A DNA stretch of 64,000 nucleotides, taken from assembly GCA_965200245.1 (NCBI GenBank), contig CBDATS010000005.1, forward strand, positions 448,001 to 512,000, read 5' to 3'. Shown here piece by piece: positions 1 to 64,000 of this stretch. The translations under genes and the position numbers were made by a program. The notes under the pieces were generated by a model. It did no database searches. It was not told the DNA's origin and was given only the letters and a program-made list of their open reading frames with translations. Within the stretch, counting starts at the first letter, position 1, and each line of letters starts with the position of its first letter. Source of the stretch: a bacterium. GTDB lineage: Bacteria > UBA8248.

Positions 1-655
1 CGTAGGTGATGGGTGCCTCGCAGCCTCCGGCCACCATCACGTCGGCCTTCGCGTCTCGGATCAAACGCACCGACTCGCCAATCGCCTGCGCTCCTGCCGC
101 GCAAGCCGAGCAGATGGAGACCATTGGCCCCCGGCAGTCGAAATCAATGGCGACGACCGAGGTCGCCACATCGGATTTTCTTCTGAAAAACATCATCAGA
201 TCATAGCCGCCGCGGCTCTTGAGTCCCTCAATGTCCCATCCGCCTTGCAAGAGGTCGCCGTTTGCGGGTTTCCAGTAGGGGAAAATGCGGAGCAACTCTT
301 CGACATCGGGATGATCGCCGTGAGAACCAAGCGCGACGCCGATTCGATTTCTATCAGAAACCTCATTGAGCCGCGCCTTGCGCGCCGCCTGGGATACGGC
401 CACGCGCATCATCCGCACGCCGCGCGTGGAGAATTTGTCGAGTCTGCGCCCTGCACCGTTTTCCTGCGAGGCGACCCACTCGTCCTTTACCTCGCCTGCG
501 ATTCGGCAGGGCAGTTTTTCAGGATTGAAACTGCGGATCTCATTGATTCCGGAGTGGCCCTCGCGCGCGGCATCAAACGTGGAAGCGACATCCCCGCCCA
601 GAGGCGTCAGCGCTCCGTATCCGGTAATCACGACCCGTCTGCCGTTACCGGCCAT
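1..655 (-). CDS. Beta-ketoacyl-ACP synthase II (FabF-like), N-terminal part; runs off the window edge
   Basis: Manual translation from ATG at 655: MAGNGRRVVITGYGALTPLGG...HSGINEIRSFN...IAGEVKD...MVSICSACAAGAQAIGESVRLIRDAKADVMVAGGCEA. Catalytic Cys in the SACAAG motif. Not in the ORF track. Confidence 0.92.
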   Translation of the reverse strand, partial: MAGNGRRVVITGYGALTPLGGDVASTFDAAREGHSGINEIRSFNPEKLPCRIAGEVKDEWVASQENGAGRRLDKFSTRGVRMMRVAVSQAARKARLNEVSDRNRIGVALGSHGDHPDVEELLRIFPYWKPANGDLLQGGWDIEGLKSRGGYDLMMFFRRKSDVATSVVAIDFDCRGPMVSICSACAAGAQAIGESVRLIRDAKADVMVAGGCEAPITY

Positions 656-697
656 CCACGCGTTCTCCCGGCAAGAAGGATGGAATGAGGCAGGCCC

Positions 698-1261
698 TCA
701 GGAGGAGAAGAGGCTCTTTTCCTCCTGGAGCCGATTCAGCCAGTTCTGTACCACCTCATCCCCGCTAGGCAAGGAGGCGGGCTCGTTCGTCTGCGCACAT
801 ACAATTCGCGTTCCATTCTCGACTTTCCAGTCAGAACCCGCCGGGCTTTTCTCTGGCAAGAAGTTCAGCACGTCGCGCACCGCGCCCGCCAGCGTCTTCG
901 GCGTGACGAGGGCAGGCAGTTCATCCACGGGAGTTCCGGGCACAAGAGCATCGGCTGCCTCGCTCAAGCGCAGTTTCAGGACTTCGACTCCCGTTTCCGT
1001 CACCTCGCTTTCATCGTTGATCGCCACGCCCTCACCAAACATCTCCTCCACGTGCTCCAGGACGAAATTGCGCGCCATCTTGATGCCGAACACCTGTTCG
1101 AGGCGAAAGTTCACGTCCAGGAAATCGAGCGACAAAACGCCCAAGTCATCCACCAGAGAGCTGTCCGGCTCAATGGTCTCCAGATCGACGCCTGTGGTTT
1201 GAGAAATAGCCTTTTTCACTTCTTCCAGAATCGTATCGTCCGATATCAGGTTTTGCGACAT
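698..1261 (-). CDS. Extended acyl carrier protein (187 aa)
   Basis: DDLGVLSLDFLDVNFRLEQVFGIK phosphopantetheine-Ser motif, with an internal insertion and C-terminal extension. Confidence 0.88.
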   Translation of the reverse strand: MSQNLISDDTILEEVKKAISQTTGVDLETIEPDSSLVDDLGVLSLDFLDVNFRLEQVFGIKMARNFVLEHVEEMFGEGVAINDESEVTETGVEVLKLRLSEAADALVPGTPVDELPALVTPKTLAGAVRDVLNFLPEKSPAGSDWKVENGTRIVCAQTNEPASLPSGDEVVQNWLNRLQEEKSLFSS

Positions 1262-1396
1262 GGGTGTCCTCTTTCACGATCAAGCGCGCGGTCTATCCTC
1301 GTATTGGACGCGCACGAATTTGCCGATGCTTTCAAGCGTATAGAACCAAGGAAGGAAACGAAAATCAACCGCGCCTGAAGAATCTCCCCTGTTCCG

Positions 1397-2173
1397 TTAC
1401 CCCGGAGAACGATTCAGCCGGTTGCTGAGACCTCGGTCGACCACCAGGGTCTGTCCCCGTATGGAAGCCGCCCCCGCGCCTGCGAGAAAATAGACCGACT
1501 CGGCCACTTCTTCTGGCGTCACGAAAAAACGCTCGGGCAACGAATCCAACTCAGGTTGAACCAGGCGCAGCGTCTTGAACGAATCGGTTTTCACCAGTCC
1601 TGCGCAGACGGCGTTTACCGATACGCCCTTCTCCTCGAAACTCTCCGCCCAGTGCCTGACCGCCGCCTCCATGGCCGCCTTCATCGGCCCCAGCGGGTAG
1701 TCGGGATGATAGAAGCGACTCCCCAGACTCGATATGAACACGACGGAGCCGCCCCGTTGCGAGAGCAGCGGAAGCGCTCCCTGCAGGCAGAAGACATTGC
1801 CCAGAAAATTCGTTTCCACCAGAAGTCTGAGATCACGCTCCAGGAGCTTCTCCCAGGACTTGAAGGGCGCGCGCGCCGCGTTCAAGACGAGCGCGTCGAT
1901 CCGTCCGAACTGTTCCTGCACACGGGTGAACATGGCCTTGACGGCGTCTCTTTTCGAAATGTCCGCCGGAATGACAACCGCCCGCCCTCCGGCGGCACCT
2001 ATTTCGCGGCAAAGCTCCTCCACCATTTGCGCGGAACGGCCCTTGCCGTCCCTGTGGTTCAGGACCAGATGCGCGCCTTCACGCGCGAAGCGCCTCGCAA
2101 TGGCCGCGCCGATCCCGCGGGAGGCGCCCGTCACCACGACCACTTTATCTTTCGTTTCCACAGGTTTGGGCAT
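1397..2173 (-). CDS. SDR oxidoreductase, FabL-like enoyl-ACP reductase
   Basis: TGASRGIG, LNAA, ISSLGS, YxxxxxxK (YPLGPMK), GQTLVVDRG; upstream of ACP and KAS. Confidence 0.8.
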   Translation of the reverse strand: MPKPVETKDKVVVVTGASRGIGAAIARRFAREGAHLVLNHRDGKGRSAQMVEELCREIGAAGGRAVVIPADISKRDAVKAMFTRVQEQFGRIDALVLNAARAPFKSWEKLLERDLRLLVETNFLGNVFCLQGALPLLSQRGGSVVFISSLGSRFYHPDYPLGPMKAAMEAAVRHWAESFEEKGVSVNAVCAGLVKTDSFKTLRLVQPELDSLPERFFVTPEEVAESVYFLAGAGAASIRGQTLVVDRGLSNRLNRSPG

Positions 2174-2424
2174 GTTTCTGGTTCATCCCTCAGTCTGTAC
2201 CACCTGACCCGCGCCTTTGCCCCCAAAAGCAAATTCAATCACAGCTTCCCACCGCAAGGGACTACAGGCTCTAAAGCTGAGAATTTATATCCCACGGACG
2301 TGGCGTCATCAAACACCGCATGAGAAACCTCGAAATCAAGGATTGAATCCCCATCCGAGACCTCTTAGAATAGTTCTCTTTCTTTTCGACTCAAACTCAT
2401 CAAGCGGTCAGGGGGACAAATTCA

Positions 2425-3312
2425 ATGGAAAATCTGGAGATCAAGGAAACGCCGCAGCTCAGAGACCCCGCTCTGCTCATGGCTTTCGCCGGCTGGAACG
2501 ACGCCAGTAGTGCCGCCACGACCGCCGCCAGTTTCATCACCGAAAAGATGGGGGGATCGGAGTTCGCCCGAATCGACTCGGATCCGTTCTACAATTTTCA
2601 GGATATGCGACCCCACGTGAGTCTTGATGAGAACAGTCGCCGCAAGATTACATGGCCCTCGAATACGTTCTATGCGTGCAAGACGCCGGATCTCGAACAC
2701 GACGTGGTGGTATTCCTGGGAGTGGAGCCTCACCTGCAATGGGGAAGATTCTCGAAAATCATCTTGTCCATGGTGCGCGAATGCAAAGTGCGGATGGCGG
2801 TGACAGTGGGCGCCCTGCTCGCCGACGTCTATCACCGCAACAGGGTACGGATCACCGGCACTTCCACGAACCCCGATCTGGCCTCACAACTGGGCCTCAA
2901 GGCCTCACGTTATGAGGGCCCCACAGGGATTGTCGGCGTGCTGAACAATCTGTTCCGCGACGAAAACCTGCCCGCTGTCAGCGTATGGGCGAACGTACCG
3001 CACTACGTCAATGTGACGCCCAACCCGAAAGCGGCACTTGCCCTGGTGGAGCGGCTTAGCGACTTGCTCTCCTATCCCTTGAACCTCTCCGAACTCGAGG
3101 CAGGCGCGCACGAATTCGAGGATAAGGTCGACGAGGCACTCCAGAAAAACAAGTCGGTGAGAGACTACGTAGAGCAGCTAAAGCTCAGAAACGACGGTTT
3201 CGATGAGGAAATCCAGCCGGGCGAACTTCCCTCGGGAGACGAATTGGCCAGGGAACTGGAGCGCTTCCTGAGAAACCGGGGCACCGATGGAGGCGACCCT
3301 GAGAAGGAATAG
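2425..3312 (+). CDS. PAC2 family (proteasome assembly chaperone-like) protein
   Basis: AFAGWNDA, EPHLQW, YEGPTGIVG, WANVPHY, PNPKA and ELERFLR motifs. Confidence 0.9.
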   Translation: MENLEIKETPQLRDPALLMAFAGWNDASSAATTAASFITEKMGGSEFARIDSDPFYNFQDMRPHVSLDENSRRKITWPSNTFYACKTPDLEHDVVVFLGVEPHLQWGRFSKIILSMVRECKVRMAVTVGALLADVYHRNRVRITGTSTNPDLASQLGLKASRYEGPTGIVGVLNNLFRDENLPAVSVWANVPHYVNVTPNPKAALALVERLSDLLSYPLNLSELEAGAHEFEDKVDEALQKNKSVRDYVEQLKLRNDGFDEEIQPGELPSGDELARELERFLRNRGTDGGDPEKE

Positions 3313-3402
3313 CCGAAACCATATCCCTGCGCGGGCGATAACCTGCAGCAGCCATGATGGTTGTGGGGACGCGTCGGTTCCGACTCTGATCTTCGGGTGC
3401 GC

Positions 3403-3996
3403 CTAAACCGGCCTCCAACGATTCAGGACGGCCTCCTTTACCAGATTTCTCAGGCCCGATGCGTCCACCGGCCTGGAGAAGCAATGCGCCGCGCCCAGGT
3501 CGAGAATGCGCCTACGCTCCTCTCCACCGCCGCCATCTATCACCACGACACACGTTTCGGTGCCGGTTTCGCCCTGTTTAATCTGGCGGCACACCTCGTA
3601 ACCATCCACGCTCGCGTGATTCAGGTCGAGTATCACCACGTCGGGATTCGAGGCAGAATACAACACACCCGCCCGGAAGCCGTCGTGCGCCACCTCGATT
3701 TCATAACCCGGCTCTTCCGAGGAGAGCACCTCTTTGATGGTATCGGCGTGCCCCTGATCTCCGTTCACGATGAGCACCCGGGGGTTTACACCCTTTCCCG
3801 GAAAAGGATGGGGAATGCCGCGTGATTCCAGAAATGATAGAAGGGCCTCTTTTTTCACCCTCCTGTGCCCTCCGGGCGTCCGGTATGCTCGCAGCCAGCC
3901 CTTGTCTATCCAGTTTTGAATCGTGACCGGCGTGACGTCGCATATTTTGGCAACCTCAAACGTTGTGAACACCTTCTTGCTAAACAATTCATCCAC
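3403..3996 (-). CDS. Excisionase-type HTH plus receiver-domain response regulator
   Basis: FTTFEVAKIC..V...TIQNWIDKGWLRAYRTPGGHRR HTH; REC domain with DVVILDL. Start chosen at GTG 3996. Confidence 0.85.
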   Translation of the reverse strand: MDELFSKKVFTTFEVAKICDVTPVTIQNWIDKGWLRAYRTPGGHRRVKKEALLSFLESRGIPHPFPGKGVNPRVLIVNGDQGHADTIKEVLSSEEPGYEIEVAHDGFRAGVLYSASNPDVVILDLNHASVDGYEVCRQIKQGETGTETCVVVIDGGGGEERRRILDLGAAHCFSRPVDASGLRNLVKEAVLNRWRPV

Positions 3997-4254
3997 ACTA
4001 GACACAACCCGCCCCCATATGTGGCTACGGTGAAGACTTACATTCGGTTTTGCATGAGTATTACTATGAAATACTTTCGGAATATGTCGCACATTGCGCT
4101 TCGCATTTCAACCGGGTCAAGCGGCAAGGGCACTGGCTGGCTCATAGGTTCGCGGGCGTTGAATTTGAAGGGTCACGCTATATATTCTGAACCCTGTCGC
4201 CTGTAAAAGTGGTTTTGGGGAACATGGAGAAATGACTACCAGGGATGAGCGAAA

Positions 4255-4704
4255 ATGAGAGCTGTCGTACAGCGCGTGAGCGAAGCGAGCGTCCGGGTGG
4301 GTTCCGGGGTCGCTGGAGATATCCGGGTCGGACTACTCGTGCTCCTGAGCGTAGGGCGTGAGTATGATGAGAAAGACACCGATTTCCTCGCTGAAAAAAT
4401 CGTACATTTAAGGATATTCCCGGATGAAACGCAGAGAATGAACCTCTCGCTTCTCGACGCAGGCGGTGAGATGCTCGTCGTCAGCCAGTTCACCTTACAT
4501 GGCGATTGCCGAAAGGGAAGACGTCCCGCCTTCACTGCCGCCGCCCCGCCAGAGCGGGCGGAGCCTCTCTATGAGCGATTCGTCGCGCAGGTCGAAAAGC
4601 TGGGCGTTCGCGTCGCGACAGGCCGCTTCGGCAAGATGATGGAGGTAGCGCTCGTGAACGACGGCCCCGTCACCTTGCTGCTTGATTCCAGGGGTACTTT
4701 CTAG
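4255..4704 (+). CDS. dtd: D-aminoacyl-tRNA deacylase
   Basis: [17 protein letters not shown] and NDGPVT motifs. Confidence 0.97.
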
Positions 4705-5621
4705 TGGCTCTCAAGGCGAAAGACGTGCCCTTGCTCAAGAAGAGGCTCGACGCACTCGCCCGCACCTATCACGACGCCTATCTCGCCACCGACCCGCTCG
4801 GGGTCGTCCACGCCTACCGTGGCGCGCAGGACCGCGAGGTCGCGGCGTTTCTGAGTGCAACACTCGCCTTCGGCAACGCCGCCGCGATACGGATAAGCGT
4901 AAAGCGCATCATGGAGCGCATAGGCCCAGAGCCCGCCACCGTACTGCGTCGCATCCAGCCTGAGGAGAGTGTCCGCATTTTCGAAGGCCTTTACCACCGT
5001 TGGGTGGGGCCCGAAGCCATCGGACTCTTCACATATATCATCGGCGCTGTGCTCAGGAAAGAAGGGTCACTCGAAACCTTGTTCCTGAAAGGCTATCGCG
5101 CGGATGAAGAAACACTACAGGAAGCACTCAAGAGATTCAGAGAGCGTTTGCTGGACTATCTACCCACGCCCCCTGCGAACGCGCGGATTGAGCGCGGAAT
5201 AAGCTATCTGCTTCCCGATCCCGATAACGGAAGCGCGTGCAAGCGCCTCCACCTGTTCCTCAGATGGATGGTGCGACCAGCCGACGGGTTGGACCTGGGT
5301 TTGTGGAAAGGGCCTAAAACGCGCCAGCTCATTATACCGCTCGACACTCACATCGCGCGCATCGGACGTCTTCTGGGACTCACCGACAGGAAGACGCCCG
5401 ACCTCAAGATGGCGCTCGAGATCACCAGAAACCTGAGGCGCATCGACCCCGACGACCCGGTGCGTTACGATTTCGCCATCTCAAGGATGGGTATCCTGAA
5501 ACATTGCCCGAGCACGCGAAACATCGCGCTTTGCGCCGGCTGCCTCCTGCAGGACTCTTGCCGCTACTGGCGGCGTCTGCCGAGAAGAAGAAAAAACGCA
5601 GCGTTGCAGGCGATCGCATGA
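4704..5621 (+). CDS. TIGR02757 family (HhH-like) protein
   Basis: SACKRLHLFLRWMVR, DLGLW, PLDTHI, DPVRYDFA; C-terminal Cys cluster. Confidence 0.9.
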   Translation: MALKAKDVPLLKKRLDALARTYHDAYLATDPLGVVHAYRGAQDREVAAFLSATLAFGNAAAIRISVKRIMERIGPEPATVLRRIQPEESVRIFEGLYHRWVGPEAIGLFTYIIGAVLRKEGSLETLFLKGYRADEETLQEALKRFRERLLDYLPTPPANARIERGISYLLPDPDNGSACKRLHLFLRWMVRPADGLDLGLWKGPKTRQLIIPLDTHIARIGRLLGLTDRKTPDLKMALEITRNLRRIDPDDPVRYDFAISRMGILKHCPSTRNIALCAGCLLQDSCRYWRRLPRRRKNAALQAIA

Positions 5622-5661
5622 GCAGCAAGCGCGGTTGCCGCCGCATGGACCCTGAGATACC

Positions 5662-6600
5662 TTGCCACCAATACCGATTCGGGAGATTCATCTCGTGGCG
5701 ACAAACATAGAGCGCATCGCACTGACCGCGTGGGCGGGAGCACAAAAAAATCCGCTTGACTTCGCCGGACTTACCGCCTGGCTGAGGGATAGAGGATTCG
5801 AGGTGCAACTCGATCTCGATACGGCCCGGATGGCGGGCGAGCCAACAGGCGCAGCGCGAGAAGAGGTCGTCAAGCAAGCCGATCTGGTCATTGTCTTTGG
5901 TGGCGACGGCTCCATGCTGCGCACTGCGCACAACATCGGCGAGGAATCTCCGCTGTTGTTGGGCATCAACACCGGGCATCTGGGTTTTCTGGCGGATGTG
6001 CCTCAGGCCGAACTCTATCCGGCACTGGAGCGGATACTCGTCAACAAGGAGTTTTCTATCGAATCGCGGATGCGGCTCGGCGCCTCGGTGAACAAAAACG
6101 GAGGCGCACCGCCTGAACTTTCCAATTCACTCAACGACATCGTGCTCACCACCGGCCCCCTGGCCCGCATGGTTGAATACGAAGTGCAGATGGAAGGCCG
6201 CCACCTGGGCTATTTCCGGGCAGACGGTCTCATCGTCGCTACGCCAACGGGCTCCACGGCCTATTCACTCTCTGCAGGCGGACCGCTCGTACTGCCCGAT
6301 CTGAACGTGATCCTCATCAACCCGATATGCCCGCACACGCTCAGCAACCGGCCCATCGTCGTTCCCGCCGAGGCAGTGCTCGAAATCACCATCTTCCCGG
6401 ATACCGAAGCAGAGGGGCGAGAGGTCCTTCTCACGCTCGACGGCTTCCCCGGATGCGAACTCGAAGCGGGCGATTCCGTGAGAATCTTGAAAAGCCGGAC
6501 GCCGGTGCGAATCATCCGGCCCAAGGGGGTGGATTTCTTTCAAACGCTCAGAGAGAAGCTCTCGTGGGAGACGCATCCGCGTGGTGGACGGAAAACCTGA
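5662..6600 (+). CDS. nadK: NAD(+) kinase
   Basis: GGDGS, GHLGFL, ND, DGLIVATPTGSTAYSLSAGGP. Confidence 0.95.
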   Translation: MPPIPIREIHLVATNIERIALTAWAGAQKNPLDFAGLTAWLRDRGFEVQLDLDTARMAGEPTGAAREEVVKQADLVIVFGGDGSMLRTAHNIGEESPLLLGINTGHLGFLADVPQAELYPALERILVNKEFSIESRMRLGASVNKNGGAPPELSNSLNDIVLTTGPLARMVEYEVQMEGRHLGYFRADGLIVATPTGSTAYSLSAGGPLVLPDLNVILINPICPHTLSNRPIVVPAEAVLEITIFPDTEAEGREVLLTLDGFPGCELEAGDSVRILKSRTPVRIIRPKGVDFFQTLREKLSWETHPRGGRKT

Positions 6601-6607
6601 GAAACCG

Positions 6608-8141
6608 ATGCTTCGACTTCTCAGGATCACGAACTTCGCCATCATCGACGACCTGGAAATCGCCTTCGGCCCGGGCCTGAATGTCCTGACGGGAGAGACG
6701 GGTGCGGGAAAATCCATCATTTTCGGCGCCTTGAACCTCGCTCTTGGCTCGCGCGCGGGGGGAGACCTCGTTCGCGCAGGCGCGAGGGAGGCGATCATCG
6801 AATCGCTCTTCGAGATACCCGACACCGAAGGCGGCCTCGCAGCCTGCACCCTGCTCGAAGAGGCGGGCGTGGAGGTCGAAGAGGACGGCGAACTCATCGT
6901 GCGCCGCAGAGTCGCTGAAACGGGCAGAAACCGCATCTATCTGAACGGAGTGCTCGCCACGGCGTCCCTGCTCTCTCAAGTGGGCGAGCGCCTCGTCAAC
7001 ATTCACGGCCAGCACGCACAACAAAGCCTCCTGCGCCCGGCCTCTCACCTGGGACTTCTGGACAATTTCGCAGGGACGAACGGGGAGCGAGAGACGCTCG
7101 GAGAACTCGTGCGCGATTTGAAGACCGCCGAGGAAACGTTAAGCGCACACCGTGAAGGCGTGCGCGAGCGCGCCCAGAGAGCAGATCTCCTCCGCTTTCA
7201 GGTTCAGGAACTGGAAAAGGCCACACTGCGCGCTGGCGAACTCGCGGAAATCGAGGCCGAGCTGCCGAGGCTCAGAAACGCGGGCCGCCTGATGGAAGGC
7301 GCCGCCTCGCTGTATCAGCGGCTCTACGAGGCGGAAGGGTCGGTGGTAGAAAAGACGGGCGAAATTCAGCGTGAGTTGGAGGGCATGGCCACTCTGGATG
7401 AATCGCTGGGTCTCATCCTGGAGGAAGCCGCGTCCGCACAGGCCCAACTCGCAAACCTCGCCGACTCGCTTCGCGATTACACGGAAAGAATCGAACACGA
7501 TCCGGAGCGTCTCGAAGCTCTGGAAGCGAGACGCGCGGTGATACGCGAGATGACCAAAAAATACGGCGACGAGGAGGCGGAATGCCTTGATTTTCTGGAA
7601 AAGTGCCGAAGCAGCCTCACCTCGATTTCGGATGAAGAAGGAAACGAGGCGCGCTACGTGGACACACGCGACGCGCTCAGAACCGACCTCGCAAATTCTG
7701 CCCTCGCACTCTCGGAGAAAAGAACAAGCGCCGCCCAAAATCTAGATGCGCGCATGGAAGAAACGCTGGCCGAACTGGGCCTTGCGGGCGCAAGGTTCGA
7801 GACGCTCATCACGCACTGGGAAGATCCTGAAAGCTTCATCCACATCGGCGGGCGGACGGTGGCCGTTCACTCAAACGGGGTCGACCGCGCACAGTTTCAC
7901 TTCTCGCCCAATCCCGGCGAGCCATCAGGTACTCGTCGTCACCCATCTGCCCCAGGTCGCAAGTCTCGGCGACCGCCACTTCCGAGTGAAAAAACACGTT
8001 GCAGGAGATCGCACGCAGACGCGCGTCGAACTTCTCGGCGATGCCGAACGCGTGGAGGAGATCGCCCGCATGGGAACGGGGATCGAAATCACCGACGCCG
8101 CCCGTGAACACGCGCGTGAGATGCTTGAAAAGGCAGAGTAG
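6608..8141 (+). pseudogene. recN: DNA repair protein RecN with internal deletion and frameshift
   Basis: Walker A TGETGAGKS and IHGQH are present. After FSPNPGEP (about 7923) the sequence jumps, in another frame, to HQVLVVTHLPQVAS...RVEEIARM. The SGGE signature and Walker B are missing. Confidence 0.88.
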
Positions 8142-8209
8142 CCTCTGCGTCTTCCCTGGCAAGCACCCTTCTGTTTAGTTTGCAATCACTCCCCCTTGAG
8201 GGGAAGTAG

Positions 8210-8640
8210 CAGAAGCCAAGTGGTTTGTGCGAAGTCTGATGCATGGGGGGTGAATTTCGACTGAGGAGGGAGGAATGCTTCCAAGCGATGAACAAGAAAC
8301 ATATATTGGCGACCTTGAGAAGAACAGGCACAGGGACAAAAAACAAAAGCCAGGTGGTGGAGCGAAGGGCAATGTTTCTGTCCTCGGCATGAAAGAACGA
8401 GAAGGACGTGTCAAGGCCATTGGCATCGAAGATGGCGAAGGCGAAACTCTCCAGAAATTCGTTTGCGAGAACATCATCCCCGGAACTACTCTCTTCACCG
8501 ATGAGAATCACGGATATGTTCATCTTGATGATGAATACGGGGCGAATACAAGCATGAGTCCGTGAAACATTCGGCAGGGAGTTCATGAAAGGCATAGCCA
8601 ATACGAACGGAGTCGAGGGTGTCTGTGCAGATTTTTGCAC
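8210..8640 (+). mobile_element. Degenerate IS1595-family (ISXO2-like) transposase remnant
   Basis: ETYIG...KGNVSVLGMKEREGRVKA...ENIIPGTTLFTDENHGY, then shifted frame SVKHSAGEF...NTNGVEG. Confidence 0.8.
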
Positions 8641-8694
8641 ATAAATCCCAAATTGTTGCTATGAACTTTTAGCCAAAGACTAAGACGAAACCTC

Positions 8695-9903
8695 TCAGGC
8701 TGGAATTTCATCGCGCGCCGAGAGTGTCGTGACGCCAAGGGAACCCAATGCGTTCGAATACCTGAGGCCCGAGCCCGTGTTCATCAAGACAACGCGCTCA
8801 TCGGGGCGGACGACGCCATCTTTCAGCGCGCGCTTCAAACCCGCAAGTGTCGTGGCTACTTCAGGACACGCCAGAATCCCATCGTAACGAGCCAGGTCCG
8901 AAACGGCCGAGATCGCCCCCTCCTTCCCAATAGCGAAGGCTGCGCCGTTCGTCACGCGAATCAGCCGCAAGACGTGAACGCCTCCGGCGGGGCTAGGCGA
9001 TTTCAGGCCGCCGGGAATGATATCTATCTCTACCCAGGCCTCCACGTGCTCCTCTCCGCGCTCGAAGGCACGGACGATGGGCGCGCATCCTTCGTACTGG
9101 GTCACCACAAGCCTGGGGTCCGGGCCTTCCGCCCAACCCATCTCGCGGAGTTCCGATATCGCCTTGTAGATCGCCACTACCCCCAACCCCCCGCCTGTGG
9201 GATAGAAAATGACATCAGGCAGCCGCCAGCCCAACTGCTCGCAGATTTCCAGACCCATCGTCCTTTTCCCTTCAACGCGGTAGGGTTCGCGCATCGTGTT
9301 CACGTAGTGCCACCCGTGCGCGTGTGCAGCTTCGAACACCATGCGGCCCGATTCGGCCCAGGGACCCCTGAGTTCGAAGGTACGCGCGCCGAACAGGGCA
9401 CACTGGCGCACTGCGCCAGACGGAGCGTCACTGGGCAGAAGCACAGTGCAGGTCACGCCTCCGCGCGCCGTATAGGAGGCCCATGCCACACCCGCATTGC
9501 CCGAACTGTTCAGTGCCACGTGCACAGCCCCTAACTCGCGCACCCGGCTTAACGCCACGCTAGCGCCGCGATCCTTGAATGTACCGGTAGGGTTCACACC
9601 CTCGTTTTTTACCCACAGCGCGTCCAGGTCAAGCGCGCGAGCGAGTCGTTCTGCGCGGTGTAACGGTGTCCAGCCCTCATTCTGCGTGACGGCGTTTTCA
9701 GGCTCCCCAACCGGCAGGAAAGGCGCATAGCGCCATAGCGTCGGCGGGCCTGCGCTTATTTGTTCTCGCGTCACGTCTCTCTTGATTCGCACCATGTCGT
9801 AGCACGCAAACAAACACCCACCGCAGGAGCAGACGTTCACGAGCGTGTCCGCCCCGTGCGTCCTTCCGCAATCCGTGCATATCAAGTGGGACAGGTAGGA
9901 CAT
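8695..9903 (-). CDS. thrC: Threonine synthase-like PLP enzyme
   Basis: KNEGVNPTGTFKDRG, SSGNAG, YPTGGG, NTGSG. Confidence 0.85.
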   Translation of the reverse strand: MSYLSHLICTDCGRTHGADTLVNVCSCGGCLFACYDMVRIKRDVTREQISAGPPTLWRYAPFLPVGEPENAVTQNEGWTPLHRAERLARALDLDALWVKNEGVNPTGTFKDRGASVALSRVRELGAVHVALNSSGNAGVAWASYTARGGVTCTVLLPSDAPSGAVRQCALFGARTFELRGPWAESGRMVFEAAHAHGWHYVNTMREPYRVEGKRTMGLEICEQLGWRLPDVIFYPTGGGLGVVAIYKAISELREMGWAEGPDPRLVVTQYEGCAPIVRAFERGEEHVEAWVEIDIIPGGLKSPSPAGGVHVLRLIRVTNGAAFAIGKEGAISAVSDLARYDGILACPEVATTLAGLKRALKDGVVRPDERVVLMNTGSGLRYSNALGSLGVTTLSARDEIPA

Positions 9904-9993
9904 GGCGTTCTCAAGTGATTTCCGTCATTCCGACAAATACTGGAATCCAGGGCAGATAAACTTCCTGACCGATGATTTCAGGATTCCCAAGTG

Positions 9994-10233
9994 TCAGGTC
10001 TCAATCAACTTCAACTGGGTGCCGAACTTCACACCAGCGATATCGCAGGCTATTCTGATATATTGTCGCACCTGAACCGTGGAGATGTTAGTTCCTAGCC
10101 ACCATCCATTCCCGAGATCCTTAGAAAATTTTTCAACTAAATCACGCCTACCGGGGTAAAGTTCATTTTGATCTTGCGCCACCAATTTGCGCGTTCGTGC
10201 CCGAGCCACAACTTCATCAGCGAAGCGCACCAT
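9994..10233 (-). CDS. Small hypothetical protein, probably a C-terminal gene fragment
   Basis: 79-aa ORF of lower GC between thrC and acs; no secure family. Confidence 0.35.
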   Translation of the reverse strand: MVRFADEVVARARTRKLVAQDQNELYPGRRDLVEKFSKDLGNGWWLGTNISTVQVRQYIRIACDIAGVKFGTQLKLIET

Positions 10234-10319
10234 GAATCCAGGATTATGACGACCAAACTCGCAAACAATTTCCTCATCTATACCTACGCAAACCCTCCCT
10301 CCCCGGTCGGGTTTGACCC

Positions 10320-12275
10320 TTACTCGTCCTGGTACTGCTGGAGGCTCTGGAGGACGGAAATGTCTTCGAGCGTCGTGGTATCGCCAATCTGGTCCGATCC
10401 CGAAGCGATGTCACGCAGCAGCCTTCGCATTATCTTCCCGCTCCGCGTTTTGGGCAGCGCGTCGGTGAAGCGCATGTAGTCGGGCCTCGCGATGGCGCCG
10501 ATCTCCTTGACCACCCAGTCCTTGAGGTGTTTCTCCAGGGCACTGTTCTTCTTGTTCGCGCCCTTCATGGTGACGAAAGCGGCGATGCACTCGCCCTTGA
10601 TCTCGTGCGGGATGCCCACGCAGGCAGCCTCGGCCACGTCCGGGTTCGCCACGAGCGCGCTTTCAACTTCCATCGTACCGAGGCGATGACCCGAGATGTT
10701 GATGACATCGTCCACGCGGCCCATGATCCACACGTAGCCGTCCTTATCTCTCCGCGCACCGTCGCCCGTGAAGTAACACCCCTTCACGTCGCTCCAGTAT
10801 TGCTTCTTGTAGCGCGCGTCGTCGCCCCAGATGGTGCGCAACATGGAGGGCCATGGCTTCCGCACGACGAGCAGGCCGCCGCCCTCGGGCCCTACCGATA
10901 CGCCGTCTTTCGTCACGATGTCGGGCACGATACCGAAAAACGGAAGCGTGGCGGTGCCGGGTTTGGTGGGCGTGGCACCGGGCAGCGGTGTGATCATGAT
11001 GGAGCCTGTCTCGGTCTGCCACCAGGTGTCCACGATGGGGCAGCGCTCCCCGCCGATAACCTTGTGGTACCACATCCAGGCTTCTGGATTGATGGGCTCG
11101 CCCACAGTGCCGAGAAGGCGCAGGGAAGAGAGGTCCCGTGCCTCTGGGTGATCGTCGCCCCACTTCATGAACGCACGGATGGCGGTGGGGGCAGTGTAGA
11201 AGATGTTGATGCTGTATTTCTCCACGATGTCCCAGAAACGCCCCGGATCGGGGTGGTTGGGTGCTCCCTCGTACATGACCGACGATGCGCCGTTCAGCAG
11301 CGGGCCGTAAACGATGTAGCTGTGGCCCGTCACCCAGCCGATATCCGCCGTACACCAGTAAGTGTCCTCGTCTTTCAAATCGAACACGTATTTCGAAGTG
11401 AGATACGTGCCGCACATATACCCGCCCGTCGTGTGCATGATGCCCTTGGGCTTGCCCGTCGTGCCGCTGGTATAGAGGATGTAGAGAGGGTGCTCGGAAT
11501 CGAGCTTGGAGGCGGGGCATACGGGTGAGGCGTTTTCCATCAAGTCGTGGTACCAGTGGTCGCGGCCCTGCTTCATCGGCACCTCGTTGCCCGTTCGACG
11601 AAGCACGATCATCGTCTTGACGGATTTCGCGCCGTCTACCGCCTCGTCCGCGTTTTTCTTCAGTGGTACGATGTTCCCGCGGCGGAAACCCCCGTCCGCC
11701 GTCAGGACGGCCTTGGCGCGGCAATCGTCGATGCGGTCGCGCAGCGAGTTCGCGCTGAAGCCGGCGAAAACCACACTATGCGGCGCACCGATGCGCGCGC
11801 AGGCGAGCATGGCAATGGCCGCCTCAGGCGTCTGCGGCATATAGATGATGACGCGATCACCCTTTCTGATTCCGACACTTCTCATCGCGTTGGCGAATTT
11901 GCATACCTCGCGGTGAAGTTCCTGATAGGTAAGGATGCGCGAGTCGCCCGGCTCGCCCTCCCAGATGATGGCCGCCTTGTTCTTGCGCCAGGTGGTGAGA
12001 TGGCGGTCGAGACAGTTGTAGGAAATGTTCGTCTCACCACCCACGAACCACTTGGCGTGCGGTTCCTTCCATTCGAGAACTTTCCCCCACTTCTTGAACC
12101 AATGGAAGTTGTTCGCCACTTTCGACCAGAACCTGGCGGGCCTCCTGATGGACTCCTCGTACATCTCCCGGTATTGGGCCATGGACCGGATGTGGGCCTG
12201 TTTCGAAAAATCACGGCTTGGCTTGAACACCCGTTTTTCCTGCAACAAGGTGTCGAACTGTTTTGCGTCGACCAT
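10320..12275 (-). CDS. acs: Acetate--CoA ligase
   Basis: [31 protein letters not shown]. Confidence 0.98.
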
Positions 12276-12391
12276 GAGAATACCTCCCGGATGGGTCAGG
12301 TGAGAAAATCATAGCATTAGCGATTTTCCGCTATTGTTGGATATTCACACGGATTTCTCAAGTAGCCGCGCGCGGATTGGGACAGGATGAA

Positions 12392-13018
12392 TCATACGTG
12401 GAGCGCCGCGCGCACCTCCCGTGCCGCTTGGGCGGGGTCTTCGGCTCCGAGGATCGCGCCAATGAGAGCGACACCATGCGCGCCCCGCTCAAGACACAAT
12501 GAAGTGTTCGCAGCCCCCACGCCGCCAAGCGCATAGACAGGTCCGCCCGCGATCTCGCATTCACGCGCGAAGGCATCGAGGCCCATAACGGGGCTGGATG
12601 AGAATTTGCTGTTGGTGGGAAAAACGGGGCTCAGCGTCGCAAAATCAGCGCCTTGGGCAAACGCACACGCTGCTTCAGCACCAGAGTGGGCGGAATAGCC
12701 GACGAAACCGGAATATTCTCCCCCGCGCACGGCCGAGACAGAGGGCGTCCCCTTTCCGAGATGAACGCCCGCCGCGCCCAGAATATTAGCGAGTTCCGGA
12801 TCTCCATTCACGATCAGGCACGCCTCGTACTCAGCCGCGCGGGAGGCAACCTCCCGCCCCAACTCAAGTCTTTCGGTGTGAGATAGATCCTTCTCACGGA
12901 ACTGAACGAAGCGCACACCGCCCGAGAGTGCGGCCTCCAGTGTGCCGAGGAAATCGCCCGATGGAGGCGCGTTCCTGTCCGTTATGAGGTAGAGCGGGTC
13001 GAACAGGGATGGCTCCAA
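12392..13018 (-). CDS. thiE: Thiamine phosphate synthase (ThiE/TenI family)
   Basis: QFREK, GVHLG, SPVFPTNSK, ALGGV; downstream of thiG. Confidence 0.85.
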   Translation of the reverse strand: MEPSLFDPLYLITDRNAPPSGDFLGTLEAALSGGVRFVQFREKDLSHTERLELGREVASRAAEYEACLIVNGDPELANILGAAGVHLGKGTPSVSAVRGGEYSGFVGYSAHSGAEAACAFAQGADFATLSPVFPTNSKFSSSPVMGLDAFARECEIAGGPVYALGGVGAANTSLCLERGAHGVALIGAILGAEDPAQAAREVRAALHV

Positions 13019-13038
13019 AATCCTGGCCGGTATCCGCC

Positions 13039-13815
13039 TTAGGACCCGATGACGCCGGTCAGCGGGCTCGACGCTGTGGCGTAGAGCTTCATAGGAATGC
13101 GCCCGGCCTCGTGCGCCAGTCTCCCTGATTCGACGGCTAGGTTCATGGCGCGCGCCATCTTCACCGGATCGTCTGCACCCGCAATGGCCGTCTGCATCAA
13201 GACGGCGGTCGCGCCGAGTTCCATGGCGACTGCTGCGTCCGAAGCCGTGCCCACACCTGCGTCCACGATGACGGGAATCGACATCTGCTCCAGGATGATC
13301 TTGAGGCTGTACGGGTTCCGTATCCCAAGGCCTGAGCCGATCGGCGCGGCGAGCGGCATGACGGCATGGCAGCCGAGTTGTTCGAGTTTTTTGCAGATTA
13401 CAAGATCATCAATGCAGTAGGGCAGGACGATAAATCCGTCGTCCAGCAGAATCCGGCACGCTTCGAGAAGGCCCTCGTTATCCGGGAAAAGCGTGTCCTC
13501 ATCACCGATGACTTCGACCTTCACGAAGTCGGATCCGGTAGCCTCGCGCGCGAGACGCGCCGTCGTCACCGCGCTCTTCACGTCGTAGCAGCCCGCCGTG
13601 TTGGGCAGCATTGTAAATTTGTCCTTGTCGAAATGCGCCCAGAAACCCTCCGAGGACTCATCCGTGAGATCCACACGACGCACGGCGACGGTGACCATCT
13701 CCGTCCCGCTTGCCTCGAGCGCGTCGCGCATCACGGCGAAACTCGGGTATTTTCCGGAACCCACCCAAAGGCGAGAAGTAAACGTCCTGCCCCCAATCTC
13801 ATACGTGCTCATCAC
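13039..13815 (-). CDS. thiG: Thiazole synthase
   Basis: [36 protein letters not shown]. Confidence 0.97.
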
Positions 13816-13863
13816 ACCCCCTCCCGGCGCGAGCCAAAAAGCTGCGCCTTTGTGTATTCTGGA

Positions 13864-14064
13864 TCAGCCCCCGCCCACGGCACGGACGATCTCCAGTTCA
13901 TCCCCGTCTGACAATCGAGTGTCCGCGTATTCGCCACGGCGGACGATCTCCATGTTGAGCGCCACGGCGATGCCGTTTACCTCAAGCGACATCGAATCCA
14001 GCAAAGTGGCAACACTCACACCCTCTTCGAGTTCCCTGTCCTCTCCGTTCACCCGGACACGCAA
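13864..14064 (-). CDS. thiS: Sulfur carrier protein ThiS
   Basis: 66 aa, VNGE...[10 protein letters not shown]-terminal diglycine. Confidence 0.95.
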
Positions 14065-14147
14065 GAAACCATCTCCTCGGGATACTTTCCATCAAAAAGG
14101 CCGCCCCGCAAATCGGGAGCGGCCACGAAAATGCGACATCCTCTGGC

Positions 14148-14235
14148 CCGCTTCCCTTCGCTGGCATTACCCAGTGCAGGTTCCAAGGGTTGCCCGACCT
14201 TCCAAGCTCTCAGTGCATACACCTCTAGCAGGAAC
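14148..14235 (-). promoter_or_regulatory. TPP riboswitch
   Basis: Minus strand reads GCACTGAGAG...CCCTTGGAACCTG-CACTGGGTAATGCCAGCGAAGGGAAG, the TPP aptamer consensus, directly upstream of thiS-thiG-thiE. Confidence 0.93.
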
Positions 14236-14395
14236 TTCCTTGCAAGAGCATATACGGATGCTTGCCCTCTTGCAACGCCCGATGGGATGCGGAGTGTGCA
14301 ATTTGCGCCGTTTTCAGGTATGAATACGAAAAACTACAGGAAATCGACGGTGTTCGACGGACCGTGAGCATATCCATCGACTGAGGAGCACATCC

Positions 14396-15496
14396 ATGAA
14401 AGCAGCCATCTTCCACGAAGTCGGCAAACCGATGACTATTGAATCCATCCAAGTGGAACCACCCAAGGAGGGCGAGGTACTCGTGCACTACCGCGCGGGC
14501 GGCGTGTGCCACAGCGATCACCACGCCATCGCTGGCCTGTTCCCGGTGCCCACGCCCATCATCATGGGGCATGAGGGCGCAGGTGTCGTGGAAGAGGTGG
14601 GGCCGGGCGTGACTTCCGTTAAGCCAGGCGATCACGTGGTAACGGTGTGGCGTTACAGTTGCGGCACTTGTGAACTTTGCCTCTCGAACCGGCCCGCCAT
14701 CTGTGGCGAGGGCATCCGCATGCGGGCCGACGGCACGTTATCGGACGGCACGACGCGCTTTTCCATCAACGGCCAGCAGGTGCACCACTTCCTCGGCGTC
14801 TCGACGTTCAGTTCCCACTCGGTGGTGTCGGAAAAATCGGTGCTCAAGATTCGCGAAGACATGTCGCTCGAAAAAGCGGCGGTGGTGAGTTGCGCCGTCA
14901 TCACGGGCGTGGGCGCGGTGGTGAACGGCGCGAAGGTGGGTCCCGGCGAGAGCGTGGCCGTATTCGGCGCGGGGGGTGTGGGGTTGAACGCTATTCAGGG
15001 CGCGGCCCTCGTGGGGGCGGAGCCCATTATCGCTGTCGATTTGATGCAGAACAAGCTCGAGATGGCGAAAAAATTCGGCGCGACCCACACGGTGAACTCG
15101 TCAGACGAGGACGCGGTGGAGGCCATCCGTTCGCTCACCGACGGCAAGGGGGCGCACTACGCCTTCGAGTTCATCGGCGTACCCGAGGTGATGTCCACGG
15201 CCTTCGCCAGTGTCCGCACAGGCGGTACGGCCGTCATCGTGGGAATAGCGGACGTGAAGTCACAGGTCTCGATTCAGCCCACCTCGCTCGTGACGGAGGA
15301 GAAACGCCTCATCGGCTCGCTGTACGGCTCATCCAACCCGCGCCTGTTCGTACCCCGGCTTATCGACCTCTACATGGCCGGAAAGCTCAACCTCGACGAT
15401 TTGCTCACCAAGGAGTGGCCCATCGAGCAGATCAACGAGGCCTACGACGCGCTACTGAACGGCGAGGTGGCCCGCAGCGTTGTCGTGCACGAGTAG
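14396..15496 (+). CDS. Zn-dependent alcohol dehydrogenase (class III-like)
   Basis: GVCHSD, GHEGAG, structural Zn CxxCxxC, GAGGVG. Confidence 0.93.
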   Translation: MKAAIFHEVGKPMTIESIQVEPPKEGEVLVHYRAGGVCHSDHHAIAGLFPVPTPIIMGHEGAGVVEEVGPGVTSVKPGDHVVTVWRYSCGTCELCLSNRPAICGEGIRMRADGTLSDGTTRFSINGQQVHHFLGVSTFSSHSVVSEKSVLKIREDMSLEKAAVVSCAVITGVGAVVNGAKVGPGESVAVFGAGGVGLNAIQGAALVGAEPIIAVDLMQNKLEMAKKFGATHTVNSSDEDAVEAIRSLTDGKGAHYAFEFIGVPEVMSTAFASVRTGGTAVIVGIADVKSQVSIQPTSLVTEEKRLIGSLYGSSNPRLFVPRLIDLYMAGKLNLDDLLTKEWPIEQINEAYDALLNGEVARSVVVHE

Positions 15497-15629
15497 TCAG
15501 AAGCAACTGCTACACACTGTCACGCATCGGGACGGGGAGAAACTCGCCGGGTTATGCTCACGTCGGAATTCGAGGCGACCGTACGTCCAGGAAAGGTTTC
15601 TCCTGTAGGTGCGCTTCCGTTTATACGCC

Positions 15630-15853
15630 ATTCCTCCTGGAAACAAGATTGGGACCTGAAAGTCGAGGTAGAGGCAGGGAAAAACGTCGTCATTGATACA
15701 AGCACACCCGAGGCGTTCGAGGAAGAACACATTCCCGACGTGATCAACATGGCGCGGATCGGATTCCGGGTGAAGGAACTCATGGGTGGGCTCGATTGGT
15801 GGAAGCGCGATGGCTATCCAACGGGCAACACCGCCCGGTCCCTGAAAACCTGA
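15630..15853 (+). pseudogene. Rhodanese-domain protein remnant with the active-site segment deleted
   Basis: WDLKVEVEAGKNVVID...HIPDVIN is fused directly to MARIGFRVKELMGGLDWWKRDGYPT; the central Cys-containing loop is absent. Confidence 0.7.
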
Positions 15854-15955
15854 GAAGGCGGCCGACCTTCCCCCCGAAACCCCGGATTGGACACACGCGG
15901 GCGGCTTTTGATATCCTGGTTCTATCCCACCCCGCCTTCCCAAAAAGGATAGCCC

Positions 15956-16585
15956 ATGGCCATCATCGACATCTCCGTTCCTGTAGAAGAAGGGAAAATG
16001 CCCATCTATCCCGGCAATCCGGGGCTCTCGATGCGCTTCCACAAATCCTTCGACGCAGGTGACGATGTCTGCCTCACCGAAGTCCTCTTCGGTGTGCACG
16101 CCGGCACGCACGTGGACGCACCAATGCACTACCTTCATGATGCGGGCGGCATCGAGACACTGAACCTTGAGACCCTCATGGGTCCCACTCGGGTGATCGC
16201 GGTCGAAAACCACGAGTGCATCACTGCGGAAGAACTCGCCACCAAGAACCTGGAAGGCGCTAAGCGCTTCCTCATCAAGACACGAAACTCCGATGAGCAG
16301 TGGTGGACAAAACCGTATCATCCGGATTACTGCCACATGACGCCTGAAGCCGGGCAGCTACTCTACGACCACGGAATGGAGCTTCTCGGCGTGGATTACC
16401 TCGGTGTGGATGCGCCCGACCCGAACGTGCCCGTCCATATGCTTCTGATGCCACTGGGTGTCGTGCTTCTGGAAGGTCTCAATCTGGCGAACACACCCGA
16501 GGGCGATTACGAGCTTATCGCCCTGCCCGCACTCTTCACGGGGAGAGACGGTGCCCCTGCCCGCGCCGTTTTGAGAACTCTCTAG
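15956..16585 (+). CDS. Cyclase family (kynurenine formamidase-like) metallohydrolase
   Basis: HAGTHVDAPxH, GVDY, LEGL, DGAPARA. Confidence 0.92.
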   Translation: MAIIDISVPVEEGKMPIYPGNPGLSMRFHKSFDAGDDVCLTEVLFGVHAGTHVDAPMHYLHDAGGIETLNLETLMGPTRVIAVENHECITAEELATKNLEGAKRFLIKTRNSDEQWWTKPYHPDYCHMTPEAGQLLYDHGMELLGVDYLGVDAPDPNVPVHMLLMPLGVVLLEGLNLANTPEGDYELIALPALFTGRDGAPARAVLRTL

Positions 16586-16660
16586 GCCGCTTGCCTGAGC
16601 GGCAATTTTCAGGAAATACTCCCCCGGCAAACCAAACTTCCAGTATTCGTGAGGAGAGGA

Positions 16661-17440
16661 ATGGATACGTCCAGGGAACAGCGAGAGGCCGTACAGAAAA
16701 TATACAACCAGGATTCGGGCTACTACGTCACCAGCGCACCGCACGCGCGGAGCAGTTCGCTCGCTCGCTCGGCCGAGGTACTGAACCCGAACGGCGGTGT
16801 GCATCTGGACATCGCCACGGGTGCAGGCCACACGGCTTACGAGATGGCGGATAAATGCCTTCACGTCATCGCGAGCGATTTGACCGCTGGCATGCTTGAT
16901 TCCGCCCGCAGGCTGGGAGCGGAGAAGGGCATCGGCAATGTATCTTTCCTGAGAACCGACGCCGAGAACATCGCCATCCAGACAGGCGCGCTCGATTCAG
17001 CCTCGGTACGCATCGCGCCGCACCATTTTCCCGATGTAGAGGCTTCGATGCGTGAGATGTTCCGCGTCCTGAAACCCGGCGGCAGGCTTGTCTACATCGA
17101 CAACATCGCGCCTGAAGAACCCAGGGAACAGGATAGCTACAACGATTTCGAACGTCTGCGCGATCCGAGCCACAACCGTTGCGATAGCCTGCCCGACCTC
17201 GTGGGGATGCTTGAAGCAGCGGGCTTTCGAGTCCTCTATTCGGAAACCTTACGCAAGAAAATGGTGTTCGAAGACTGGGTGCAGCGTCCACACCTGACAG
17301 ATGCGGACAAGGCTGCGCTTCGTGCATATCTCGAAAACGCCTCGCCCACTATCGCCTACTGGCTCGACCCGCGCGAGGAAGACGGGAAATTCGCCTTCGA
17401 CGAGCAGGAAGCCGTTATCCTCGCCGAGCACCCCGCATGA
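16661..17440 (+). CDS. Class I SAM-dependent methyltransferase
   Basis: LDIATGAGH, APHHFPD, RVLKPGG, RDPSH. Confidence 0.9.
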   Translation: MDTSREQREAVQKIYNQDSGYYVTSAPHARSSSLARSAEVLNPNGGVHLDIATGAGHTAYEMADKCLHVIASDLTAGMLDSARRLGAEKGIGNVSFLRTDAENIAIQTGALDSASVRIAPHHFPDVEASMREMFRVLKPGGRLVYIDNIAPEEPREQDSYNDFERLRDPSHNRCDSLPDLVGMLEAAGFRVLYSETLRKKMVFEDWVQRPHLTDADKAALRAYLENASPTIAYWLDPREEDGKFAFDEQEAVILAEHPA

Positions 17441-18810
17441 GCACCGACGAAGCTCAGCGCCTCTGCTGCCTAGCGGACACGGACAGAAGACACCTTTGGC
17501 ACCCCTTCACTCCTATGGATGAGTGGGAACAAGAAGATCCGCCGCTCATCGTTGAACACGGTGAGGGGGCGTACCTGATCGACGTAGAAGGGAATCGATA
17601 CCTGGACGGTGTGTCCTCTCTTTGGGTGAACATCCACGGGCACAGGAAAGAAGAGATAGACGAGGCCGTTCGCGCGCAACTTGCGCGAATCGCTCACACC
17701 ACGCAACTCGGCATGGCGAATCCGACCGCCATCGAACTTGCCGAAAAACTCACACAAATCGCGCCCGAAGGTCTGAAAAGAGTCTTCTATTCGGACTCGG
17801 GTGCTACGACAGTGGAAATCGCCCTCAAGATGGCATTTCAGTACCAAAGGCAAAGAAAGAATCCGAGGCCTGAGAAAGACCGCTTTCTCAAGCTGAGCCT
17901 GGCATACCACGGCGATACGGTCGGCGCGGTCTCGCTGGGCGGAATCGATCTCTTCCACCACATCTTCGGGCCATTGTTGTTCCAGACCATGCGGGCGGAG
18001 GCACCCTATTGTTTCTGGTGCCCGAGGGGGGCTACGCGTCCGCCGTGTTCCGTCTGCTCAGGCGATGAGATAGCACACCAAATTACAGAGAACGCGCCCC
18101 ACCTCGCCGCTGTCGTGCTGGAACCGATGGTACAGGGAGCGGCGGGCATGATCGTGCAGCCACCCGGCTTTCTCGGGAAAGTGCGCGAGGCGTGCTCGGA
18201 ACACGACGTGCTCCTGATAGCAGATGAGGTCGCCACGGGCTTTGGGCGCACCGGTCTCATGTTCGCCTGCGAGCACGAAGGCGTCTCGCCCGACATCCTG
18301 TGCCTCGCCAAAGGCATTACGGGTGGTTACCTGCCCCTTGCGGCGACACTCGCCACCGAGGAGATATTCGACGCCTTTCGCGGCCCGCCCGAGGTGGGCC
18401 GCACATTTTTTCACGGCCACTCCTACACGGGAAATCCTCTGGCTTGCGCCGCCGCGCTTGCGAATCTCGAGATTTTCGAGAAAGAGCGCACCATTGAAAC
18501 AAATCAGGAGAAGATAGCCCACCTTTGGAGCGAACTCGGAAACCTGCAAGACTCGGCCCATGTGGGCGAGGTGCGGGGTCTCGGCTGGATGGTCGGCGTC
18601 GAGCTTCTGAAGGACAAGGCGACGAAAGAACCCTACACGCCTGCAGAGCGCAAAGGGCGCGCTGTCACCTTGGCGGCGAGAAGGCGCGGCCTTGCCGTGC
18701 GGCCCCTGGGCGACGTGGTCATCCTGATGCCGCCCTATTGCGTGAGTATCGAGGAGATAAGCCGGATGGTCGGGGATATTGAGGAGTCCATTCGCGAGGC
18801 GTGCGCCTAG
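17437..18810 (+). CDS. bioA: Adenosylmethionine-8-amino-7-oxononanoate transaminase
   Basis: WHPFT, SSLWVNIHGH, DEVATGFGRTG, AKGITGGYLP, HGHSYTGN. Confidence 0.95.
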   Translation: MSTDEAQRLCCLADTDRRHLWHPFTPMDEWEQEDPPLIVEHGEGAYLIDVEGNRYLDGVSSLWVNIHGHRKEEIDEAVRAQLARIAHTTQLGMANPTAIELAEKLTQIAPEGLKRVFYSDSGATTVEIALKMAFQYQRQRKNPRPEKDRFLKLSLAYHGDTVGAVSLGGIDLFHHIFGPLLFQTMRAEAPYCFWCPRGATRPPCSVCSGDEIAHQITENAPHLAAVVLEPMVQGAAGMIVQPPGFLGKVREACSEHDVLLIADEVATGFGRTGLMFACEHEGVSPDILCLAKGITGGYLPLAATLATEEIFDAFRGPPEVGRTFFHGHSYTGNPLACAAALANLEIFEKERTIETNQEKIAHLWSELGNLQDSAHVGEVRGLGWMVGVELLKDKATKEPYTPAERKGRAVTLAARRRGLAVRPLGDVVILMPPYCVSIEEISRMVGDIEESIREACA

Positions 18811-19607
18811 CGCAAATGTTCAGGCTCACCAGAGGGCGTGCCCACCGCGTCCACATCAGGTTTTTTCTCAGACACTCCCACGGGTGCTACGGGAGTGCTG
18901 CCCACCGGCGGCAAGCTCTCGCTTGGCACGCCGACGGCACTCGCGGGAGGCTGTTGAGTGGTCGTAGCGGTCTTCTCCGTAGCCGTTCCCTGGGCGGCTT
19001 TGGGCGCGCTGCCCGCCTTGGGCGCGGAAACGCGATTCGTTATCAATTCCTCGCGCGCCTTGAGCGGACCCGTTATAGCGAGCGAACCCGCGATGCTCAG
19101 CGTCTCCTGCCCCCCGATGAGCAGCACCACGCGATCATATTCGGGAAAATTTCCGATCACAGTGTTGGCAACTCCATAGGCGGTCACGAGTTCCGCCCAC
19201 ACGCCACCCGGGTGAGCGTCGCGAAGCGTCTCGTCGAAATCGACGTAGACAATTCCCTCAGTCCCCGGAAACACGGCGCGAAGCTTTACTCCTCCGGGGA
19301 TAACGGGCGCGTACCCCTCCTCCCTGGGTCCTGCGATGAGCGCTACCAGCACGTTTCGCAGGGTATCTATCTTGTCCTTCCCGATCTCGACCTCCACGGG
19401 ATAGGGAACGAGAATGTCTTTCGCGGCGCTTGCGAAATAAAGCGTCTTCCTGACGCCTGGCGCACGTTCGGCGTCGGGCCGATCAGTGTCGTCTATGGTG
19501 GCGTCCTGGCTCCGATCAATAAAATCGAGAATCTTTTCCTGGAAGTTCCATACCAGCGCCCCGCTCACGAGGATAAGCAAAAGGGCGAGCGCGATTTTCC
19601 TGAACAC
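18807..19607 (-). CDS. GerMN domain protein
   Basis: N-terminal TM, TLYFAS, LIAGP, VYVDF; downstream of an amidase gene. Confidence 0.85.
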   Translation of the reverse strand: MFRKIALALLLILVSGALVWNFQEKILDFIDRSQDATIDDTDRPDAERAPGVRKTLYFASAAKDILVPYPVEVEIGKDKIDTLRNVLVALIAGPREEGYAPVIPGGVKLRAVFPGTEGIVYVDFDETLRDAHPGGVWAELVTAYGVANTVIGNFPEYDRVVLLIGGQETLSIAGSLAITGPLKAREELITNRVSAPKAGSAPKAAQGTATEKTATTTQQPPASAVGVPSESLPPVGSTPVAPVGVSEKKPDVDAVGTPSGEPEHLR

Positions 19608-19608
19608 C

Positions 19609-20475
19609 CTAGCGCCCCTCCCCCGCAGACTCTACGTCTGGCGCCCCGGACACACCGGATTCGGGCCGGGAAGATTCAGTTGGCACAGCCTGCGATTCGG
19701 TAATCTCGGGCGGTACGGACTCGGCCGGCTGAGGCGTTTTAGGTGGCAGATATTCGGTTAGACCCGCGAACTTGAGGATTTCTTTTGCTAGCGCCGTGAG
19801 GTAGGGATCATCTTCTCCCGTTTCACTCAGGCGTGCTTCGTCCTCGGGCGTGCTGATGACGCCCAGACTCACGTAGGCCGCGGGCATGCGCGCACCTTCA
19901 AGATCACGCACAGCCAGAATGCGAAGCGGCGGATTTGCGCCAGCGCGGATAGCAGCGAATCGTCTTTTCAACCCCAGCGCGAAGCGGCGGTTCAAGGCCA
20001 GATGGATGTTCTGGCTCCGCTGCCAGCGGAGCGCCACGGCCTGGGCGGCTTTTCCCGCCACGCGCGGCGGACGCCTGGGTGCGGCCACCATGATGGAAGG
20101 CCCCCGCGCGCCGGGGCGCCAGGAGGCATCTGCGTGCAGGGTGAGGAACAAGGAGGCGGCGTTGTAGTTCGCCACCGAGGCACGCTGGACAACGGTCATC
20201 TCCGTGTCGGCCTCGCGCGTCAGGATCACCTTTACCTCTTTGCGCCTTTCGAGAAGCGCCGCCAACATGCCCGCCGCGCGAAGGGTGAAATCCTTTTCGA
20301 GAAGTTGCGCGCCTCGGCTCCCGGCGTCCCGTCCACCGTGGCCAGGGTCGATCACCACGACGAAAGGCGCCAATGCGGCAGGCTCGCCCGGCTTTGCGGG
20401 TCCGGCAAAGGCGTCGACACACGAGATAAGGCTCCCGAACCATAATGCCAGAATGATAAGGCGGAATCGTCGCAA
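19609..20475 (-). CDS. N-acetylmuramoyl-L-alanine amidase (Amidase_3) family protein
   Basis: Signal peptide, IDPGHGG, EK, LTR, LHAD. Confidence 0.85.
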   Translation of the reverse strand: MRRFRLIILALWFGSLISCVDAFAGPAKPGEPAALAPFVVVIDPGHGGRDAGSRGAQLLEKDFTLRAAGMLAALLERRKEVKVILTREADTEMTVVQRASVANYNAASLFLTLHADASWRPGARGPSIMVAAPRRPPRVAGKAAQAVALRWQRSQNIHLALNRRFALGLKRRFAAIRAGANPPLRILAVRDLEGARMPAAYVSLGVISTPEDEARLSETGEDDPYLTALAKEILKFAGLTEYLPPKTPQPAESVPPEITESQAVPTESSRPESGVSGAPDVESAGEGR

Positions 20476-20775
20476 GAAGTCTCCTCCCGTTCACTCGGCA
20501 CAAACTACCATTTCATGGAACTGCAAACCAACCGAGAGGGGGACATAGGGACAGGTCCCTGGTTATCCTGTGTTGAGATTGTCCGCGTTTCACCGACACA
20601 GGAATGAAGGAGGTGCAGTCCGGTTCGACCGATATAACTATTTGTGAAGACCGCATAAATGAGGTGGGCAACGACAAACCGCTCGAAAAATCATCGCCGC
20701 TGGATTAGACTATGGTACTATCCCGAATCGAACATCGCCCGGTATCGCCCGCACCAAAACTCATGAGAGGAACCC

Positions 20776-22074
20776 GTGACAGCGCATCTTGAACGCTTCT
20801 TCGGACTGGCGCAGTGCGGCACCAACGTACGAACGGAAATTACGGCGGGCGTGACGACATTCCTGACGATGGCCTACATCGCCTTCGTAAACCCGCAGAT
20901 ACTTTCAAACGCCGGCATGCTGTTCGACGCTGTGTTCGTCGCCACCTGCATCGCTGCGTCACTCAGTACGCTGCTGATGGGACTTTATGCCAACTACCCG
21001 ATTGCGCTGGCGCCAGGCATGGGCCTCAACGCGTTCTTCGCCTTCAGCGTCGTGCTCGGCCTCGGCCACAAATGAGAAGTCGCGCTAGGCGCGGTCTTCG
21101 TTTCCGGGTTGTTGTTCCTGGTGATCAGCATATTGCCGGTGCGACGCTGGATCGTAGAGGCGATACCACAGGGTCTGAAACTGGCCATCGCGGCCGGTAT
21201 CGGCCTGTTCCTGGGCATCATCGCGCTCAAGAACGCCGGCATCATCCAAGGCAGCAAGGCAACACTGGTCACTCTTGGCCACCTGACGACGCCCGGACCA
21301 TTGCTGTGCTTGGTCGGCTTCTGTTTGATCGTGGCGCTCGCCGCGCGCAAGGTGCCGGGCGCCGCGCTCATCGGGATGCTGGCCGTCTCCGTTACAGGCT
21401 TGATTTTCGGTGTCTCGAAATGGAAGGGCATCGCCTCGCTGCCCCCTGATCCCACGCCGACGCTTTTCGCGCTGGACATCGCCGGCGCGCTGCAAGTGAA
21501 CATGCTTGCAGTCATTCTTGCATTCCTGCTCGTCGACTTGTTCGACACCACGGGCACGCTGATTGGCGTGGCACACCAGGCACGACTCCTGGACGACAAA
21601 GGGCGGCTTCCGCACATGCAGCGCGCGCTGATCGCCGATTCGGCGGGAACGGTCGGAGGCGCCCTGCTCGGCACCTCTCCCGTTACGAGCTATATCGAGA
21701 GCGCAGCCGGGGCGGGCGCGGGCGGACGCACGGGTCTGAGCGCAGTCGTCGTGGCCGTATTGTTCCTCACCTGCCTGTTCTTCTCGCCGCTCGCGGGTTC
21801 TATACCACCATACGCGACTGCAGCGGCCATTCTCTACGTGGCCTGTCTGATGGCGCGCCCACTCATGGACCTGGACTGGAACGACGTGACAGAATCGGCC
21901 GCTGCAGTCCTGACCGTCATCGCCATTCCGATGACGTTTTCCATCGCCGACGGCATCGGCATCGGGGTCATCACCTACGTACTGATCAAGATGATGGCGG
22001 GACGCATGGGCGAATGCTCGCCAACGCTGATCGGGGTCGCGCTTCTGTTTGCCATCAAGTTCGCGTGGCTGTGA
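20776..22074 (+). pseudogene. NCS2/AzgA purine permease interrupted by an in-frame TGA at 21073-21075
   Basis: TTFLTMAYI and APGMGLNAFF, then GLGHK*EVALGAVF continuing in frame to DTTGT and YIESAAG. The stop sits at a normally Trp position. Confidence 0.8.
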
Positions 22075-22424
22075 CGCCAATCAGCACCTTCGGTCCGCTT
22101 CGATATATGAGATGTCCATAGCCGGACAGGCGTAAAACTTGTTCGGGAACTGACGTATCCGCCCTATCCCCAGTGCAGATATCATGAATCAGGCGAACAC
22201 AGGTGCTCTATCCTGCGAAGCACCATTCGGGCAGGGACAACTCCTGGCACCTGCCCTGACGAGGGAACAGAAATTTGAAAAGACAGTCTGTCAACGGGTC
22301 TCTGCTACGGGCCCCCACGGGATACCGGCGAATATCCATTCATCAATAGCGTTTGACCCTTGCACCCCGTTTGAAATTCTTTGATCATGGGTGGTGGTTT
22401 CTGAATTCCGGGAAGGAGCGAGAC

Positions 22425-22712
22425 GTGTGGGGCGACAAGACACCCGAGGGAGTAAGGGGCTCACCGGATCTCAAGCGCATCGCCACGGTGGGCGGGCAGA
22501 TGGAGGCCTTGATCCTCAAAAGCAGGCTTGAGGCCGAACAGATTCCCGTGCACTTAAGCTACGATTCGGCGGGTTCAGTCTACGCCTTCAGCCACACGAA
22601 CCTTGGTACGGTCCACCTCATGGTGCCCGAGGTTTTCGCGGAAGCGGCCCTTAACATTTACCGGGAACTCAGAGGTGGTGGAGAAGTGCCCGGATCATCC
22701 ATCGATACATAG
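22425..22712 (+). CDS. DUF2007-like putative signal-transducing protein
   Basis: EALILKSRLEAEQIPV...HLMVPE...AAL pattern. Confidence 0.7.
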   Translation: MWGDKTPEGVRGSPDLKRIATVGGQMEALILKSRLEAEQIPVHLSYDSAGSVYAFSHTNLGTVHLMVPEVFAEAALNIYRELRGGGEVPGSSIDT

Positions 22713-22722
22713 AGACGACGTC

Positions 22723-23283
22723 ATGACGGACAACGAAACGGACCTGAAAGCCCTGCGGACGCTTTTGCTCGAGAAAGCGTATGAAAAAAGGGCGGTGACG
22801 CTCACCTCGGGACGGCCGAGCGATTTCTACGTCGACTGCCGCCAAGTGACCCTGCACGGCGAGGGAGCGCGGCTCGTGGGCCGGGTGATCCTTGATCGAA
22901 TCAGGGGAAGCGGCGTGGAAGCCGTGGGCGGCCCCACCCTGGGCGCGGACCCTATGGTGACGGCCGTATCAATGACGGCGGCGCTTTGCGGCCTGGACAT
23001 TCCCGCCTTCATCATCCGAAAGGCCGAGAAGGGCCACGGGATGCAAAACCGTATCGAGGGAGCGGGGAACCTGAGGCCCGGCTTTAAGGTCGCCATCATC
23101 GAAGATGTGGTGACCACGGCGGCCTCCACCTTCACGGCCATCGACGCGGCACTGGCTTTTGGTCTCGAAATCGTTCACATCATCTGCCTCGTTGATCGCG
23201 AGGAAGGTGGACGAGAAAATCTTGCCGCACGCGGCTACGATCTGGACGCCGTGTTCACGAAGAGCAGTCTGGTGGGGGAATGA
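22723..23283 (+). CDS. pyrE: Orotate phosphoribosyltransferase
   Basis: LTSGRPSDFYVD, RKAEKGHG, IIEDVVTT, VDREEGG. Confidence 0.95.
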   Translation: MTDNETDLKALRTLLLEKAYEKRAVTLTSGRPSDFYVDCRQVTLHGEGARLVGRVILDRIRGSGVEAVGGPTLGADPMVTAVSMTAALCGLDIPAFIIRKAEKGHGMQNRIEGAGNLRPGFKVAIIEDVVTTAASTFTAIDAALAFGLEIVHIICLVDREEGGRENLAARGYDLDAVFTKSSLVGE

Positions 23284-23348
23284 GGGCCAGGTGCAATCTC
23301 GTAATTCCAGCCTCCATTGATCAGGAAACCATATCTTGGGGAGGGGCA

Positions 23349-23621
23349 ATGTCCATTCCGCTCACGTGAGATTTCAGAGAAACGATTCAGGCACGGGTCC
23401 AACAAGATACTCCCTTCCGGGAGAAACTTCTGGAAGAAGGTGTCGAATTCCTGCGCTCGGGAGAGATGGTAGTCGGCAAGACGGTACAGAGCGATATCGT
23501 CAACGCGACTCCCGACCTTGATACTCCAAGCTCCCTCACCGGAAAATCCCTGAAATGCCCCATGCGTATACGCGGACATACATATCCTGGAGCTATTTGG
23601 CCACACCACATACGGAAATAG
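23349..23621 (+). pseudogene. Degenerate addiction-module antidote / HTH regulator
   Basis: Manual translation MSIPLT*DFRETIQARVQQDTPFREKLLEEGVEFLRSGE...GK....DIVNAT resembles the MxLTRDFKETIxARxxxD antitoxin family; TGA at an Arg position. Confidence 0.65.
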
Positions 23622-24179
23622 TATTTGCCACTCGCCGTCTGCCCATTTGAGAGACTATTTCTCTTGAAATCAGATACATCAACGGCAATTTACATGTAAA
23701 GAGCCGCTCACGGATCTGAAAGCGACCGAAACGGCGCTCGATAGTCCGCATTGTTCATGACGATAGATTTTGTTGGGGTATTGGCGCGTTTTTCGTCCGG
23801 GTTTACGGATTTCATGAGGTTCAGTTTGTTTTGGTTTTTGGGGTTGGTTTGCGGCTCTTGCCGCGTTGGTCAGGATCCTTGAGCGGCGATGCGTTGGAAC
23901 ACGCCCGCGAGCATCGGCTGGTTTGCCGCTCCTCCTTCGTAAATGCGGACCGGCTGCAGACACCGCCCGCCCGCATGGGCGTTGAAAAAGGACAACCGTT
24001 GACCACCACAGGTGCGGTCGATTGTGTCGTCAATGTCCAGCACAGAATTTGGGGGAACGCAGAAAAATTTCTTGCGTTTCCACCGGAATGTCCCGTATCC
24101 TGTTCATGATGCAAAAGAAAAACGAAAGCAGCGTGGGTGTCAACCCATACCCATTTCTCTCGGGAAAGGAGACAGGAAC

Positions 24180-24449
24180 ATGAAGACAGCGGCCGAGATG
24201 CGGCAGCAGCTGAGTGAGAAGGCAGGCACGGACGAGGCGTTCCGGCAGAAACTGCTCGACGACCCGCGCGGCACGATCGAAAGCGAGTTCGATGTCGCCC
24301 TGCCGGCCGGTTTTTCGGTTTCGGTGCTCGAGGACAGTGCGGATCATGCGCATCTGGTGATCCCGCCCTCGTCGCTGATCCCCGACAGCGACCTCGAGAG
24401 CGTCAGCGGCGGGATAGACCGGTGGGGTAGCCGCGACTACGGCCCCTGA
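24180..24449 (+). CDS. NHLP-leader (proteusin-type) RiPP precursor; core IDRWGSRDYGP
   Basis: KAGTDEAFRQKLLDDPRGTIE...VLEDSADHAHLVIP..DSDLESVSGG leader ending in double Gly; RBS AAGGAGA upstream. Confidence 0.9.
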   Translation: MKTAAEMRQQLSEKAGTDEAFRQKLLDDPRGTIESEFDVALPAGFSVSVLEDSADHAHLVIPPSSLIPDSDLESVSGGIDRWGSRDYGP

Positions 24450-24479
24450 CCCTGGCGGGGTCGATAAGTGGCACATATA

Positions 24480-25342
24480 TCAGGCGGCCTCGTTTACTGG
24501 CGGAACAGGACTTTCGGGGTCCATGCCGCTCACTGCGATACCATCGAACCGGCGGCACAGGTTGGCCAGACGTATGTCATCGGTCTGGTCCATTTTATTG
24601 AAAACCCGAATGACAGGTGTGCCGACAGGTCCGATCCCGTCCAGGATTTTTTCTACCGAATTCAGGTTGTCCTCACAATGGGGGGATGAGGCATCCACAA
24701 CATGAAGCAGGAGATCCGCTTCGCTCAACTCTTCCAATGTCGCGCGGAACGCCCCTGTCAATTCCCGGGGGAGGTTGTGAATGAAACCGACGGTATCCGT
24801 GATGATGACTTCCTGTTCGCGGGGAAGCCTGAGTCTGCGGCTCGATGTGTCCAGGGTGGCGAAAAGCCGGTCCCCGGCCATGACGTCGCTGTCTGTCAGG
24901 GCGTTGAGCAGTGTGGATTTTCCGGCGTTGGTATAGCCTACCAGGGAAAGAATCGGTACCTGGCGCCACGTGATGGAGCATGGGAACTGCGAGGATGAGG
25001 GAATCGCGGCAATCCTGAACAGGCATTCCGTGTCCATCAGGGAAGCGGTGCAGATGATGACGGGCCCGTTTCATGGCGAGAGCCGGAAACATCTCCAGTG
25101 TGGACGGGTTCTGCTGTCGCTGCAATCTGCGTGTAACGGACCCAGCTTATGTGCCCGGGTTTACGTGGCGGAAGTGTGTGGGCCTGTGAGGGGCGGGGAT
25201 GGGTGCCATGATGCTGTCCCGGGAAAGCAGGGTCCGGAATACCGGAATCCGGTTTACCTCCTGCATGTCCTGAACTGACAAGGACTGGTAACCGAAAACC
25301 CTGCCGGCGAGCCAGGGACATCGATAATCTGATCTTTCCCAA
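24480..25342 (-). pseudogene. hflX: GTPase HflX, degraded (only the G domain is recognisable)
   Basis: LVGYTNAGKSTL, LFATLD, DTVGFI, AFRATLEE, NKMD; the N-terminal region is scrambled. Confidence 0.8.
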
Positions 25343-25376
25343 TCGGGCTTTTCCGGGTGCCTGGTCGTGCCATGAA

Positions 25377-25586
25377 TCATCCGGCCCTCAGTGAGCGCAG
25401 CGGCAGGGCTTCGGTCTCCGGAGTGGATGGATCGGGACGTCGCGACGCATGGTCGATGTCAAAGCCAGTCACGCCACCACCAGGGCCTGCGTTTACTCCG
25501 TCTGAAACTTCGCGCGTCTCCGCGCCCGACTCGGACCTGAACTCGATATAAAGGCTGTCGGTACAAGGAGAGTAGTGCAGCTTCAT
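25377..25586 (-). CDS. DUF2283 domain protein, possibly degenerate
   Basis: MKLHY...TDSLYIEF...ETREVSDGV...GFDIDHAS. Confidence 0.75.
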   Translation of the reverse strand: MKLHYSPCTDSLYIEFRSESGAETREVSDGVNAGPGGGVTGFDIDHASRRPDPSTPETEALPLRSLRAG

Positions 25587-25871
25587 TGTTCCTCCTCCTC
25601 AGAATCTTCGGTCGGAGAAAGTGTTGTGAATTCTCTCCCCGTCGGCAAGCGTGATTGCGCGGAGAATACGTGGGGTGCCCACACCCGGCCGCGTAATTCC
25701 TCCCCAGAAGCGCACCCGCCCATCAGGCTGTTCCTCGTGGCGTAAAGAGGCGGTGATGATCCTAACGTACCATTCAGGCTCGATTTAAGGGCACTTGCGC
25801 AAGATATGTTCCTCGAAATACCGCATCGTATTCGACCGGAATATGTTATATATACGGAATGAGGCGAGACC

Positions 25872-26104
25872 ATGGTTATCAAATCGCAAATTTCCAAGTG
25901 GGACAACAGCTTGGCGCTAAGGATTCCACGACCCGTCGCCGATCAGTGAGGGTCAAGGAAGGGACAGAAATCGAGATCATGCCCCGTGGCGACCAAGTGG
26001 TCTTGAGAAAGAATATCCTTACCCTTGAAACCATGATAGAATAAATCTGCCCCGAGGAAATCCACGCATTGGTGGACTATGGAGCAGAGGCTGGCGCGGA
26101 ATAA
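25872..26104 (+). pseudogene. mazE: MazE/AbrB-type antitoxin with frameshift and stops
   Basis: MVIKSQISKWDNSLALRIP...DQ, shifted VKEGTEIEI...TLETMIE*ICPEEIH. Confidence 0.75.
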
Positions 26105-26438
26105 TGGTAGCATATGTGCCGGATAGAGGGGACATCGCTTGGTTGGCCTTTACTCCTCGGGCCAGGCATAAGCAGCCGGGATACCGCCCTGCCTTAGTTC
26201 TCAGCCCGAAAATTTATAACGAGAAAACTGGCTTGGCGTTTTCTGCCCCGTCACGTCCCGGGTCAAGGGCTATCCCTTCGAAGTTGCCTAGCCCACCGCT
26301 GGCCCTGTTTCGAGAGTGGTGTTGTCCGACCAATTAAATAATCTGGACTGGCGGGCCAGGCGTGCATGCTTTGAATGCCGGACGACTGCCCGTGTGGTGG
26401 GAGAGGTCATCAAAAATTTGAGAGTCTTTCTGGATTAA
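26104..26438 (+). pseudogene. mazF: MazF/PemK endoribonuclease toxin, frameshifted
   Basis: YVPDRGDIAWL.F.P...RPALVLSP..YN, shift to CPVTSRVKGYPFEV*...VLSDQL..LDWRAR. Confidence 0.85.
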
Positions 26439-26683
26439 ATGTAATTGTGACACGTTCCCGTCCGATCGGGATAATCAATGTCTATGCCCGCAACTCGCAC
26501 GGTTCCGCCCATCGACGCCCGGGGAAACGTCACGCGGTACAACTCATGACTTTATACACGGAACAGGTCACTTGCGGATGTGATGCTCCCTATCGTTTCC
26601 TTGCCAGCCAGTTGGACTTGCCCTTGGTGCCCAGGCGGCAAAATCCTCTGTTTCACACTGTTGCGCGTTAGAGGTGAAAACGC

Positions 26684-28333
26684 TTGCCTGAAATCGAGTA
26701 TCTTTGGGATATTGTCATCGTACTCGGGTCGGCGGTCGTGGTTGCCACGATACTTCGTCGCGCAGGAGTTCCGTCGATAGCCGGGTTGATCCTTGCGGGT
26801 ACCCTGTCCGGACCCACTGCATTGGGTCTCGTGGACAATACTCATCAAGTCGAGGTGTTGGCCGAGATCGGCGTCGTCCTTCTCCTCTTCGGAATCGGCC
26901 TGGAACTCTCTCTCGAACACCTCCGACGTCTGTGGAAAGTCATCCTGTTGGGCGGAACCATTCAGGTAACGGCCACGGTCGCATGCGCCGCAGCCGTGGC
27001 CTCCTGGTTCGGGCTGGAAACGGGTCCTGCGGTATTTCTCGGCTGTGTCATAGCCATATCGAGCACCGCCGTTATTTTGCGTGGCCTATCCAAGCGGGGT
27101 GAACTGGATGCGCCACACGGCCGTCTGGCGGTCGGCATTCTCGTCTTTCAGGACTTGTGCGTGGTTCCAATGCTTCTGGCAGTACCCATTCTGGCTGGAC
27201 AAGAGAACTCTGCACGGGAAATCGTAATCGCGACCACCACCAGTCTTGCGATCCTTGGGGGCGTGTTGATCGCAGCCGGCTACATCGTCCCATATCTACT
27301 CACATTCGTGGCCAAGACGAAAGAGAGAGATATCTTCGTTCTGTCGGTCTTTCTCGGATGTTTCGGGATCGCATGGGGTCTGTCGCAGGCGGGAATCTCG
27401 CTGGCACTCGGGGGATTCCTCGCAGGCCTGATCTTCGCTGGGAGCGAGTTTCGTCACCAGGCGATGTCGGATCTGATTCCCGTGCGAGAAGTATTCGCCA
27501 GCGTATTTTTTGTTTCTGTGGGTATGTTGCTGGATATTTCGGATGTGTTCGCTCACCTGACGTCGACTCTCGGGCTTCTCGGACTCATCCTCATCGGTAA
27601 ATTCTCAATTATACTCGTAATGGGGTTGATTCTACGATTGTCATTTCGCGTGGCTATTCTGTCGGCGGCCGCTTTGTGTCAGATCGGCGAGTTCTCTTTC
27701 GTACTCCTGAACGCAGCCTCGGGAACAGGTCTCCTGGAAGCCACGCTATCCCACAATCTCTTGACGGCGATCATCCTGTCCATGCTGCTTACTCCGATGG
27801 TTATCTCATTTGGCCCGTACCTGGCTCTCGGCGCGAGCCGTGTCCCTTGGTTAAACCGGATGCTGGATGCAGAACCTCCCGGAATTGGCACTCACGAACC
27901 ACACAGCGATCATGTTATTGTCGCCGGATATGGCCGATCAGGTCGAGAGGTTTGCCGAGCCGCTCGGGCCGCAGGGTTCTCCTGTATCGCGGTTGACGTA
28001 AACGTCGACAATGTCCGTGAAGCAAAAGCGACGGGAGACTTGGCCGTCTTCGGAGATATCACCCGGAAGGAAGTGCTGGAAGAACTTGGTTGCAGGAATG
28101 CCCGTCTGGTAATGGTGTCCATCAATGACAACCGGGCCGCCGAGCTTGCAATCCGCATGATTCGTCGAACGGCTCCCGACGCTCCCATCATCGCACGTGC
28201 CCTGTATGACATAGACGAAGACGCGCTGCGGGCTGCCGGCGCTACCAAGGTCGTCACAGCGGAAGCCACGACCAGCGCCGTGCTCGTCGGCACATGTCTC
28301 GCAGAACTGGGTTCGACAAGATTGGAAGCCTAG
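26684..28333 (+). CDS. CPA2 cation:proton antiporter with TrkA-N domain (Kef-like)
   Basis: AEIGVVLLLFGIGLE, GILVFQD, QIGEFSFV, VAGYGRSG. Confidence 0.92.
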   Translation: MPEIEYLWDIVIVLGSAVVVATILRRAGVPSIAGLILAGTLSGPTALGLVDNTHQVEVLAEIGVVLLLFGIGLELSLEHLRRLWKVILLGGTIQVTATVACAAAVASWFGLETGPAVFLGCVIAISSTAVILRGLSKRGELDAPHGRLAVGILVFQDLCVVPMLLAVPILAGQENSAREIVIATTTSLAILGGVLIAAGYIVPYLLTFVAKTKERDIFVLSVFLGCFGIAWGLSQAGISLALGGFLAGLIFAGSEFRHQAMSDLIPVREVFASVFFVSVGMLLDISDVFAHLTSTLGLLGLILIGKFSIILVMGLILRLSFRVAILSAAALCQIGEFSFVLLNAASGTGLLEATLSHNLLTAIILSMLLTPMVISFGPYLALGASRVPWLNRMLDAEPPGIGTHEPHSDHVIVAGYGRSGREVCRAARAAGFSCIAVDVNVDNVREAKATGDLAVFGDITRKEVLEELGCRNARLVMVSINDNRAAELAIRMIRRTAPDAPIIARALYDIDEDALRAAGATKVVTAEATTSAVLVGTCLAELGSTRLEA

Positions 28334-28672
28334 TTCTGGAAACCATGTAGGGTCGAAGCGGGAAAAGGTTCCGTCACTATTCCATTGCAGCTTCCGCTCA
28401 GTTCGTACTCGCTGCGGCTAGCAATGAGGCAGGACCGAAGCGCCAGTCCTCGATCTAGGGATCGGTCACTTTTTTCTTCCAATCAGTTTCCATTCCGAGA
28501 GCGCGGAAAAATGCCGCAGGTCCGCTTTCGCGGAGGAACAGGACAGTGGCGGCGAAACCGACCGCGTACGTGAAATAGAGATCGGTGCCGCATTTTGATA
28601 ATCCAAGGGTATGAAAAGGCAATCCAACTCCAGGCAAGAAACCAAAAATACAGGCGACACCTTGAGACTGAC

Positions 28673-29419
28673 TCATCCCCCCATGACGATGCCACCGTTT
28701 ACATCCAGGCAGACGCCAGTGATGTACTCTGCCTCGTCCGATGCCAGGAAAAGCGCGGCATTTGCCACATCCGAGGGTCTGCCGACACGGCCGAGCGGTA
28801 TCTGTTTCACGATCCCATCGTGGCGGGCGGGGAGCCATCCATCGGTCAGGGGCGTGGCCGTGGGGCCGGGCGCGATGGCGTTCACCGTGACGCCGTAAGG
28901 TCCGAGCGTCCTGGCAAGCGAGCGCGTGAGGCCAATGACGCCGGCTTTCGCCGAGGTGTAGGGGGATGCCGCCCGCAAAACCGCCCGAGCGCCACGCGGA
29001 TGATGAGAGGTTGATGCGACCATAGCGCCTTTCCATCATGGGCTCCGAGACGACGCGGGCGCAGAGGTATTCACCTTTCAGGTTCACGTCGATCACGGCG
29101 TCCCAGTCGTCTTCCGTGTATTCGAGATAACCCTTCTTGGGAGATATACCCGCGTTGTTGACGAGGATGTCGATTTTGCCGAACGCCTTAAGGCAGGATT
29201 CGGCCATCTCCTGAACGGCGGCGGAATCGGAAACGTCGGCCTCAAACGCCAAAACGCCGGGCACACGTACAGATAGCCCCTCCAGGAGGCCCTGGACGGC
29301 GCGGGCTTTTGGTCGCAGACGAGCAATGATGCACCTTCCGCCGCGAAACGCCTGGCCGTGGCCTCACCCAGGCCGCTTCCCGCTCCCGTGATGATGGCTG
29401 CCTTGTCCCTGAGCCGCAT
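28673..29419 (-). pseudogene. SDR/FabG-like oxidoreductase with at least two frameshifts
   Basis: ITGAGSGLG (frame 1), NNAGIS (frame 2), YTSAKAG...NAIAPG (frame 3). Confidence 0.85.
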
Positions 29420-29432
29420 GTGGTTCGCCTGA

Positions 29433-30209
29433 TCAGAATTGAACGAAGCCGCCATCCACGTTGATGGCCTGGCCGGTGATGCCGCCCGAGTCCTCACACG
29501 CCAGCAGAAGGGCAAGCGGAGCACACTCCTCCGGGTCGATAAAACGCTTCATCGGCACCCTGTTCCTGAGTTCCTCTTCCTGTTCCTCGAAGCTCTTGCC
29601 CGTCTCGTCAGCCCATTTCTGGATGCTCTCCTCAAACATGCCGGTCGAGACGAAGGTAGGGCAGATGCAGTTCGCCGTGATGCCGTACGGGGCGACTTCA
29701 GCCGAAAGCGCTTTGGTGAGGCCAAGGACGGCGTGTTTCGAGGCCGCGTAGGCACTTCTGTAAGCCAGACCGATTTTCCCCGAAACAGACGCCACGTTGA
29801 TGATCTTTCCCGATTTTCGCTCAAGCATTGAGGGTAGAACCTCGCGTATCGCCGTGAATGGAGCTTTGGCGTTGATTTGCATGGTGCGCTCCCAAACTTC
29901 GTCGGGAAGTTCGTGAACGGCTTCAAAGCTCACGATACCGGCGTTGTTCACGAGAATGTCGATGGGGCCGAGCACATCGACCGTCTTGCGCAGCGAATCG
30001 AGAATATCCTCATCCCTCATGACGTCGCAGGCGCACACGAGCGCCTTTCGCCCCATCGCCTCGATTTCCTTGGCGAGCGCCTCGAGTTTATCGACAGAGC
30101 GGGCAGCAAGGGCAATGTTCGCTCCCTCGCTCGCGTAGGTGCGCGCAATGGCGCCGCCAATGCCGCCGGATGCGCCCGTGATGAATGCGACTTTACCTTC
30201 GAGTTTCAT
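29433..30209 (-). CDS. SDR oxidoreductase
   Basis: TGASGGIG, NNAG, YAASK, GQAINVDGG. Confidence 0.92.
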   Translation of the reverse strand: MKLEGKVAFITGASGGIGGAIARTYASEGANIALAARSVDKLEALAKEIEAMGRKALVCACDVMRDEDILDSLRKTVDVLGPIDILVNNAGIVSFEAVHELPDEVWERTMQINAKAPFTAIREVLPSMLERKSGKIINVASVSGKIGLAYRSAYAASKHAVLGLTKALSAEVAPYGITANCICPTFVSTGMFEESIQKWADETGKSFEEQEEELRNRVPMKRFIDPEECAPLALLLACEDSGGITGQAINVDGGFVQF

Positions 30210-30275
30210 GCTTTCTCCTTATCCGTGATCAATTCCAAAGCTTCGCGCGCAGCCTTCGTGAAAAAGCGTTATCGC

Positions 30276-31538
30276 TCAGCAGACCTCGCGTACGATGGCC
30301 TCGAATTCCTCGTTCCCCAGTTGACGCTTTCGCCAGCGAATCTCGGCGCGAACCCGCTCAACAACGTCTTTTTCCTTCTCCTGCGGGAGGTCGAGGTCAA
30401 GTTCCCTCGCCTTGGCACGGACTGCCCAGTTGCCCGAATAATGGCCCAGCAGATTGTGCATGCCGTTACCGAACATCCCGGGCTTCATGCACGAATACGC
30501 CCAGAAGCCCTCCTCCGTGTCGGGCACGCAATAATGCACTTCCACCAGGTGGGAGAATGCCGTTTTCCCGACGAAGGGCATGGTGTCCGTCATGGGCCAC
30601 TTCATGATGTCGGAGACGAGTTTCGAGAGTTCATACATCTTCTCGAGCCTGATCCCGCAGTCGATGCCGTAGTAGATCTGGATTACAGCAGCGACCTCCG
30701 CCAAGGGAGCTATGTGGGCGCGCTCGCCCAGCCCGTTCACGCAGGCGTCGATCAAGTCCGCTCCGCCCTCAAGTCCGGCGTACAGTGCAGCACACGCCAG
30801 ACCAATGTCGTTGTGGGTGTGCAGACCGATTTCAGTACCGGGCAGCAGTCGCTTCATTTCGCGGACGACATAGGTGTACACCGGCGTGATCGCCATGCCA
30901 TTTATGTCGTCGAGCTTTATCATGTCAGCACCTGCATCCACGAGTTTGCTACACACCTCGGCAAGCCGCTCTATCGGAATGCGCGTGCAGTCCTGGATCA
31001 GGCAGCCCACTTTCCTTTCGGGTCCCGATTTTTCCCGGGCGTAGGCCACCGAACCGCAGGCGCGCTCAATGGCTTGCTCGATAGTGATGTTCGGGTCTCC
31101 CGCCATCGATTCGAACAAACACATCTGGTTCGGAGAGAAGGAAAAACAAAGGGTCGTATAGTCCGCGCCATGCTCCACGTTCAGATCGACTTCCACCTTG
31201 GCAAGCTCGGGGTTGAGCACCGCGGTGGGATGCACGAGAGCCTCCACGATGAGGTCAGGATGACGCCGTTTCACCTCCTCCATTTCCCTGGGATCGTCGT
31301 GGTGCATCTGCACCATGCTCACGCCGGCATCGACGAGCGCATCGGCGATGCGTATGACCTCATCGCGCCTCAACGATACGCCCGGAAGCTGCCTGCCTTC
31401 CCTCAGGGTGATGTCGCAAAGCTGGAATTTTTCCGGCAGCGTCATCTTTGATCGGATTTCTTCCGAGAAACAATGCTGTGAAATCCGCCAGTTCTCAGTG
31501 GTGGGTTCCAGATTGCTGTTCACGGGATAGCCTGGCAT
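30276..31538 (-). CDS. DRE-TIM metallolyase (homocitrate/isopropylmalate synthase-like)
   Basis: DITLREGRQ, HTHND, NGLGERA; no LeuA regulatory domain. Confidence 0.85.
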   Translation of the reverse strand: MPGYPVNSNLEPTTENWRISQHCFSEEIRSKMTLPEKFQLCDITLREGRQLPGVSLRRDEVIRIADALVDAGVSMVQMHHDDPREMEEVKRRHPDLIVEALVHPTAVLNPELAKVEVDLNVEHGADYTTLCFSFSPNQMCLFESMAGDPNITIEQAIERACGSVAYAREKSGPERKVGCLIQDCTRIPIERLAEVCSKLVDAGADMIKLDDINGMAITPVYTYVVREMKRLLPGTEIGLHTHNDIGLACAALYAGLEGGADLIDACVNGLGERAHIAPLAEVAAVIQIYYGIDCGIRLEKMYELSKLVSDIMKWPMTDTMPFVGKTAFSHLVEVHYCVPDTEEGFWAYSCMKPGMFGNGMHNLLGHYSGNWAVRAKARELDLDLPQEKEKDVVERVRAEIRWRKRQLGNEEFEAIVREVC

Positions 31539-31768
31539 TACAACCTCCTTTGATGGAACAAAGTTACTTCCGCAACGAAGTGAAAATGCAAAACAAGTCC
31601 AGATACGCATCGTTTCATCGCTTGGCAGAAATCTTTCTCATCCCCAAGCCATTCATTCGCAACGTGCCCGGAGTGTAACGTCTAATGAAATTGAACGGCC
31701 AAATCTTCCCTCTAGGTGAATGCTGGTCAGATTTTCAACTCGCCTTGAAGTGGAGAGGAAAATCCTTG

Positions 31769-31859
31769 AAGTGGTATACAAACTGGCATGCAGTTCGCCG
31801 AGTTTCCAGATTCTATAAATAACTACAATGCTTTAGAATCAAATGAAAGTGGTATACAA
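31769..31859. promoter_or_regulatory. Two identical 13-bp sites AAGTGGTATACAA (GntR/FadR-like operator candidates)
   Basis: Exact copies at 31769-31781 and 31847-31859 in an AT-rich divergent intergenic region. Confidence 0.5.
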
Positions 31860-32001
31860 CAAGAAACTCTTTGTTCTCCGCCACACGCAAGTTCGCCTTA
31901 TGTTAAACTAACATTCGGCACATCATCGGCACCGCCTTGCTTCTCCCGGTGGTTCGGATGAAAACGATGTTTACCCCGTAACCGGCGAGAGGCAGAAGAC
32001 G

Positions 32002-32472
32002 ATGCGGTCTAACTTCTTTCGCCTGAACGAGACCCAGCAGCTTCCCATCGAACTCGACGCCGCCTGGGAATTTTTCTCAAACCCACAGAATCTAAAAGAA
32101 ATTACACCGCCCGAACTCCATCTGGTCGTTGAGAACGAATTGCCGTTGAGAATGCATCCGGGAACGCTCATCTGCTACCGTGTGAAACCCTTACTGGGAA
32201 TTCCGGTCCACTGGGTAACCGAGATCACGCATATGGAGAAGTGTCGTTTTTTTGTGGACGAACAGCGATTCGGCCCCTATCGATTCTGGCACCACCAGCA
32301 CCATTTTGCCCAAATCGAAGGAGGCGTCGAGATGCGCGATATCATCCACTACAAGTTGCCTTTGGGCCCCTTGTCGTTCCTGTTTGACAGCTTCGTGGTG
32401 AGCAGGCAACTGCGACGCATCTTCTCATACCGCAAAGAGGCTCTCGCGCAGCGTTTCGGACGGATGAATTGA
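32002..32472 (+). CDS. SRPBCC family protein
   Basis: WEFFSNPQNL..ITPP, WVTEIT, FVDEQRFGPY..WHHQH. Confidence 0.9.
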   Translation: MRSNFFRLNETQQLPIELDAAWEFFSNPQNLKEITPPELHLVVENELPLRMHPGTLICYRVKPLLGIPVHWVTEITHMEKCRFFVDEQRFGPYRFWHHQHHFAQIEGGVEMRDIIHYKLPLGPLSFLFDSFVVSRQLRRIFSYRKEALAQRFGRMN

Positions 32473-32510
32473 ATTTGCTTCATTGGGACTTAAAATACCT
32501 GGCTATAAAT

Positions 32511-32558
32511 ACCACTATATGTGGCGCTTGTCAGGAATGACTATCGTCATATAGTGTG
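32511..32558. promoter_or_regulatory. Tandem NrdR-box-like motifs
   Basis: ACCACTATATGTGG (32511-32524) and a weaker CGTCATATAGTGT about 32 bp later. Confidence 0.45.
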
Positions 32559-32706
32559 GAATTATAGTTGAAAATATAATTTCTGCTTCATTTTACGGCA
32601 AGATGATGTACCTGACAGCAACGAATACCCGAGCGGTTTCAATTGATCCGAGCCTTTCGGGAGACGGAAAAACCTACCTTGTCACGCAGCAACCCGGAGA
32701 TCCGAA

Positions 32707-33561
32707 ATGAAAATTATGCTCGCAACTATCCTCTCGCTTTTCATAGCTGCCACAGCTTCTGCGCAGGTAATCACAAAGCCCGTCGCGCAGAAGTTGGAAA
32801 AGGAAAAATCCACCAACCCGGTTCTTTTGATGAAGACCAACTTCGGAGACGTCTACATCGAGTTGTTCCCCGAAGAAGCGCCCAAGACCGTGGCGAACTT
32901 CATGGGTCTCGCGACGGGCGAACGCGCCTTCGTCGACCACAAGACCCAAAAAAAGGTGAAACGACCGTTTTACGACGGCCTCAAGTTTCACCGCGTAATC
33001 AAAGAGTTCATGATCCAGGGAGGAGACCCAAAAGGAAACGGAACCGGGGGACCCGGTTACAACTTCGAGGACGAGATCAACGCAGACGCTCTGGGTTTGC
33101 ACAAAATGAAGGCCATCAAGGACGGCCGTCCCCATTCCTTTTTGCCCATAAGAAACCAGAACGATTTCCAGCGCACAATTGTACAACCCCTCTTCCGGAA
33201 AATGGGCATCCGCTCGCAGGCAGGCCTCGACAAACGTATGGAAGAGGCAAAAACGCGCCTCTCCAATCTCACGCTCAAGGACGCGTACGAGAATATAGGC
33301 TATAGCTTCAACGCGAAGCTCAAATCACGTCCACCCTTAAAAGGCGTCCTAGCCATGGCGAACTCGGGTCCCAATACGAACGGCTCACAGTTCTTCATCA
33401 ACCTGATTGATACACCATGGCTCACCGGCAAACACACGGTCTTTGGAAAAGTGGTCAAGGGAATGGAAGTAGTGGAGAAAATCGGAGAAACGCCAGTGGG
33501 AACGGGAAGTATGCCTGAAAAGGAGGTGCAAATCATCTCGATCAGGGTTCACATGCCCTGA
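32707..33561 (+). CDS. Cyclophilin-type peptidyl-prolyl isomerase (secreted, with insertion)
   Basis: Signal peptide, FHRVIKEFMIQGGDP, LAMANSGPNTNGSQFFI, HTVFGKV. Confidence 0.95.
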   Translation: MKIMLATILSLFIAATASAQVITKPVAQKLEKEKSTNPVLLMKTNFGDVYIELFPEEAPKTVANFMGLATGERAFVDHKTQKKVKRPFYDGLKFHRVIKEFMIQGGDPKGNGTGGPGYNFEDEINADALGLHKMKAIKDGRPHSFLPIRNQNDFQRTIVQPLFRKMGIRSQAGLDKRMEEAKTRLSNLTLKDAYENIGYSFNAKLKSRPPLKGVLAMANSGPNTNGSQFFINLIDTPWLTGKHTVFGKVVKGMEVVEKIGETPVGTGSMPEKEVQIISIRVHMP

Positions 33562-33607
33562 TTCTCTTGCAAGGCAGCCTGAGTTAACGCAACGATCGCA
33601 CGCAAAA

Positions 33608-34216
33608 CTACATTTCCCTGCGGCCTTCAAGTGAGCGGATGAGCGTCATCTCGTCCGCGTATTCGAGATGGCTGCCCATGGGAAGACCATGCGCCAACTG
33701 CGTGACACGCACACCGAGCGGTTTGAGCACCTGGGCGAGATAAAGAGTAGTTCCCTCGCCCGCCATATTGGGGTTAAGGGCGAGAATCACTTCCTTCACA
33801 TTCCCGCCCTTTACGCGCTCAACGAGTCTGGCAATGGTAAGGTCTTCAGGCTCCACTCCGTCCAAAGGGGATATGACACCCATCAGCACGTGGTAGCGAC
33901 CCTTCACGCCTCCTGCGCGTTCCACGGCGAACACGTCTGCGGGTTCTTCCACCACACAGATGACGCTTGGGTCACGCGCACAGCAAACAGAGCAGGCATC
34001 CCCGCCAGCTTCGCCCTCCACAAGCATCGAACACGTGTCGCACAGGCCTACTTTTTTATGAAGCGCCTCGCATGAGGCAGCGATTTTGCCGGCTGCTTCG
34101 GGGTCTTTGCCCAGAAGATGGAAGACGATCCGCTGCGCGCTCTTTGGCCCCACGCCCGGAAGGCGGCGAAATGCCTCGATGCATTCTTCTATGGCGGGAA
34201 ACTGGTTCAACTGCAT
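33608..34216 (-). CDS. recR: Recombination protein RecR
   Basis: LPGVGPKSAQR, C4 zinc finger, YHVLMG.ISP, LEYADE. Confidence 0.96.
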   Translation of the reverse strand: MQLNQFPAIEECIEAFRRLPGVGPKSAQRIVFHLLGKDPEAAGKIAASCEALHKKVGLCDTCSMLVEGEAGGDACSVCCARDPSVICVVEEPADVFAVERAGGVKGRYHVLMGVISPLDGVEPEDLTIARLVERVKGGNVKEVILALNPNMAGEGTTLYLAQVLKPLGVRVTQLAHGLPMGSHLEYADEMTLIRSLEGRREM

Positions 34217-34314
34217 GGCTTGACCTGAACAATTCCATAAAAACCGATAAATTTGCGAAGTTCGTGCGTAAACTAACGAATGTGAAAAGCGCGACACAGA
34301 GGCCGCGCATCGGC

Positions 34315-34632
34315 TCAGAACAGACCCGGAATGGGCAGTCCGCCTGTGAGCTTTTTCATCTCCTCAGACATCATGTCCTTTCCTTTTCGGGACGCTTCGT
34401 TGCAAGCGGCGCGCACCAGATCCTCAAGCATTTCCACGTCGTCGGGATCGACTACCTGCGGTTCTATCTTCACCGACACCACCTCACCCGCTCCGTTGGC
34501 GACCACGTTCACCATGCCACCGCCCGCGGACGCCTCTACCGTCTTTGCCGCCATCTCCTCCTGCAGCTTGGCCATCTTGTCCTGGAGTTGGCGAGCCTGC
34601 TTCATCAAACCGCCGATTCCGCCTTTCAACAT
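34315..34632 (-). CDS. ybaB: YbaB/EbfC nucleoid-associated protein
   Basis: MKQA..LQ, SAGGGMV, DDVEMLEDL; lies between dnaX and recR. Confidence 0.95.
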   Translation of the reverse strand: MLKGGIGGLMKQARQLQDKMAKLQEEMAAKTVEASAGGGMVNVVANGAGEVVSVKIEPQVVDPDDVEMLEDLVRAACNEASRKGKDMMSEEMKKLTGGLPIPGLF

Positions 34633-34662
34633 GAGACTCTCCCTGTGTGTACCTCAATCAAT

Positions 34663-36393
34663 CTAGGCGAATGAATTTTTACCTGATTTTCGCACCCGCC
34701 CCTGACGAGTGTCTAGTATCATCTTTCCATTGAATAAATCCACGACTTCCTGGATTACCGTCTCTTCATTCTCATCGGATTTCCTGGCCCGATTGTCAGT
34801 CGCCTCCCTGTCTTCTCCATCGCCAGCCTGGGAAGAAGTGCCGTTCTCCACCTCTGCTATCTCAATCTTCGCTGTCCAGGGGGAATTATCCCTGAAATAC
34901 GCCTCAAGTTCGGGAAGCATTTCCTGTGCCATATCCTGGCATTGGGGCGTCCTGTTCTCCCGAGCGAGAGTCACGCGAACGAGTTCCTGTGTTTCCAGAT
35001 CGAGTTCCACTCCAGAAAAAAGCGGACGTCTCATCGGGCGCAAGGCTTCTACCGCTCCAGTCCATACACGGCGCGCATCGACGGCGTTCCATTTCTGCAC
35101 TTTGGTCTGTGGAATGGGAGAAATACCCGAGGGGGTTTCGACCGAAGGAGAAGCAGGAGTGCTCGTTTCCCGAGGAGCCTGCGGCTGTGATCTGGCACCG
35201 GTTTCCGACCTCGACACAGAGGCACGCGTGGTATTTGTCGACGCTCCCCTGCCCATGGATTCAAGTTTCTCCATCAAGGCACCCAAATCCGCTATCGGTT
35301 CGATCTGGCACATCCTCAGAATCGCCACTTCAAGCGTCATACGGGGATGATCCGAGGTTTTCAGTTCGAACTCCGCTCCCTGCAGAATGGAGTACGCCTG
35401 ATGTGCCTCGGCGAAACTCATCTTCGAAGCCACCTGCTTGCGTTCTTCAATCTCGGACGCCGCCACATCGAAGAGCGTCTCCTCATCACCAGAAGAGAGG
35501 AGTACCATGCAGTCGCGCAGATATTCGAGCAGGTTCGCACAGAAGAGTTTGAGATCATGGCCCGCGTCGAAGACGCCCTTGAGTTCGATGAGCGCCCTGT
35601 TCCCGTCGCGCGCGACCACCGCTTCGACCAAGGCCTTGTGAATGCTGCCCGAAGGGACCCCGAGCACTTTTTCAACTTCATTACTTGATACCGGATCTTC
35701 GGCCGCGAAGGCCAACACCTGATCGAGCAGGGATTGCGCATCGCGGATGCTGCCCTCCCCCATGCGCGCCAACAGTTTGACGGCCGCCTCGTCCATCTTC
35801 CTGCCCTGCGACTCGACGATTCTCGAGAGGTGAGAGGCGATAACCGAGGTCGTGACCCTCCGGAACTCGAAAACCTGACAGCGACTCAGAATTGTGTCGG
35901 GGACGTTTTTGATTTCTGTTGTGGCCAGAATGAAAACCACATGAGGCGGCGGTTCCTCAAGAGTCTTGAGTAGCGCGTTGAAGGAACTCTTCGACAGCAT
36001 GTGCACTTCATCGAATATCACCGTTTTGTAGCGGCCACGCGCGGGTTGGTAGCGTAAACTCTCGCGCAACTCACGTACATTGTCCACCCCTGTATAGGTG
36101 GCGGCGTCGATTTCCATAATATCGGGATGACTCCCCCCGGTGATCTCCTCGCATGATGCGCATTTGTTGCACGGCTCAGGCCGAGTTCCTTCACTCGATT
36201 CGCAATTGAGCGCCTTGGCGAGAATGCGCGCAGTGGTCGTTTTGCCGACCCCCCGCGTTCCGCTGAATAGATACGCGGATGCAACACGCCCTGAGGACAG
36301 GGCGTTTGAAAGCGTTCGCCGGATATGCTCCTGGCCGATGAGTTCCCCGAAACACTGCGGACGCCATTGCCTGGCACTGCCGATGAAAGCCAT
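34663..36393 (-). CDS. dnaX: DNA polymerase III subunit gamma/tau
   Basis: ARQWRPQ, GTRGVGKTT, DEVHML, LLKTLEEPP, TILSRC; start at ATG 36393. Confidence 0.96.
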   Translation of the reverse strand: MAFIGSARQWRPQCFGELIGQEHIRRTLSNALSSGRVASAYLFSGTRGVGKTTTARILAKALNCESSEGTRPEPCNKCASCEEITGGSHPDIMEIDAATYTGVDNVRELRESLRYQPARGRYKTVIFDEVHMLSKSSFNALLKTLEEPPPHVVFILATTEIKNVPDTILSRCQVFEFRRVTTSVIASHLSRIVESQGRKMDEAAVKLLARMGEGSIRDAQSLLDQVLAFAAEDPVSSNEVEKVLGVPSGSIHKALVEAVVARDGNRALIELKGVFDAGHDLKLFCANLLEYLRDCMVLLSSGDEETLFDVAASEIEERKQVASKMSFAEAHQAYSILQGAEFELKTSDHPRMTLEVAILRMCQIEPIADLGALMEKLESMGRGASTNTTRASVSRSETGARSQPQAPRETSTPASPSVETPSGISPIPQTKVQKWNAVDARRVWTGAVEALRPMRRPLFSGVELDLETQELVRVTLARENRTPQCQDMAQEMLPELEAYFRDNSPWTAKIEIAEVENGTSSQAGDGEDREATDNRARKSDENEETVIQEVVDLFNGKMILDTRQGRVRKSGKNSFA

Positions 36394-36471
36394 CAAGAAT
36401 CCATCCCAAGGCCTTACACCATAAAGGGCCCCATACCCAATATGCGAAGTATAGAACATGCGATGAAGTCG

Positions 36472-36575
36472 ACCGGTCAGGCACCCTCGTGGCACCCGGG
36501 AGTATCCACTGACCGCTGCTTCCTTCCGGACCTGACGGGGTTCGCAGGCTCCCGCCGCACGAGACCCGACCGGCC
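36472..36575 (-). ncRNA. ffs: Signal recognition particle RNA (S domain; may extend to about 36400-36670)
   Basis: Minus strand GCGAACCCCGTCAGGTCCGGAAGGAAGCAGCGGT helix-8 consensus; canonical position upstream of dnaX. Confidence 0.95.
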
Positions 36576-36971
36576 GAATTCATGGCAAGTTCCACCGGGA
36601 AATCTTACCCCGTCCCCAGGTCTTTGGGAAGCCGGAGCATCGGCAATTTGAGGATTGCGACTCGCAAGTAAGGCAACCATGCTAACATCATGGCCTTAGA
36701 AGTATCCCATTCAAAAGGCCTGCGAAACGATGCGCAAAGACAATATCAGCGACTGAGCCACTTCTGGGGCGAGGGCGCAAAAAACTGCAAGATATATGGC
36801 AGGAATAGTTTGCGGCCTTTTCCAAAAGCACCGGAATCATTTTCCCGCTTCTCTAGCATTTGCGAATCGCTAATTCACAGCAAATAAGGTTAGAATGAAC
36901 CTTTCAAACATTTGGTCGAGTGAAGCTCCGGTTCTTTGTTTTGCAACATTTCAGGAAAGGCCATCGGAAGC

Positions 36972-37835
36972 ATGTCGTTTTCCAAAGTCGTCGAACTCAA
37001 AGAGGGGAAGGTCTACGCCCTCCACAACACGTTTCCCCTGGACGGGCGTATTAGCGCATACCCCATCAGTGCGCGCGGTCACAGCGTATCGAACTGCTAT
37101 CTCCTGAAAGAAGATAACGGAGCCCTCCTGCTCGACACGGGCTACGCCGCCCATGAAGCCGAAATTCTGATGCAACTCGAATCCATCCTCGAACCGACCA
37201 CGCCCCTGATAATGCTTCCGCTTCGCATCAACGAATTCATGTCGGTCGGCAACGCCATGGCGATTGCCAAGCGCTTCAATGTGGTGGAATGCCTGGCTCC
37301 GGTGCCGGAGATCAATGATTGGCTGGAGTTCGAAGCGCTGGAACCAGGCGGCAGGAACAACGGCAACCCCGTTCTTTCCACCACGATACTGAAGCCGCTC
37401 CATCCTATCGAACTTGGTGACAGATACATTGAGGTGATGAACGCGCCGATTCGCCTCATCAGCACGCGGTGGATATACGATGCGGCCACGCGCACCCTGT
37501 TTTCTTCGGACATGTTCAGCCATCTCTGGGCGGAAAAAACGGAGGGCCCCTGGATACTGGATGAGGATGAGGTAACGACGACATCTTTCGTTCGCTCGTT
37601 CCTGCTGAACACACGCTACTGGTGGCTTGAGGGCGCGCGGACAGATTCCATACGAAAAGGTATCGCAGAAGTTTTCGAGCGCTACGATATAGAAACCATT
37701 GCCCCGGGCTACGGCGCCATCCTGCACGGGCGCCATCTTGTCGAACAGCAATTCGCCGTGCTGGACGAGGTTCTGGCGGATCTTGATCGGAGTATTGTCA
37801 AGCCGGGGTACGTTGCACTTGGCCTGGAGAGATAG
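36972..37835 (+). CDS. MBL-fold protein with degenerate metal motif
   Basis: SNCYLL..LLDTG, TLFSSDMF, IAPGYG; the HxExxH region is replaced by LRINEFMS. Confidence 0.7.
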   Translation: MSFSKVVELKEGKVYALHNTFPLDGRISAYPISARGHSVSNCYLLKEDNGALLLDTGYAAHEAEILMQLESILEPTTPLIMLPLRINEFMSVGNAMAIAKRFNVVECLAPVPEINDWLEFEALEPGGRNNGNPVLSTTILKPLHPIELGDRYIEVMNAPIRLISTRWIYDAATRTLFSSDMFSHLWAEKTEGPWILDEDEVTTTSFVRSFLLNTRYWWLEGARTDSIRKGIAEVFERYDIETIAPGYGAILHGRHLVEQQFAVLDEVLADLDRSIVKPGYVALGLER

Positions 37836-37843
37836 GAGCGAGC

Positions 37844-38602
37844 ATGAACCCACTGCCCCGTGAAATCTCTCCGGGCGTCTTCTGGCTCGGTGACTGCCTT
37901 GTGCAGCACTCGCAAGGGAAAATCTATCACTCCTACAACGCGGCCTTCCTCGTCATCGGCACTGAGGCATCCATGCTTGTAGAGACGGGACATCCCAAGG
38001 ACTTTCCCATCATCGAGCATCAGATGAGAGATATTCTCTCCAAAGGAGGAGGCCCGCTCAAACACCTGTTCCTTACCCATCAGGAAACCCCCCACTCGGG
38101 CGGTCTAGGCCGCGTTCTCGACAGATACCCCGACCTTACCATCCATGGGGACATGTCCGACTACCATCTGGCGTTCCCCCAACACGAGAACCGTTTCCAA
38201 GAGATGCGCGTCGGGGAGACCATAGACTTGGGAGACTCCCAGTTCATGGCCGTGGAACCCATAATCAGGGACCTGAGAAGTTCTCTGTGGGGTTTTGAAA
38301 CAAAAGGACGCGTCCTGTTCCCCGGAGACGGCTTTGCCTACAGCCACTACCATACGGACGGGCATTGTGGGATGTTTGCCGAGGAGGCCACCTCTCTGGA
38401 TCTGGTCGACGTGCTGGGTGTGTTCGCGGAACGCGCCCTGTTCTGGACCACCTTTACCGATATGAACATATACGCCGACAAACTGGAAGAACTGATGGAA
38501 TATCTGGGTGTCGAAGTAGTCGCGCCGACACACGGCCTTCCCATACGAGACATTGCACGCACGATGCCCAAGGTAAGAGAAGGCCTGATCCGGGGCGACT
38601 GA
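37844..38602 (+). CDS. MBL-fold (FprA/ODP-like) metalloprotein
   Basis: YNAAFLV, THQETPHSGG, LFPGDGF, APTHG. Confidence 0.8.
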   Translation: MNPLPREISPGVFWLGDCLVQHSQGKIYHSYNAAFLVIGTEASMLVETGHPKDFPIIEHQMRDILSKGGGPLKHLFLTHQETPHSGGLGRVLDRYPDLTIHGDMSDYHLAFPQHENRFQEMRVGETIDLGDSQFMAVEPIIRDLRSSLWGFETKGRVLFPGDGFAYSHYHTDGHCGMFAEEATSLDLVDVLGVFAERALFWTTFTDMNIYADKLEELMEYLGVEVVAPTHGLPIRDIARTMPKVREGLIRGD

Positions 38603-38634
38603 ATTCAGTAGAAATTCCGACTAATCAAGCAGCC

Positions 38635-39033
38635 CTAGACATCCTCCACCAGTTCCCAGAGCGTACCCATTGTGCTCTTGGGCTTGATGAAGGCGATGAG
38701 GTGCCCGCCAAAACCGGGCCGCGACTTTTCATCTATCAATTCGAAGCCCTGCGCCTTCATCTCGGCAAGAACACCGTCGATATTCTTGACGTCGAAGGCG
38801 ACATGATGGAGACCCTCGCCTCGCTCTTCGATGAATCTGGCGAGAGGCGAGTCATCCCTGATGGGTGAGATGGGTTCGATGAGATCACCTCCCAGGTCCA
38901 GCATGGCCAGATCAGTTGCACCGTCGGCAGAAGTTTCCCGCGCGAGCAGTTTCGCGCCCATGCTCTTATAGAGAGTGATAGCGGCATCCATGTCTTTCAC
39001 CGCGACGCCTATGTGATGAAATTTGTTGAACAT
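38635..39033 (-). CDS. mce: Methylmalonyl-CoA epimerase / VOC family protein
   Basis: HHIGVAV, GEGLHHVAF, FIKPKSTMG.LWELVE. Confidence 0.85.
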   Translation of the reverse strand: MFNKFHHIGVAVKDMDAAITLYKSMGAKLLARETSADGATDLAMLDLGGDLIEPISPIRDDSPLARFIEERGEGLHHVAFDVKNIDGVLAEMKAQGFELIDEKSRPGFGGHLIAFIKPKSTMGTLWELVEDV

Positions 39034-39254
39034 TTTTGAATTCCTCCCGACTCGGCTCGGCGTCGGGACACTCCCATCGCCGCATCGGCCATTCGATGAT
39101 TTAATGACAATCTGTTTAGCAGGCTTGCTTGAATTCTACAATCAAACCTACCGATTCCAAACACTCGAAACTATACTTGGCGCAGCATATGTCGTATCCT
39201 GCGCGAATCGACGCCATAATCAGCTCTGCTTATCCATATATGAGGAGAACATCC

Positions 39255-39818
39255 ATGCAAGAAGACCCCATCGACGGACACTCCACCTCCATCGTGCCTG
39301 GTGAGCGCGTCATCGACAAGCCGGAACTTCCCCGTGGAGGGCTTTATACCGACAACACCGTCCACACCGAGATGTATGAAGGCTCCCTGCAGTTGAAACG
39401 CGGCACGGCGGGCGATTTCGAGATTTTCTGTGACGAGGGGGCGCACATTGGCGGCACGGCCCAATACCCCACGCCGATGGCCTATCTCGCCATGGCGACG
39501 GGATTCTGACTGCTTACCCAGGTGTCGCGGTACGCGCACATGATGAAAATGCAGATCAAGGGAGCGAGCGTCTCGGTGCGTTTCCGAAAGTTGCTTGGCG
39601 GCTCGGTGCTTAAAGGCACCGTGTTCAACAAGTGGGAGGCTGTGGACACACATCTTAAAATCGAATCAGACGAGCCGGCAGAGAGGCTCGCTCACCTGAT
39701 AAAGAATGCCAAGAATGGATGTTTCGCCGAGAGTTTGATCACCGAGCCGGTGCCACTTCACTCCACCGTGGAGGTGAACGGCGAACCCTTCCAGATAGAG
39801 GGCGTCACGGCGGATTAA
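39255..39818 (+). CDS. OsmC-like protein, putative selenoprotein (Sec85, TGA 39507-39509)
   Basis: PTPMAYLAMATGF-U-LLTQ continues in frame to AKNGCFAE (second Cys). Hairpin GTGTCGCGGTACGCGCAC begins 12 nt after the TGA. RBS GAGGAG. Confidence 0.85.
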
Positions 39819-39840
39819 CCCCCAGAATGGAGTTATTTTG

Positions 39841-40299
39841 ATGGAATACTTCAACGCATCAGATGACATCGCTTTCGGCTCGCAACCCGAACCTGCGGAT
39901 TTGAAGACCCTCGCCGAAAACGGGGTCAAGACCATCATCAACACCCGCTTCCCCGAGGAAGACCAGGGCGACCTCCCGCCCGAGCGTGCCAAAGTCGAAG
40001 CAAAGAAGCTAGGGATGCGCTATGTGAACATCCCTGTTTCGCCGGTCGAGTTCAGTCCAGCCTCACTTGCCGAGGTGAACCGCGCGCTCACGGAAGCGAA
40101 GGCCCACGGGCCCGCGTTCGTACACTGAAAGGCAACGGGGCGGGCCGGGATTTGCTCGCTGAATCATCTGGCGGACGAGAACGACTGGACAGCGCAGGAG
40201 ATGGAGCAGGCGGCCGACGCCACCGGTTTCGACTGGCGCGACGCGCCGCTCGCGCCAAAGTACCGCGAGTTCTTCTCAAGGAGACCCCAAGGGGAGTAA
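39841..40299 (+). CDS. DUF442/Blh-type (PTP-like) sulfurtransferase, putative selenoprotein (Sec96, TGA 40126-40128)
   Basis: SQP, GVKTIINTR, GMRYVNIPV, GPAFVH-U-KATGRA equals the HCx4R active loop. The frame stays open 56 more codons to TAA 40297-40299. Hairpin at 40140-40159. Confidence 0.83.
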
Positions 40300-40488
40300 C
40301 TCTCGCATATCCTCGCATTTGCAGTCATGATCGCGCCTGTAAATTCGTGTCTCCTCACCTTGTTTCCGGCGAGGGGGAAATATGTACCTTCGAACAAAGC
40401 AAATATTGATACTACTTGCCTTGGATATTTGAGGGTTCTATAATCTCTTAACTTTCCAGACTTTCCGGGTGGCCGAGGAGGCGAGTAC

Positions 40489-40692
40489 TTGATCCGTAAA
40501 GGTCGTATGTTTCTGCTTGGCGCACTTGTCTGTTTTCTCGTTTTTTTCAGCAGCGTGGCGATAGGCGCCGCGGGCTTCGGCGTAGTGCTCGACGACGTGC
40601 CGGAGATGCTGACCCTTTTGGTCGCTGTGCTTCTGTTCGTGGCCGCTGTTTTGATGCTGGAAACAGCAGAAAATCGCAGCACCGACATCTGA
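40489..40692 (+). CDS. Small two-TM membrane protein preceding the TRAP operon
   Basis: Hydrophobic 67-aa ORF with RBS GAGGAGG. Confidence 0.55.
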   Translation: MIRKGRMFLLGALVCFLVFFSSVAIGAAGFGVVLDDVPEMLTLLVAVLLFVAAVLMLETAENRSTDI

Positions 40693-40735
40693 TAACCGAC
40701 CAAAGCAACATCCATCAAGAAAAGGGGGAAGCAAC

Positions 40736-41890
40736 ATGGTGGATCAGAAGGTGAGAGAAGAGATCGCTTCAGTCGAACGCCGCAATTTCCTCAAGTTGGC
40801 AGGTGCAGGCGGTATAACGGCCGCGCTTGTGGCCGCCGGGACCGGGGTGCTCTCCTCAAGCAAGGCCTCGGCTTAGACGGCCAAGGAGGAAGCCCAGCGC
40901 AGGCGCACCGCGAAATACACGATGACCATGGCGACCGCCTATGTGCTTACGGCGGACCGCAGCTATCCTATCATGCAGCTCGACTTCAAGGAGAATATCC
41001 AGAACGCCACCAACGGCAAGGTTTACGTCAAGCTGGCGGCGGGCGGCCAACTGGGCGTCGGTTCGACGCTGGCCCAGAAAGTACAAAGCGGCACGATTCA
41101 GGCGGCCCAGCATTCGCTGTCGAATTTTGCCCCTTTCGCTCCTGTCGTCGACCTGATCAACCTGCCCTATCTTTGCGGCGCCAACCAGCGCTTCGTGAAT
41201 CTGGTGACCTCCGATCACTGGAAAAAAACCATTCACCCGAAGGTGGAGGCGAGAGGATTCAAGCCACTCTACTATATCGTCATCGATCCGCGTGTCGTAG
41301 CGGTCCGCAAGGGTGGGGCAGGCGCGGTCATTAAGCCAGCGGATCTGAAAGGTGTGAAGTTCCGGGTACCGGGCTCGAAAATGCTGCAGCAATACTATCG
41401 CCTGGTCGGCGCCAACCCGACACCGGTCGCCTGGGGAGAGACACCCTCGGCAATCAAACAGGGCGTGGCGGACGCGCTCGACCCGGCTGTCGGCGCGCTC
41501 TTCGTCTTCGGCTTCAAGGAGATATTAGGCCATGTGACCTTCACACAGGCGGTTCCGGATAGCCAGGTCTTCTCGTGTAATCTCAAATGGTTCAACTCGC
41601 TCCCCAGCGACGTGAAGGACGGAATCGAATTCGCATCGGGGATCACGTCGCAGCAGAACCTCGCCAAGGTGCCAGCGGCGCGCAATTATGCGATGGCGGA
41701 ACTCAGGAAGTCCGGCGTTCAGTTCCACTCGCTCAGCAAAAAGCAGTTGGCGGTCTGGAAAGAGGCGGGCGGATACCAGCGATCCGAGTGGGACGGCTTC
41801 AAGAAAAAGCTGGCTGGCTCCATGGATTCGTTCAATAAACTGGTCGAAGCCGCCGACACGCAGAGCCGCTATTACGTTCACGACGCCTAA
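40736..41890 (+). pseudogene. TRAP substrate-binding protein DctP (Tat signal) with in-frame TAG at 40874-40876
   Basis: MVDQ...ERRNFLKLAG...KASA*TAKEE in frame with GQLG, DLKGVKFRVPGS and PTPVAWGE. Confidence 0.82.
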
Positions 41891-41891
41891 T

Positions 41892-41931
41892 CAGCGCGGG
41901 CCCGGCGGCGGGTGCCGCCGGGCCCGCGCTG
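41892..41931 (+). terminator. Perfect 18-bp GC hairpin after dctP (terminator or mRNA stabiliser)
   Basis: CAGCGCGGGCCCGGCGGC-GGGT-GCCGCCGGGCCCGCGCTG. Confidence 0.75.
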
Positions 41932-41961
41932 TTCTGTAAAACTCCGGGAGGAGCGGCGTCC

Positions 41962-42454
41962 TTGCTCACTTCACTGAACAGGAACATTGAGCGTCTGGCG
42001 CTGTTGTTTTTCTACGCCATGCTGGTGACCACTATGGCGGTTGAAGTCATGCGTCGTGAGGTCTTCGCCTACTCGTCAATCTGGGGCGAGGAGATAGTCC
42101 GCTACGCGTTCATTTATCTCGTCTGGATTGGTGCGGCTTCGGCGGTGCGGGAACGGGCACATATCCGCATCGACATCATCTTCAACTACGTCGGGGCGCG
42201 CACCAAGGCCTTACTTTACATTTTCGGCGACCTGGTGATGCTGGTCATCGCCGTCATCTCCGTTTGGTGGTCGTTCGAGACCGTTTCGGTTTCCTGGAAA
42301 TTCGGCTCGGTCAGCCATGGCCTTCGCCTGTCGATGGTCTGGTTTCTCGCCGCCGTACCAATTGGTTTTTCGCCTCATCCAGTCGCTCATTCGTGACATC
42401 GCAGACTTCCGCTCCGGTTCCTCCCTCTACGAGGGCACCCGGCTGTTCGACTGA
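41962..42454 (+). pseudogene. TRAP small permease DctQ, frameshifted near the C-terminus
   Basis: WGEEIVRY, HIRID; after VPIGF the expected tail FRLIQSLIRD...EGTRLFD* is in another frame. Confidence 0.8.
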
Positions 42455-42474
42455 GAGACCTGGGAGAACCGCTG

Positions 42475-43792
42475 ATGCTCTGGAACCAGATGCAGCAAGC
42501 ACATCAGGAGATTGGCTGGGATTTCTACGGCCCGGTCATCTTCTTCGTCGTTCTGGTCGCGCTGGGCGGCAATCGGTGCCGGCGCGGTAGCGATGCTCCT
42601 TGTTTCGGGCGTCCTCCCCCTGTCACTACTCGGCGAGAGCCTTTTCGACGGAATCGACCATTTCGCCCTGACCGCCGTACCCCTGTTCATCCTGACAGGT
42701 GACGTGCTGGTGCGTACCGGGCTCAGCCGCAAGTTCCTTGATGTGGCGGACGCACTGACCTGCTGGGCTAGAGGCGGTTTCGGTTCCGCCACGGTGCTGG
42801 TCTGCGGGATGTTCTCTGCAATTTCGGGCTCGGATGCGGCAGGTGCCGCAGCGGTGGGCCGCATGACAATCGCGCGGCTGGTCGAATCGGGCTACCCGCG
42901 TCCCTATGCCTGCGCGCTCGTAGCGGCTGGTGCCTGCACGGGCATCCTCATTCCGCCTTCCATCGCCTATATCATCATCGGACTCGTGCTGGGAATATCC
43001 GCTGCCACGCTCTTCCAGGCGGCGTTGATCCCTGGCATCCTGATTCTTGCGTCCATTCTCATAACGAACATCATCGTGAACCGGCGCTATGCCTATGAGG
43101 GCGGTAAATTGATCTCGGCAGCCGAATGGGCCGCCGACCCCAGAAAGGCGCTCAAGAATGGCTGGTACGCCTTCATCGTGCCCGGCGTGATTTTCTGGGG
43201 AATTTTTTCGGGCCAGTTGACGCCGACCGAGGCGGGCGCGACCGCAGTGGTCGTCACAATAATCATGGGCTTCATTCTGGGGACCCTGAAGTTTTCGGAC
43301 TTCCCGGCGATGCTGGTGAGTTCAGCAAAGGTCAACGGCGTTATCCTTCCGATCATCGCCTTTTCCCTGCCGCTCGCCCAAACCATGGCGGCGCTCGGCG
43401 TACCCCAGGGTTTCGTCCATGCGGTCACGTCGATGACAGATAATCCCTATGTGCTGATCTTGCTGATGATCGATATCCTGATCGCAGCCGGATGCGTGAT
43501 GGAGACCACCCCGAACATCGTCATCCTGGCACCGATCCTCAAGCCCCTAGCCGATGAAATCGGGATGAACGAGATACAGTTCTGCGTGATGATGATCACC
43601 GCGCTCGGCGTCGGCTTCATCACGCCTCCGCTCGGTCTCAACCTGTTCGTCGTTTCCGGCCTGACGGGCGACTCGATTCTTGACATTGCCGCGCGCGCGG
43701 TGCCCTATGTCTTCTTCATGCTGCTAGTGGTATTGCTGATCGCTTATGTCCCGATGATCTCTACTGTGCTCCTTCCCGCAGCGTACAAGTAA
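42475..43792 (+). pseudogene. TRAP large permease DctM, frameshifted near the N-terminus
   Basis: MLWNQ...FVVLVALG, then shift at about 42565 to WAAIGAG...AVPLFILTG, SAISGS, IPPS, TPPLGLNLFV. Confidence 0.82.
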
Positions 43793-44668
43793 CGCAGGCA
43801 ACCGCCGAGGCGAGCTTTCCTTTCACTTGAACCAGGACTTTGTGCCCATTACAAGACAACCTCCTGAGACCATAGGACTGGTTACATGACAGCGAGTTGC
43901 TCTCCGGTGGTGAAACAGCTTGCTGGGCAAGCCATATCCGCATGCACTTCGCCCCGCAAGATGGTTGGACAACACCGCGTTGTCGGCACAAATTTTGGGG
44001 AATTACCACAATCCCAGGAAACGAATTCCCCGGCCTGTGTCGTAGGGGTGTGACAAAACTCCGCGCATGATCGTCAGAAACCGGTGCGATTCGCAGGTGG
44101 AAAGTGTGCAGGAATCCGCCTTGCCCCCAGCACGCAAACGGTCGGTCTCCTCGAACAAACAGTTCGGCATCGAAGCAAAACCCGGCGCAATTCGATGACT
44201 GTTCAGTCGAACCTGGGGACAGGTCGAAGTCGCTGCCTCGGCCCACAACCTGGTTTCAAAATCTACCTGAGCGGTTTTACGGCCTCATTTTCAGATCGAA
44301 ACATGCGATTCGCGGGCCTCCTCGCAACAAAGCGGCAGTAGAGGATGTTGACAAATCCAGATATGAAGGATACGCATCAGACATTAACGAGTTAACCTGA
44401 ATCTATCGCACCCTCACGAATGGATCTCCGATGCGCACTTGCAATTCGCTCAGGGGAACCTCGAGAGCAAAACTGTCGACGCTCATCCGGAGCCTGACGA
44501 GCATCGCCTGTTTTCTAGCCGAAATTCGCCAAGGCACATCTTTACGACGTCCGGGCATATTATATGTGTACCGAAACCCGAGGCAAGAAAGGTGAACTCT
44601 ACAGTTGGTCAGGAAATCATCGACAATTCCAAAACTATTCCCAGGCCCTACTCATCGGAGAAATCATA

Positions 44669-46222
44669 ATGCACAGATTCATCTTGCGTGTCGTTCTGCT
44701 CCTTGTCGTAGCGGGCACGGCATTCGAGGCACTACCCGTCAAGTCATACGCAGGCAAGAAAGACGACACGCTGGTCGTCGCCCTCCAGCGGGGAGTTCGC
44801 TCGCTCGACAGGCTCTACACGAGAAGGCGCGAGGGGCTGATTTTCGCCCAACTCACGGATGACGGCCTGTTCTACGCCGACCCCAAGACACTCAAATTCA
44901 TCCCCCTGGCGGCAGAATCCTACAAATTCAAAGACCCGAAGACACTCGACGTCACCGTGCGCGAGGGAGTGAAATTTCACGACGGCAGCCTCCTGAACGC
45001 GGACGATGTTGTCTATACCTACAATTGGGTGCTCAACAAAAAGAGCAAATCGCTCAACACGAAGCGCATAAGGCGCTGGCTGAAGAGCGTCGAAAAAACG
45101 GGTCCCATGAAGGTGCGTTTCAAGCTGAAACGACCCTACCCCATGGCACTCAGGGATATGGCCATATCCATTTACCTGAGGAAAAAGAATACCTATCACG
45201 CGGGCGGCAGGAAAAAAGGAAACCGCAACGCGATGACGAACTCTCTCAATGGTTTGGGACCATACCGTGTGGTGGATTTCGAGCCGGGCAAACGCATCGT
45301 CCTTGAGCGTTTCGATAGTTATTACAAATCAAGCCCAAAGGGACGCCCCTCCATCAAGAGAATCGAGGCGCGAACCATCCCCGACTGGGGAACCCAGCAG
45401 GCGGAGTTGATGAGTGGCGGTGTCCAGTGGATGTACAGCGTGCCCACCGACATCGCGGAGAACATCGGGAAAACGCCGCTGGCCAAACACATTGCCGGCC
45501 CTTCGTTGCGCGTCGGATTCATCATCCTGGACGCCATCGGCTACACGGGACAAAACAATCCGCTGACGAAACTCGAGGTGCGCCGGGCCATGAACCACGC
45601 CATCAACCGCGAGGCCATCGTCAAGCACATCGTGAAAGGATCTTCGAAGGTCATTCATTCCGCATGCCATCCGGTTCAGTTCGGCTGCACACAGGATGTG
45701 AAAAAGTACGACTATGACCCGAAAATGGCGAAAGCGCTCCTGGCAACAGCCGGTTACAAGAACGGATTCGATTTCGACCTGTGGGCTTACAGGGAAAAAG
45801 GCGTGGCTGAGGCCATTACGGCCGATCTCAACAAGGTCGGCATCCGTGCCAAGCTGCGATACGTCAAACTTTCCACGTTATCAAGAGCTAGAAAGAGCAG
45901 GGAGATACCCGCGTACTTTGCCACCTGGGGTTCCGGTAGCACGGCGGACACCGCGGCCATCGCCGATTTTCACTTTACGCCGACTACCAATAGAAACCTC
46001 TCCCGGGACAAGGAAGTGGAAAAATACGTCCTGGCCGCTGGGGGAACGCTGGATCCCGAAAAACGGAATAGGGCTTACGCGCAAGCGCTCAAACTCATCG
46101 CCGAAAGAGCGCTCTGGATTCCCTTGTATTCATTTACGCTGAACTATCTGACATCGAAGGATCTGGTTTTCGAGGCTTCCAAGGATGGTTTGCCAAGGCT
46201 GTTTCTCGCCAAGTGGAAATAA
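44669..46222 (+). CDS. Peptide/nickel ABC transporter substrate-binding protein (family 5)
   Basis: Signal peptide, REGVKFHDGS...ADDVVYT, GLGPY, VRRAMNHAINRE. Confidence 0.93.
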   Translation: MHRFILRVVLLLVVAGTAFEALPVKSYAGKKDDTLVVALQRGVRSLDRLYTRRREGLIFAQLTDDGLFYADPKTLKFIPLAAESYKFKDPKTLDVTVREGVKFHDGSLLNADDVVYTYNWVLNKKSKSLNTKRIRRWLKSVEKTGPMKVRFKLKRPYPMALRDMAISIYLRKKNTYHAGGRKKGNRNAMTNSLNGLGPYRVVDFEPGKRIVLERFDSYYKSSPKGRPSIKRIEARTIPDWGTQQAELMSGGVQWMYSVPTDIAENIGKTPLAKHIAGPSLRVGFIILDAIGYTGQNNPLTKLEVRRAMNHAINREAIVKHIVKGSSKVIHSACHPVQFGCTQDVKKYDYDPKMAKALLATAGYKNGFDFDLWAYREKGVAEAITADLNKVGIRAKLRYVKLSTLSRARKSREIPAYFATWGSGSTADTAAIADFHFTPTTNRNLSRDKEVEKYVLAAGGTLDPEKRNRAYAQALKLIAERALWIPLYSFTLNYLTSKDLVFEASKDGLPRLFLAKWK

Positions 46223-46267
46223 ACGGAAGAACTCTGGCGGGAAAAGCCTTGCCCGGAAAAGTAAACC

Positions 46268-46304
46268 CGCCCCCATCCAGGAAGTACGCTTTCCTGGATG
46301 GGCG
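46268..46304 (+). terminator. Intergenic hairpin between SBP and permease genes
   Basis: CCCATCCAGGAA...TTCCTGGATGGG inverted repeat. Confidence 0.6.
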
Positions 46305-46345
46305 AACATTCGTTCCGTGAACAATCAGGGAAAGAGGAGCACGCG

Positions 46346-47263
46346 ATGTTGAGATACGCGGTTCATCGCGGCGTCATGGCCATACTCGTGGCGTTCACCG
46401 TCTCTTTGCTGACGTTCATGCTCCTGCACTTTGCGACCGACCCCGCATCCGCCATCGCGGGTGAAGACGCGACACCGGACGAGATTGCGCAAATCAGGGA
46501 AAACTATGGCCTCGACAAACCTCTTCCTGTTCAATACTACAATTGGCTGGCTGGCGTCTTTCAGGGAGATTTCGGGGACAGTTACTATTGGAAAAAATCG
46601 GTCGGCACCCTCATCATCTCCCACGCGCCGGTCACAATACAACTGTCCCTGTGGGCATTTGCGGTCACTATCATAATCGCGCTTCCGCTCGGAGTGCTGG
46701 CCGCCATGCGTCCCAACAGCCTCATTGATCGCTTTGCACTCTCGGTGGCCGTCTCTGCACAAGCGGTGCCCAACTTCTGGCTGGGCCTGATGTTCATCAT
46801 CTTCTTTTCGGTAAAACTGGGGCTGTTTCCCGTATCGGGAGACGATACCTGGCTCCATTTCGTAATGCCCGCCATCGTGTTGGGTTCGAGTTCGGTGCCC
46901 GCGGTAATGCGCCTGACGCGTACGGGCCTGCTGGACGTCATGGCGTCGGATTATATCCGCACCGCCCGCTCGAAGGGTTTCAGGAGTACAAAACTTCTTG
47001 TCCGACATGCGCTCAGGAATGCCATTCTGCCCATCGTCAGTGTGTTGGCCGTACAACTCGGCAACAAGCTCGGCGGTTCCGTCATCACCGAGTCGGTATT
47101 CGCGCTGAACGGCCTGGGTCGCCTGACAATTGAATCCATCATCGGCGCGGATATCCCGACGGTTCAAATGCTCGTTTTCGTCTTCGCCGTTACCTTCATC
47201 GTACTTAATTATCTCGCCGACCTGCTGAACGCCTGGCTGGACCCGAGAATACGACTGGTCTGA
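46346..47263 (+). CDS. ABC transporter permease (DppB/OppB-like)
   Basis: GLDKP, GDFGDS, DYIRTARSKG, HALRNA, LDPRIR. Confidence 0.93.
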   Translation: MLRYAVHRGVMAILVAFTVSLLTFMLLHFATDPASAIAGEDATPDEIAQIRENYGLDKPLPVQYYNWLAGVFQGDFGDSYYWKKSVGTLIISHAPVTIQLSLWAFAVTIIIALPLGVLAAMRPNSLIDRFALSVAVSAQAVPNFWLGLMFIIFFSVKLGLFPVSGDDTWLHFVMPAIVLGSSSVPAVMRLTRTGLLDVMASDYIRTARSKGFRSTKLLVRHALRNAILPIVSVLAVQLGNKLGGSVITESVFALNGLGRLTIESIIGADIPTVQMLVFVFAVTFIVLNYLADLLNAWLDPRIRLV

Positions 47264-47265
47264 AC

Positions 47266-48183
47266 ATGCAGCCCGACACGCCAACACAGGACCTTAACCT
47301 CTCATCCGGAGAAATGGCAGATTTTTTGAACCCGAGAGCTGCACTCAAACTCAGAATCAAAAACCATACAGGACTTCTTGTCGGATTCGGCGTCATCCTC
47401 TTCATGGCGGTCCTCGCAGTACTCGCCCCCTGGATTACCACGCACGGTCCATATGACCAGACGCTTGCAAACCGTCTGCTTCCTCCCGTATGGGAGTCAG
47501 GCGGAAGATGGGAGCATCTGTTGGGTACAGATCATCTCGGGCGGGATTATCTGAGCAGGCTTCTGTACGGCTCACGCATATCGCTGGTCATCGGCATGGG
47601 AGCCGCCACCATCGGTTGCCTGATCGGGGTGCCGATGGGAATCTGCGCGGGCTATTTTGGCGGCCGTGTGGACCATTGCATCAATTTCATCCTGACGTGC
47701 AAGCTCGCCATGCCGGGTCTCGTGCTTACGATGTCGTTGGTATTCCTCATCGGACCTTCGGTGTTCGTGGTGATGGGCATCATCGGCGTTCTGCACTGGT
47801 CTTACTATCTGGTGGTCACAAGAGCCGCCACGATGCAGATACGCCAGATCGACTACATTGCGGCGGCGCGCTCCATCGGCAGCAGCAGGAAACAACTGAT
47901 TTTCTATGAAATCCTTCCCAACCTCCTGAACCAGATAATCGTAATTTTCACTTTCGAGGTAGGAATCGCCATTCTCTCCGAGGCGGCGCTGTCGTTCCTG
48001 GGCGTCGGCATCCAGGCTCCGACCCCTTCGTGGGGGTTGATGATCGCCGAGGGGAAAAGCGCCATGTTCTACCGCCCCTGGCTCGTTGTCCTGCCCGGCG
48101 TATTTCTGTTCACCCTGGTCATCGGCACCAACCTCATGGGTGACGGCATCCGGGACGTCACTGCTCCGGAAAACAGGAACTAG
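47266..48183 (+). CDS. ABC transporter permease (DppC/OppC-like)
   Basis: LGTDHLGRD, AARSIG, EAALSFLGVG, PSWGLM. Confidence 0.93.
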   Translation: MQPDTPTQDLNLSSGEMADFLNPRAALKLRIKNHTGLLVGFGVILFMAVLAVLAPWITTHGPYDQTLANRLLPPVWESGGRWEHLLGTDHLGRDYLSRLLYGSRISLVIGMGAATIGCLIGVPMGICAGYFGGRVDHCINFILTCKLAMPGLVLTMSLVFLIGPSVFVVMGIIGVLHWSYYLVVTRAATMQIRQIDYIAAARSIGSSRKQLIFYEILPNLLNQIIVIFTFEVGIAILSEAALSFLGVGIQAPTPSWGLMIAEGKSAMFYRPWLVVLPGVFLFTLVIGTNLMGDGIRDVTAPENRN

Positions 48184-48186
48184 GCG

Positions 48187-50199
48187 ATGCGTAGCGCTTC
48201 CTCTTTTTTCGAGGTCTCGAACCTCAGCGTAAACATCCCACTCGGCTCAGGGGATCTTCACGCGGTGCGGAACGTGGATTTTTCTATAAGAGAGGGGGAA
48301 GTGCTCGGAATAGTGGGAGAATCCGGATCGGGCAAATCGATGACGGCACTGGCGATCATGGGTTTGCTGCCCAAACAAGCGCGCCGCACGGCGGATGCGA
48401 TGCGTTTGAACGAAAATAATCTGCTGGATATGTCCGACAAGGAGATGGCGGAGAAAATCCGTGGGAACCGGATCGCCATGATCTTCCAGGAACCGATGAC
48501 TTCGCTTAATCCCGTTTACACCATCGGCCGCCAGCTCACGGAAACCACCTTGCTGCATCAGGGAACGTCAAAAAAACAGGCTGGAGAACGCGCAGTCTAC
48601 CTGCTGGAGAAAGTGGGGATTCCGGACGCGGAGAGTCGGTTGCGTCAATACCCGCATCAACTCTCGGGCGGGCAAAGGCAGCGCGTGATGATTGCCATGG
48701 CACTCATGAACGAGCCGGAACTCATCATCGCGGATGAGCCTACGACCGCACTCGACGTGACGATTCAGGCCCAGATACTGCTCCTCCTCGTGGAACTCCA
48801 GAAAGAACTCGGCACCTCGATGATCCTGATCACCCACGATCTAGGCATCATCGCGAGAACGGCGAATGAGGTCGCCGTCATGTATGCGGGCGAAATCGTG
48901 GAGCGAGGCATGACGAAAGAAGTATTCGAGAACCCGAAACACCCCTATACGCAAGGACTCCTCTCGTGCATTCCCGAATCAGGCAGTTTGCGCACCGGGC
49001 GGCGTCTGGGCTCCATCCCCGGTGTAGTGCCTTCCATGATTGGCGATATCAGGGGCTGCGTATTCGCCCCCCGCTGCGGTTTTGCACGGGATGAATGCCG
49101 GACGGCTCCTCCGCCCCTTCAGGTCCTGGGTGCGGACATGAATTACCGCTGCGTGTTGACGGAAAAAGACCTGACCCGCAAGAAAGCAGGGAACACACGC
49201 CAGAACACGACGCAGACCGGGGACGTACCCTCCCGGAATGCTTCGAATGCCCCCGACCTCCTGCGCGTGGAAGAGGTAGAATGTGTTTTCCAGATCAAGC
49301 CGAACGTCTTCTCGAAAACCAGGCAACTGCGCGCGGTGGACGGCGTCTCGCTGGACATCACAAAAGGAGAGATTCTCGCTCTCGTGGGAGAGTCGGGATG
49401 CGGCAAGACAACCCTGGCCAAAATCCTGCTGGCCTTGCAATCCCCGAGTGCCGGAGAAGTCTTCCTCGACGGAGGGGGAATCGGCCAACTCGCGAGCCGG
49501 GACCGCGCACGGCGCATACAACCTGTTTTTCAGGATCCCTACTCTTCCCTGAATCCGCGCAAAACGGTGGGACAGATCATCCGCAGGCCTCTCGGTATCC
49601 ACGGGATTGGCACGAGTACCGAGAGACAATCTGAACTCGAGCGCATGATGGAACTCGTCGGACTGCCAAAACGACTGATGCACCGATACCCGAGCCAAAT
49701 TTCCGGCGGGCAGAGACAGCGCGTCGCCATCGCGCGTGCCATCATCATGAAACCCGAAATCCTGGTTTGCGATGAACCCACTTCCGCCCTGGACGTCTCC
49801 GTTCAATCACAGATCCTGAATCTTCTCCTGGAGTTGCGAGAAGAGTTGGAACTCACCTATCTCCTCATAACGCACGATTTATCCGTCGTGGAATACATGG
49901 CTACGCGGGTGGCAGTGATGTATCTGGGGGAAATCGTGGAGACAGGGGAAACGAGCCGCATCTTTCGCTCCCCGCAACATCCCTATACGAAAGCCCTGCT
50001 GAAATCCGTACTGTCGCTCAACACGGATGCGGGAATTCCCGACAATCGGATGGGACACAGCTATCCAAATCCACTGGATATTCCCTCAGGATGCCGCTTC
50101 CATCCGAGGTGTCCCGAAGCCATGTCACACTGCTCGGAGCAAACGCCGAAGTTGCAGCCCCTGGGTCCGGACACCGTACGCTGTCTGTTATATGAATGA
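48187..50199 (+). CDS. Fused double ABC ATPase (DppD-DppF-like)
   Basis: Two Walker A motifs (GESGSGKS, GESGCGKT), two SGGQ signatures, two C-terminal Cys motifs. Confidence 0.94.
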   Translation: MRSASSFFEVSNLSVNIPLGSGDLHAVRNVDFSIREGEVLGIVGESGSGKSMTALAIMGLLPKQARRTADAMRLNENNLLDMSDKEMAEKIRGNRIAMIFQEPMTSLNPVYTIGRQLTETTLLHQGTSKKQAGERAVYLLEKVGIPDAESRLRQYPHQLSGGQRQRVMIAMALMNEPELIIADEPTTALDVTIQAQILLLLVELQKELGTSMILITHDLGIIARTANEVAVMYAGEIVERGMTKEVFENPKHPYTQGLLSCIPESGSLRTGRRLGSIPGVVPSMIGDIRGCVFAPRCGFARDECRTAPPPLQVLGADMNYRCVLTEKDLTRKKAGNTRQNTTQTGDVPSRNASNAPDLLRVEEVECVFQIKPNVFSKTRQLRAVDGVSLDITKGEILALVGESGCGKTTLAKILLALQSPSAGEVFLDGGGIGQLASRDRARRIQPVFQDPYSSLNPRKTVGQIIRRPLGIHGIGTSTERQSELERMMELVGLPKRLMHRYPSQISGGQRQRVAIARAIIMKPEILVCDEPTSALDVSVQSQILNLLLELREELELTYLLITHDLSVVEYMATRVAVMYLGEIVETGETSRIFRSPQHPYTKALLKSVLSLNTDAGIPDNRMGHSYPNPLDIPSGCRFHPRCPEAMSHCSEQTPKLQPLGPDTVRCLLYE

Positions 50200-50232
50200 T
50201 TCTGGAAAACGACCAAGGGTGTGCTGCGCTCC

Positions 50233-51147
50233 CTACGGCGCGCCGACTAGTTCGAAAGCGCGCGAGGCCATGACGGAATTAGCGTGGCCGGCATTCTCGA
50301 CGACTTCAAGCTCCCATTCGAAGGAAAATCCCTTTTTTCTGGCGTATTCCTTCGCACGGGCGTAGAAATTCCGTCCCCTTGCCAGGCGGTGCGGTCCTTG
50401 GGCGACAGCTTCGTCTTCGATGTTGAGTGAGGGATGGTAAGGATCGTCGTCATCTTCACCCAGCAATATGGTCAGGCGGATGGTGAAGGATTTCTTGAGA
50501 CTTTCATCGCTCAGATTGATGTTGGATATCCCGTAGGGAATCTCCACGACCCTGTCGACCATGGTGTACCAGCCGGAATTCGCGGCGACGGCGCGCCCAA
50601 CTCGTGCCTCGGGGTGGAATAATACGAGGCGGTGCACGAACTGCCCGCCGGCCGAATGCCCGTAAATGTCATACCGCTCGGCTTTCAGACTGTTGGTGAC
50701 ACGCACGAAATCGAAGAGTTTTTCCAAAATCGTGAATGTCCACTCCTCCTTGGGCTTGCGCTCTCCGCTGGGTCTGTAGACGTTGCCCAGATGGTAGCGC
50801 CATGCGCCGGGGAAATAATCGTCCGAGAACTCGGGCGCCAGCAGGATGAATCCGCCCACATTCGCAAAGGGCCGCCATTCGTCCCTGTAGTCCTCGCCGT
50901 CGCGTCCGTTCCCGTGCATGACGAACACTACGGGCGCGGTTTCGTCCACACCGTCAGGCCAGTGATACCAGACGTCTAGAGACATCTCGGGATCATATTT
51001 CCTGTCCTTGAAAACGAAACTCCCCGAACCTACCTGCATTACGGGCTTTGCGCCCTTGACTTCCGCTTCCGCCATGTTGCCTCCAATCAAAATCAAGACC
51101 GCAGCGAAAACAGCGAACCAACTCGGCCAGACCTCCCATGCGCGCAT
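50233..51147 (-). CDS. Secreted alpha/beta hydrolase
   Basis: VMHG, GHSAGGQ nucleophile elbow, ANSGWY, C-terminal GH. Confidence 0.8.
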   Translation of the reverse strand: MRAWEVWPSWFAVFAAVLILIGGNMAEAEVKGAKPVMQVGSGSFVFKDRKYDPEMSLDVWYHWPDGVDETAPVVFVMHGNGRDGEDYRDEWRPFANVGGFILLAPEFSDDYFPGAWRYHLGNVYRPSGERKPKEEWTFTILEKLFDFVRVTNSLKAERYDIYGHSAGGQFVHRLVLFHPEARVGRAVAANSGWYTMVDRVVEIPYGISNINLSDESLKKSFTIRLTILLGEDDDDPYHPSLNIEDEAVAQGPHRLARGRNFYARAKEYARKKGFSFEWELEVVENAGHANSVMASRAFELVGAP

Positions 51148-51567
51148 TTTTCTCTCCTAGCTGCGTTCGAATCGTTTTCCGCCCGTTTGAATACAATAGG
51201 CCATTTCCAAAGACGGTAAAATGATAACTCGCAGTTATCATGTGCGGCAGTTGCAAGAACGTATTCGGGAATTTCGCCGTCGCTCGCATATATAGAAAGC
51301 TACGCTTCTCCTTGATGCCGATAGACCAATTGAGCAAACCGGGAATGGCCTGGCGCAGGCGGAGTTCGATATGAAGATACACTCCCCATTCACGCCATCT
51401 CGCCCAACAATCGTGGATGGATTTCTGGTTCAGTCTCGCCCGGGAAAGGAGGGACGGCGAGCCCCTTCCGTAGCCTTGCTCCTTGACATCCCCCCCGCCC
51501 CTCGCTAATTTGCTTCAAGGGCAAATTACCGCCCTGCATCCCACGTTGCCGGTTCGGGAGACAGAGA

Positions 51568-53250
51568 ATGGCCATCGCATCGGATGTAGAAATCGCTCAA
51601 TCCGCGGAACTTAAACCCATCACGGAGGTCGCCGCAGGCTTGGGCCTTGCACCCGAGGAGATCGAACTCTATGGCGCGCATAAGGCCAAGATTGGCCTGG
51701 ACGCGCTTGAACGCCGCAAGGACGAGTCGGACGGCAAACTCATCCTCGTCACCGCGATGACACCCACTCCGCTCGGTGAAGGCAAGACACTCACTACGGT
51801 GGGCCTGGGCCAATCACTCGCGCGGTTGGGGAAGAAAAGCATCATCTGCGTGCGCGAGCCCTCGCTCGGCCCCGTGTTCGGCATCAAGGGCGGTGCTGCG
51901 GGTGGCGGCATGTCCCAGGTATTGCCGATGGAGGACATCAACCTGCACTTTACGGGCGACATCCACGCGGTCACCTCCGCGCACAACCTGCTCTCCGCCC
52001 TGCTGGATGCGCACATATTCCACGGAAACGAACTTAATCTGGACGTAAACCGCGTCACCTGGAAGCGCGTGCTGGACATGAATGACCGCGCGCTGCGCCA
52101 CATCCTCGTGGGCCTGGGTGGCAGGACGCAAGGCGTGCCGAGAGAAGAAGGCTTCATGATCACGGCAGCGTCCGAAATCATGGCCGTGCTGTGCCTCGCG
52201 AGCGACCCTCAGGATATGAAAGAGCGCATCGCGCGCATCGTGGTCGGCTTCACGAGAAAGGGCAAGCCCATCACCGCGGGCGATCTGAACGCCACGGGCG
52301 CAATGGCCCTGCTCCTGAAAGATGCCATCAAGCCGAACCTCGTGCAGACGCTGGAAGGCTCTCCCGCCCTCGTTCACGGGGGGCCTTTCGGCAACATCGC
52401 ACACGGCACGAACTCGATCATAGCGGACAAGCTCGCGCTAAAACTCGCAGATGTGATGGTCGTGGAGGCAGGTTTCGGTTCGGATCTGGGCGCCGAGAAA
52501 TTCTTCGACATCACCGCGCGCACCGGGGACCTCAACGTGGACGCGGTAGTGCTCGTTGCCACCGTCCGCGCACTCAAGCTTCACGGGGGTGTTCCTTTCG
52601 ATGTAAATGCGCTTGCGGAAGAAAACACGGATGCCCTGACGCGCGGCTTCGCCAACCTTCGCACCCATATCGAGAACATGCAGAAATTCGGTGCACCCGT
52701 GGTGGTGGCCTTGAACCGTTTCGCTTCGGATACGGATGCGGAAATCACGCGCGTAAAGGAGTTGGCCAAAGAAGTGGGCGCACAGTGTCATCCGCATGAG
52801 CTTCACGCGAGGGGCGGTGAGGGAGGACTCGAACTCGCTGAGGCGGCCTATAGCCTGGCGGAAGCGAACAATGCGCCCTATACGCCGCTATATTCGCTGG
52901 ACATGTCGCTTGCGGAGAAGATAGAGACCATCGCGAAGCGCATCTACCGCGCTGACGCTGCGCGTTTTGAGCCAGGCGCGGCGCGTAGCCTGAGAACCTT
53001 GACGAGACTGGGCTACGGCGAGCTTCCCGTCTGCGTCGCGAAAACCCAAGCCTCTCTATCCGACGACCCAAGCAAGCTCGGCGCGCCAGAGGGCTTTACC
53101 ATGAGCGTGCGCGAGGCGTACGTATCCGCAGGAGCGGGGTTCGTCGTCGCCATCGCGGGGAATATCATGCAGATGCCTGGCCTCGCCAAGACGCCCGCCT
53201 CGGCGGGAATGGACATCACCGCCGACGGAAAAATCACAGGGTTGTTCTAG
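51568..53250 (+). CDS. fhs: Formate--tetrahydrofolate ligase
   Basis: TPLGEGKT, GIKGGAAGGG, HGGPFGNIAHG, AKTQ, MPGL. Confidence 0.98.
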   Translation: MAIASDVEIAQSAELKPITEVAAGLGLAPEEIELYGAHKAKIGLDALERRKDESDGKLILVTAMTPTPLGEGKTLTTVGLGQSLARLGKKSIICVREPSLGPVFGIKGGAAGGGMSQVLPMEDINLHFTGDIHAVTSAHNLLSALLDAHIFHGNELNLDVNRVTWKRVLDMNDRALRHILVGLGGRTQGVPREEGFMITAASEIMAVLCLASDPQDMKERIARIVVGFTRKGKPITAGDLNATGAMALLLKDAIKPNLVQTLEGSPALVHGGPFGNIAHGTNSIIADKLALKLADVMVVEAGFGSDLGAEKFFDITARTGDLNVDAVVLVATVRALKLHGGVPFDVNALAEENTDALTRGFANLRTHIENMQKFGAPVVVALNRFASDTDAEITRVKELAKEVGAQCHPHELHARGGEGGLELAEAAYSLAEANNAPYTPLYSLDMSLAEKIETIAKRIYRADAARFEPGAARSLRTLTRLGYGELPVCVAKTQASLSDDPSKLGAPEGFTMSVREAYVSAGAGFVVAIAGNIMQMPGLAKTPASAGMDITADGKITGLF

Positions 53251-53603
53251 CGCGCGACGCCCGCCCATGACTTAATCCGATCCAGGGCTGATTTTCAATC
53301 ATGCAATCCCGTGGTTCGTCAAGTTGACTGGGAATGCCGCCTATCTTCCCTGATGTTCCCAAGGCAAACAAAGCCTGCGATCACTATCAACGGCGGGCAG
53401 CCATGAATATGGAAATGACTTGCAAGTGAAGTCCAATGCCCATTTGACCGCCCCACTCAAAGTCCTTCCGTAAAAGGTCTTTGTTCCCATCTCATTGGCA
53501 AACTTCGGCCTTGGCAACGGCACGGAACCCTACTCCCGACCCGGCTCACCCTGTTTGCTTTGGAGCATGTCGACAGCTTGGGTGGCACAAAGGACTCGGG
53601 CAG

Positions 53604-54998
53604 TTAGACCGTCTGCCCTGCCGCCTGCTCCCTTGTGCCAGCCCCACCCAAAAGCTCCATCAGGGATTCGATTCCTGGCTGGGTTTCGAGTGATTCGAGA
53701 CGTGCGAGTACGTCTTCATATTCCTCGGTTTTCAGGGTGGTCTTCGCGCAATCACGGAACTTGGACCTTATTTTTTCATCCTCCATAGGCCATACCGCGC
53801 AGCCGCGCGAGATGTCCGTTCTTTTCTTGAGTACGCGCCCGTCGTTCAGGCAAACACGCACCTCACTCGGTCTGCGCATACCGGGCTGCCAGCCCATGTC
53901 GTCCACCGTGACGCGGACTTTCTGCATCCATTCCTGAAGCAGGGGTTCGCGCACCGCCTCGTCCGTGAAGGTTTCGAGGCGCAGGTCCTTGTCCAGCAGC
54001 ATGCGTGCGAGGCAGTACTCAATGGAGAACTTGCCTTCAAGACCCGTCTGGGGCGCGTGGTAGCGGAGCACCTGCGCGGAGATTTCGAGCAGGGAAACCT
54101 CGATATACGCTACGTCCGCAGCCGCGAGACCGGATTCCTCCACGAGGTCGTAGAGTGCATCCACCGCCGGGTGCGTCGAGAGGCAGCACGGGTAGGGCTT
54201 CATATTCATGCCGGGATCGGCGAGCGAATATGGTCGCCCGAGGCTTTGGGCGATCTCGTCAGCATCTGGTGAACCGCCACCCGCGTATACTTGCAGGAAT
54301 CCGCGCGGCGCCTCCAGTATCGCCGTGTTCGCCGTGAGGCCCGCCGCCGCAAGTTCCGCCGCGCGAAGGCCCGCCTCAGGCGCGAGGCCCGCATGCAGGG
54401 GCTTCGTCATGGTGCCGAAGTTAGCGTGAACACCCGAGGCATGAGACGCCGCGATACCGAGCGCATGACGAGTGGTCTCCACATCGAATCCGCGCAGGTG
54501 GGCTGCAGCGCCCGCCGCGCCCATAGTCCCGAGCGTACAGGTGGAATGCCAGCCCGCGCCGTAGTGTTCGGGATTCATGCCCCGGCCCAGTTTGGTCGAA
54601 ATCTCATAGCCGATAACGAAGGCCTCCATTACCTCGCGGCCCGACGCCCCCTGCTTCTCTCCCTGGGCCAGGACGGCTGGCAGGACGACCACACTCGGGT
54701 GACCACTCAGCAGATAGCTCGAATCATCGAAATCGAGCGCGTGGCCTATCGCTCCGTTGACGAGGGCAGCCATCGGTGCTGCGGTGCGCGCACCTGTACC
54801 GATGATGCTCGCCTCCGGTGCTCCGCCCATCCTCTGTGCGAAATCGGCCACGATCCGCCCCACGGGCTCCCCTACGCCGGCGAGCGTCACGCCCACGGTG
54901 TCTATCATCGCCTTCTTCGCGCGCTCTATCACCAGTTCGGAGAAATCCGCCCACTTCGTCTCGACGATGAATTCCGCCATCCGTTCGGTAACACTCAT
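53604..54998 (-). CDS. MmgE/PrpD family protein
   Basis: HALDFDD, GHPS, GTMTKPLHAG, KPYPCC. Confidence 0.92.
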   Translation of the reverse strand: MSVTERMAEFIVETKWADFSELVIERAKKAMIDTVGVTLAGVGEPVGRIVADFAQRMGGAPEASIIGTGARTAAPMAALVNGAIGHALDFDDSSYLLSGHPSVVVLPAVLAQGEKQGASGREVMEAFVIGYEISTKLGRGMNPEHYGAGWHSTCTLGTMGAAGAAAHLRGFDVETTRHALGIAASHASGVHANFGTMTKPLHAGLAPEAGLRAAELAAAGLTANTAILEAPRGFLQVYAGGGSPDADEIAQSLGRPYSLADPGMNMKPYPCCLSTHPAVDALYDLVEESGLAAADVAYIEVSLLEISAQVLRYHAPQTGLEGKFSIEYCLARMLLDKDLRLETFTDEAVREPLLQEWMQKVRVTVDDMGWQPGMRRPSEVRVCLNDGRVLKKRTDISRGCAVWPMEDEKIRSKFRDCAKTTLKTEEYEDVLARLESLETQPGIESLMELLGGAGTREQAAGQTV

Positions 54999-55739
54999 CC
55001 TGCGCCTCCTCGCTCGGGAACTCTGGGCTCCGCTCGATTGTTCATGAAATCGCTCTTCTTCAATCAGGCACATCTCTCGGGGGGTGTAGCAGTACCCGGT
55101 CGCTTGTACACCATTGGAGGTCTTGCGGAAAAGGAACGGTGGTGAAAAGGTATGGATTTACCGATAAACCCCGTTCCTGATCTCGCTGTCTCCGCTTTCT
55201 GGCGACATGCGCACAGCTGTCAGCAACAACCTGATGTCGAATGACGGCAATTCTCGAGAATTCCGATCCCCGGTCGTTTTCTGATTCCTCTCTGGGCCAA
55301 TGATTTCGCCTGCAAATTCTCGAAAACACCTCTTCGCTACACCCCGCAAGAGCCGGTCTTTTCGAGCCTTCTTTCGAAACTGCCATATCCGGTTTCAAGG
55401 CATCCACATTCCCGTAAAACGCTTCCTGCAATACCGAGAACCCGGAAAATCTCCGGCTTTTTCGTATATTCCTGCTGGAATTAACCAGAAATGATATCAT
55501 ATATCACATACTCAGCCGATGACGCGGTGCGGCGCCTGAACGATGGTTTCCTGTCCCCGCAGGTTTCAGATCGCGTGGCCAAGACAGCTTCCACGTTGTT
55601 GCGCCTCACCCTGAGCGGAACAAGCCTCTCCCGGCACCGGCGCGCTCACCGGAAATGCCAGGATATTCATTTACACCATTCATTTTTGAGGATACTCGGC
55701 CAGAACCGGGTGACCTCGTCATCAGCAAAGGAGCACGTC

Positions 55740-56915
55740 ATGCCAGAAGCACCCGCCAACACTCGATGGTTCACCTATTTCCCCGAAGATTACCGGTGGT
55801 CGTCAGGCGTCGTGAATTGCCTCTCCGTAGCCCCCTGGGGCGGGGCCGAAATCGGTGAGGTCGATCAGGTGGGCAGACGACTCAGGAAAGATGTCGGCAA
55901 CGATGCGCTCTGGTTCCGTGAGTGGGTACGCATGGCGAACAAGGTGCTCGCGCTCGCCCTGACGGAAGAAGACAACAACCACCGCCTGAGTGCCGCCTAC
56001 CACCACAAGCGCGCAGCGATGTACTACCAGATAGCCGAGCGCTTCAGAACGCCCAAGGACAAGCGTGCGAAAGAGGCCTACAGGCTGGCACTCGACAGCT
56101 TCCTGCGCTTCACGAAACTTACCGACGCACCCGAAATTGAGCGCGTGGAAGTACCCTTCGAAAACGGAGTAAATCTGCCGGGATATTTCGTGCACGCGCA
56201 GAACACGAACAAGGCCAAACCGCCTGTCATCGTCTATTTCGATGGTCTCGACATTACAAAGGAGATCCAGTACCTGAGAGGCGTGGAGGAATTCGTGCGG
56301 CGTGGAATGAGTTGCCTCGTTATGGACGGGCCGGGAACCGGCGAGGCCATCCGATTCCGGGAACTATACCTCCGCCACGACTATGAGGTCGCAGGCTCCG
56401 CCGCACTCGATTATCTCGAGACGCGTGGGGACGTGAACGCGAGAAAAGCCGCCGTAATCGGAATCAGCCTGGGCGGGTACTACGCACCGCGCATCGCCAG
56501 CATGGAGAAACGCTACAAGGCGTGCGTCGCCTGGGGGGCGTGCTGGGATTATCATGCGACGTGGAAAAAGCGCGTCGCTGCCTCGATGCAGACGGAACTG
56601 TCGGTGCCCGGCCATCATATCCTGTGGATTTTCAACACGACGAATTTTGAGGACACTTTCAGGAAGCTGGAAGATTTTCGCCTCGACGGCGTGGTGCAGA
56701 AGATGCGATGTCCGTTCCTGCTCACCCACGGAATCGACGACAAGCAGGTACCCACGCGGGACGCGAGAAAACTCTTCAATGCCGTGGGTTCGAAGGAAAA
56801 GACGCTCAAGATATTCACCGTCAAGGAGGGCGGATCCCAACATTGCCAGCGCGACAATCTCTCGCTCGGCGTTACATACATCGCAGACTGGTTGATGGAG
56901 AGGCTCAGACCGTGA
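55740..56915 (+). CDS. Alpha/beta hydrolase (2,6-dihydroxypseudooxynicotine hydrolase-like)
   Basis: GLDITKE, DGPGTGE, GISLGGYYAPR, GGSQHCQ. Confidence 0.88.
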   Translation: MPEAPANTRWFTYFPEDYRWSSGVVNCLSVAPWGGAEIGEVDQVGRRLRKDVGNDALWFREWVRMANKVLALALTEEDNNHRLSAAYHHKRAAMYYQIAERFRTPKDKRAKEAYRLALDSFLRFTKLTDAPEIERVEVPFENGVNLPGYFVHAQNTNKAKPPVIVYFDGLDITKEIQYLRGVEEFVRRGMSCLVMDGPGTGEAIRFRELYLRHDYEVAGSAALDYLETRGDVNARKAAVIGISLGGYYAPRIASMEKRYKACVAWGACWDYHATWKKRVAASMQTELSVPGHHILWIFNTTNFEDTFRKLEDFRLDGVVQKMRCPFLLTHGIDDKQVPTRDARKLFNAVGSKEKTLKIFTVKEGGSQHCQRDNLSLGVTYIADWLMERLRP

Positions 56916-56986
56916 GAATTGGTTTCGACCAATGCGGGATGGATTATCGCTGATCGCAGGGACAGGTCAAGACTTTTCCTGCAGGC

Positions 56987-57610
56987 TTACGCACCCTCCA
57001 GCCAAGCTTCCGCATCGGCGCGGACGGCAGCCTCTTCCACACTGTGCTGCAAGACGATGTCCCTGGCGGGCGGGTGGCCGATTTTCGCGTTTCGCCAGCA
57101 ATGGTAGCGAATGGCCGGGGGATAGCCTGTGAGGTCGATGGAGGCGAAAAACGAAGCAGGAACTTCGTCCGGTTTGTATGGATCCATTCGATCTTTTTCG
57201 TAGATGTTGGTCCGCTTCCAGATGCGCCATGCATCTTCCCGTTTTTCGAGCAGGGCCAGAACGCGGCTCCAGGTTGTGAAATCGAGTTCCACTCCGTCGA
57301 TGATTCTTCTCTGGTAGAGGATCAGGTCGTGCTCGGCCACTGCGCGCGGACCACCAAGGCGAACCCAGGGGTTCGTCACGGTGTGCTTCTGGCGCTCGCC
57401 GGGGTGGCGGGCGATCTTCATCTTCTTCGCTGCTTCGACGAATTCATCCCGCGTGCCGCTGAACCACGAAGTGGTAAGCGTGGCGTCTGCGTGATAGCAA
57501 TCGCGCCATTCCTCCCAGAGGCCAGCGTCGCGGGCGTAGTTCACTACCGAGAGAACATCCTTTATCTCGTTCCTCTCGACGCTTTCCTGAATTCTTCCCC
57601 CTGTTTCCAT
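56987..57610 (-). CDS. SnoaL/NTF2-like protein
   Basis: ARDAGLW...CYHADATL..SWFSG, WRI..R..IYEKDR.DP. Confidence 0.8.
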   Translation of the reverse strand: METGGRIQESVERNEIKDVLSVVNYARDAGLWEEWRDCYHADATLTTSWFSGTRDEFVEAAKKMKIARHPGERQKHTVTNPWVRLGGPRAVAEHDLILYQRRIIDGVELDFTTWSRVLALLEKREDAWRIWKRTNIYEKDRMDPYKPDEVPASFFASIDLTGYPPAIRYHCWRNAKIGHPPARDIVLQHSVEEAAVRADAEAWLEGA

Positions 57611-57619
57611 AGTACTTCC

Positions 57620-58036
57620 TCACACGAACTCGTGCACTTCGGCGAACATGCCTTTCACGATGCCCCCGCTCAGGTGGCCAACGAGCACTTCTCCGGGCTG
57701 ATAGGGGCCGCCGCTGAGCGCCAGGTGGAGGTGAATATAGGGTCGGGGTTCTTCCCACGTCTCATCACCTCGGACGGCAGGTGGCTTCTCGGGCCAAGAG
57801 ATGTTACCCACGGCGATGAGTTCGCGCCAGTCATGAAAATAGCGACGTGCCGAAGGGCCGATTACTTCCCGGAATCCCGTACGAATATCCGATTCCTTGA
57901 GCGCACCAAACACGATAAGCGAGGCACTGCGTATGTTCTTCTCTATCACGAAGCGTTCAAACTCCCCAGAAAAATCGTCGTCCTCTTCGAATTCCAGGTG
58001 AAAGACGCGGCCCAGCTTCTTTTCTTCCGCTCGCAT
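57620..58036 (-). CDS. PPC/DUF296 domain protein
   Basis: GRVF.L, GNIS, HLHLAL, VGHL. Confidence 0.8.
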   Translation of the reverse strand: MRAEEKKLGRVFHLEFEEDDDFSGEFERFVIEKNIRSASLIVFGALKESDIRTGFREVIGPSARRYFHDWRELIAVGNISWPEKPPAVRGDETWEEPRPYIHLHLALSGGPYQPGEVLVGHLSGGIVKGMFAEVHEFV

Positions 58037-58038
58037 AC

Positions 58039-58902
58039 TTAACCCTCCTTCACTTCCGCGTAGAGGTTCTCGATCCCCCGGCGGAAAGTCCGCCTTCTGT
58101 GCGCGATCCACGACTCACCACGCCCCGTGTCGGACCAGAAGAATTTCCCGAACGAATCGGCGGTGACGGCTTCTTCCCGAGTCATTCCCTTTCTCACCAA
58201 TCCTTTCATTATTCCCCACATCTCCTCGAGTTCGTTCCTGAATCGCCGCACCTCTCGGGTTCCACATATCTCGCCGTGGCCGGGGACGACATGCGCTACA
58301 GGCAGGCCCTCAATCCAGGCGAGCGCATCGATCCATTCCCGAAAACGCGCCTCGCGCATACCGGGGCCCGGTTCGTTGATCATCACGTCGCCCGTGAAGA
58401 TCACGCCTTCCTCGGGCACATACACCGAACTGCAGGCGGGCGTGTGGCCGCCCAGACGGTACACCTGAAACGTCAGTGGATAGAGATGGAGCGTAACCCC
58501 CTCATCGAAGCACACCTGCGGGAGGGGAAGTACGGCCTCCGCAATCTCTTTCGCTTCCCCATGCGCGCCGATTTCATTCAGAGTGTCGATGAAGGTATCG
58601 CGCCCGGCGAGAGAGCCTTCCCTTGCGGCGAGCGCATCGAACACGCGCCGGGGCGCGATGGAGATAACCCTGGCATCCTCGATGAACGCGGCACCGATGG
58701 TGTGGTCGCCGTGATAATCGGTCGAGATACTATAACGGATGCCCTTGGGGCTAAGCACCCTCATTTGCTCTTGCCAGCGGCGGGAATCCCGAGGCCGCAC
58801 GGGACAGTCGATGAGCACAACACCTGCCTCGGTAACGCCTGCGCCCACGTTCGCCCAGAGATATCCGGTCTCCGCCACCAGGTGTTCGCTCAGGTGACGC
58901 AT
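58039..58902 (-). CDS. MBL-fold metallo-hydrolase
   Basis: TDYHGDH, GHT, FTGD, VPGHG. Confidence 0.88.
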   Translation of the reverse strand: MRHLSEHLVAETGYLWANVGAGVTEAGVVLIDCPVRPRDSRRWQEQMRVLSPKGIRYSISTDYHGDHTIGAAFIEDARVISIAPRRVFDALAAREGSLAGRDTFIDTLNEIGAHGEAKEIAEAVLPLPQVCFDEGVTLHLYPLTFQVYRLGGHTPACSSVYVPEEGVIFTGDVMINEPGPGMREARFREWIDALAWIEGLPVAHVVPGHGEICGTREVRRFRNELEEMWGIMKGLVRKGMTREEAVTADSFGKFFWSDTGRGESWIAHRRRTFRRGIENLYAEVKEG

Positions 58903-58978
58903 TTCCCATTCCGCCCATGCGAGAAACGCTGTGGCGGGGGCGCAATCCACGCCCCTGCCATGATTGAAGCTCCGGTTC

Positions 58979-59968
58979 CTAGCTTCTGATCTTCACTCCT
59001 GCGTTCTTGTAGATATCCTTATTGCTCTCATATTCCTGCTTTAACTGCTTCATGAGTTCCACCCCGACGACCGGTTCAGGCTTGACACCCATCTTCTTGA
59101 GCAGGCGCTTGAAGGTCTTGTCCTTTGCCATTTTGAGCAGGGCTTTCGTCAGGATGTCGATGCGATCCCTGGGCGTTCCCGCGGGCGCCATGACGATGCG
59201 CTTCGAAGACAATAGAAGGTCTACTCCCTGCTCCCTGAAGGTCGGTACGTCCGGGAACAACGGGAAGCGTTTGGCGGCGGCGACACCCAGAATGCGGATT
59301 TTACCGGACTTGTAGTTCGAGAGAACACCGCCCGTCGCCGGGTTGGCACCTGCCGTGTGGACATGCCCTCCAAGCATGGCGAGCATGGCCGGGCCGCCCC
59401 CTCGGTAGGGAACGTGGGGCAGCGGTGCCTTCGTGTCATAGGCGAGCTTGAGCATCATGGTGTGGCTCAAGCCGTATGTCCCCGTCGAGCCGTGCTTGAT
59501 CTTGCCTTTGCTCTTTTTCGCCGCAGCGATGTATTCCTTGAAATTCTTCCACGGTCTGTTCCCCAGCGTCACCAGCAAATAGGGGAGTTCGTTGATCTGG
59601 AACACGGGGATAAAATCCTTGAAAGGGTCGAAACCCATGTCCTTCACATGGGGCGACATGTAGAGATGGCTGTTCGCGCCCATCGCGAGCGTGTAGCCGT
59701 CGGGCTTGGCGCGCTTGAGCGCCCCCATCCCTATCTTGCCACTGCCACCCGGCATGAGTTGCACGAATGCGGGCTGGCCAATGTACTGGTGCAGGACACT
59801 GGCCACGGCGCGCGCATGGAGGTCATGCGAACCGCCCGCCCCCAGAGGCACGATGATCTTGATGGGTTTTGAGGGATACTTCTCCGCCGCATCAGACAGG
59901 GCGGCGAAAGCGAAGAGCCCGAGGGCCAGAACTGCCGCCAGGGCGATCTGCCATGTTTTGCGCATCAT
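58979..59968 (-). CDS. tctC: Tripartite tricarboxylate transporter substrate-binding protein (TctC/Bug)
   Basis: YPSKPI.IIVP..AGGSHD, KPDGYT, VPYRGGG, PDVPT. Confidence 0.92.
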   Translation of the reverse strand: MMRKTWQIALAAVLALGLFAFAALSDAAEKYPSKPIKIIVPLGAGGSHDLHARAVASVLHQYIGQPAFVQLMPGGSGKIGMGALKRAKPDGYTLAMGANSHLYMSPHVKDMGFDPFKDFIPVFQINELPYLLVTLGNRPWKNFKEYIAAAKKSKGKIKHGSTGTYGLSHTMMLKLAYDTKAPLPHVPYRGGGPAMLAMLGGHVHTAGANPATGGVLSNYKSGKIRILGVAAAKRFPLFPDVPTFREQGVDLLLSSKRIVMAPAGTPRDRIDILTKALLKMAKDKTFKRLLKKMGVKPEPVVGVELMKQLKQEYESNKDIYKNAGVKIRS

Positions 59969-61503
59969 TTTGGTTCCTCCTTTGAATTGGGTGAATCGAC
60001 TGCCGTTTGCGGCCTCAAGGTCGCGGCCCACGGTCGCCTCCAGATGCTCAACGCCAACATCAATATGGTCATGCCGATGAAAAATGCTGCGATAGGACGG
60101 GTGAAGAAAATGGAATAATCGCCGTCAGAAATGATGAGCGCCTGCTGAAGCGCTTCTTCCGCCCGGGGCGCCAGGATGAACGCGATGACGAGCGGAGCCA
60201 GCGGGAATTTCAGTTTTCTCAACCCGTACCCGAACAGTCCTGCGACGAGCGCCAAGATAAGGTCGCCCAGATTACTGTGATAGACGTACGCTCCTACCAG
60301 ACAGGAAACGATAATGCCCGGTACCAGTATCGACTGCCGGATGGTGACTATCTTGGCGAACATGCCCGTGAGCAGCCAGCCCTGAATCAGCATGATGGGG
60401 TTCCCAATCAGCAACAGGGTGAAGATGGCGTACATGACAGGGGCGTGTTCCTGGAAAAGGCTCGGCCCGGGCCTGAGTCCCTGGGCAATGAACGCGCCCA
60501 TGAGAATCGCCGCGCTCGGGTCGCCCGGAATGCCGAACGTGAGGGTAGGTATCAGGTCCGCGCCCGCCACCGCGCTGTTGGCGGCCTCGGAGGCCGCAAC
60601 GCCCTCGTAGCTGCCATGTCCGTATTCTTCCGGTTTCTTCGACGCGCGCTTCGCCGCCGCGTAGCTCACGAAGGTGGCGATGGCCGCTCCCGTTCCCGGA
60701 ATCGCGCCGACGAAGGTGCCTATCATGGATGAACGCAGGATGGTGCGTGCCGAGTGCCAGACTTCGACGATTCTGAGTTTCCTGCCGCCCTTCAGGTGCA
60801 GGGTATCTGGCGGGCTCGCGAGGACGGAGGCCTTTTTTTCCGCCTGAATGAATACCTCGCTCACGGCGAAAAGCCCGATGAGCAGGGGAACCACCCCCAC
60901 CCCATCCGCCAGGCCGGGAAGACCAAACGTGAAACGCTCCCCGCCCGAAACAATGTCCGTGCCCACCATCCCGAGCTGGATCCCGATGAGGGCCGACAGC
61001 ACACCTTTCACCACGGAGGCGCCCGTCACGCTCGAGATGATGGCCAAACCCATGAGCAGAAGCCCGAAAAACTCTGCCGGCCCGAACAGGAGAGCCACCG
61101 CAGCCAGAGGAAGCGCCGCCAATATGAGAACGAGATCGCTGAACGTGTCGCCGATGGTCGAGGAATAAAGAGCCATCTGGATCGCGCTTCTCGCTTCTCC
61201 CTTTTGCGCGAGTGGAAACCCGTCCATACACGTCGCCGCGGCAGGCGCGGTTCCCGGCGTGTTCACCAGAATGGCAGGGATGGAACCGCCGAAGAGGGTT
61301 CCCTTATGAATCCCCAGCAGAAACGGGATACCCAGTACGGGCGGCATGAAAAAGGAAAAGGGAACCAGAATCGCAGTCGCCATCACGCTGGTGAGTCCCG
61401 GAATGGCACCGACCGTGATACCCACAAAGACGCCCACTGCAATCATGGCCAGACCCTGCCACGTGAGCGCCATTGCAACTCCCTGGAGTATCTGCTCGAA
61501 CAT
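59965..61503 (-). CDS. tctA: Tripartite tricarboxylate transporter permease TctA
   Basis: GAIPGL, GGSIPAIL.NTPG, EAANSA, LTFGIPG, GLRPGP. Confidence 0.94.
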   Translation of the reverse strand: MFEQILQGVAMALTWQGLAMIAVGVFVGITVGAIPGLTSVMATAILVPFSFFMPPVLGIPFLLGIHKGTLFGGSIPAILVNTPGTAPAAATCMDGFPLAQKGEARSAIQMALYSSTIGDTFSDLVLILAALPLAAVALLFGPAEFFGLLLMGLAIISSVTGASVVKGVLSALIGIQLGMVGTDIVSGGERFTFGLPGLADGVGVVPLLIGLFAVSEVFIQAEKKASVLASPPDTLHLKGGRKLRIVEVWHSARTILRSSMIGTFVGAIPGTGAAIATFVSYAAAKRASKKPEEYGHGSYEGVAASEAANSAVAGADLIPTLTFGIPGDPSAAILMGAFIAQGLRPGPSLFQEHAPVMYAIFTLLLIGNPIMLIQGWLLTGMFAKIVTIRQSILVPGIIVSCLVGAYVYHSNLGDLILALVAGLFGYGLRKLKFPLAPLVIAFILAPRAEEALQQALIISDGDYSIFFTRPIAAFFIGMTILMLALSIWRRPWAATLRPQTAVDSPNSKEEPK

Positions 61504-61511
61504 ACGCGGCC

Positions 61512-61988
61512 CTAACTGAACAAGCTGCCTTGAGGCAGCGCCAGCTTGAAGGCGAACCAGAAAAAATAGTTCACGAAGATGGGAAACAGGATGGACATCG
61601 AGGCGACGTAGCGCCAATCACGCGTGCCCATCATCATGATCAGGATCGCGAGAAAAACAGGAGTGCTAACCAGAAAACCGAAGTATGCCAGAGACTCGAC
61701 GTAGACATAGCAAAGAGCGAAAACGACGCAGACTTGCAGGAGTGCCTTTTTGCTCGTAATTGTTTGCCCACCCGCTTCACTACGCCTGAGAGCCCCGAAA
61801 AGGAACATCGCGCTCACCAATGCAAAGGTGGCAATGGTGGAATTGGGGAAGAAGGTAGGCAAAAAGACGGCGTTCGAAACTTCTTCCGGTGGGATGGAGT
61901 ATTGAATCTGCGTGGGAATAATGTAGAAAAAACCGACGGCACTGAAGACCAGAAAAACCACTGCTGTGTAGATATCGGCTTTCCGCAC
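61512..61988 (-). CDS. tctB: Tripartite tricarboxylate transporter TctB
   Basis: Four TM segments, P.FFP, GFLVST, LPQG; upstream of tctA. Confidence 0.85.
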   Translation of the reverse strand: MRKADIYTAVVFLVFSAVGFFYIIPTQIQYSIPPEEVSNAVFLPTFFPNSTIATFALVSAMFLFGALRRSEAGGQTITSKKALLQVCVVFALCYVYVESLAYFGFLVSTPVFLAILIMMMGTRDWRYVASMSILFPIFVNYFFWFAFKLALPQGSLFS

Positions 61989-62286
61989 GTCCGGCCCTCT
62001 TGAAGGATGTGGAATTCGTACCGCCCTCACGAAATGCCGCAGGAGAGAAAACCAGATTCCGGGACCCTTCAACCGCCTCACATCTTTTCTATAAATCCTA
62101 TGAATAAACAAAAACTAGCAGGAATCGCCGCTCATGTCATCCCGGAGGGCACGCCTGGCGACTTCTGTTTGAACAGGAGTTTTCGAGAAGAAATCCTGCG
62201 CCCGCGTGAAAGATTGCGCCCGTTCTGGGAAGATGAATAATTCATGAGAAAAATACCGGAACTCGCATTCGATGAGGAATGATTCC

Positions 62287-62940
62287 ATGTCCAGGGTCCC
62301 GTTGCTCGAAAGAGAAAACGCCGGGGGCGAGATTGCGCGCACCTTTGACATCCTGAACAACTTTCAGCGAAGGCAGGTTAACTCCACTCGTGCAACGGCG
62401 CACTCCCCATTTCTGGCGCGTATCTTCTATCCCCTCGTCCAGACCCTCATGCGCGAAGGGCTGGGAACCGTGCTGTCTTCCAAAATCAAGGAGCTCGCCG
62501 TCATCAAGACCAGCCAGATAAACGGGTGCGACTACTGACTCGCCCACAACACCGCTCTCGGCCGGGTGCTGGGAATCACGGATGACCACGTTGCCGCCAT
62601 CGGATCGGATGTGTACATGGATTCGCCGCTCCTCACGCCCAGGGAAAAGTCAGCCGTCCTTTGGGCCGAACATGTGACGCGAAACACCGCCAGGGCCCGG
62701 GACGATGTGGCTGAAGAAGTGCAGAAACATTTCACGGACGCCGAGTTCGTGGAACTCACCTTCGTCATCAGCTACTTCAACATGAGAAACCGCTATCATG
62801 ACTCCTTGAAGTTGCCGAACGACAAGACGGAAATCGTCGAGGACATCAACCGCCTTCGGCCTGATCCGACGAAGCTCAAAAGGTTCTTGCAGGAAATTCT
62901 CGACCACTGGCCGGAAGCTTTCCCCGAACCCAATGAATGA
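62287..62940 (+). CDS. AhpD/carboxymuconolactone decarboxylase family protein, putative selenoprotein (CxxU, Sec84, TGA 62536-62538)
   Basis: KELAVIKTSQINGCDY-U-LAHN..LGR.LGIT continues in frame to the ORF at 62566; candidate SECIS at 62543-62573. Confidence 0.88.
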
Positions 62941-63007
62941 GGCGCACACTCACGGTAGCGCAAAGCGAAGAACACCCATGAACCACCCCGGAGAGGAGGA
63001 GCAATAA

Positions 63008-63733
63008 ATGGACCGAGGAATCTGGGCGGTATGGTACGACCTTCCCGAAAAGGGGGCGGATGAATACATATCCTGGCTTCATGAGGTTCACATCCCGGAA
63101 GCTCTTGAACGTCCCGGCTACCTGTGGGCGGCGCACGTAAAAAATATCGTTACGCCCGAGCGTGAGGAGCGAATCCGGGGAGTCGTCTATCATACTGACG
63201 ATGAAAGTGTCCCCATCGGGGTTCAGTACCTCATGCTCTACGGTGCACTCTCGCCAAACGCTTTTCTAGACCCCAGTCCCGACCAGATGACGGAGAAGAT
63301 GACGGCGCAGACGCGTGCGAAGCTTGGGATGCGGCTGAACGCGCGATCCTGCATCTTCATGGAACACAACCGCATCGACGGTCCCGAGGCCAGGAACCGG
63401 GCACCAGGTATCACACCCGGCCCCGGCATCCAGTTCGGGACTTTCAACATCAACGCCGTCGAGAACGAGGACGAACTCGGCTGCTGGTACTCCCAGGTGC
63501 GTATGCCGCGCCTCACGAAAATGGAAGGCTGCGTAGGCGCGCGGAACCTCGTTTCGGTTTCGGGCTGGGCGAAGCACGGGATACTCTATGAATGGATATC
63601 CCTGGAGTCGCTCGAAAAGAATTTCACGACGGAGAAGATACCCCGCTCCCGCCAGGCCGTGAACACCCTTGTCCACGCGCCCAGTTCCCCGAGTCTCGGC
63701 GAGCGCATCTGGCCGCCAGTGGGGAGTGGCTGA
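63008..63733 (+). CDS. Hypothetical protein (dimeric alpha/beta barrel, EthD/DUF4286-like)
   Basis: Two repeats of W...H/R.P....PG/EG pattern; RBS GAGGAG. Confidence 0.6.
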   Translation: MDRGIWAVWYDLPEKGADEYISWLHEVHIPEALERPGYLWAAHVKNIVTPEREERIRGVVYHTDDESVPIGVQYLMLYGALSPNAFLDPSPDQMTEKMTAQTRAKLGMRLNARSCIFMEHNRIDGPEARNRAPGITPGPGIQFGTFNINAVENEDELGCWYSQVRMPRLTKMEGCVGARNLVSVSGWAKHGILYEWISLESLEKNFTTEKIPRSRQAVNTLVHAPSSPSLGERIWPPVGSG

Positions 63734-63761
63734 AGAGAAAGGTTTTCGCCGTCCCCACGAA

Positions 63762-64000
63762 TCAATATGTAAGTTTCGAAAAACTCTCGAAGAAGTGTGC
63801 GAGGAATTTCTCGGACTGGACAACGCCCGCGACCTGCGCGTATTCGTTCGCTGCGTGCTTTCGCATGGCGTTGCACGGGAGCCCGCCGATCCATGGCACG
63901 CCCAGTTCTTCGGTCCACATGGCAACGGGCATACCCGCCGGATGTACGGGCCAGACTTCCGGATCCGCCCCCATATCTGCATGGGCTTTCAGGAAGCACT
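63762..64000 (-). CDS. C-terminus of an M20-family metallopeptidase (partial)
   Basis: Open to the window edge; LGVPWIGG...HAANEY motif. Confidence 0.6.
   Translation of the reverse strand, partial: CFLKAHADMGADPEVWPVHPAGMPVAMWTEELGVPWIGGLPCNAMRKHAANEYAQVAGVVQSEKFLAHFFESFSKLTY

Follow-up and report, generated by a model that had tools for sequence, protein, structure and literature searches.

A dispersed library of NHLP-leader precursors with short aromatic cores, putatively prenylated in trans, in a Nitrospinota-type sponge symbiont

We confirm that the window, a stretch of 64,000 nucleotides (C5:448001-512000), contains a genuine NHLP-leader precursor gene whose product has an 11-aa core behind a GG site. 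On our best reading, this gene is one of about thirty precursors that make up a lineage-specific library in a Nitrospinota-type sponge symbiont. The genome holds an expanded family of precursors with a common architecture, an NHLP-type exporter, and an unnamed protein family of ~350 aa, here called UF, which is coupled to NHLP precursors and has the predicted fold of an aromatic prenyltransferase. We tentatively favor the view that the family serves as a putative combinatorial library, its short aromatic peptides being prenylated by enzymes encoded in trans before export, although we would place it somewhat short of probable.

Table 1. The precursor cassette and its immediate surroundings (positions within the window).
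Feature	Position	Strand	Evidence and remarks
DDE transposase fragment, directly upstream of the cassette	23873-24043	-	PF13701, 29.8 bits (cut-off 34.7), profile positions 142-179 of 435
Upstream block common to paralogous loci	24063-24179	+	Promoter-like region and ~80 nt putative 5' UTR
Proposed -35 TTGCGT (24072-24077), 18-nt spacer and -10 TATCCT (24096-24101)	24072-24101	+	Conserved among paralogues
Shine-Dalgarno AAGGAG	24166-24171	+	Read from the sequence; 8 nt before ATG; conserved among aligned paralogues
Precursor ORF, 89 aa plus stop	24180-24449	+	Intact
NHLP leader, residues 1-78	24180-24413	+	TIGR03793; terminates in GG (residues 77-78)
11-aa core IDRWGSRDYGP and stop codon	24414-24449	+	Translation; core without stop, 24414-24446
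Truncated GTPase gene fragment, 185 aa, directly downstream	24483-25037	-	MMR_HSR1, 75.8 bits
DUF2283 ORF	25380-25586	-	
PemK/MazF fragment	26104-26334		Profile positions 2-44 of 109

The gene itself agrees with its description in the earlier note, which had read it as an intact 89-aa frame behind a strong ribosome-binding site, with an NHLP leader, a GG cleavage site and the core given in Table 1. The leader matches TIGR03793 at 62.3 bits (cut-off 50.9, E 2.8e-17) over residues 4-78 and profile positions 2-77 of 77. Pfam returned NHase_alpha alone for this precursor, below threshold (22 bits vs 27.2), and the Nif11 model gave just 15.5 bits. By blastn, the leader shares 94-97% nucleotide identity with six loci of the same leader subfamily, and this similarity ends at 24412/24413, as seen both from blastn and from read contigs. 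The core recurs unchanged at C2:304865-305086 of the same genome and with one residue altered at C4:1971-2192. It has no Cys and a single Trp, which is not C-terminal; the XYG motif, a feature of spliceotides, is present as DYG, and the hallmark of SrpE, an LCCCW core with a C-terminal Trp, is absent from the precursor.

Of 28 distinct sequences from upstream of paralogous genes, 22 contain the block that precedes the window gene. This block begins sharply at ~24063, and the blastn matches from ~25 other loci all start at window positions 24056-24065. When the paralogues are aligned, column conservation is ~0.8 from this block to the end of the leader and drops to ~0.2 in the core. A promoter had been proposed here, and this claim stands in part: the hexamers and their 18-nt spacer are present and gain support because they are conserved among the paralogous upstream sequences, but their agreement with the sigma-70 consensus is weak (7 of 12 positions identical) and a consensus scan reported no promoter in 23700-24900. 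For the 5' UTR, Rfam gave no match above noise and the fold was not significant against shuffled sequences (z -0.02). RNAalifold predicted a weak hairpin only, over the ribosome-binding site (-2.2).

The surroundings are indeed decayed, as had been noted before, with transposase, GTPase and PemK/MazF fragments flanking the precursor. The GTPase fragment duplicates C2:312126-312610 of the same genome at 99.6% identity. With a transposase fragment on one side and gene fragments on the other, the window copy may have been duplicated recently and be dead already: a non-functional relic that recombination or IS activity put into a junk region and that is intact because it is young. Such an origin would fit the toxin-antitoxin fragments in the flanks, the identical core on contig C2, the several family members that are visibly broken, and the absence from the window copy of an upstream hairpin region common to many paralogues. 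We nevertheless regard it as distinctly unlikely, given that the ORF, the ribosome-binding site and the conserved upstream block are all intact and that a contig from an RNA library joins the core to window-specific downstream sequence.

That contig, which runs from 24427 to 25100, is part of a set from two metatranscriptome libraries that covers 24063-25100; another spans 24384-24456 without differences. At 23500-24039 the RNA libraries have zero or near-zero depth, but DNA runs do cover this region. In one RNA contig from a paralogue, sequence continues past the proposed promoter on its upstream side, with a loose end at 24063. Since the RNA evidence consists of contigs only, the signal could also stem from carried-over DNA, and we take it as a weak hint of transcription at most.

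Calling the gene an orphan, as the earlier note did, turned out to be misleading. In the genome searched (G000; 95.8% complete, 8.1% contamination), 34 places exceed the TIGR03793 cut-off, and these are true dispersed copies, the overlap between contigs C2 and C15 being just 4.8 kb. By comparison, the other genomes of the genus carry 0-7 NHLP genes each. A junction of the G-G/A/S type was recognized at 30 of 33 family places, two of them through a looser A/Q-G pattern. Degenerate members include three places without a junction, one with a 45-aa tail and two 5'-truncated leader fusions; the srpE-like copy that adjoins the exporter has degenerated as well. Most leaders of the library carry the srp-type L-x4-L (LTEEQL-type) stretch. 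The 24 distinct cores are hypervariable, with a mean length of 9.0 aa and a range of 4-16 residues, and they are rich in aromatic residues (W 9.3% and Y 13.0%, compared with 0% and 1% for the leaders). All 24 contain W or Y and just four contain YG, so the Trp and the DYG of the window core, put forward earlier as specific pointers to its chemistry, lose that meaning.

Within the window there are no genome-wide matches to the exporter, P450, UF, YcaO or SPASM, all of which fall elsewhere, in line with the earlier statement that no maturase or transporter lies there. With no maturase in cis, any processing must therefore come from elsewhere in the genome. A C39 exporter, suggested before as something to look for, is indeed present: a single-copy NHLP-type export locus (C39-ABC, a second ABC and HlyD) occupies C8:219599-225625. 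Its C39-peptidase ABC exporter (C8:222519-224708), which includes the C39 domain, scores 902 bits against TIGR03796 (cut-off 853.3), and the second ABC subunit scores 683.9 bits against TIGR03797, slightly below the cut-off of 709.4.

Spliceotide precursors, the substrates of PlpX-type radical-SAM tyramine excision, combine an XYG motif in the core with a radical-SAM/SPASM maturase. The core had accordingly been read as a substrate of a PlpX-type splicease, a flavin halogenase or a cyclophane-forming radical-SAM enzyme, a reading that its DYG and one Trp would suit. Genome-wide, nothing exceeds the cut-off for SPASM (TIGR04085; two weak matches hold stop codons) or for YcaO (a lone match at 18.5 bits vs 25.7), and neither Trp halogenase nor LanC (PF05147, for which control genomes were equally silent) gave a match, so the enzymes named in the earlier note are unsupported in this nearly complete genome. 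Among the 18 radical-SAM genes, the one found beside a precursor, at a distance of 1 kb, was considered as a maturase and rejected, since it is MoaA (368 bits) with MoeA adjoining. The srp brominase of other organisms acts on a C-terminal Trp, according to the accessible text of PMC10286304, and would offer a precedent for halogenation, but the Trp of the window core is not in that position. Together with the scarcity of YG in the library, this makes the reading highly improbable.

A P450 deserves separate consideration. The gene (PF00067, 71 bits; C2:3836-5128) is flanked by a precursor on either side, one of them bearing the core NLYY, and its product weakly matches the RiPP P450 ApyO (46 bits, cut-off 525). 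It could mature the library by joining Tyr, Trp and His through biaryl or aryl-ether cross-links, for which biarylitide- and cittilin-type peptides are the comparison, and the adjacent aromatics that the cores often show would be suitable substrates. We consider this very unlikely, as there is no second such locus in the genome, no P450 lies beside any other precursor, and the ORFs annotated in the orthologous cluster of a relative, G002, include none.

The recurrent neighbor of the precursors is UF, and its genomic coupling to them is strict. Clustering of 368 flanking ORFs left UF as the sole recurring cluster besides the precursors, generic ABC-ATPase ORFs (7) and clusters of 2-3 ORFs; Pfam showed the 42 flanking ORFs of five loci to be ordinary housekeeping genes. 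UF occurs at eight places in the genome, one of which is a contig-end duplicate, leaving seven loci. Two of these have an in-frame TAG, including the one that adjoins the exporter, and the remaining five, at C8:325431-326495, C2:5723-6739, C2:7365-8408, C15:99066-100115 and C5:367033-368010, are intact. Among 22 genomes of the same genus, 15 have NHLP and exactly the same 15 have UF; elsewhere in the phylum, none of 28 genomes has it. At relatives' UF loci, the 1.5-kb flank holds an NHLP precursor in 27 of the 27 examined, and at 11 of them it is an srp-type precursor ending in LCCCW (LSCCW in one). LCCCW precursors, 83 aa in length, occur in the relatives only. The one cluster that was annotated, locus L036 of G002, contains UF, an LCCCW-type precursor, a YcaO cyclodehydratase, an NHLP exporter, a GlnE-like nucleotidyltransferase and an NHLP-domain protein. 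Searching with the genus alignment of UF recovered 13 loci, all from records titled as Nitrospinota or Nitrospinaceae MAGs; a single UF protein, used as the query for related loci, found no relative. Because no UF adjoins members of the window's own leader subfamily, the window peptide is linked to UF by family only.

UF gave no match to Pfam or NCBIfam as a query and none to PDB sequences at E <= 10. Likewise, PF11468, PF11991 and PF19156 had no match among 106 UF members at E <= 1, and 84 UF homologues carry no source name beyond 'hypothetical protein'. The AlphaFold model (pLDDT 93.1, pTM 0.92) predicts five alpha-alpha-beta-beta repeats. Foldseek found 77 PDB matches to this model at E <= 1e-3, with aromatic prenyltransferases throughout the matches listed (probability 1.00, TM 0.41-0.59), PagF (PDB 6pgn, 5tu6) included. 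With VIA-align, the best 50 matches were all aromatic prenyltransferases (Z 13.8-16.1), with 259-303 residues aligned across model residues 1-340; UF is 9-16% identical to known prenyltransferases. Language-model neighbors of two divergent UF members include the Trp_DMAT, PTase_Orf2 and DUF5838 clusters (0.88-0.90). These comparisons point to a ten-stranded alpha-beta-beta-alpha barrel of the ABBA/DMATS type as the predicted fold of UF. Eleven residues are near-invariant (E49, D60, E113, D115, R185, R191, K277, H306, K308, K330 and Y332) and are largely retained in all seven paralogues of the genome. Judging from the sequence and strand assignment, they are on predicted strands of the model, for the most part, or in the loop between them. 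An ABBA enzyme would be expected to have a basic/Tyr cluster that binds diphosphate within the barrel and an acid for catalysis, roles for which these residues may be candidates.

A shared fold alone proves no function, and UF may act as a prenyltransferase. In the model that we favor, the precursor would be transcribed from its own conserved upstream block, and its structured leader would dock it onto one of the five intact, trans-encoded UF proteins. UF would move an isoprenyl group onto a Trp (at the indole) or a Tyr (at the phenol) in the core. Cleavage after GG and then secretion of the small lipidated peptide would fall to the single NHLP-type exporter, made up of the C39-peptidase ABC, the second ABC subunit and HlyD. 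Catalysis by UF, its action on the window peptide, the residue it targets, its donor and the role of the product are the parts of this scheme that we infer. It is tempting to speculate further that UF proteins are unrecognized leader-guided ABBA peptide prenyltransferases that form a core part of sponge srp clusters, and that here they are uncoupled from azoline formation and bromination and paired with a self-propagating cassette (promoter, leader and variable tip), giving about two dozen prenylated Trp/Tyr mini-peptides. This wider proposal is possible, but doubtful as a whole.

Alternatively, the peptides could be exported after leader cleavage without prenylation or with some other chemistry, and UF could be a scaffold that binds leaders, a chaperone or another alkylating or cyclizing enzyme belonging to srp-type pathways. 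Double-glycine peptides would need just the exporter, and UF has no sequence relatives in Pfam, NCBIfam or PDB. Moreover, the srp cluster of G002 pairs it with YcaO, the GlnE-like nucleotidyltransferase and the NHLP-domain protein, and sponge proteusin clusters, in the accessible part of PMC11832590, are listed with 'several genes of unknown function'. We think this alternative unlikely, if a serious one: the presence of W or Y in every distinct core points to a need for a step that targets aromatic residues, the conserved charged residues of UF lie on predicted strands or the loop and are retained in the paralogues, and the top structural matches are all active aromatic prenyltransferases.

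Should UF indeed be a prenyltransferase, srp pathways may end in lipidated products, which would change the targets for mass spectrometry. The library would then be a second natural combinatorial diversification of RiPPs after the prochlorosins, achieved via aromatic alkylation of very short linear cores, and UF would provide leader-guided, sequence-tolerant enzymes for Trp/Tyr lipidation in peptide engineering. The window gene is part of a unit that comprises the precursor family, five intact UF genes and a single exporter, and it is not one to be studied alone.

Among known systems, the srp clusters (SrpE precursor, SrpC YcaO, SrpI brominase) have an NHLP leader of the same length class as the window leader and, according to run labels, share the sponge-metagenome habitat. 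The accessible part of a review describes NHLP ('srp') clusters as exceptionally abundant in sponge microbiomes, with an uncertain role (PMC12426817). In the accessible text of another study, the LTEEQL-type stretch is the YcaO recognition sequence and srp precursor genes are reported to be very highly expressed (10.1101/2023.06.09.544420). The srp cores are conserved and of the LCCCW type, whereas the window core lacks both Cys and a C-terminal Trp and the library cores are hypervariable; the YcaO and brominase of srp also contrast with a genome in which the lone YcaO match falls below cut-off and halogenase gave none. In same-genus relatives, however, a true 83-aa LCCCW precursor adjoins UF. 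We came across no mention of any UF-like gene in the accessible portions of the srp papers.

The prochlorosins, in which many Nif11-leader precursors are served by one promiscuous ProcM (abstract of PMC10783134), resemble this library in having dozens of dispersed precursors, conserved leaders, hypervariable cores and few enzymes. The leader here is NHLP rather than Nif11, and the cores are aromatic and almost all Cys-free (1 of 24 with Cys), therefore leaving no lanthionine chemistry.

For the proposed enzyme, our literature search found no link between srp or NHLP proteusins and ABBA prenyltransferases, save the Nif11 case of MppC, and the words leader, sponge and lanthipeptide are all absent from a 2026 review of prenylation. 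MppC, in the accessible text of PMC12715784, is a soluble ABBA prenyltransferase that needs a long structured Nif11 leader and alkylates a core Trp of its lanthipeptide substrate, and MppC/MppE thus exemplify the mechanism proposed here for UF. The substrate of MppC is described there as first macrocyclized by LanM, whereas no cyclase is evident here, and UF lacks a detectable sequence relation to the Pfam prenyltransferase families. The cyanobactin F-type enzyme PagF prenylates peptide Tyr/Trp and has the same fold as the UF model. Unlike the leader-guided step that we propose, cyanobactin F-type prenyltransferases are characterized, in the accessible text of the same source (PMC12715784), as leader-independent and acting on excised or cyclized cores, and no cyanobactin proteases are found here.

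In its precursor, the PalX/PalQ system of Paenibacillus alvei is also similar, being of the NHLP type with a short aromatic core: as described in the accessible part of PMC10853753, PalX has an 8-aa core whose Trp is prenylated by PalQ, and the leader enhances the reaction. As far as that description goes, PalQ is a ComQ-like member of the all-helical isoprene-synthase superfamily, whereas the UF model is an ABBA barrel, and PalX stands alone as a precursor, accompanied by a histidine kinase, compared to the roughly thirty precursors of the library described here.

The 89-codon ORF of the window gene is intact and has a Shine-Dalgarno AAGGAG 8 nt ahead of its ATG. Its leader scores over the cut-off of TIGR03793, the NCBIfam NHLP leader model, and ends in GG, after which comes the 11-residue core IDRWGSRDYGP; Pfam returned nitrile-hydratase similarity alone, below threshold. 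The gene, ribosome-binding site, leader, cleavage site and core described in the earlier note are all borne out, as are the decayed surroundings, which hold transposase, GTPase and PemK/MazF fragments and a DUF2283 ORF. The promoter it proposed is weaker: the hexamers exist upstream, but they match 7 of 12 consensus positions by our own count, and a consensus scan of window 23700-24900 found no promoter. Surrounded by debris as it is, the window copy could be a relic, a young dead duplicate.

Contigs from two metatranscriptome libraries cover window 24063-25100; one matches 24384-24456 letter for letter, and another extends from 24427 into downstream sequence specific to the window. Depth in the same libraries is zero or near-zero at 23500-24039, a stretch that DNA runs do cover, and the RNA contig of one paralogue reaches upstream of the proposed promoter. 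These contigs, which are silent on starts and strand and could include DNA carry-over, give a weak hint that the window gene is transcribed. Alignment with paralogues also revealed, just ahead of the gene, a short pyrimidine stretch able to pair with the Shine-Dalgarno in several of them, a pairing apparently kept with other letters at one locus; the fold energy of the window copy was no better than that of shuffles (z -0.02). The split of the permease between two adjacent ORFs probably reflects a frameshift or a mistake in assembly.

Features of the window, which is C5:448001-512000 of the source genome G000, of the other contigs (C) of G000, and of loci L015 (in G000) and L036 (in the same-genus relative G002)
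Feature	Coordinates	Strand	Details
Window gene	24180-24449	+	TIGR03793 62.3 bits (cut-off 50.9), residues 4-78
DDE transposase fragment			flanks window gene
GTPase fragment			185 aa; flanks window gene; copy of a C2 stretch, 99.6%
DUF2283 ORF			near window gene
PemK/MazF gene			truncated; near window gene
Xanthine/uracil-type permease	20776-22074	+	99-aa and 321-aa ORFs, matching consecutive PF00860 parts
Pyrimidine stretch	24140-24179		
Identical copy of window core	C2:304865		
One-change variant of window core	C4:1971		
Leader chimeras	C4:2269-2466; C2:305163-305360		5'-truncated second leader directly after copy of window gene
Upstream hairpin (example)	locus C4:1372369		
NHLP-type export set	C8:219599-225625		C39-peptidase ABC (TIGR03796, 902 bits, cut-off 853); second ABC subunit (TIGR03797, 684 bits, slightly below cut-off 709); HlyD
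318-aa ORF	C8:217754-218710	+	squalene-cyclase-repeat similarity, 21 bits, below cut-off
Cytochrome P450	C2:3836-5128 (L015)		between two precursors
Truncated precursor	L015:3349-3639	-	P450 neighbour
NLYY precursor	L015:5280-5555	+	P450 neighbour; core consists of NLYY only
433-aa and 798-aa proteins	L036:2830-6607		433 aa: N-terminus 42.6 bits as NHLP leader, below cut-off; 798 aa: GlnE-like stretch, between ABC subunit and YcaO
Relatives' UF pair 1			15 loci; precursor with 18-residue core containing Trp/Phe
Relatives' UF pair 2			precursor ending IYY; adjoins second exporter
Relatives' UF pair 3			11 loci; 83-aa precursor ending LCCCW (LSCCW in one)

The gene had been called an orphan, a description that did not survive a search for further precursors: TIGR03793 matches 40 places in G000 (3.68 Mb in 15 contigs, completeness 95.8%, contamination 8.1%), 34 of them over cut-off. 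Two of these places stem from an overlap of just 4.8 kb between the ends of contigs C2 and C15; the others represent short repeats scattered through the genome and not contig redundancy. The similarity of about 25 loci to the window begins abruptly on the left, at 24056-24065, and 22 of the 28 distinct upstream sequences have a common block. In an alignment of 21 cassettes, column conservation stays at ~0.8 from this upstream block to the leader end and drops to ~0.2 at the core; metagenome and metatranscriptome contigs diverge exactly at 24412/24413, running on into other cores. Tails read from genome coordinates at 33 places gave 24 distinct cores of 1-20 residues (mean 9.0), in which Trp and Tyr make up 9.3% and 13.0% of residues, compared with 0% and 1% in leaders. 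Each of the 24 contains Trp or Tyr; Tyr falls within the first two positions in 14, YG occurs in four and Cys in one. Because all cores are aromatic and YG recurs, the W and DYG of the window core are family traits and not a specific splicease signature.

Some library members are broken: the junction is missing at three places, one place carries a tail of 45 residues and two are leader-to-leader fusions. Besides the chimeras in the Table, window 24456 is joined back to 24393 in contigs from three runs, with 8 additional letters; chimeras and joints together suggest frequent recombination among cassettes. In many paralogous loci a GC-rich inverted repeat lies ~40-110 nt upstream of the common block, and this hairpin may be a terminator, an insulator or part of a mobile unit. 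It is kept in most subfamily-A loci and at the C2 copy of the window core, and unrelated sequence takes its place in the window copy.

The search for a C39 peptidase-ABC gene was positive, with a single NHLP-type export set in the genome. The splicease, halogenase or cyclophane-forming radical-SAM processing that the earlier note envisaged fared less well: no SPASM domain and no YcaO scored over cut-off in G000, Trp halogenase had no match there, and the radical-SAM gene nearest a precursor was identified as MoaA. LanC also had no match in G000, in a search whose controls were equally silent.

Clustering of the 368 crude ORFs located up to 6 kb from precursor loci gave, apart from the precursors, generic ABC ATPases and minor groups of two or three ORFs, one recurrent neighbour: a family of ~330-420 residues without a match in Pfam or NCBIfam, here called UF. 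Among 42 flanking ORFs at five loci, Pfam annotation turned up ordinary housekeeping genes. UF occupies eight places in G000, one a contig-end duplicate, leaving seven loci, two of which have an in-frame TAG. NHLP genes occur in 15 of 22 other same-genus genomes (1-7 matches each, versus 35 in G000), and UF is present in exactly these 15, in none of the remaining seven and in none of 28 genomes sampled from the rest of the phylum. An NHLP precursor lies inside the 1.5-kb flank of all 27 UF loci examined in relatives; UF is genomically coupled to NHLP precursors. The relatives' records are titled as Nitrospinota or Nitrospinaceae MAGs, and the public runs that contain the window stretch carry the label sponge metagenome.

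A search of 1.84 billion representatives gave 674 relatives of UF at E <= 1e-3. Each of the 84 homologues in a named collection either lacks a name or is called 'hypothetical', none has a Pfam domain, and a PDB sequence search with a 106-member profile gave no match. The AlphaFold2 model from the 106-member alignment (pLDDT 93.1, pTM 0.92) has five predicted alpha-alpha-beta-beta repeats. Foldseek matched it to 77 PDB chains at E <= 1e-3 (TM 0.41-0.59, identity 9-16%), and the matches listed are all aromatic prenyltransferases, including EpzP, DMATS1, AmbP1, PagF, CymD, NphB and CloQ. The VIA-align top 50 are aromatic prenyltransferases throughout (Z 13.8-16.1, rmsd 4.0-4.9), with 259-303 aligned residues spanning the entire model. 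Language-model neighbours of two divergent members include Trp_DMAT, PTase_Orf2 and DUF5838 clusters (0.88-0.90), which we treat as leads only. Near-invariant Glu, Asp, Arg, Lys, His and Tyr residues, mostly on predicted strands, are largely retained in all seven G000 paralogues.

We propose that a cassette would be transcribed from its common upstream block, that the NHLP leader would bring the short core to a UF encoded in trans, that UF would put an isoprenyl group on Trp or Tyr, and that the C39-ABC exporter would cleave after GG and secrete the product. Catalysis by UF, its pairing with the window peptide, the choice of donor, the site modified and any biological role are inferred; for each inferred step an analogous precedent is available. 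A predicted prenyltransferase fold would not by itself establish function and, by sequence, UF is an orphan; it may have a role other than prenylation. UF is also absent beside every member of the window gene's leader subfamily, and broken copies occur both at UF loci (two) and among the precursors (several), which counts against the proposed scheme. These objections, with the debris around the window gene, are why we retain the rival readings. P450 cross-linking of library peptides is another that we keep, given the cytochrome P450 that sits between two precursors.

At that locus, two UF genes come after the NLYY precursor, whose G002 orthologue ends in IYY and adjoins a second NHLP exporter; no P450 was found among the annotated ORFs of the orthologous 13-kb G002 locus. 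The NLYY/P450 locus possibly encodes a biaryl-type mini-peptide.

In the literature, the LCCCW precursor of the relatives is known as SrpE, from the 'srp' proteusin clusters of sponges (PMC10286304, PMC10858898, bioRxiv 10.1101/2023.06.09.544420). The one relative's cluster that we annotated, in G002, combines it with a fused YcaO cyclodehydratase, ABC subunits, a GlnE-like nucleotidyltransferase and a 433-aa protein whose N-terminus is NHLP-like; a published description of such clusters mentions 'several genes of unknown function' (PMC11832590). Most library leaders have an LTEEQL-type stretch, named a YcaO recognition sequence in bioRxiv 10.1101/2023.06.09.544420, and the window gene's subfamily has a variant of it. 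G000 itself has a degenerate srpE-like precursor copy by the exporter, an adjoining UF with a stop codon and no YcaO over cut-off. The 318-aa ORF lies between that degenerate copy and the UF with the stop codon.

Prenylation by UF would have parallels in MppC, an ABBA prenyltransferase strictly dependent on a Nif11-type leader (PMC12715784), and in PalQ, whose substrate is the NHLP precursor PalX, prenylated in its short aromatic core (PMC10853753). In the literature covered, with the founding srp paper and all supplements outside its scope, we found no paper connecting an ABBA-type prenyltransferase with proteusins of the srp or NHLP kind. The window gene itself belongs to a known kind, and what differs is its context. 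This context consists of an unnamed family, predicted to have a prenyltransferase fold, tied to NHLP precursors including those of srp clusters, and a hypervariable, Trp/Tyr-only library of ~30 NHLP genes that is specific to G000 among 22 same-genus genomes, its variable-core subfamilies occurring in G000 only among the genomes searched. The logic of this library is similar to that of the prochlorosins.

Follow-up and report, generated by a model that had tools for sequence, protein, structure and literature searches.

A probable two-gene unit encoding an OsmC-related selenoprotein and a DUF442/BLH protein with an in-frame UGA at its catalytic position

Two adjacent genes in the window, the 64-kb stretch of bacterial DNA analysed here, very probably form a two-gene unit, most likely expressed as one transcript, that encodes two selenoproteins: an OsmC-related protein and a DUF442/BLH sulfurtransferase with a PTP fold. 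The paired in-frame UGA codons are a confirmed observation. Their reading as selenocysteine (Sec), and with it the status of both products as selenoproteins, is supported by conservation across species. No description of an OsmC(U)-DUF442(U) operon came up in the literature searches, in agreement with the initial annotation of this DNA, to which none was known. That annotation also took both selenoproteins to be hidden; the description suits gene 2, which is absent from the current catalogue of families, and does not suit gene 1, whose family was described in 2005 and has its own NCBIfam model.

Two adjacent genes with conserved in-frame UGA codons

Gene 1 (39255..39818, + strand; 187 aa) runs from an ATG at 39255 to a TAA at 39816-39818, and its in-frame TGA (39507..39509, + strand) falls at residue 85. 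Gene 2 (39841..40299, + strand; 152 aa) opens with an ATG at 39841, carries its TGA (40126..40128, + strand) at residue 96 and closes with a TAA at 40297-40299. The arrangement originally reported, two genes 22 nt apart that each continue past an in-frame TGA to a TAA, is thus correct to the coordinate.

Orthologs were collected from species-representative genomes labelled Nitrospinota, giving 18 gene-2 loci and 15 gene-1 loci in assemblies that span at least ten different accession prefixes. The initial annotation had proposed looking for TGA at the same column in homologs, and it is there in every case (15/15 gene-1 and 18/18 gene-2 loci; 16/16 and 19/19 sequences when the window is counted). 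After the TGA, the frame stays open for 102 codons in every gene-1 sequence (16/16) and for 53-59 codons in every gene-2 sequence (19/19). Variable sites 3' of the TGA are distributed over codon positions 1, 2 and 3 as 23/15/69 in gene 1 and 15/14/31 in gene 2. Judged from the alignments, the region 3' of the TGA is under purifying selection in both genes.

Genes 1 and 2 are adjacent in 15 of the 18 species. In the window they are separated by a 22-nt spacer (39819..39840, + strand) that holds a GGAG at 39829-39832 and in which neither a terminator-like nor a promoter-like site turned up. Ten loci have a spacer of 22 nt and two others one of 23 or 25 nt, so that spacing of 22-25 nt together with a ribosome-binding site is seen in 12 of the 15 loci carrying both genes. 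Longer spacers occur in L014 and L016 (71-73 nt) and in L012 (205 nt); L008 and L010, where gene 1 ends in TGA, were left out of the computed set. Upstream, the intergenic region between a divergent glyoxalase-family gene and gene 1 (39034..39254, + strand) is a candidate promoter/operator region, with several near-invariant non-coding blocks in an alignment of 11 orthologous intergenic regions. A simple scan for sigma-70 promoters gave none on the + strand within 39034..39254, so the gene-1 promoter itself was not located. A Shine-Dalgarno-like GAGGAG, read from the sequence (39242..39247, + strand), lies 7 nt before the gene-1 ATG; of the 11 aligned loci, ten keep it and L016 has it altered. 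Taken together, the layout makes a two-gene unit with one predicted transcript the most likely arrangement.

The OsmC-related and DUF442/BLH proteins

Gene 1 scores 167.2 bits against the NCBIfam model NF041052 (OsmC_like_Se; cut-off 95), spanning profile positions 3-144 of 144, and 47 bits against Pfam OsmC. Its Sec motif is GF-U-LLT-Q (UxxT), in which U85 is the UGA-encoded residue, and C156 is a second, conserved Cys; Cys-form homologs read GF-C-LLT-Q or GF-C-LMT-Q. That this family uses Cys at the TGA column, as first proposed, is borne out by six full-length homologs and by the OsmC-like structure PDB 3cje, which has a Cys aligned with U85 and another aligned with C156. The two positions thus match the two conserved Cys positions of the OsmC fold in OsmC/Ohr thiol peroxidases, of which U85 presumably takes the peroxidatic and C156 the resolving place.

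An OsmC-like selenoprotein with a UxxT motif was reported in 2005 from the Sargasso Sea metagenome (PMC1088965) and again from GOS data in 2008 (PMC2398784), and the motif also appears in Table 1 of a recent catalogue (PMC13188914). In the Sargasso paper the family is assigned to COG1765, annotated as 'predicted redox protein' (PMC1088965). Gene 1 resembles this family (NF041052) in its UxxT motif and its score, and differs from it in nothing essential; both Cys and Sec forms exist. By its sequence, gene 1 therefore adds one more member to the OsmC-related selenoproteins already known, here in genomes labelled Nitrospinota. The three papers on the family (PMC1088965, PMC2398784, PMC13188914) make no mention of an adjoining DUF442 gene.

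Gene 2 matches Pfam PF04273 (DUF442/BLH_phosphatase) at 43.2 bits, against a gathering threshold of 26.1. It falls below the NCBIfam cut-offs for TIGR01244 (45 vs 85.85) and for Blh NF040641 (56 vs 625), and no rhodanese domain (PF00581) was matched in it at E <= 0.01. An AlphaFold2 model (pLDDT 95.2, pTM 0.90) predicts a PTP-like alpha/beta fold. The top PDB matches of that model in Foldseek are the DUF442 structures 3gxh, 3gxg (TM 0.71) and 2f46 (TM 0.75), followed by the phosphatases TpbA, Tk-PTP, PFA-DSP and PTPMT1.

The active-site loop of gene 2 reads H-U-K-A-T-G-R-A, which puts U96 in the position of the Cys of H-C-x4-R. This loop is well kept across the 141 sequences that cover it (H95 in 137, C96 in 132, R101 in 137). 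The C-x4-R spacing of gene 2 and most of its relatives differs from the C-x5-R loop of classical PTP and dual-specificity phosphatases, and only a few distant representatives carry one extra loop residue. At the Sec column, the 140 other covering representatives have Cys (131), Ser (7) or Asp (2), which upholds for gene 2 as well the original claim of a Cys at the TGA position. Gene 2 forms its own clade. The sole Cys-form relative above about 40% identity, P0035, reads FVH-C-KAIGRAG. A further cysteine, Cys105, is present in all 19 Sec forms and in P0035 and is rare elsewhere (6/141). A role for Cys105 as the resolving thiol of gene 2 was considered and found unsupported; since column 105 is mostly hydrophobic (L, F, M or V) among the relatives, Cys105 is perhaps merely a buried core residue.

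Gene 2 shares its Pfam family, PTP-like fold, H-C-x4-R loop and nucleophile column with the characterised DUF442/BLH domains, namely the N-terminus of Xylella/Agrobacterium Blh and the Cupriavidus SQR fusion. Assays of the DUF442 domains from Blh and from an SQR measured sulfurtransferase activity, and the SQR domain is inactivated by C94S (PMC5823870, PMC9163753). Whereas the characterised domains depend on an essential Cys, gene 2 has UGA (Sec) in its place; and whereas they are fused to a persulfide dioxygenase or to SQR, gene 2 is a single domain of 152 aa that stands alone, with no fused ETHE1-type dioxygenase. In its closest fused relatives the domain is joined to rhodanese and MBL/GloB-like domains. 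A nearby MBL-fold gene was considered as the dioxygenase part that would complete a split Blh and was ruled out, its best PDB relatives being FprA/flavorubredoxin di-iron domains and not ETHE1. By analogy with the characterised domains, gene 2 probably encodes a stand-alone DUF442/BLH protein of PTP fold and putative sulfurtransferase type, with Sec as its nucleophile.

Other sulfurtransferase-type selenoproteins with Sec in place of the catalytic Cys are already known. The 2026 catalogue lists five 'forms' of rhodanese-type selenoprotein, under PF00581, NF041203 and NF045694 (PMC13188914 Table 1), from which gene 2 differs in both fold and family. No DUF442/BLH selenoprotein family is present among the 119 families of the May 2026 catalogue.

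Downstream hairpins and the reading of UGA

Each UGA is followed closely by a SECIS-like hairpin. The hairpin of gene 1 (39522..39539, + strand) has a stem of 7 bp with one bulge, an apical loop of GUA and a predicted energy of -8.1 kcal/mol; its stem begins 12 nt after the TGA, and the UGA-to-loop distance is 20 nt. The hairpin of gene 2 (40139..40160, + strand) has a 7-bp stem, an apical loop of CGGGAUUU and an energy of -10.5 kcal/mol, with the stem beginning 10 nt after the TGA and 17 nt from UGA to loop. The initial annotation placed both stems 11-12 nt after the TGA, a figure that holds for gene 1 and is slightly too long for gene 2; its G-containing loops were found as described, with a G within the first two loop positions of both hairpins. 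The published bSECIS rules ask for 3-9 nt in the loop and 4-16 bp in the stem, G at loop position 1 or 2, a UGA-to-loop distance of 16-37 nt and an energy of at most -7.5 kcal/mol (PMC13188914 Fig. 2 legend). Both hairpins fall within all of these limits. They therefore agree with the consensus bacterial SECIS of Zhang and Gladyshev, although no SECIS family in Rfam matched the window or positions 39200-40400. The one Rfam match, to TLS-PK4 on the minus strand (E = 0.98), was dismissed as chance. The commonest bacterial SECIS sub-pattern pairs loop bases 1 and 5, which the 8-nt loop of gene 2 does not fit.

Hardly any variation occurs in the 25-40 nt that follow each TGA, synonymous sites included. 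Third-position diversity is 0.024 over gene-1 codons +1 to +12, against 0.247 in the rest of the gene (p = 5e-4), and 0.046 over gene-2 codons +4 to +11, against 0.32 elsewhere (p = 4e-4); the latter stretch is the lowest of 139 sliding windows. The gene-1 hairpin sequence is identical in 16/16 sequences, again at synonymous sites too. The gene-2 hairpin was independently predicted by RNAalifold, and all seven of its pairs are kept in 19/19 sequences, with a one-sided G-U to A-U change in three of them. No compensatory covariation was found in either hairpin (16 gene-1 and 19 gene-2 sequences), so the case for RNA structure rests on sequence constraint, part of which could stem from amino-acid or codon constraint beside the active site. 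Folding energy is no better than that of shuffled sequences over 60-nt stretches (z -0.40 for gene 1, +0.66 for gene 2); for the hairpins alone, z is -1.08 and -1.95, respectively.

A codon-usage scan of all TGAs in the 64-kb window found only five that are flanked on either side by coding-like sequence in their own frame, among them those at 39507 and 40126. The TGA at 62536 lies in frame in the CxxU motif of an AhpD/CMD-family gene and is a third candidate for Sec. The TGA at 57622 was rejected as a Sec codon, as it resembles an ordinary stop with the next gene in frame after it. The fifth, at 21073 in an NCS2 permease gene, was rejected as well: the residue is Trp in 118/118 homologs, and the gene is intact in close relatives.

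The permease shows that errors or lesions do occur in this window, and the TGAs of genes 1 and 2 might likewise be assembly or sequencing errors or inactivating mutations in what are ordinary Cys enzymes or pseudogenes. This is exceedingly improbable given that TGA recurs at the same codon in 18/18 and 15/15 independent species-level assemblies, that the downstream frames are open and that their variation is skewed to third codon positions. The public databases point the same way: 38 of 40 matches to gene 2 are stubs that end at exactly 95 aa, without the catalytic residue, as expected from the prediction that gene callers would fragment such genes. Alternatively, UGA might be read through without insertion of Sec, by a reassigned code (Trp or Gly), by near-cognate read-through or by the Sec machinery inserting Cys. 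The window itself lends this some substance, as no selA, selB or selD was matched among its 52 ORFs, no tRNA gene, tRNA-Sec included, was found in its 64 kb and Rfam detects no SECIS. It is nevertheless very unlikely. TGA terminates 15 of the 35 family-supported ORFs in the window, which argues against global recoding, and serves as the true stop of gene 1 in L008 and L010 and of gene 2 in L001, L005, L006, L013 and L018. Homologs carry Cys at the aligned column, not Trp or Gly; a constrained hairpin directly 3' of each UGA is the bacterial signature of Sec; and gene 1 exceeds the cut-off of a model made for a selenoprotein family. Use of Sec in this genome and lineage has indirect support from the third candidate at 62536 and from MAGs labelled Nitrospinota, whose selenoproteomes of 48-54 genes rank with the richest (PMC13326102, Table 2).

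Function of the pair

In the mechanism proposed for the two selenoproteins, a Sec-specific elongation factor would bind the hairpin that starts 10-12 nt past each UGA and deliver Sec-tRNA. Sec85 of gene 1 would then stand at the first catalytic Cys position of OsmC/Ohr-type proteins and Cys156 at the second. The selenolate of Sec85 would attack a hydroperoxide or similar oxidant to give a selenenic acid, which Cys156 would resolve to an Se-S bond for re-reduction by an external thiol reductant. In gene 2, Sec96 would act as the nucleophile of the H-C-x4-R anion-binding loop, taking up sulfane sulfur from thiosulfate, persulfide or polysulfide as an Se-S intermediate and then handing it to a thiol or to sulfite. 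The pair was originally proposed to be a redox/persulfide module, a function that we infer, together with any functional coupling of the two proteins.

The chemistry of gene 2 admits another reading, in which both genes encode selenoproteins and gene 2 is a PTP-type phosphatase, a reductase of arsenate or another oxyanion, or a selenium carrier working through an Se-Se adduct, for example towards selenophosphate synthesis. The PTP fold, the rank of phosphatases directly after the DUF442 structures and the scores under the TIGR01244 and Blh cut-offs are in keeping with such a role, and selenium handling would be useful in a lineage that is apparently very rich in selenoproteins. Cys105 could supply the resolving thiol, although the hydrophobic character of its column suggests otherwise. 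Against these points, the loop is the C-x4-R of other DUF442 proteins and not the C-x5-R of classical PTPs, the assayed DUF442 domains are sulfurtransferases (PMC5823870, PMC9163753) and the nearest fused relatives bear rhodanese and GloB/PDO-like domains. A role other than sulfane-sulfur transfer is accordingly rather unlikely. It is a good deal easier to suppose, if still short of probable, that the genes adjoin and are perhaps co-transcribed while their products act independently, with peroxide defence beside sulfur trafficking and no shared pathway or contact. Pairing is common, but the coupling is not obligate, because 3 of the 18 species (L015, L017 and L018) have gene 2 with no gene 1 nearby, lying instead between a transglutaminase-like gene and ilvD; nor was any gene-1 relative found within 6 kb of the distant DUF442 loci L019-L042. 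The 15 paired loci also have their upstream synteny in common (dnaX, orf300, MBL, glyoxalase), and the adjacency could therefore be largely ancestral inheritance. Yet the pair persists in L016, where the upstream MBL and orf300 genes are missing, and the spacing stays at 22-25 nt in 12 loci. Selenoprotein genes that share an operon, furthermore, often serve one pathway (PMC13188914, section 9).

Several operons with more than one selenoprotein gene are known, including grdA-grdB, prdB-prdC, Prx/SelW-like, Prx-like/AhpD-like, SAO and Tso. The predicted unit resembles them in that the genes are adjacent and probably co-transcribed, each with its own UGA and SECIS. The combination of OsmC-like and DUF442 is absent from those described in PMC13188914 section 9.

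A bolder version of the two-selenoprotein reading, doubtful at present, would make gene 2 the first case of a PTP-fold P-loop (H-U-x4-R) in a selenoenzyme, forming with Sec-OsmC a dedicated two-selenol relay, or else acting as a selenium carrier. As a relay, the OsmC selenol would cycle with oxidants while the DUF442 selenol carried sulfane sulfur or selenium (Se-S, Se-Se) to or from it. As a carrier, DUF442(U) would feed selenium to the unusually large selenoproteome of the lineage. Either role, if true, would put Sec to a new biochemical purpose and not just yield a faster version of a Cys enzyme.

The advance is incremental, as replacement of Cys by Sec at a catalytic site is expected and gene 1 belongs to a family already on record. 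With a Sec form of DUF442, the approximately 119 prokaryotic selenoprotein families would nonetheless grow by one and apparently gain a new fold class. Selenoprotein genes are routinely mis-annotated, of which the gene-2 stubs are an example, and the annotation of gene 2 would be corrected in 18 species or more. A natural Sec/Cys pair, consisting of the window protein and P0035, is available for gauging the benefit of selenium in a sulfurtransferase. In tandem with Sec-OsmC, gene 2 would constitute a small two-gene system in which to study how selenium serves in dealing with peroxides and reactive sulfur species.

The UGA-containing gene pair and its conservation

Gene 1, a candidate OsmC-like selenoprotein gene, runs on the forward strand from an ATG at 39255 to a TAA at 39816-39818 and contains a single in-frame TGA (39507-39509); with read-through it encodes 187 aa, with selenocysteine (Sec) at residue 85 (U85). 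Gene 2, a DUF442/BLH candidate on the same strand, extends from an ATG at 39841 to a TAA at 40297-40299, again with a single in-frame TGA (40126-40128), and on read-through encodes 152 aa with U96. The spacer of 22 nt carries a GGAG 8 bases ahead of the gene-2 ATG. The initial annotation described two consecutive reading frames 22 nt apart, each crossing a TGA before its TAA, which matches the window sequence exactly. Judged by the codon usage of 33 family-supported window ORFs, only five TGAs in 64 kb have coding-like sequence in one frame across the 45 codons on either side, and those of gene 1 and gene 2 are among them.

Gene 1 matches Pfam OsmC at 47 bits and, more tellingly, the NCBIfam model NF041052 "OsmC-related (seleno)protein" at 167 bits (cut-off 95). 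Gene 2 matches Pfam PF04273 (BLH_phosphatase, formerly DUF442) at 43 bits (threshold 26); its matches to TIGR01244 and the Blh model's N-terminal domain are sub-threshold only. The AlphaFold2 model of gene 2, built with 54 aligned relatives, has a pLDDT of 95.2; in the PDB it is closest to the DUF442 structures 3gxh/3gxg and 2f46, with PTP-fold phosphatases next.

Scanning a single genome for each species yields 42 loci, 18 of which are close relatives (L001-L018), from MAGs labelled Nitrospinota, Nitrospinaceae or just "bacterium". Gene 2 has the same-codon TGA in 18/18 of these loci; gene 1 lies immediately upstream in 15, with TGA at its own codon in all 15. Beyond the TGA, no stop interrupts the frame for 102 codons in 16/16 sequences of gene 1, or for 53-59 codons in 19/19 sequences of gene 2. 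Variable sites in these downstream halves fall mostly at third codon positions, as they do upstream (positions 1/2/3: 23/15/69 for gene 1, 15/14/31 for gene 2), which indicates that the downstream halves are translated. Database entries reflect the fragmentation by standard gene callers that had been foreseen: 38 of 40 matches to gene 2 are exactly 95 aa and were thus clipped at the TGA. On this comparative sequence evidence, the UGA feature is real and conserved in both genes.

Homologs place cysteine at both UGA columns. Six full-length gene-1 homologs read GF-C-LLTQ or GF-C-LMTQ versus GF-U-LLTQ in the window, and two more end immediately past GF (the alignment takes in 11 of 14 matches, leaving out P0051, P0052 and P0054). 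In the OsmC-like structure 3cje, Cys lies opposite both U85 and C156 of gene 1. The sole close full-length relative of gene 2, P0035 (49% identity), reads FVH-C-KAIGRAG at the column. When the best 150 of 1,417 gene-2 relatives are considered, 149 align together with the query and 141, query included, span the column; the 140 non-query sequences carry Cys (131), Ser (7) or Asp (2), and four of the eight aligned sequences short of the column terminate precisely at the preceding His. By alignment, this position supplies the nucleophile in an H-C-x4-R loop. The earlier claim that both families use Cys here is thereby borne out, and the homolog search proposed with it returns Cys in homologs of both genes and TGA in orthologs.

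Putative recoding signals and alternative readings of the TGAs

SECIS-like hairpins lie on the forward strand after each TGA, at 39522-39539 in gene 1 (7 bp with a bulge, loop GUA, UGA-to-loop distance 20 nt, -8.1 kcal/mol) and at 40139-40160 in gene 2 (7 bp, loop CGGGAUUU, 17 nt, -10.5 kcal/mol). As first proposed, a hairpin is present at both sites, and both satisfy all four consensus rules for a bacterial SECIS (Fig. 2 legend, PMC13188914). Taken alone, their folding energies are unremarkable against shuffled sequence, and Rfam has no match to either. The strong evidence for putative SECIS elements comes from constraint at the nucleotide level, with a third-position diversity of 0.024 over gene-1 codons +1 to +12 versus 0.247 over the remaining gene (Mann-Whitney p ~5e-4), and 0.046 versus 0.32 for gene-2 codons +4 to +11, the lowest of 139 windows (p ~4e-4). 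No true covariation occurs in the hairpin pairs, the sole pair change being G-U to A-U in three species.

A changed genetic code is rejected because TGA is an ordinary stop: it terminates 15 of the 35 window ORFs that have family support, and it is the codon that genuinely ends gene 1 in two loci and gene 2 in five others or the same. An internal negative control is an NCS2/xanthine-uracil permease gene (20776-22074, +; PF00860, 182 bits), whose frame is broken by a TGA at 21073-21075. Despite a strong hairpin after this TGA, Sec is rejected there, since the column is Trp in 118/118 full-length homologs and the gene is intact in its closest relatives; judged from these homologs, the permease TGA is a nonsense mutation or base-calling error. 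The TGAs of gene 1 and gene 2 behave in the opposite way, on which ground error is rejected for them.

No tRNA gene lies within the 64-kb window, and no sel gene was found among the 52 window ORFs scanned. An AhpD/CMD-family gene (62272-62940, +; Pfam CMD 35.9 bits, NCBIfam ahpD_dom 31.8 versus a cut-off of 27.8) has an in-frame TGA at 62536-62538 within GCDY-U-LAHN, and C-x-x-U is a known selenoprotein pattern (PMC13188914). Folding of the 60 nt past this TGA gave no clear hairpin fitting the SECIS rules. It is probably the third selenoprotein gene of the window, and its CxxU motif lends indirect support to the presence of Sec machinery in this organism. The BSepDB paper (Table 2) includes three MAGs with Nitrospinota/Nitrospinaceae labels (GTDB phylum UBA8248) and 48-54 selenoprotein genes each (PMC13326102), a group to which the window organism may belong.

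Probable operon structure and neighbourhood

The genes lie 22 nt apart in ten loci and 23 or 25 nt apart in two; the gap widens to 71-73 nt in two more and to 205 nt in one. L008 and L010 have no gap value because gene 1 ends in TGA there. Nothing resembling a terminator or a promoter lies between the two genes in the window. Several nearly invariant non-coding blocks occupy the 221 nt ahead of gene 1 (39034-39254; 11 loci compared) and may represent a promoter or operator. No gene-1 relative occurs within 6 kb of any of the 24 distant DUF442 loci, so the pair forms a conserved unit of one clade and the association is not universal. In L015 and L017, gene 2 is flanked by a transglutaminase-like gene and ilvD, and in L018 it likewise stands without gene 1. 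An ORF of L015 without a Pfam match (L015:1456-2622) keeps its frame open from 1456 into the DUF442 gene up to the Sec-TGA, which could mean an N-terminal fusion or a frame left open by chance.

Upstream, L001-L014 share dnaX, an unnamed ORF, an MBL-fold gene and a divergent glyoxalase-family gene, in that order; downstream genes vary. The stand-alone MBL-fold protein (37844-38602, +), which lacks a flavodoxin domain, is ~90% conserved and keeps its syntenic position in 14 related loci. Among solved structures it is nearest to the di-iron domains of FprA/flavorubredoxin, and its assignment as the dioxygenase half of a split Blh is rejected on that basis. A bacterial small SRP RNA (36472-36571, -; RF00169, 74.9 bits) adjoins dnaX. 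Elsewhere in the window, a RecN-family ORF (6581-8107, +) covers only profile positions 1-433 of 563, an HflX-family ORF (24480-25037, -) only 187-333 of 351 and an SDR ORF (28455-29264, -) only 58-148 of about 250, which suggests frameshifts, assembly errors or decayed genes. The TGA at 57622 (-) is flanked in the same frame by coding-like sequence (ORFs at about 57625-58020 and 56987-57618) and looks like an ordinary stop with the next gene starting in the same frame.

Predicted functions and relation to known selenoproteins

Gene 1 would be a peroxidase-like redox protein of the OsmC/Ohr type, in which Sec occupies the first catalytic position and is partnered by Cys156; from OsmC/Ohr family roles, we take U85 to be the peroxidatic and C156 the resolving residue. 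Gene 2 is probably a sulfane-sulfur transferase with a selenolate nucleophile, because assayed DUF442 domains are sulfurtransferases and its nearest multi-domain relatives add further domains of this kind. The Blh DUF442 domain of Xylella is reported to have measured sulfurtransferase activity, using thiosulfate with cyanide or GSH (PMC5823870), and C94S reportedly abolishes activity of the DUF442 domain fused to Cupriavidus SQR (PMC9163753). In these relatives of gene 2 (P0060, P0061), DUF442 is joined to rhodanese and GloB/PDO-like MBL domains.

The OsmC-like UxxT selenoprotein was already reported in 2005 (PMC1088965) and 2008 (PMC2398784) and is listed in Table 1 of the 2026 selenoprotein catalogue (PMC13188914). 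Among its 119 families and subfamilies are five rhodanese forms, but there is no entry for PF04273, DUF442, Blh or TIGR01244; its selenoprotein-operon section does not mention the OsmC-DUF442 pair (PMC13188914). Searches of full-text papers returned no DUF442 selenoprotein; matches to OsmC with DUF442 were apparently unrelated, and the Pfam and TIGR identifiers gave nothing relevant. The view that no OsmC(U)-DUF442(U) operon had been described thus agrees with both the operon section and the search, and the proposed two-gene operon of the initial annotation is uncatalogued in its gene-2 half and familiar in the family of gene 1. The finding itself is real, and the interpretation first placed on it is supported. 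On this evidence, gene 2 represents an uncatalogued selenoprotein family that would be the first with a PTP-like fold in the 2026 catalogue, and it still obeys the usual rule of Sec in place of a catalytic Cys.

Follow-up and report, generated by a model that had tools for sequence, protein, structure and literature searches.

Among the closest described relatives of the protein reported here are the N-terminal domain of Blh from Xylella and Agrobacterium and the DUF442 domain of the Cupriavidus pinatubonensis SQR, both homologous to it and, in the available portions of the two reports, both with rhodanese-type activity. The Blh domain uses thiosulfate as sulfur donor and cyanide or GSH as acceptor (PMC5823870), and the SQR domain has a positively charged cradle with an essential cysteine, C94, and an essential arginine at +5, R99; a persulfide forms on C94 and is passed to sulfite (PMC6441731). 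As far as these excerpts reach, they back the premise of a first-pass annotation of this DNA that DUF442/Blh domains use an HCxxxxR loop for sulfur transfer. Both domains carry Cys and are fused to a persulfide dioxygenase or an SQR, whereas the protein described here stands alone and very probably uses selenocysteine (Sec). Among known structures, 2f46 (Neisseria meningitidis NMA1982) resembles it in being a single domain of the same size and fold, with the same nucleophile-x4-Arg spacing (H-C-x4-R); 3gxg and 3gxh (Shewanella putrefaciens) are alike in size and fold, but the aligned residue after the His is Leu, not Cys. At 18-21% identity to these three structures, our protein differs from them in its TGA-coded nucleophile, in a loop Gly at +4 rather than +3, and in a clade-specific Cys at +9.

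A second point of comparison comes from the rhodanese-type selenoproteins (PF00581/COG0607), in which, in the accessible parts of the sources, Sec takes the place of the catalytic Cys in a sulfur-transferase active-site loop (PMC2398784, PMC13188914). They belong to an unrelated fold and family, and our protein has no rhodanese Pfam match. With regard to lineage, BSepDB ranks certain UBA8248 members that NCBI labels Nitrospinota with the bacteria richest in selenoproteins, at 48-54 genes; the genome studied here may or may not be one of them.

In the 64,000-nucleotide stretch of DNA that we analysed (the window), a gene for a stand-alone DUF442 protein is interrupted by a TGA at the codon that aligns with the family's catalytic Cys. 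As a whole, we consider this gene best explained as encoding a selenoprotein with Sec-based sulfur transfer, with a probability of roughly 0.6. The decoding step taken separately, in which the TGA at 40126-40128 is read as selenocysteine and the gene is a true selenoprotein, appears very probable.

39829 to 39832, + strand: Shine-Dalgarno-like GGAG, 8 nt 5' of the ATG, within the 22-nt spacer that follows the stop of an OsmC-like gene
39841 to 40299, + strand: DUF442-type gene (DUF442-Sec), very probably a selenoprotein gene, 152 residues including Sec96, with ATG at 39841 and TAA at 40297-40299
40123 to 40143, + strand: codons of the active-site loop, H95-U96-K-A-T-G-R101 (H-U-x4-R)
40126 to 40128, + strand: in-frame TGA, codon 96, aligned to the family's catalytic Cys and very probably read as selenocysteine

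The encoded protein starts with MEYFNASDD. The residues around the TGA in the first-pass annotation, GPAFVH before it and KATGRA after it, match the sequence exactly, as do the 56 sense codons that follow; the segment after the TGA begins with KATGRAGICSLNHL. Under translation table 11 the open reading frame ends after 95-96 residues. At 58% G+C, a stretch of 56 codons free of stops is no rarity, and by itself it is unremarkable. TGA terminates 18 of the 43 open reading frames in the window and is thus an ordinary stop codon elsewhere.

Profile searches place the protein in the DUF442 family. It scores 43.2 bits against Pfam BLH_phosphatase/DUF442 (PF04273; gathering threshold 26.1) over residues 7-102, so that the family assignment of the first-pass annotation was borne out. 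The alignment to the TIGR01244 profile that it had envisaged, and that to the Blh profile, succeeded only in part: both models align over residues 6-135, spanning the TGA, but at 45 bits against a cut-off of 85.85 (TIGR01244) and 56.1 against 625 (Blh, NF040641), and the NF040641 alignment covers only positions 3-130 of the 423 in the profile. We therefore reject membership of the TIGR01244 sulfur transferase subfamily on score, and membership of Blh, a fusion of DUF442 with an ETHE1-type dioxygenase, on score and because the present protein is a stand-alone one of 152 residues. It reaches no dedicated NCBIfam model at cut-off.

Homologues outside the immediate clade support the alignment of the TGA with the nucleophile. 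An exhaustive search (E up to 0.001) returned 1417 homologues, many of them stand-alone proteins of about 150 residues aligned over residues 1-150. In an alignment of 79 sequences (A2), the columns of H95, C96 and R101 are nearly invariant, and among its 72 distant homologues the TGA column holds Cys in 65 and the +5 column Arg in 68. This agrees with the original proposal of Sec in an H-C-x4-R active-site loop, which had also been tied to the post-TGA segment aligning with the C-terminal helices of the family; that segment does align with them. The loop Gly lies at +4 in the Sec clade (U-x3-G-R) and at +3 in the family (C-x2-G-x-R), a shift that suggests that the chemistry may differ from that of characterised DUF442 domains.

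Structural comparison gives the same assignment. Direct phmmer searches against the PDB gave only weak matches (best E 0.054), and the A2 profile matched 2f46 at 2.8e-20 and 3gxg at 1.4e-17. An AlphaFold (AF2) model of the protein (pLDDT 88.3, pTM 0.83) has a strand at residues 92-95 followed by a helix at 100-114, and its predicted fold is of the PTP-like alpha/beta type with the nucleophile at the strand-to-helix loop. A Foldseek search with this model returned the DUF442 structures 3gxg, 3gxh and 2f46 at the top (TM 0.69-0.82, E 4e-8 to 2e-7), with dual-specificity phosphatases next.

This fold raises the question of a Sec-based phosphatase of the dual-specificity or PTP type, acting on protein or small-molecule substrates. 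In addition to the shared fold, there are weaker Pfam matches to phosphatase families (PTP-NADK, 28.6 bits against 27), TpbA, PTPMT1 and PFA-DSP1 follow the DUF442 entries in the Foldseek results, and the PDB depositors label 3gxg and 2f46 'putative phosphatase'. However, the classical PTP/dual-specificity signature C-x5-R is absent, as the loop has x4, and HMMER alignments to TpbA and PTP1B show the U-x4-R loop to lack one residue relative to CX5R. Selenocysteine is as a rule a sign of redox or chalcogen chemistry, and we know of no phosphatase that uses it. The published biochemistry of DUF442 domains, in the portions of the reports at hand, is sulfur transfer (PMC5823870, PMC6441731). Taken together, we regard a phosphatase as quite improbable.

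If the TGA were a real stop, a 95-residue fragment would be left, of a pseudogene or a split gene; alternatively, the codon could be read as a residue other than Sec. Such readings, which we consider very improbable, find a foothold in the public gene calls, since among 40 close database proteins 38 have 95 residues ending in ...VH, at the TGA. These calls leave the enzyme without its catalytic half in databases. The remaining two are a 162-residue Cys form, P0034, which at 49% identity is the closest full-length Cys form, and a 112-residue form diverging after about residue 70. Some relatives have an ATG directly after the TGA, from which a 53-residue ORF has been called (P0054), but most relatives have no start codon there, and a stop at codon 96 would cost a single-domain fold three of its helices, together with the nucleophile and the catalytic Arg.

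Comparison of related genomes also argues against a stop. A contig scan found 16 loci, comprising 14 full-length ones, one contig-end fragment and one distant sequence, and the TGA at codon 96 with in-frame continuation is present in 14 of the 14 full-length loci, a count that, like all comparative counts here, overstates independence because the sequences are related. These orthologues are 76-89% identical to the query, and their matches run across the TGA, from query residue 1 to 145-151. A survey of the phylum turned up 59 places, spread over 36 of 51 genomes, and 57 of them retain the TGA; of the other two, one is a C-terminal fragment lying at the end of a contig and the other a match both weak and partial. 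The survey matches are confined to one family, being found in 35 of the 41 genomes there and in 0 of the 9 in the other three families. Thus, the survey of UGA-containing orthologues suggested by the first-pass annotation, whose reading depended on close relatives not ending at the TGA, shows that they continue past it in a conserved frame.

The downstream frame carries the third-position bias of coding sequence in all relatives. Across 15 sequences, differences at the first, second and third codon positions number 826, 791 and 2831 before the TGA and 259, 297 and 1059 after it. When the C-terminal part was compared with that of the window, synonymous exceeded non-synonymous change in 12 of 14 comparisons, the exceptions being loci L023 and L025. 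Judged from these substitution patterns, the 49 aligned post-TGA codons are under purifying selection. Four orthologues terminate the DUF442-Sec gene itself with a TGA about 52 codons after the Sec TGA, implying that TGA is read by context in this gene.

The genome also contains the machinery for selenocysteine insertion, which, together with the use of TGA as an ordinary stop, counts against reassignment or a plain stop. It encodes SelA (501.8 bits), a SelB wing domain (77.4 bits), a tRNA-Sec with anticodon TCA (75.9 bits) and selD (338.6 bits; L048, at G000:C8:72779-73741 on the - strand). The selD gene contains an in-frame TGA, so the selenophosphate synthetase is itself probably a selenoprotein here.

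Most genomes of the window's genus hold two copies of the DUF442-Sec gene. In this genome the second copy lies at L027:2001-2444 (G000:C5:285646-286089), on the - strand, and is 36% identical to the first, with the same hairpin after the TGA. A further in-frame TGA stands in it at the place of a Trp codon of its relatives (..FDW..), and the copy is possibly truncated, or the consensus is in error at that point. A maximum-likelihood tree (49 rows) joins the Sec sequences and the Cys form P0034 in one clade (support 100/99, stem 0.8), apart from 12 Cys homologues. The Sec sequences fall into two deep groups, and P0034 is placed within or next to the second-copy group, a position that is weakly supported. 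Since the tree is rooted at the midpoint only, we claim no direction for the change between Sec and Cys. A metagenome scan with P0034 returned two loci, both distant (33-34% identity).

Bacterial Sec insertion calls attention to the RNA that follows the TGA, where a candidate recoding element overlaps the codons of the active site.

40139 to 40160, + strand: SECIS-like hairpin, stem 40139-40145 with 40154-40160, loop 40146-40153, beginning 13 nt past the first base of the TGA
40153 to 40155, + strand: TGC codon of Cys105, a residue specific to the Sec clade; two of the stem pairs are made by the G and C of this codon

The hairpin was noted in the first-pass annotation as GCGGGC / CGGGATTT / GCTCGC at 40140-40159 and is present there; RNAfold adds one G-U pair, extending it to 40139-40160 with a 7-bp stem and an 8-nt loop, CGGGAUUU, that contains G residues. 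The codons for Gly-Arg-Ala in the active-site loop make up its 5' arm, and those for Cys105-Ser-Leu its 3' arm. The folding energy was no better than that of shuffled sequences (z +0.66 and +0.38; 149 of 200 and 123 of 200 shuffles folded equally well or better), an unexceptional stability that could be counted in favour of a TGA not read as Sec. Since the hairpin is no stabler than shuffles, the case for it rests on comparison. By themselves, neither it nor the open run of codons goes beyond chance expectation, whereas the comparative counts, of the retained TGA and of the recurring hairpin, do.

For this comparison, we aligned the 54 nt from the TGA in 36 sequences, namely the window, the 14 loci, the second copy and 20 of the remaining survey places, the last picked to span the identity range. 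The hairpin is found in 36 of 36. A pattern used in picking contained part of the hairpin and missed two loci, but both, when read separately, have the hairpin. Over the seven stem pairs 203 of 203 cells are paired. Three pairs vary, each on one side and with pairing kept (G-U/A-U twice, G-C/G-U once); compensatory double changes occur at 0 of the 7 pairs in the 36 sequences, and covariation is not demonstrated. With no compensatory changes, the structure rests on conservation and on frozen synonymous sites. At four-fold-degenerate sites with a conserved residue in 17 orthologues, the third base is invariant at 4 of 4 sites in the hairpin (Gly100, Ala102, Gly103 and Ser106) against 9 of 45 elsewhere. 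The Arg101 codon uses G or A only, each of which pairs with the opposite U, and the variable columns of the hairpin region are 25 and 27, in the loop, plus positions outside the stem. Such freezing of synonymous sites is a further argument against a plain stop or a codon read as another residue.

We propose that UGA codon 96 would be read as Sec by SelB and tRNA-Sec, recruited by the stem-loop 13-35 nt downstream, whose sequence also encodes part of the active-site loop and the start of the next helix (G-R-A-G-I-C-S-L). The predicted product would be a stand-alone DUF442 enzyme of 152 residues with a cysteine-phosphatase-like fold. Sec96 would replace the catalytic Cys at the bottom of a positively charged H-U-x4-R anion-binding cradle and attack a sulfane-sulfur donor, such as thiosulfate, GSSH or polysulfide. 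The sulfur would then be carried as an Se-S adduct of the enzyme and passed to an acceptor, such as a thiol or sulfite. The first-pass annotation had likewise suggested that Sec here could form selenosulfide or perselenide intermediates. By analogy with the Cys-type DUF442 domains, we give sulfane-sulfur transfer by Sec an even chance of being the actual chemistry. A likely parallel in chemistry is offered by the rhodanese-type selenoproteins.

Alternatively, the protein may be a true selenoprotein that acts as a reductase or redox switch through a selenenyl-sulfide cycle between Sec96 and Cys105. All 36 Sec-clade sequences carry Cys105, as does the Cys form P0034, but none of the 72 distant Cys-type homologues, which have L, F, M or V at this position. 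Most selenoproteins are redox enzymes, and enzymes with a loop of this kind include arsenate reductases that use resolving cysteines. Possible substrates might be persulfides, polysulfides, an oxyanion (arsenate) or a partner protein, such as an OsmC-like selenoprotein in the window's genus. However, two of the conserved stem's pairs come from the Cys105 codon, and this RNA constraint alone could account for the conservation of the residue. The hydrophobic residues of the distant homologues also speak against a resolving role; their alignment suggests a buried helix site. We consider a reductase or redox switch unlikely, though less so than a phosphatase. A more specific scenario is that the SECIS reshaped the active site, shifting the Gly and placing Cys at +9, and that this Cys was then recruited as a resolving residue, turning a sulfur-transferase fold into a Sec/Cys selenenyl-sulfide reductase that would be the first Sec enzyme of the cysteine-phosphatase superfamily; this we put forward as a doubtful conjecture.

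Genomic context bears on the same alternative, as the gene immediately upstream encodes an OsmC-like selenoprotein.

36936 to 37835 and 37844 to 38602, + strand: two metallo-beta-lactamase (MBL)-fold genes (Pfam Lactamase_B and ODP)
38635 to 39033, - strand: glyoxalase/VOC gene, methylmalonyl-CoA-epimerase-like (TIGR03081, 115.7 against 114.95), divergent from the OsmC-like gene
39255 to 39818, + strand: OsmC-like selenoprotein gene (start 39240 or 39255), TGA at 39507-39509 in a UxxT motif (NF041052 OsmC_like_Se, 166.4 bits against 95)

The genus block thus consists of two MBL-fold genes, the VOC gene on the opposite strand, the OsmC-like gene and the DUF442-Sec gene. Among 14 same-genus loci, VOC and OsmC are each present in 14 and the MBL genes in 12 and 13. 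The OsmC-like gene ends 22 nt upstream of DUF442-Sec in all 14, an arrangement that would suit a redox partnership, but an OsmC gene lies near DUF442-Sec in only 1 of 21 further loci, and we reject the OsmC protein as an obligate partner in general. Its family, NF041052, is likewise a small redox-type selenoprotein of this lineage, but it has a different fold and is already catalogued. The OsmC-like gene has its own hairpin after its TGA, with a bulged U (z -1.06).

In the window's genus, the OsmC-like and DUF442-Sec genes are probably in one transcription unit. Four samples, all belonging to a single study, gave RNA-library contigs over the DUF442-Sec gene that show no differences from the window, including at the TGA. 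Contigs start at 39221-39244 in all four runs, and one spans 39244-40198, bridging both selenoprotein genes, which counts in favour of a reductase acting with the OsmC-like protein. We take these contigs as a hint of transcription, as DNA carry-over is possible and a single transcript is not proven by them. A terminator scan found none after the DUF442-Sec gene, and a promoter-like site lies at 40416-40444, before the next genes.

Elsewhere the neighbours are different. Our scan took in 40 of 65 flanking ORFs, drawn from 20 of the 21 further loci (L027-L044 among the labels), and found a Transglut_core2 (PF13369) gene bordering DUF442-Sec in 14 of these 20 loci and ilvD on the opposite side in 16. 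The second copy in this genome is preceded, at a distance of about 10 codons, by the Transglut_core2 gene in the same orientation. Because neighbours differ between lineages, context offers little functional guidance.

No SQR or persulfide dioxygenase was found among the scanned ORFs between 26684 and 53247. We also considered the MBL-fold neighbours as persulfide dioxygenases (ETHE1) and found this assignment unsupported, as their best matches are of ODP/flavodiiron type, with GloB reached only at E 0.005. The best NCBIfam match of the second MBL-fold gene is a flavorubredoxin di-iron domain, far below cut-off, and the two genes may be a sign of a cluster for oxygen, NO or peroxide stress. 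The second gene has the motif H-x-E-x-P-H, where the usual MBL motif is H-x-H-x-D-H.

A full-text literature search returned no paper joining DUF442 with a selenoprotein, and of the papers naming PF04273, TIGR01244 or COG3453, none among the matches listed was on selenoproteins by its title. The part of the family table of a 2026 review that was available (PMC13188914) has no entry for PF04273, TIGR01244, phosphatase or 'sulfur transferase' and gives rhodanese forms only, and the accessible portion of the GOS survey (PMC2398784) has phosphatases only as PP2C-type fusions. The family is absent from a 2022 selenoprotein review, is not among the nine new families of deep-Sep and is unnamed in the main text of BSepDB. 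We did not find a DUF442 selenoprotein in the published family lists examined, and an earlier listing is possible. If the TGA is indeed read as Sec, the cysteine-phosphatase-like fold would join the set of folds that use selenocysteine, and the natural Sec/Cys pair would offer a test of what selenium buys in sulfane-sulfur and persulfide chemistry. The overlap of the RNA recoding signal with active-site codons would be a compact case of dual coding, in which the mutual constraint of RNA and protein is directly testable.

Two further genes in the window show irregularities of their own. Downstream, a TRAP-transporter binding protein (DctP) frame at 40736-41890 (+ strand) has an in-frame TAG at 40874-40876, between a Tat-type signal peptide (RRNFLK...ASA) and the mature domain, for which a broken gene and an assembly error are among the possible explanations; the downstream TRAP-transporter genes occur in 0 of the 14 same-genus loci. 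A short-chain dehydrogenase gene at 28458-29480 (- strand) matches only profile positions 51-138 and is garbled on both sides, and so is probably disrupted by frameshifts.
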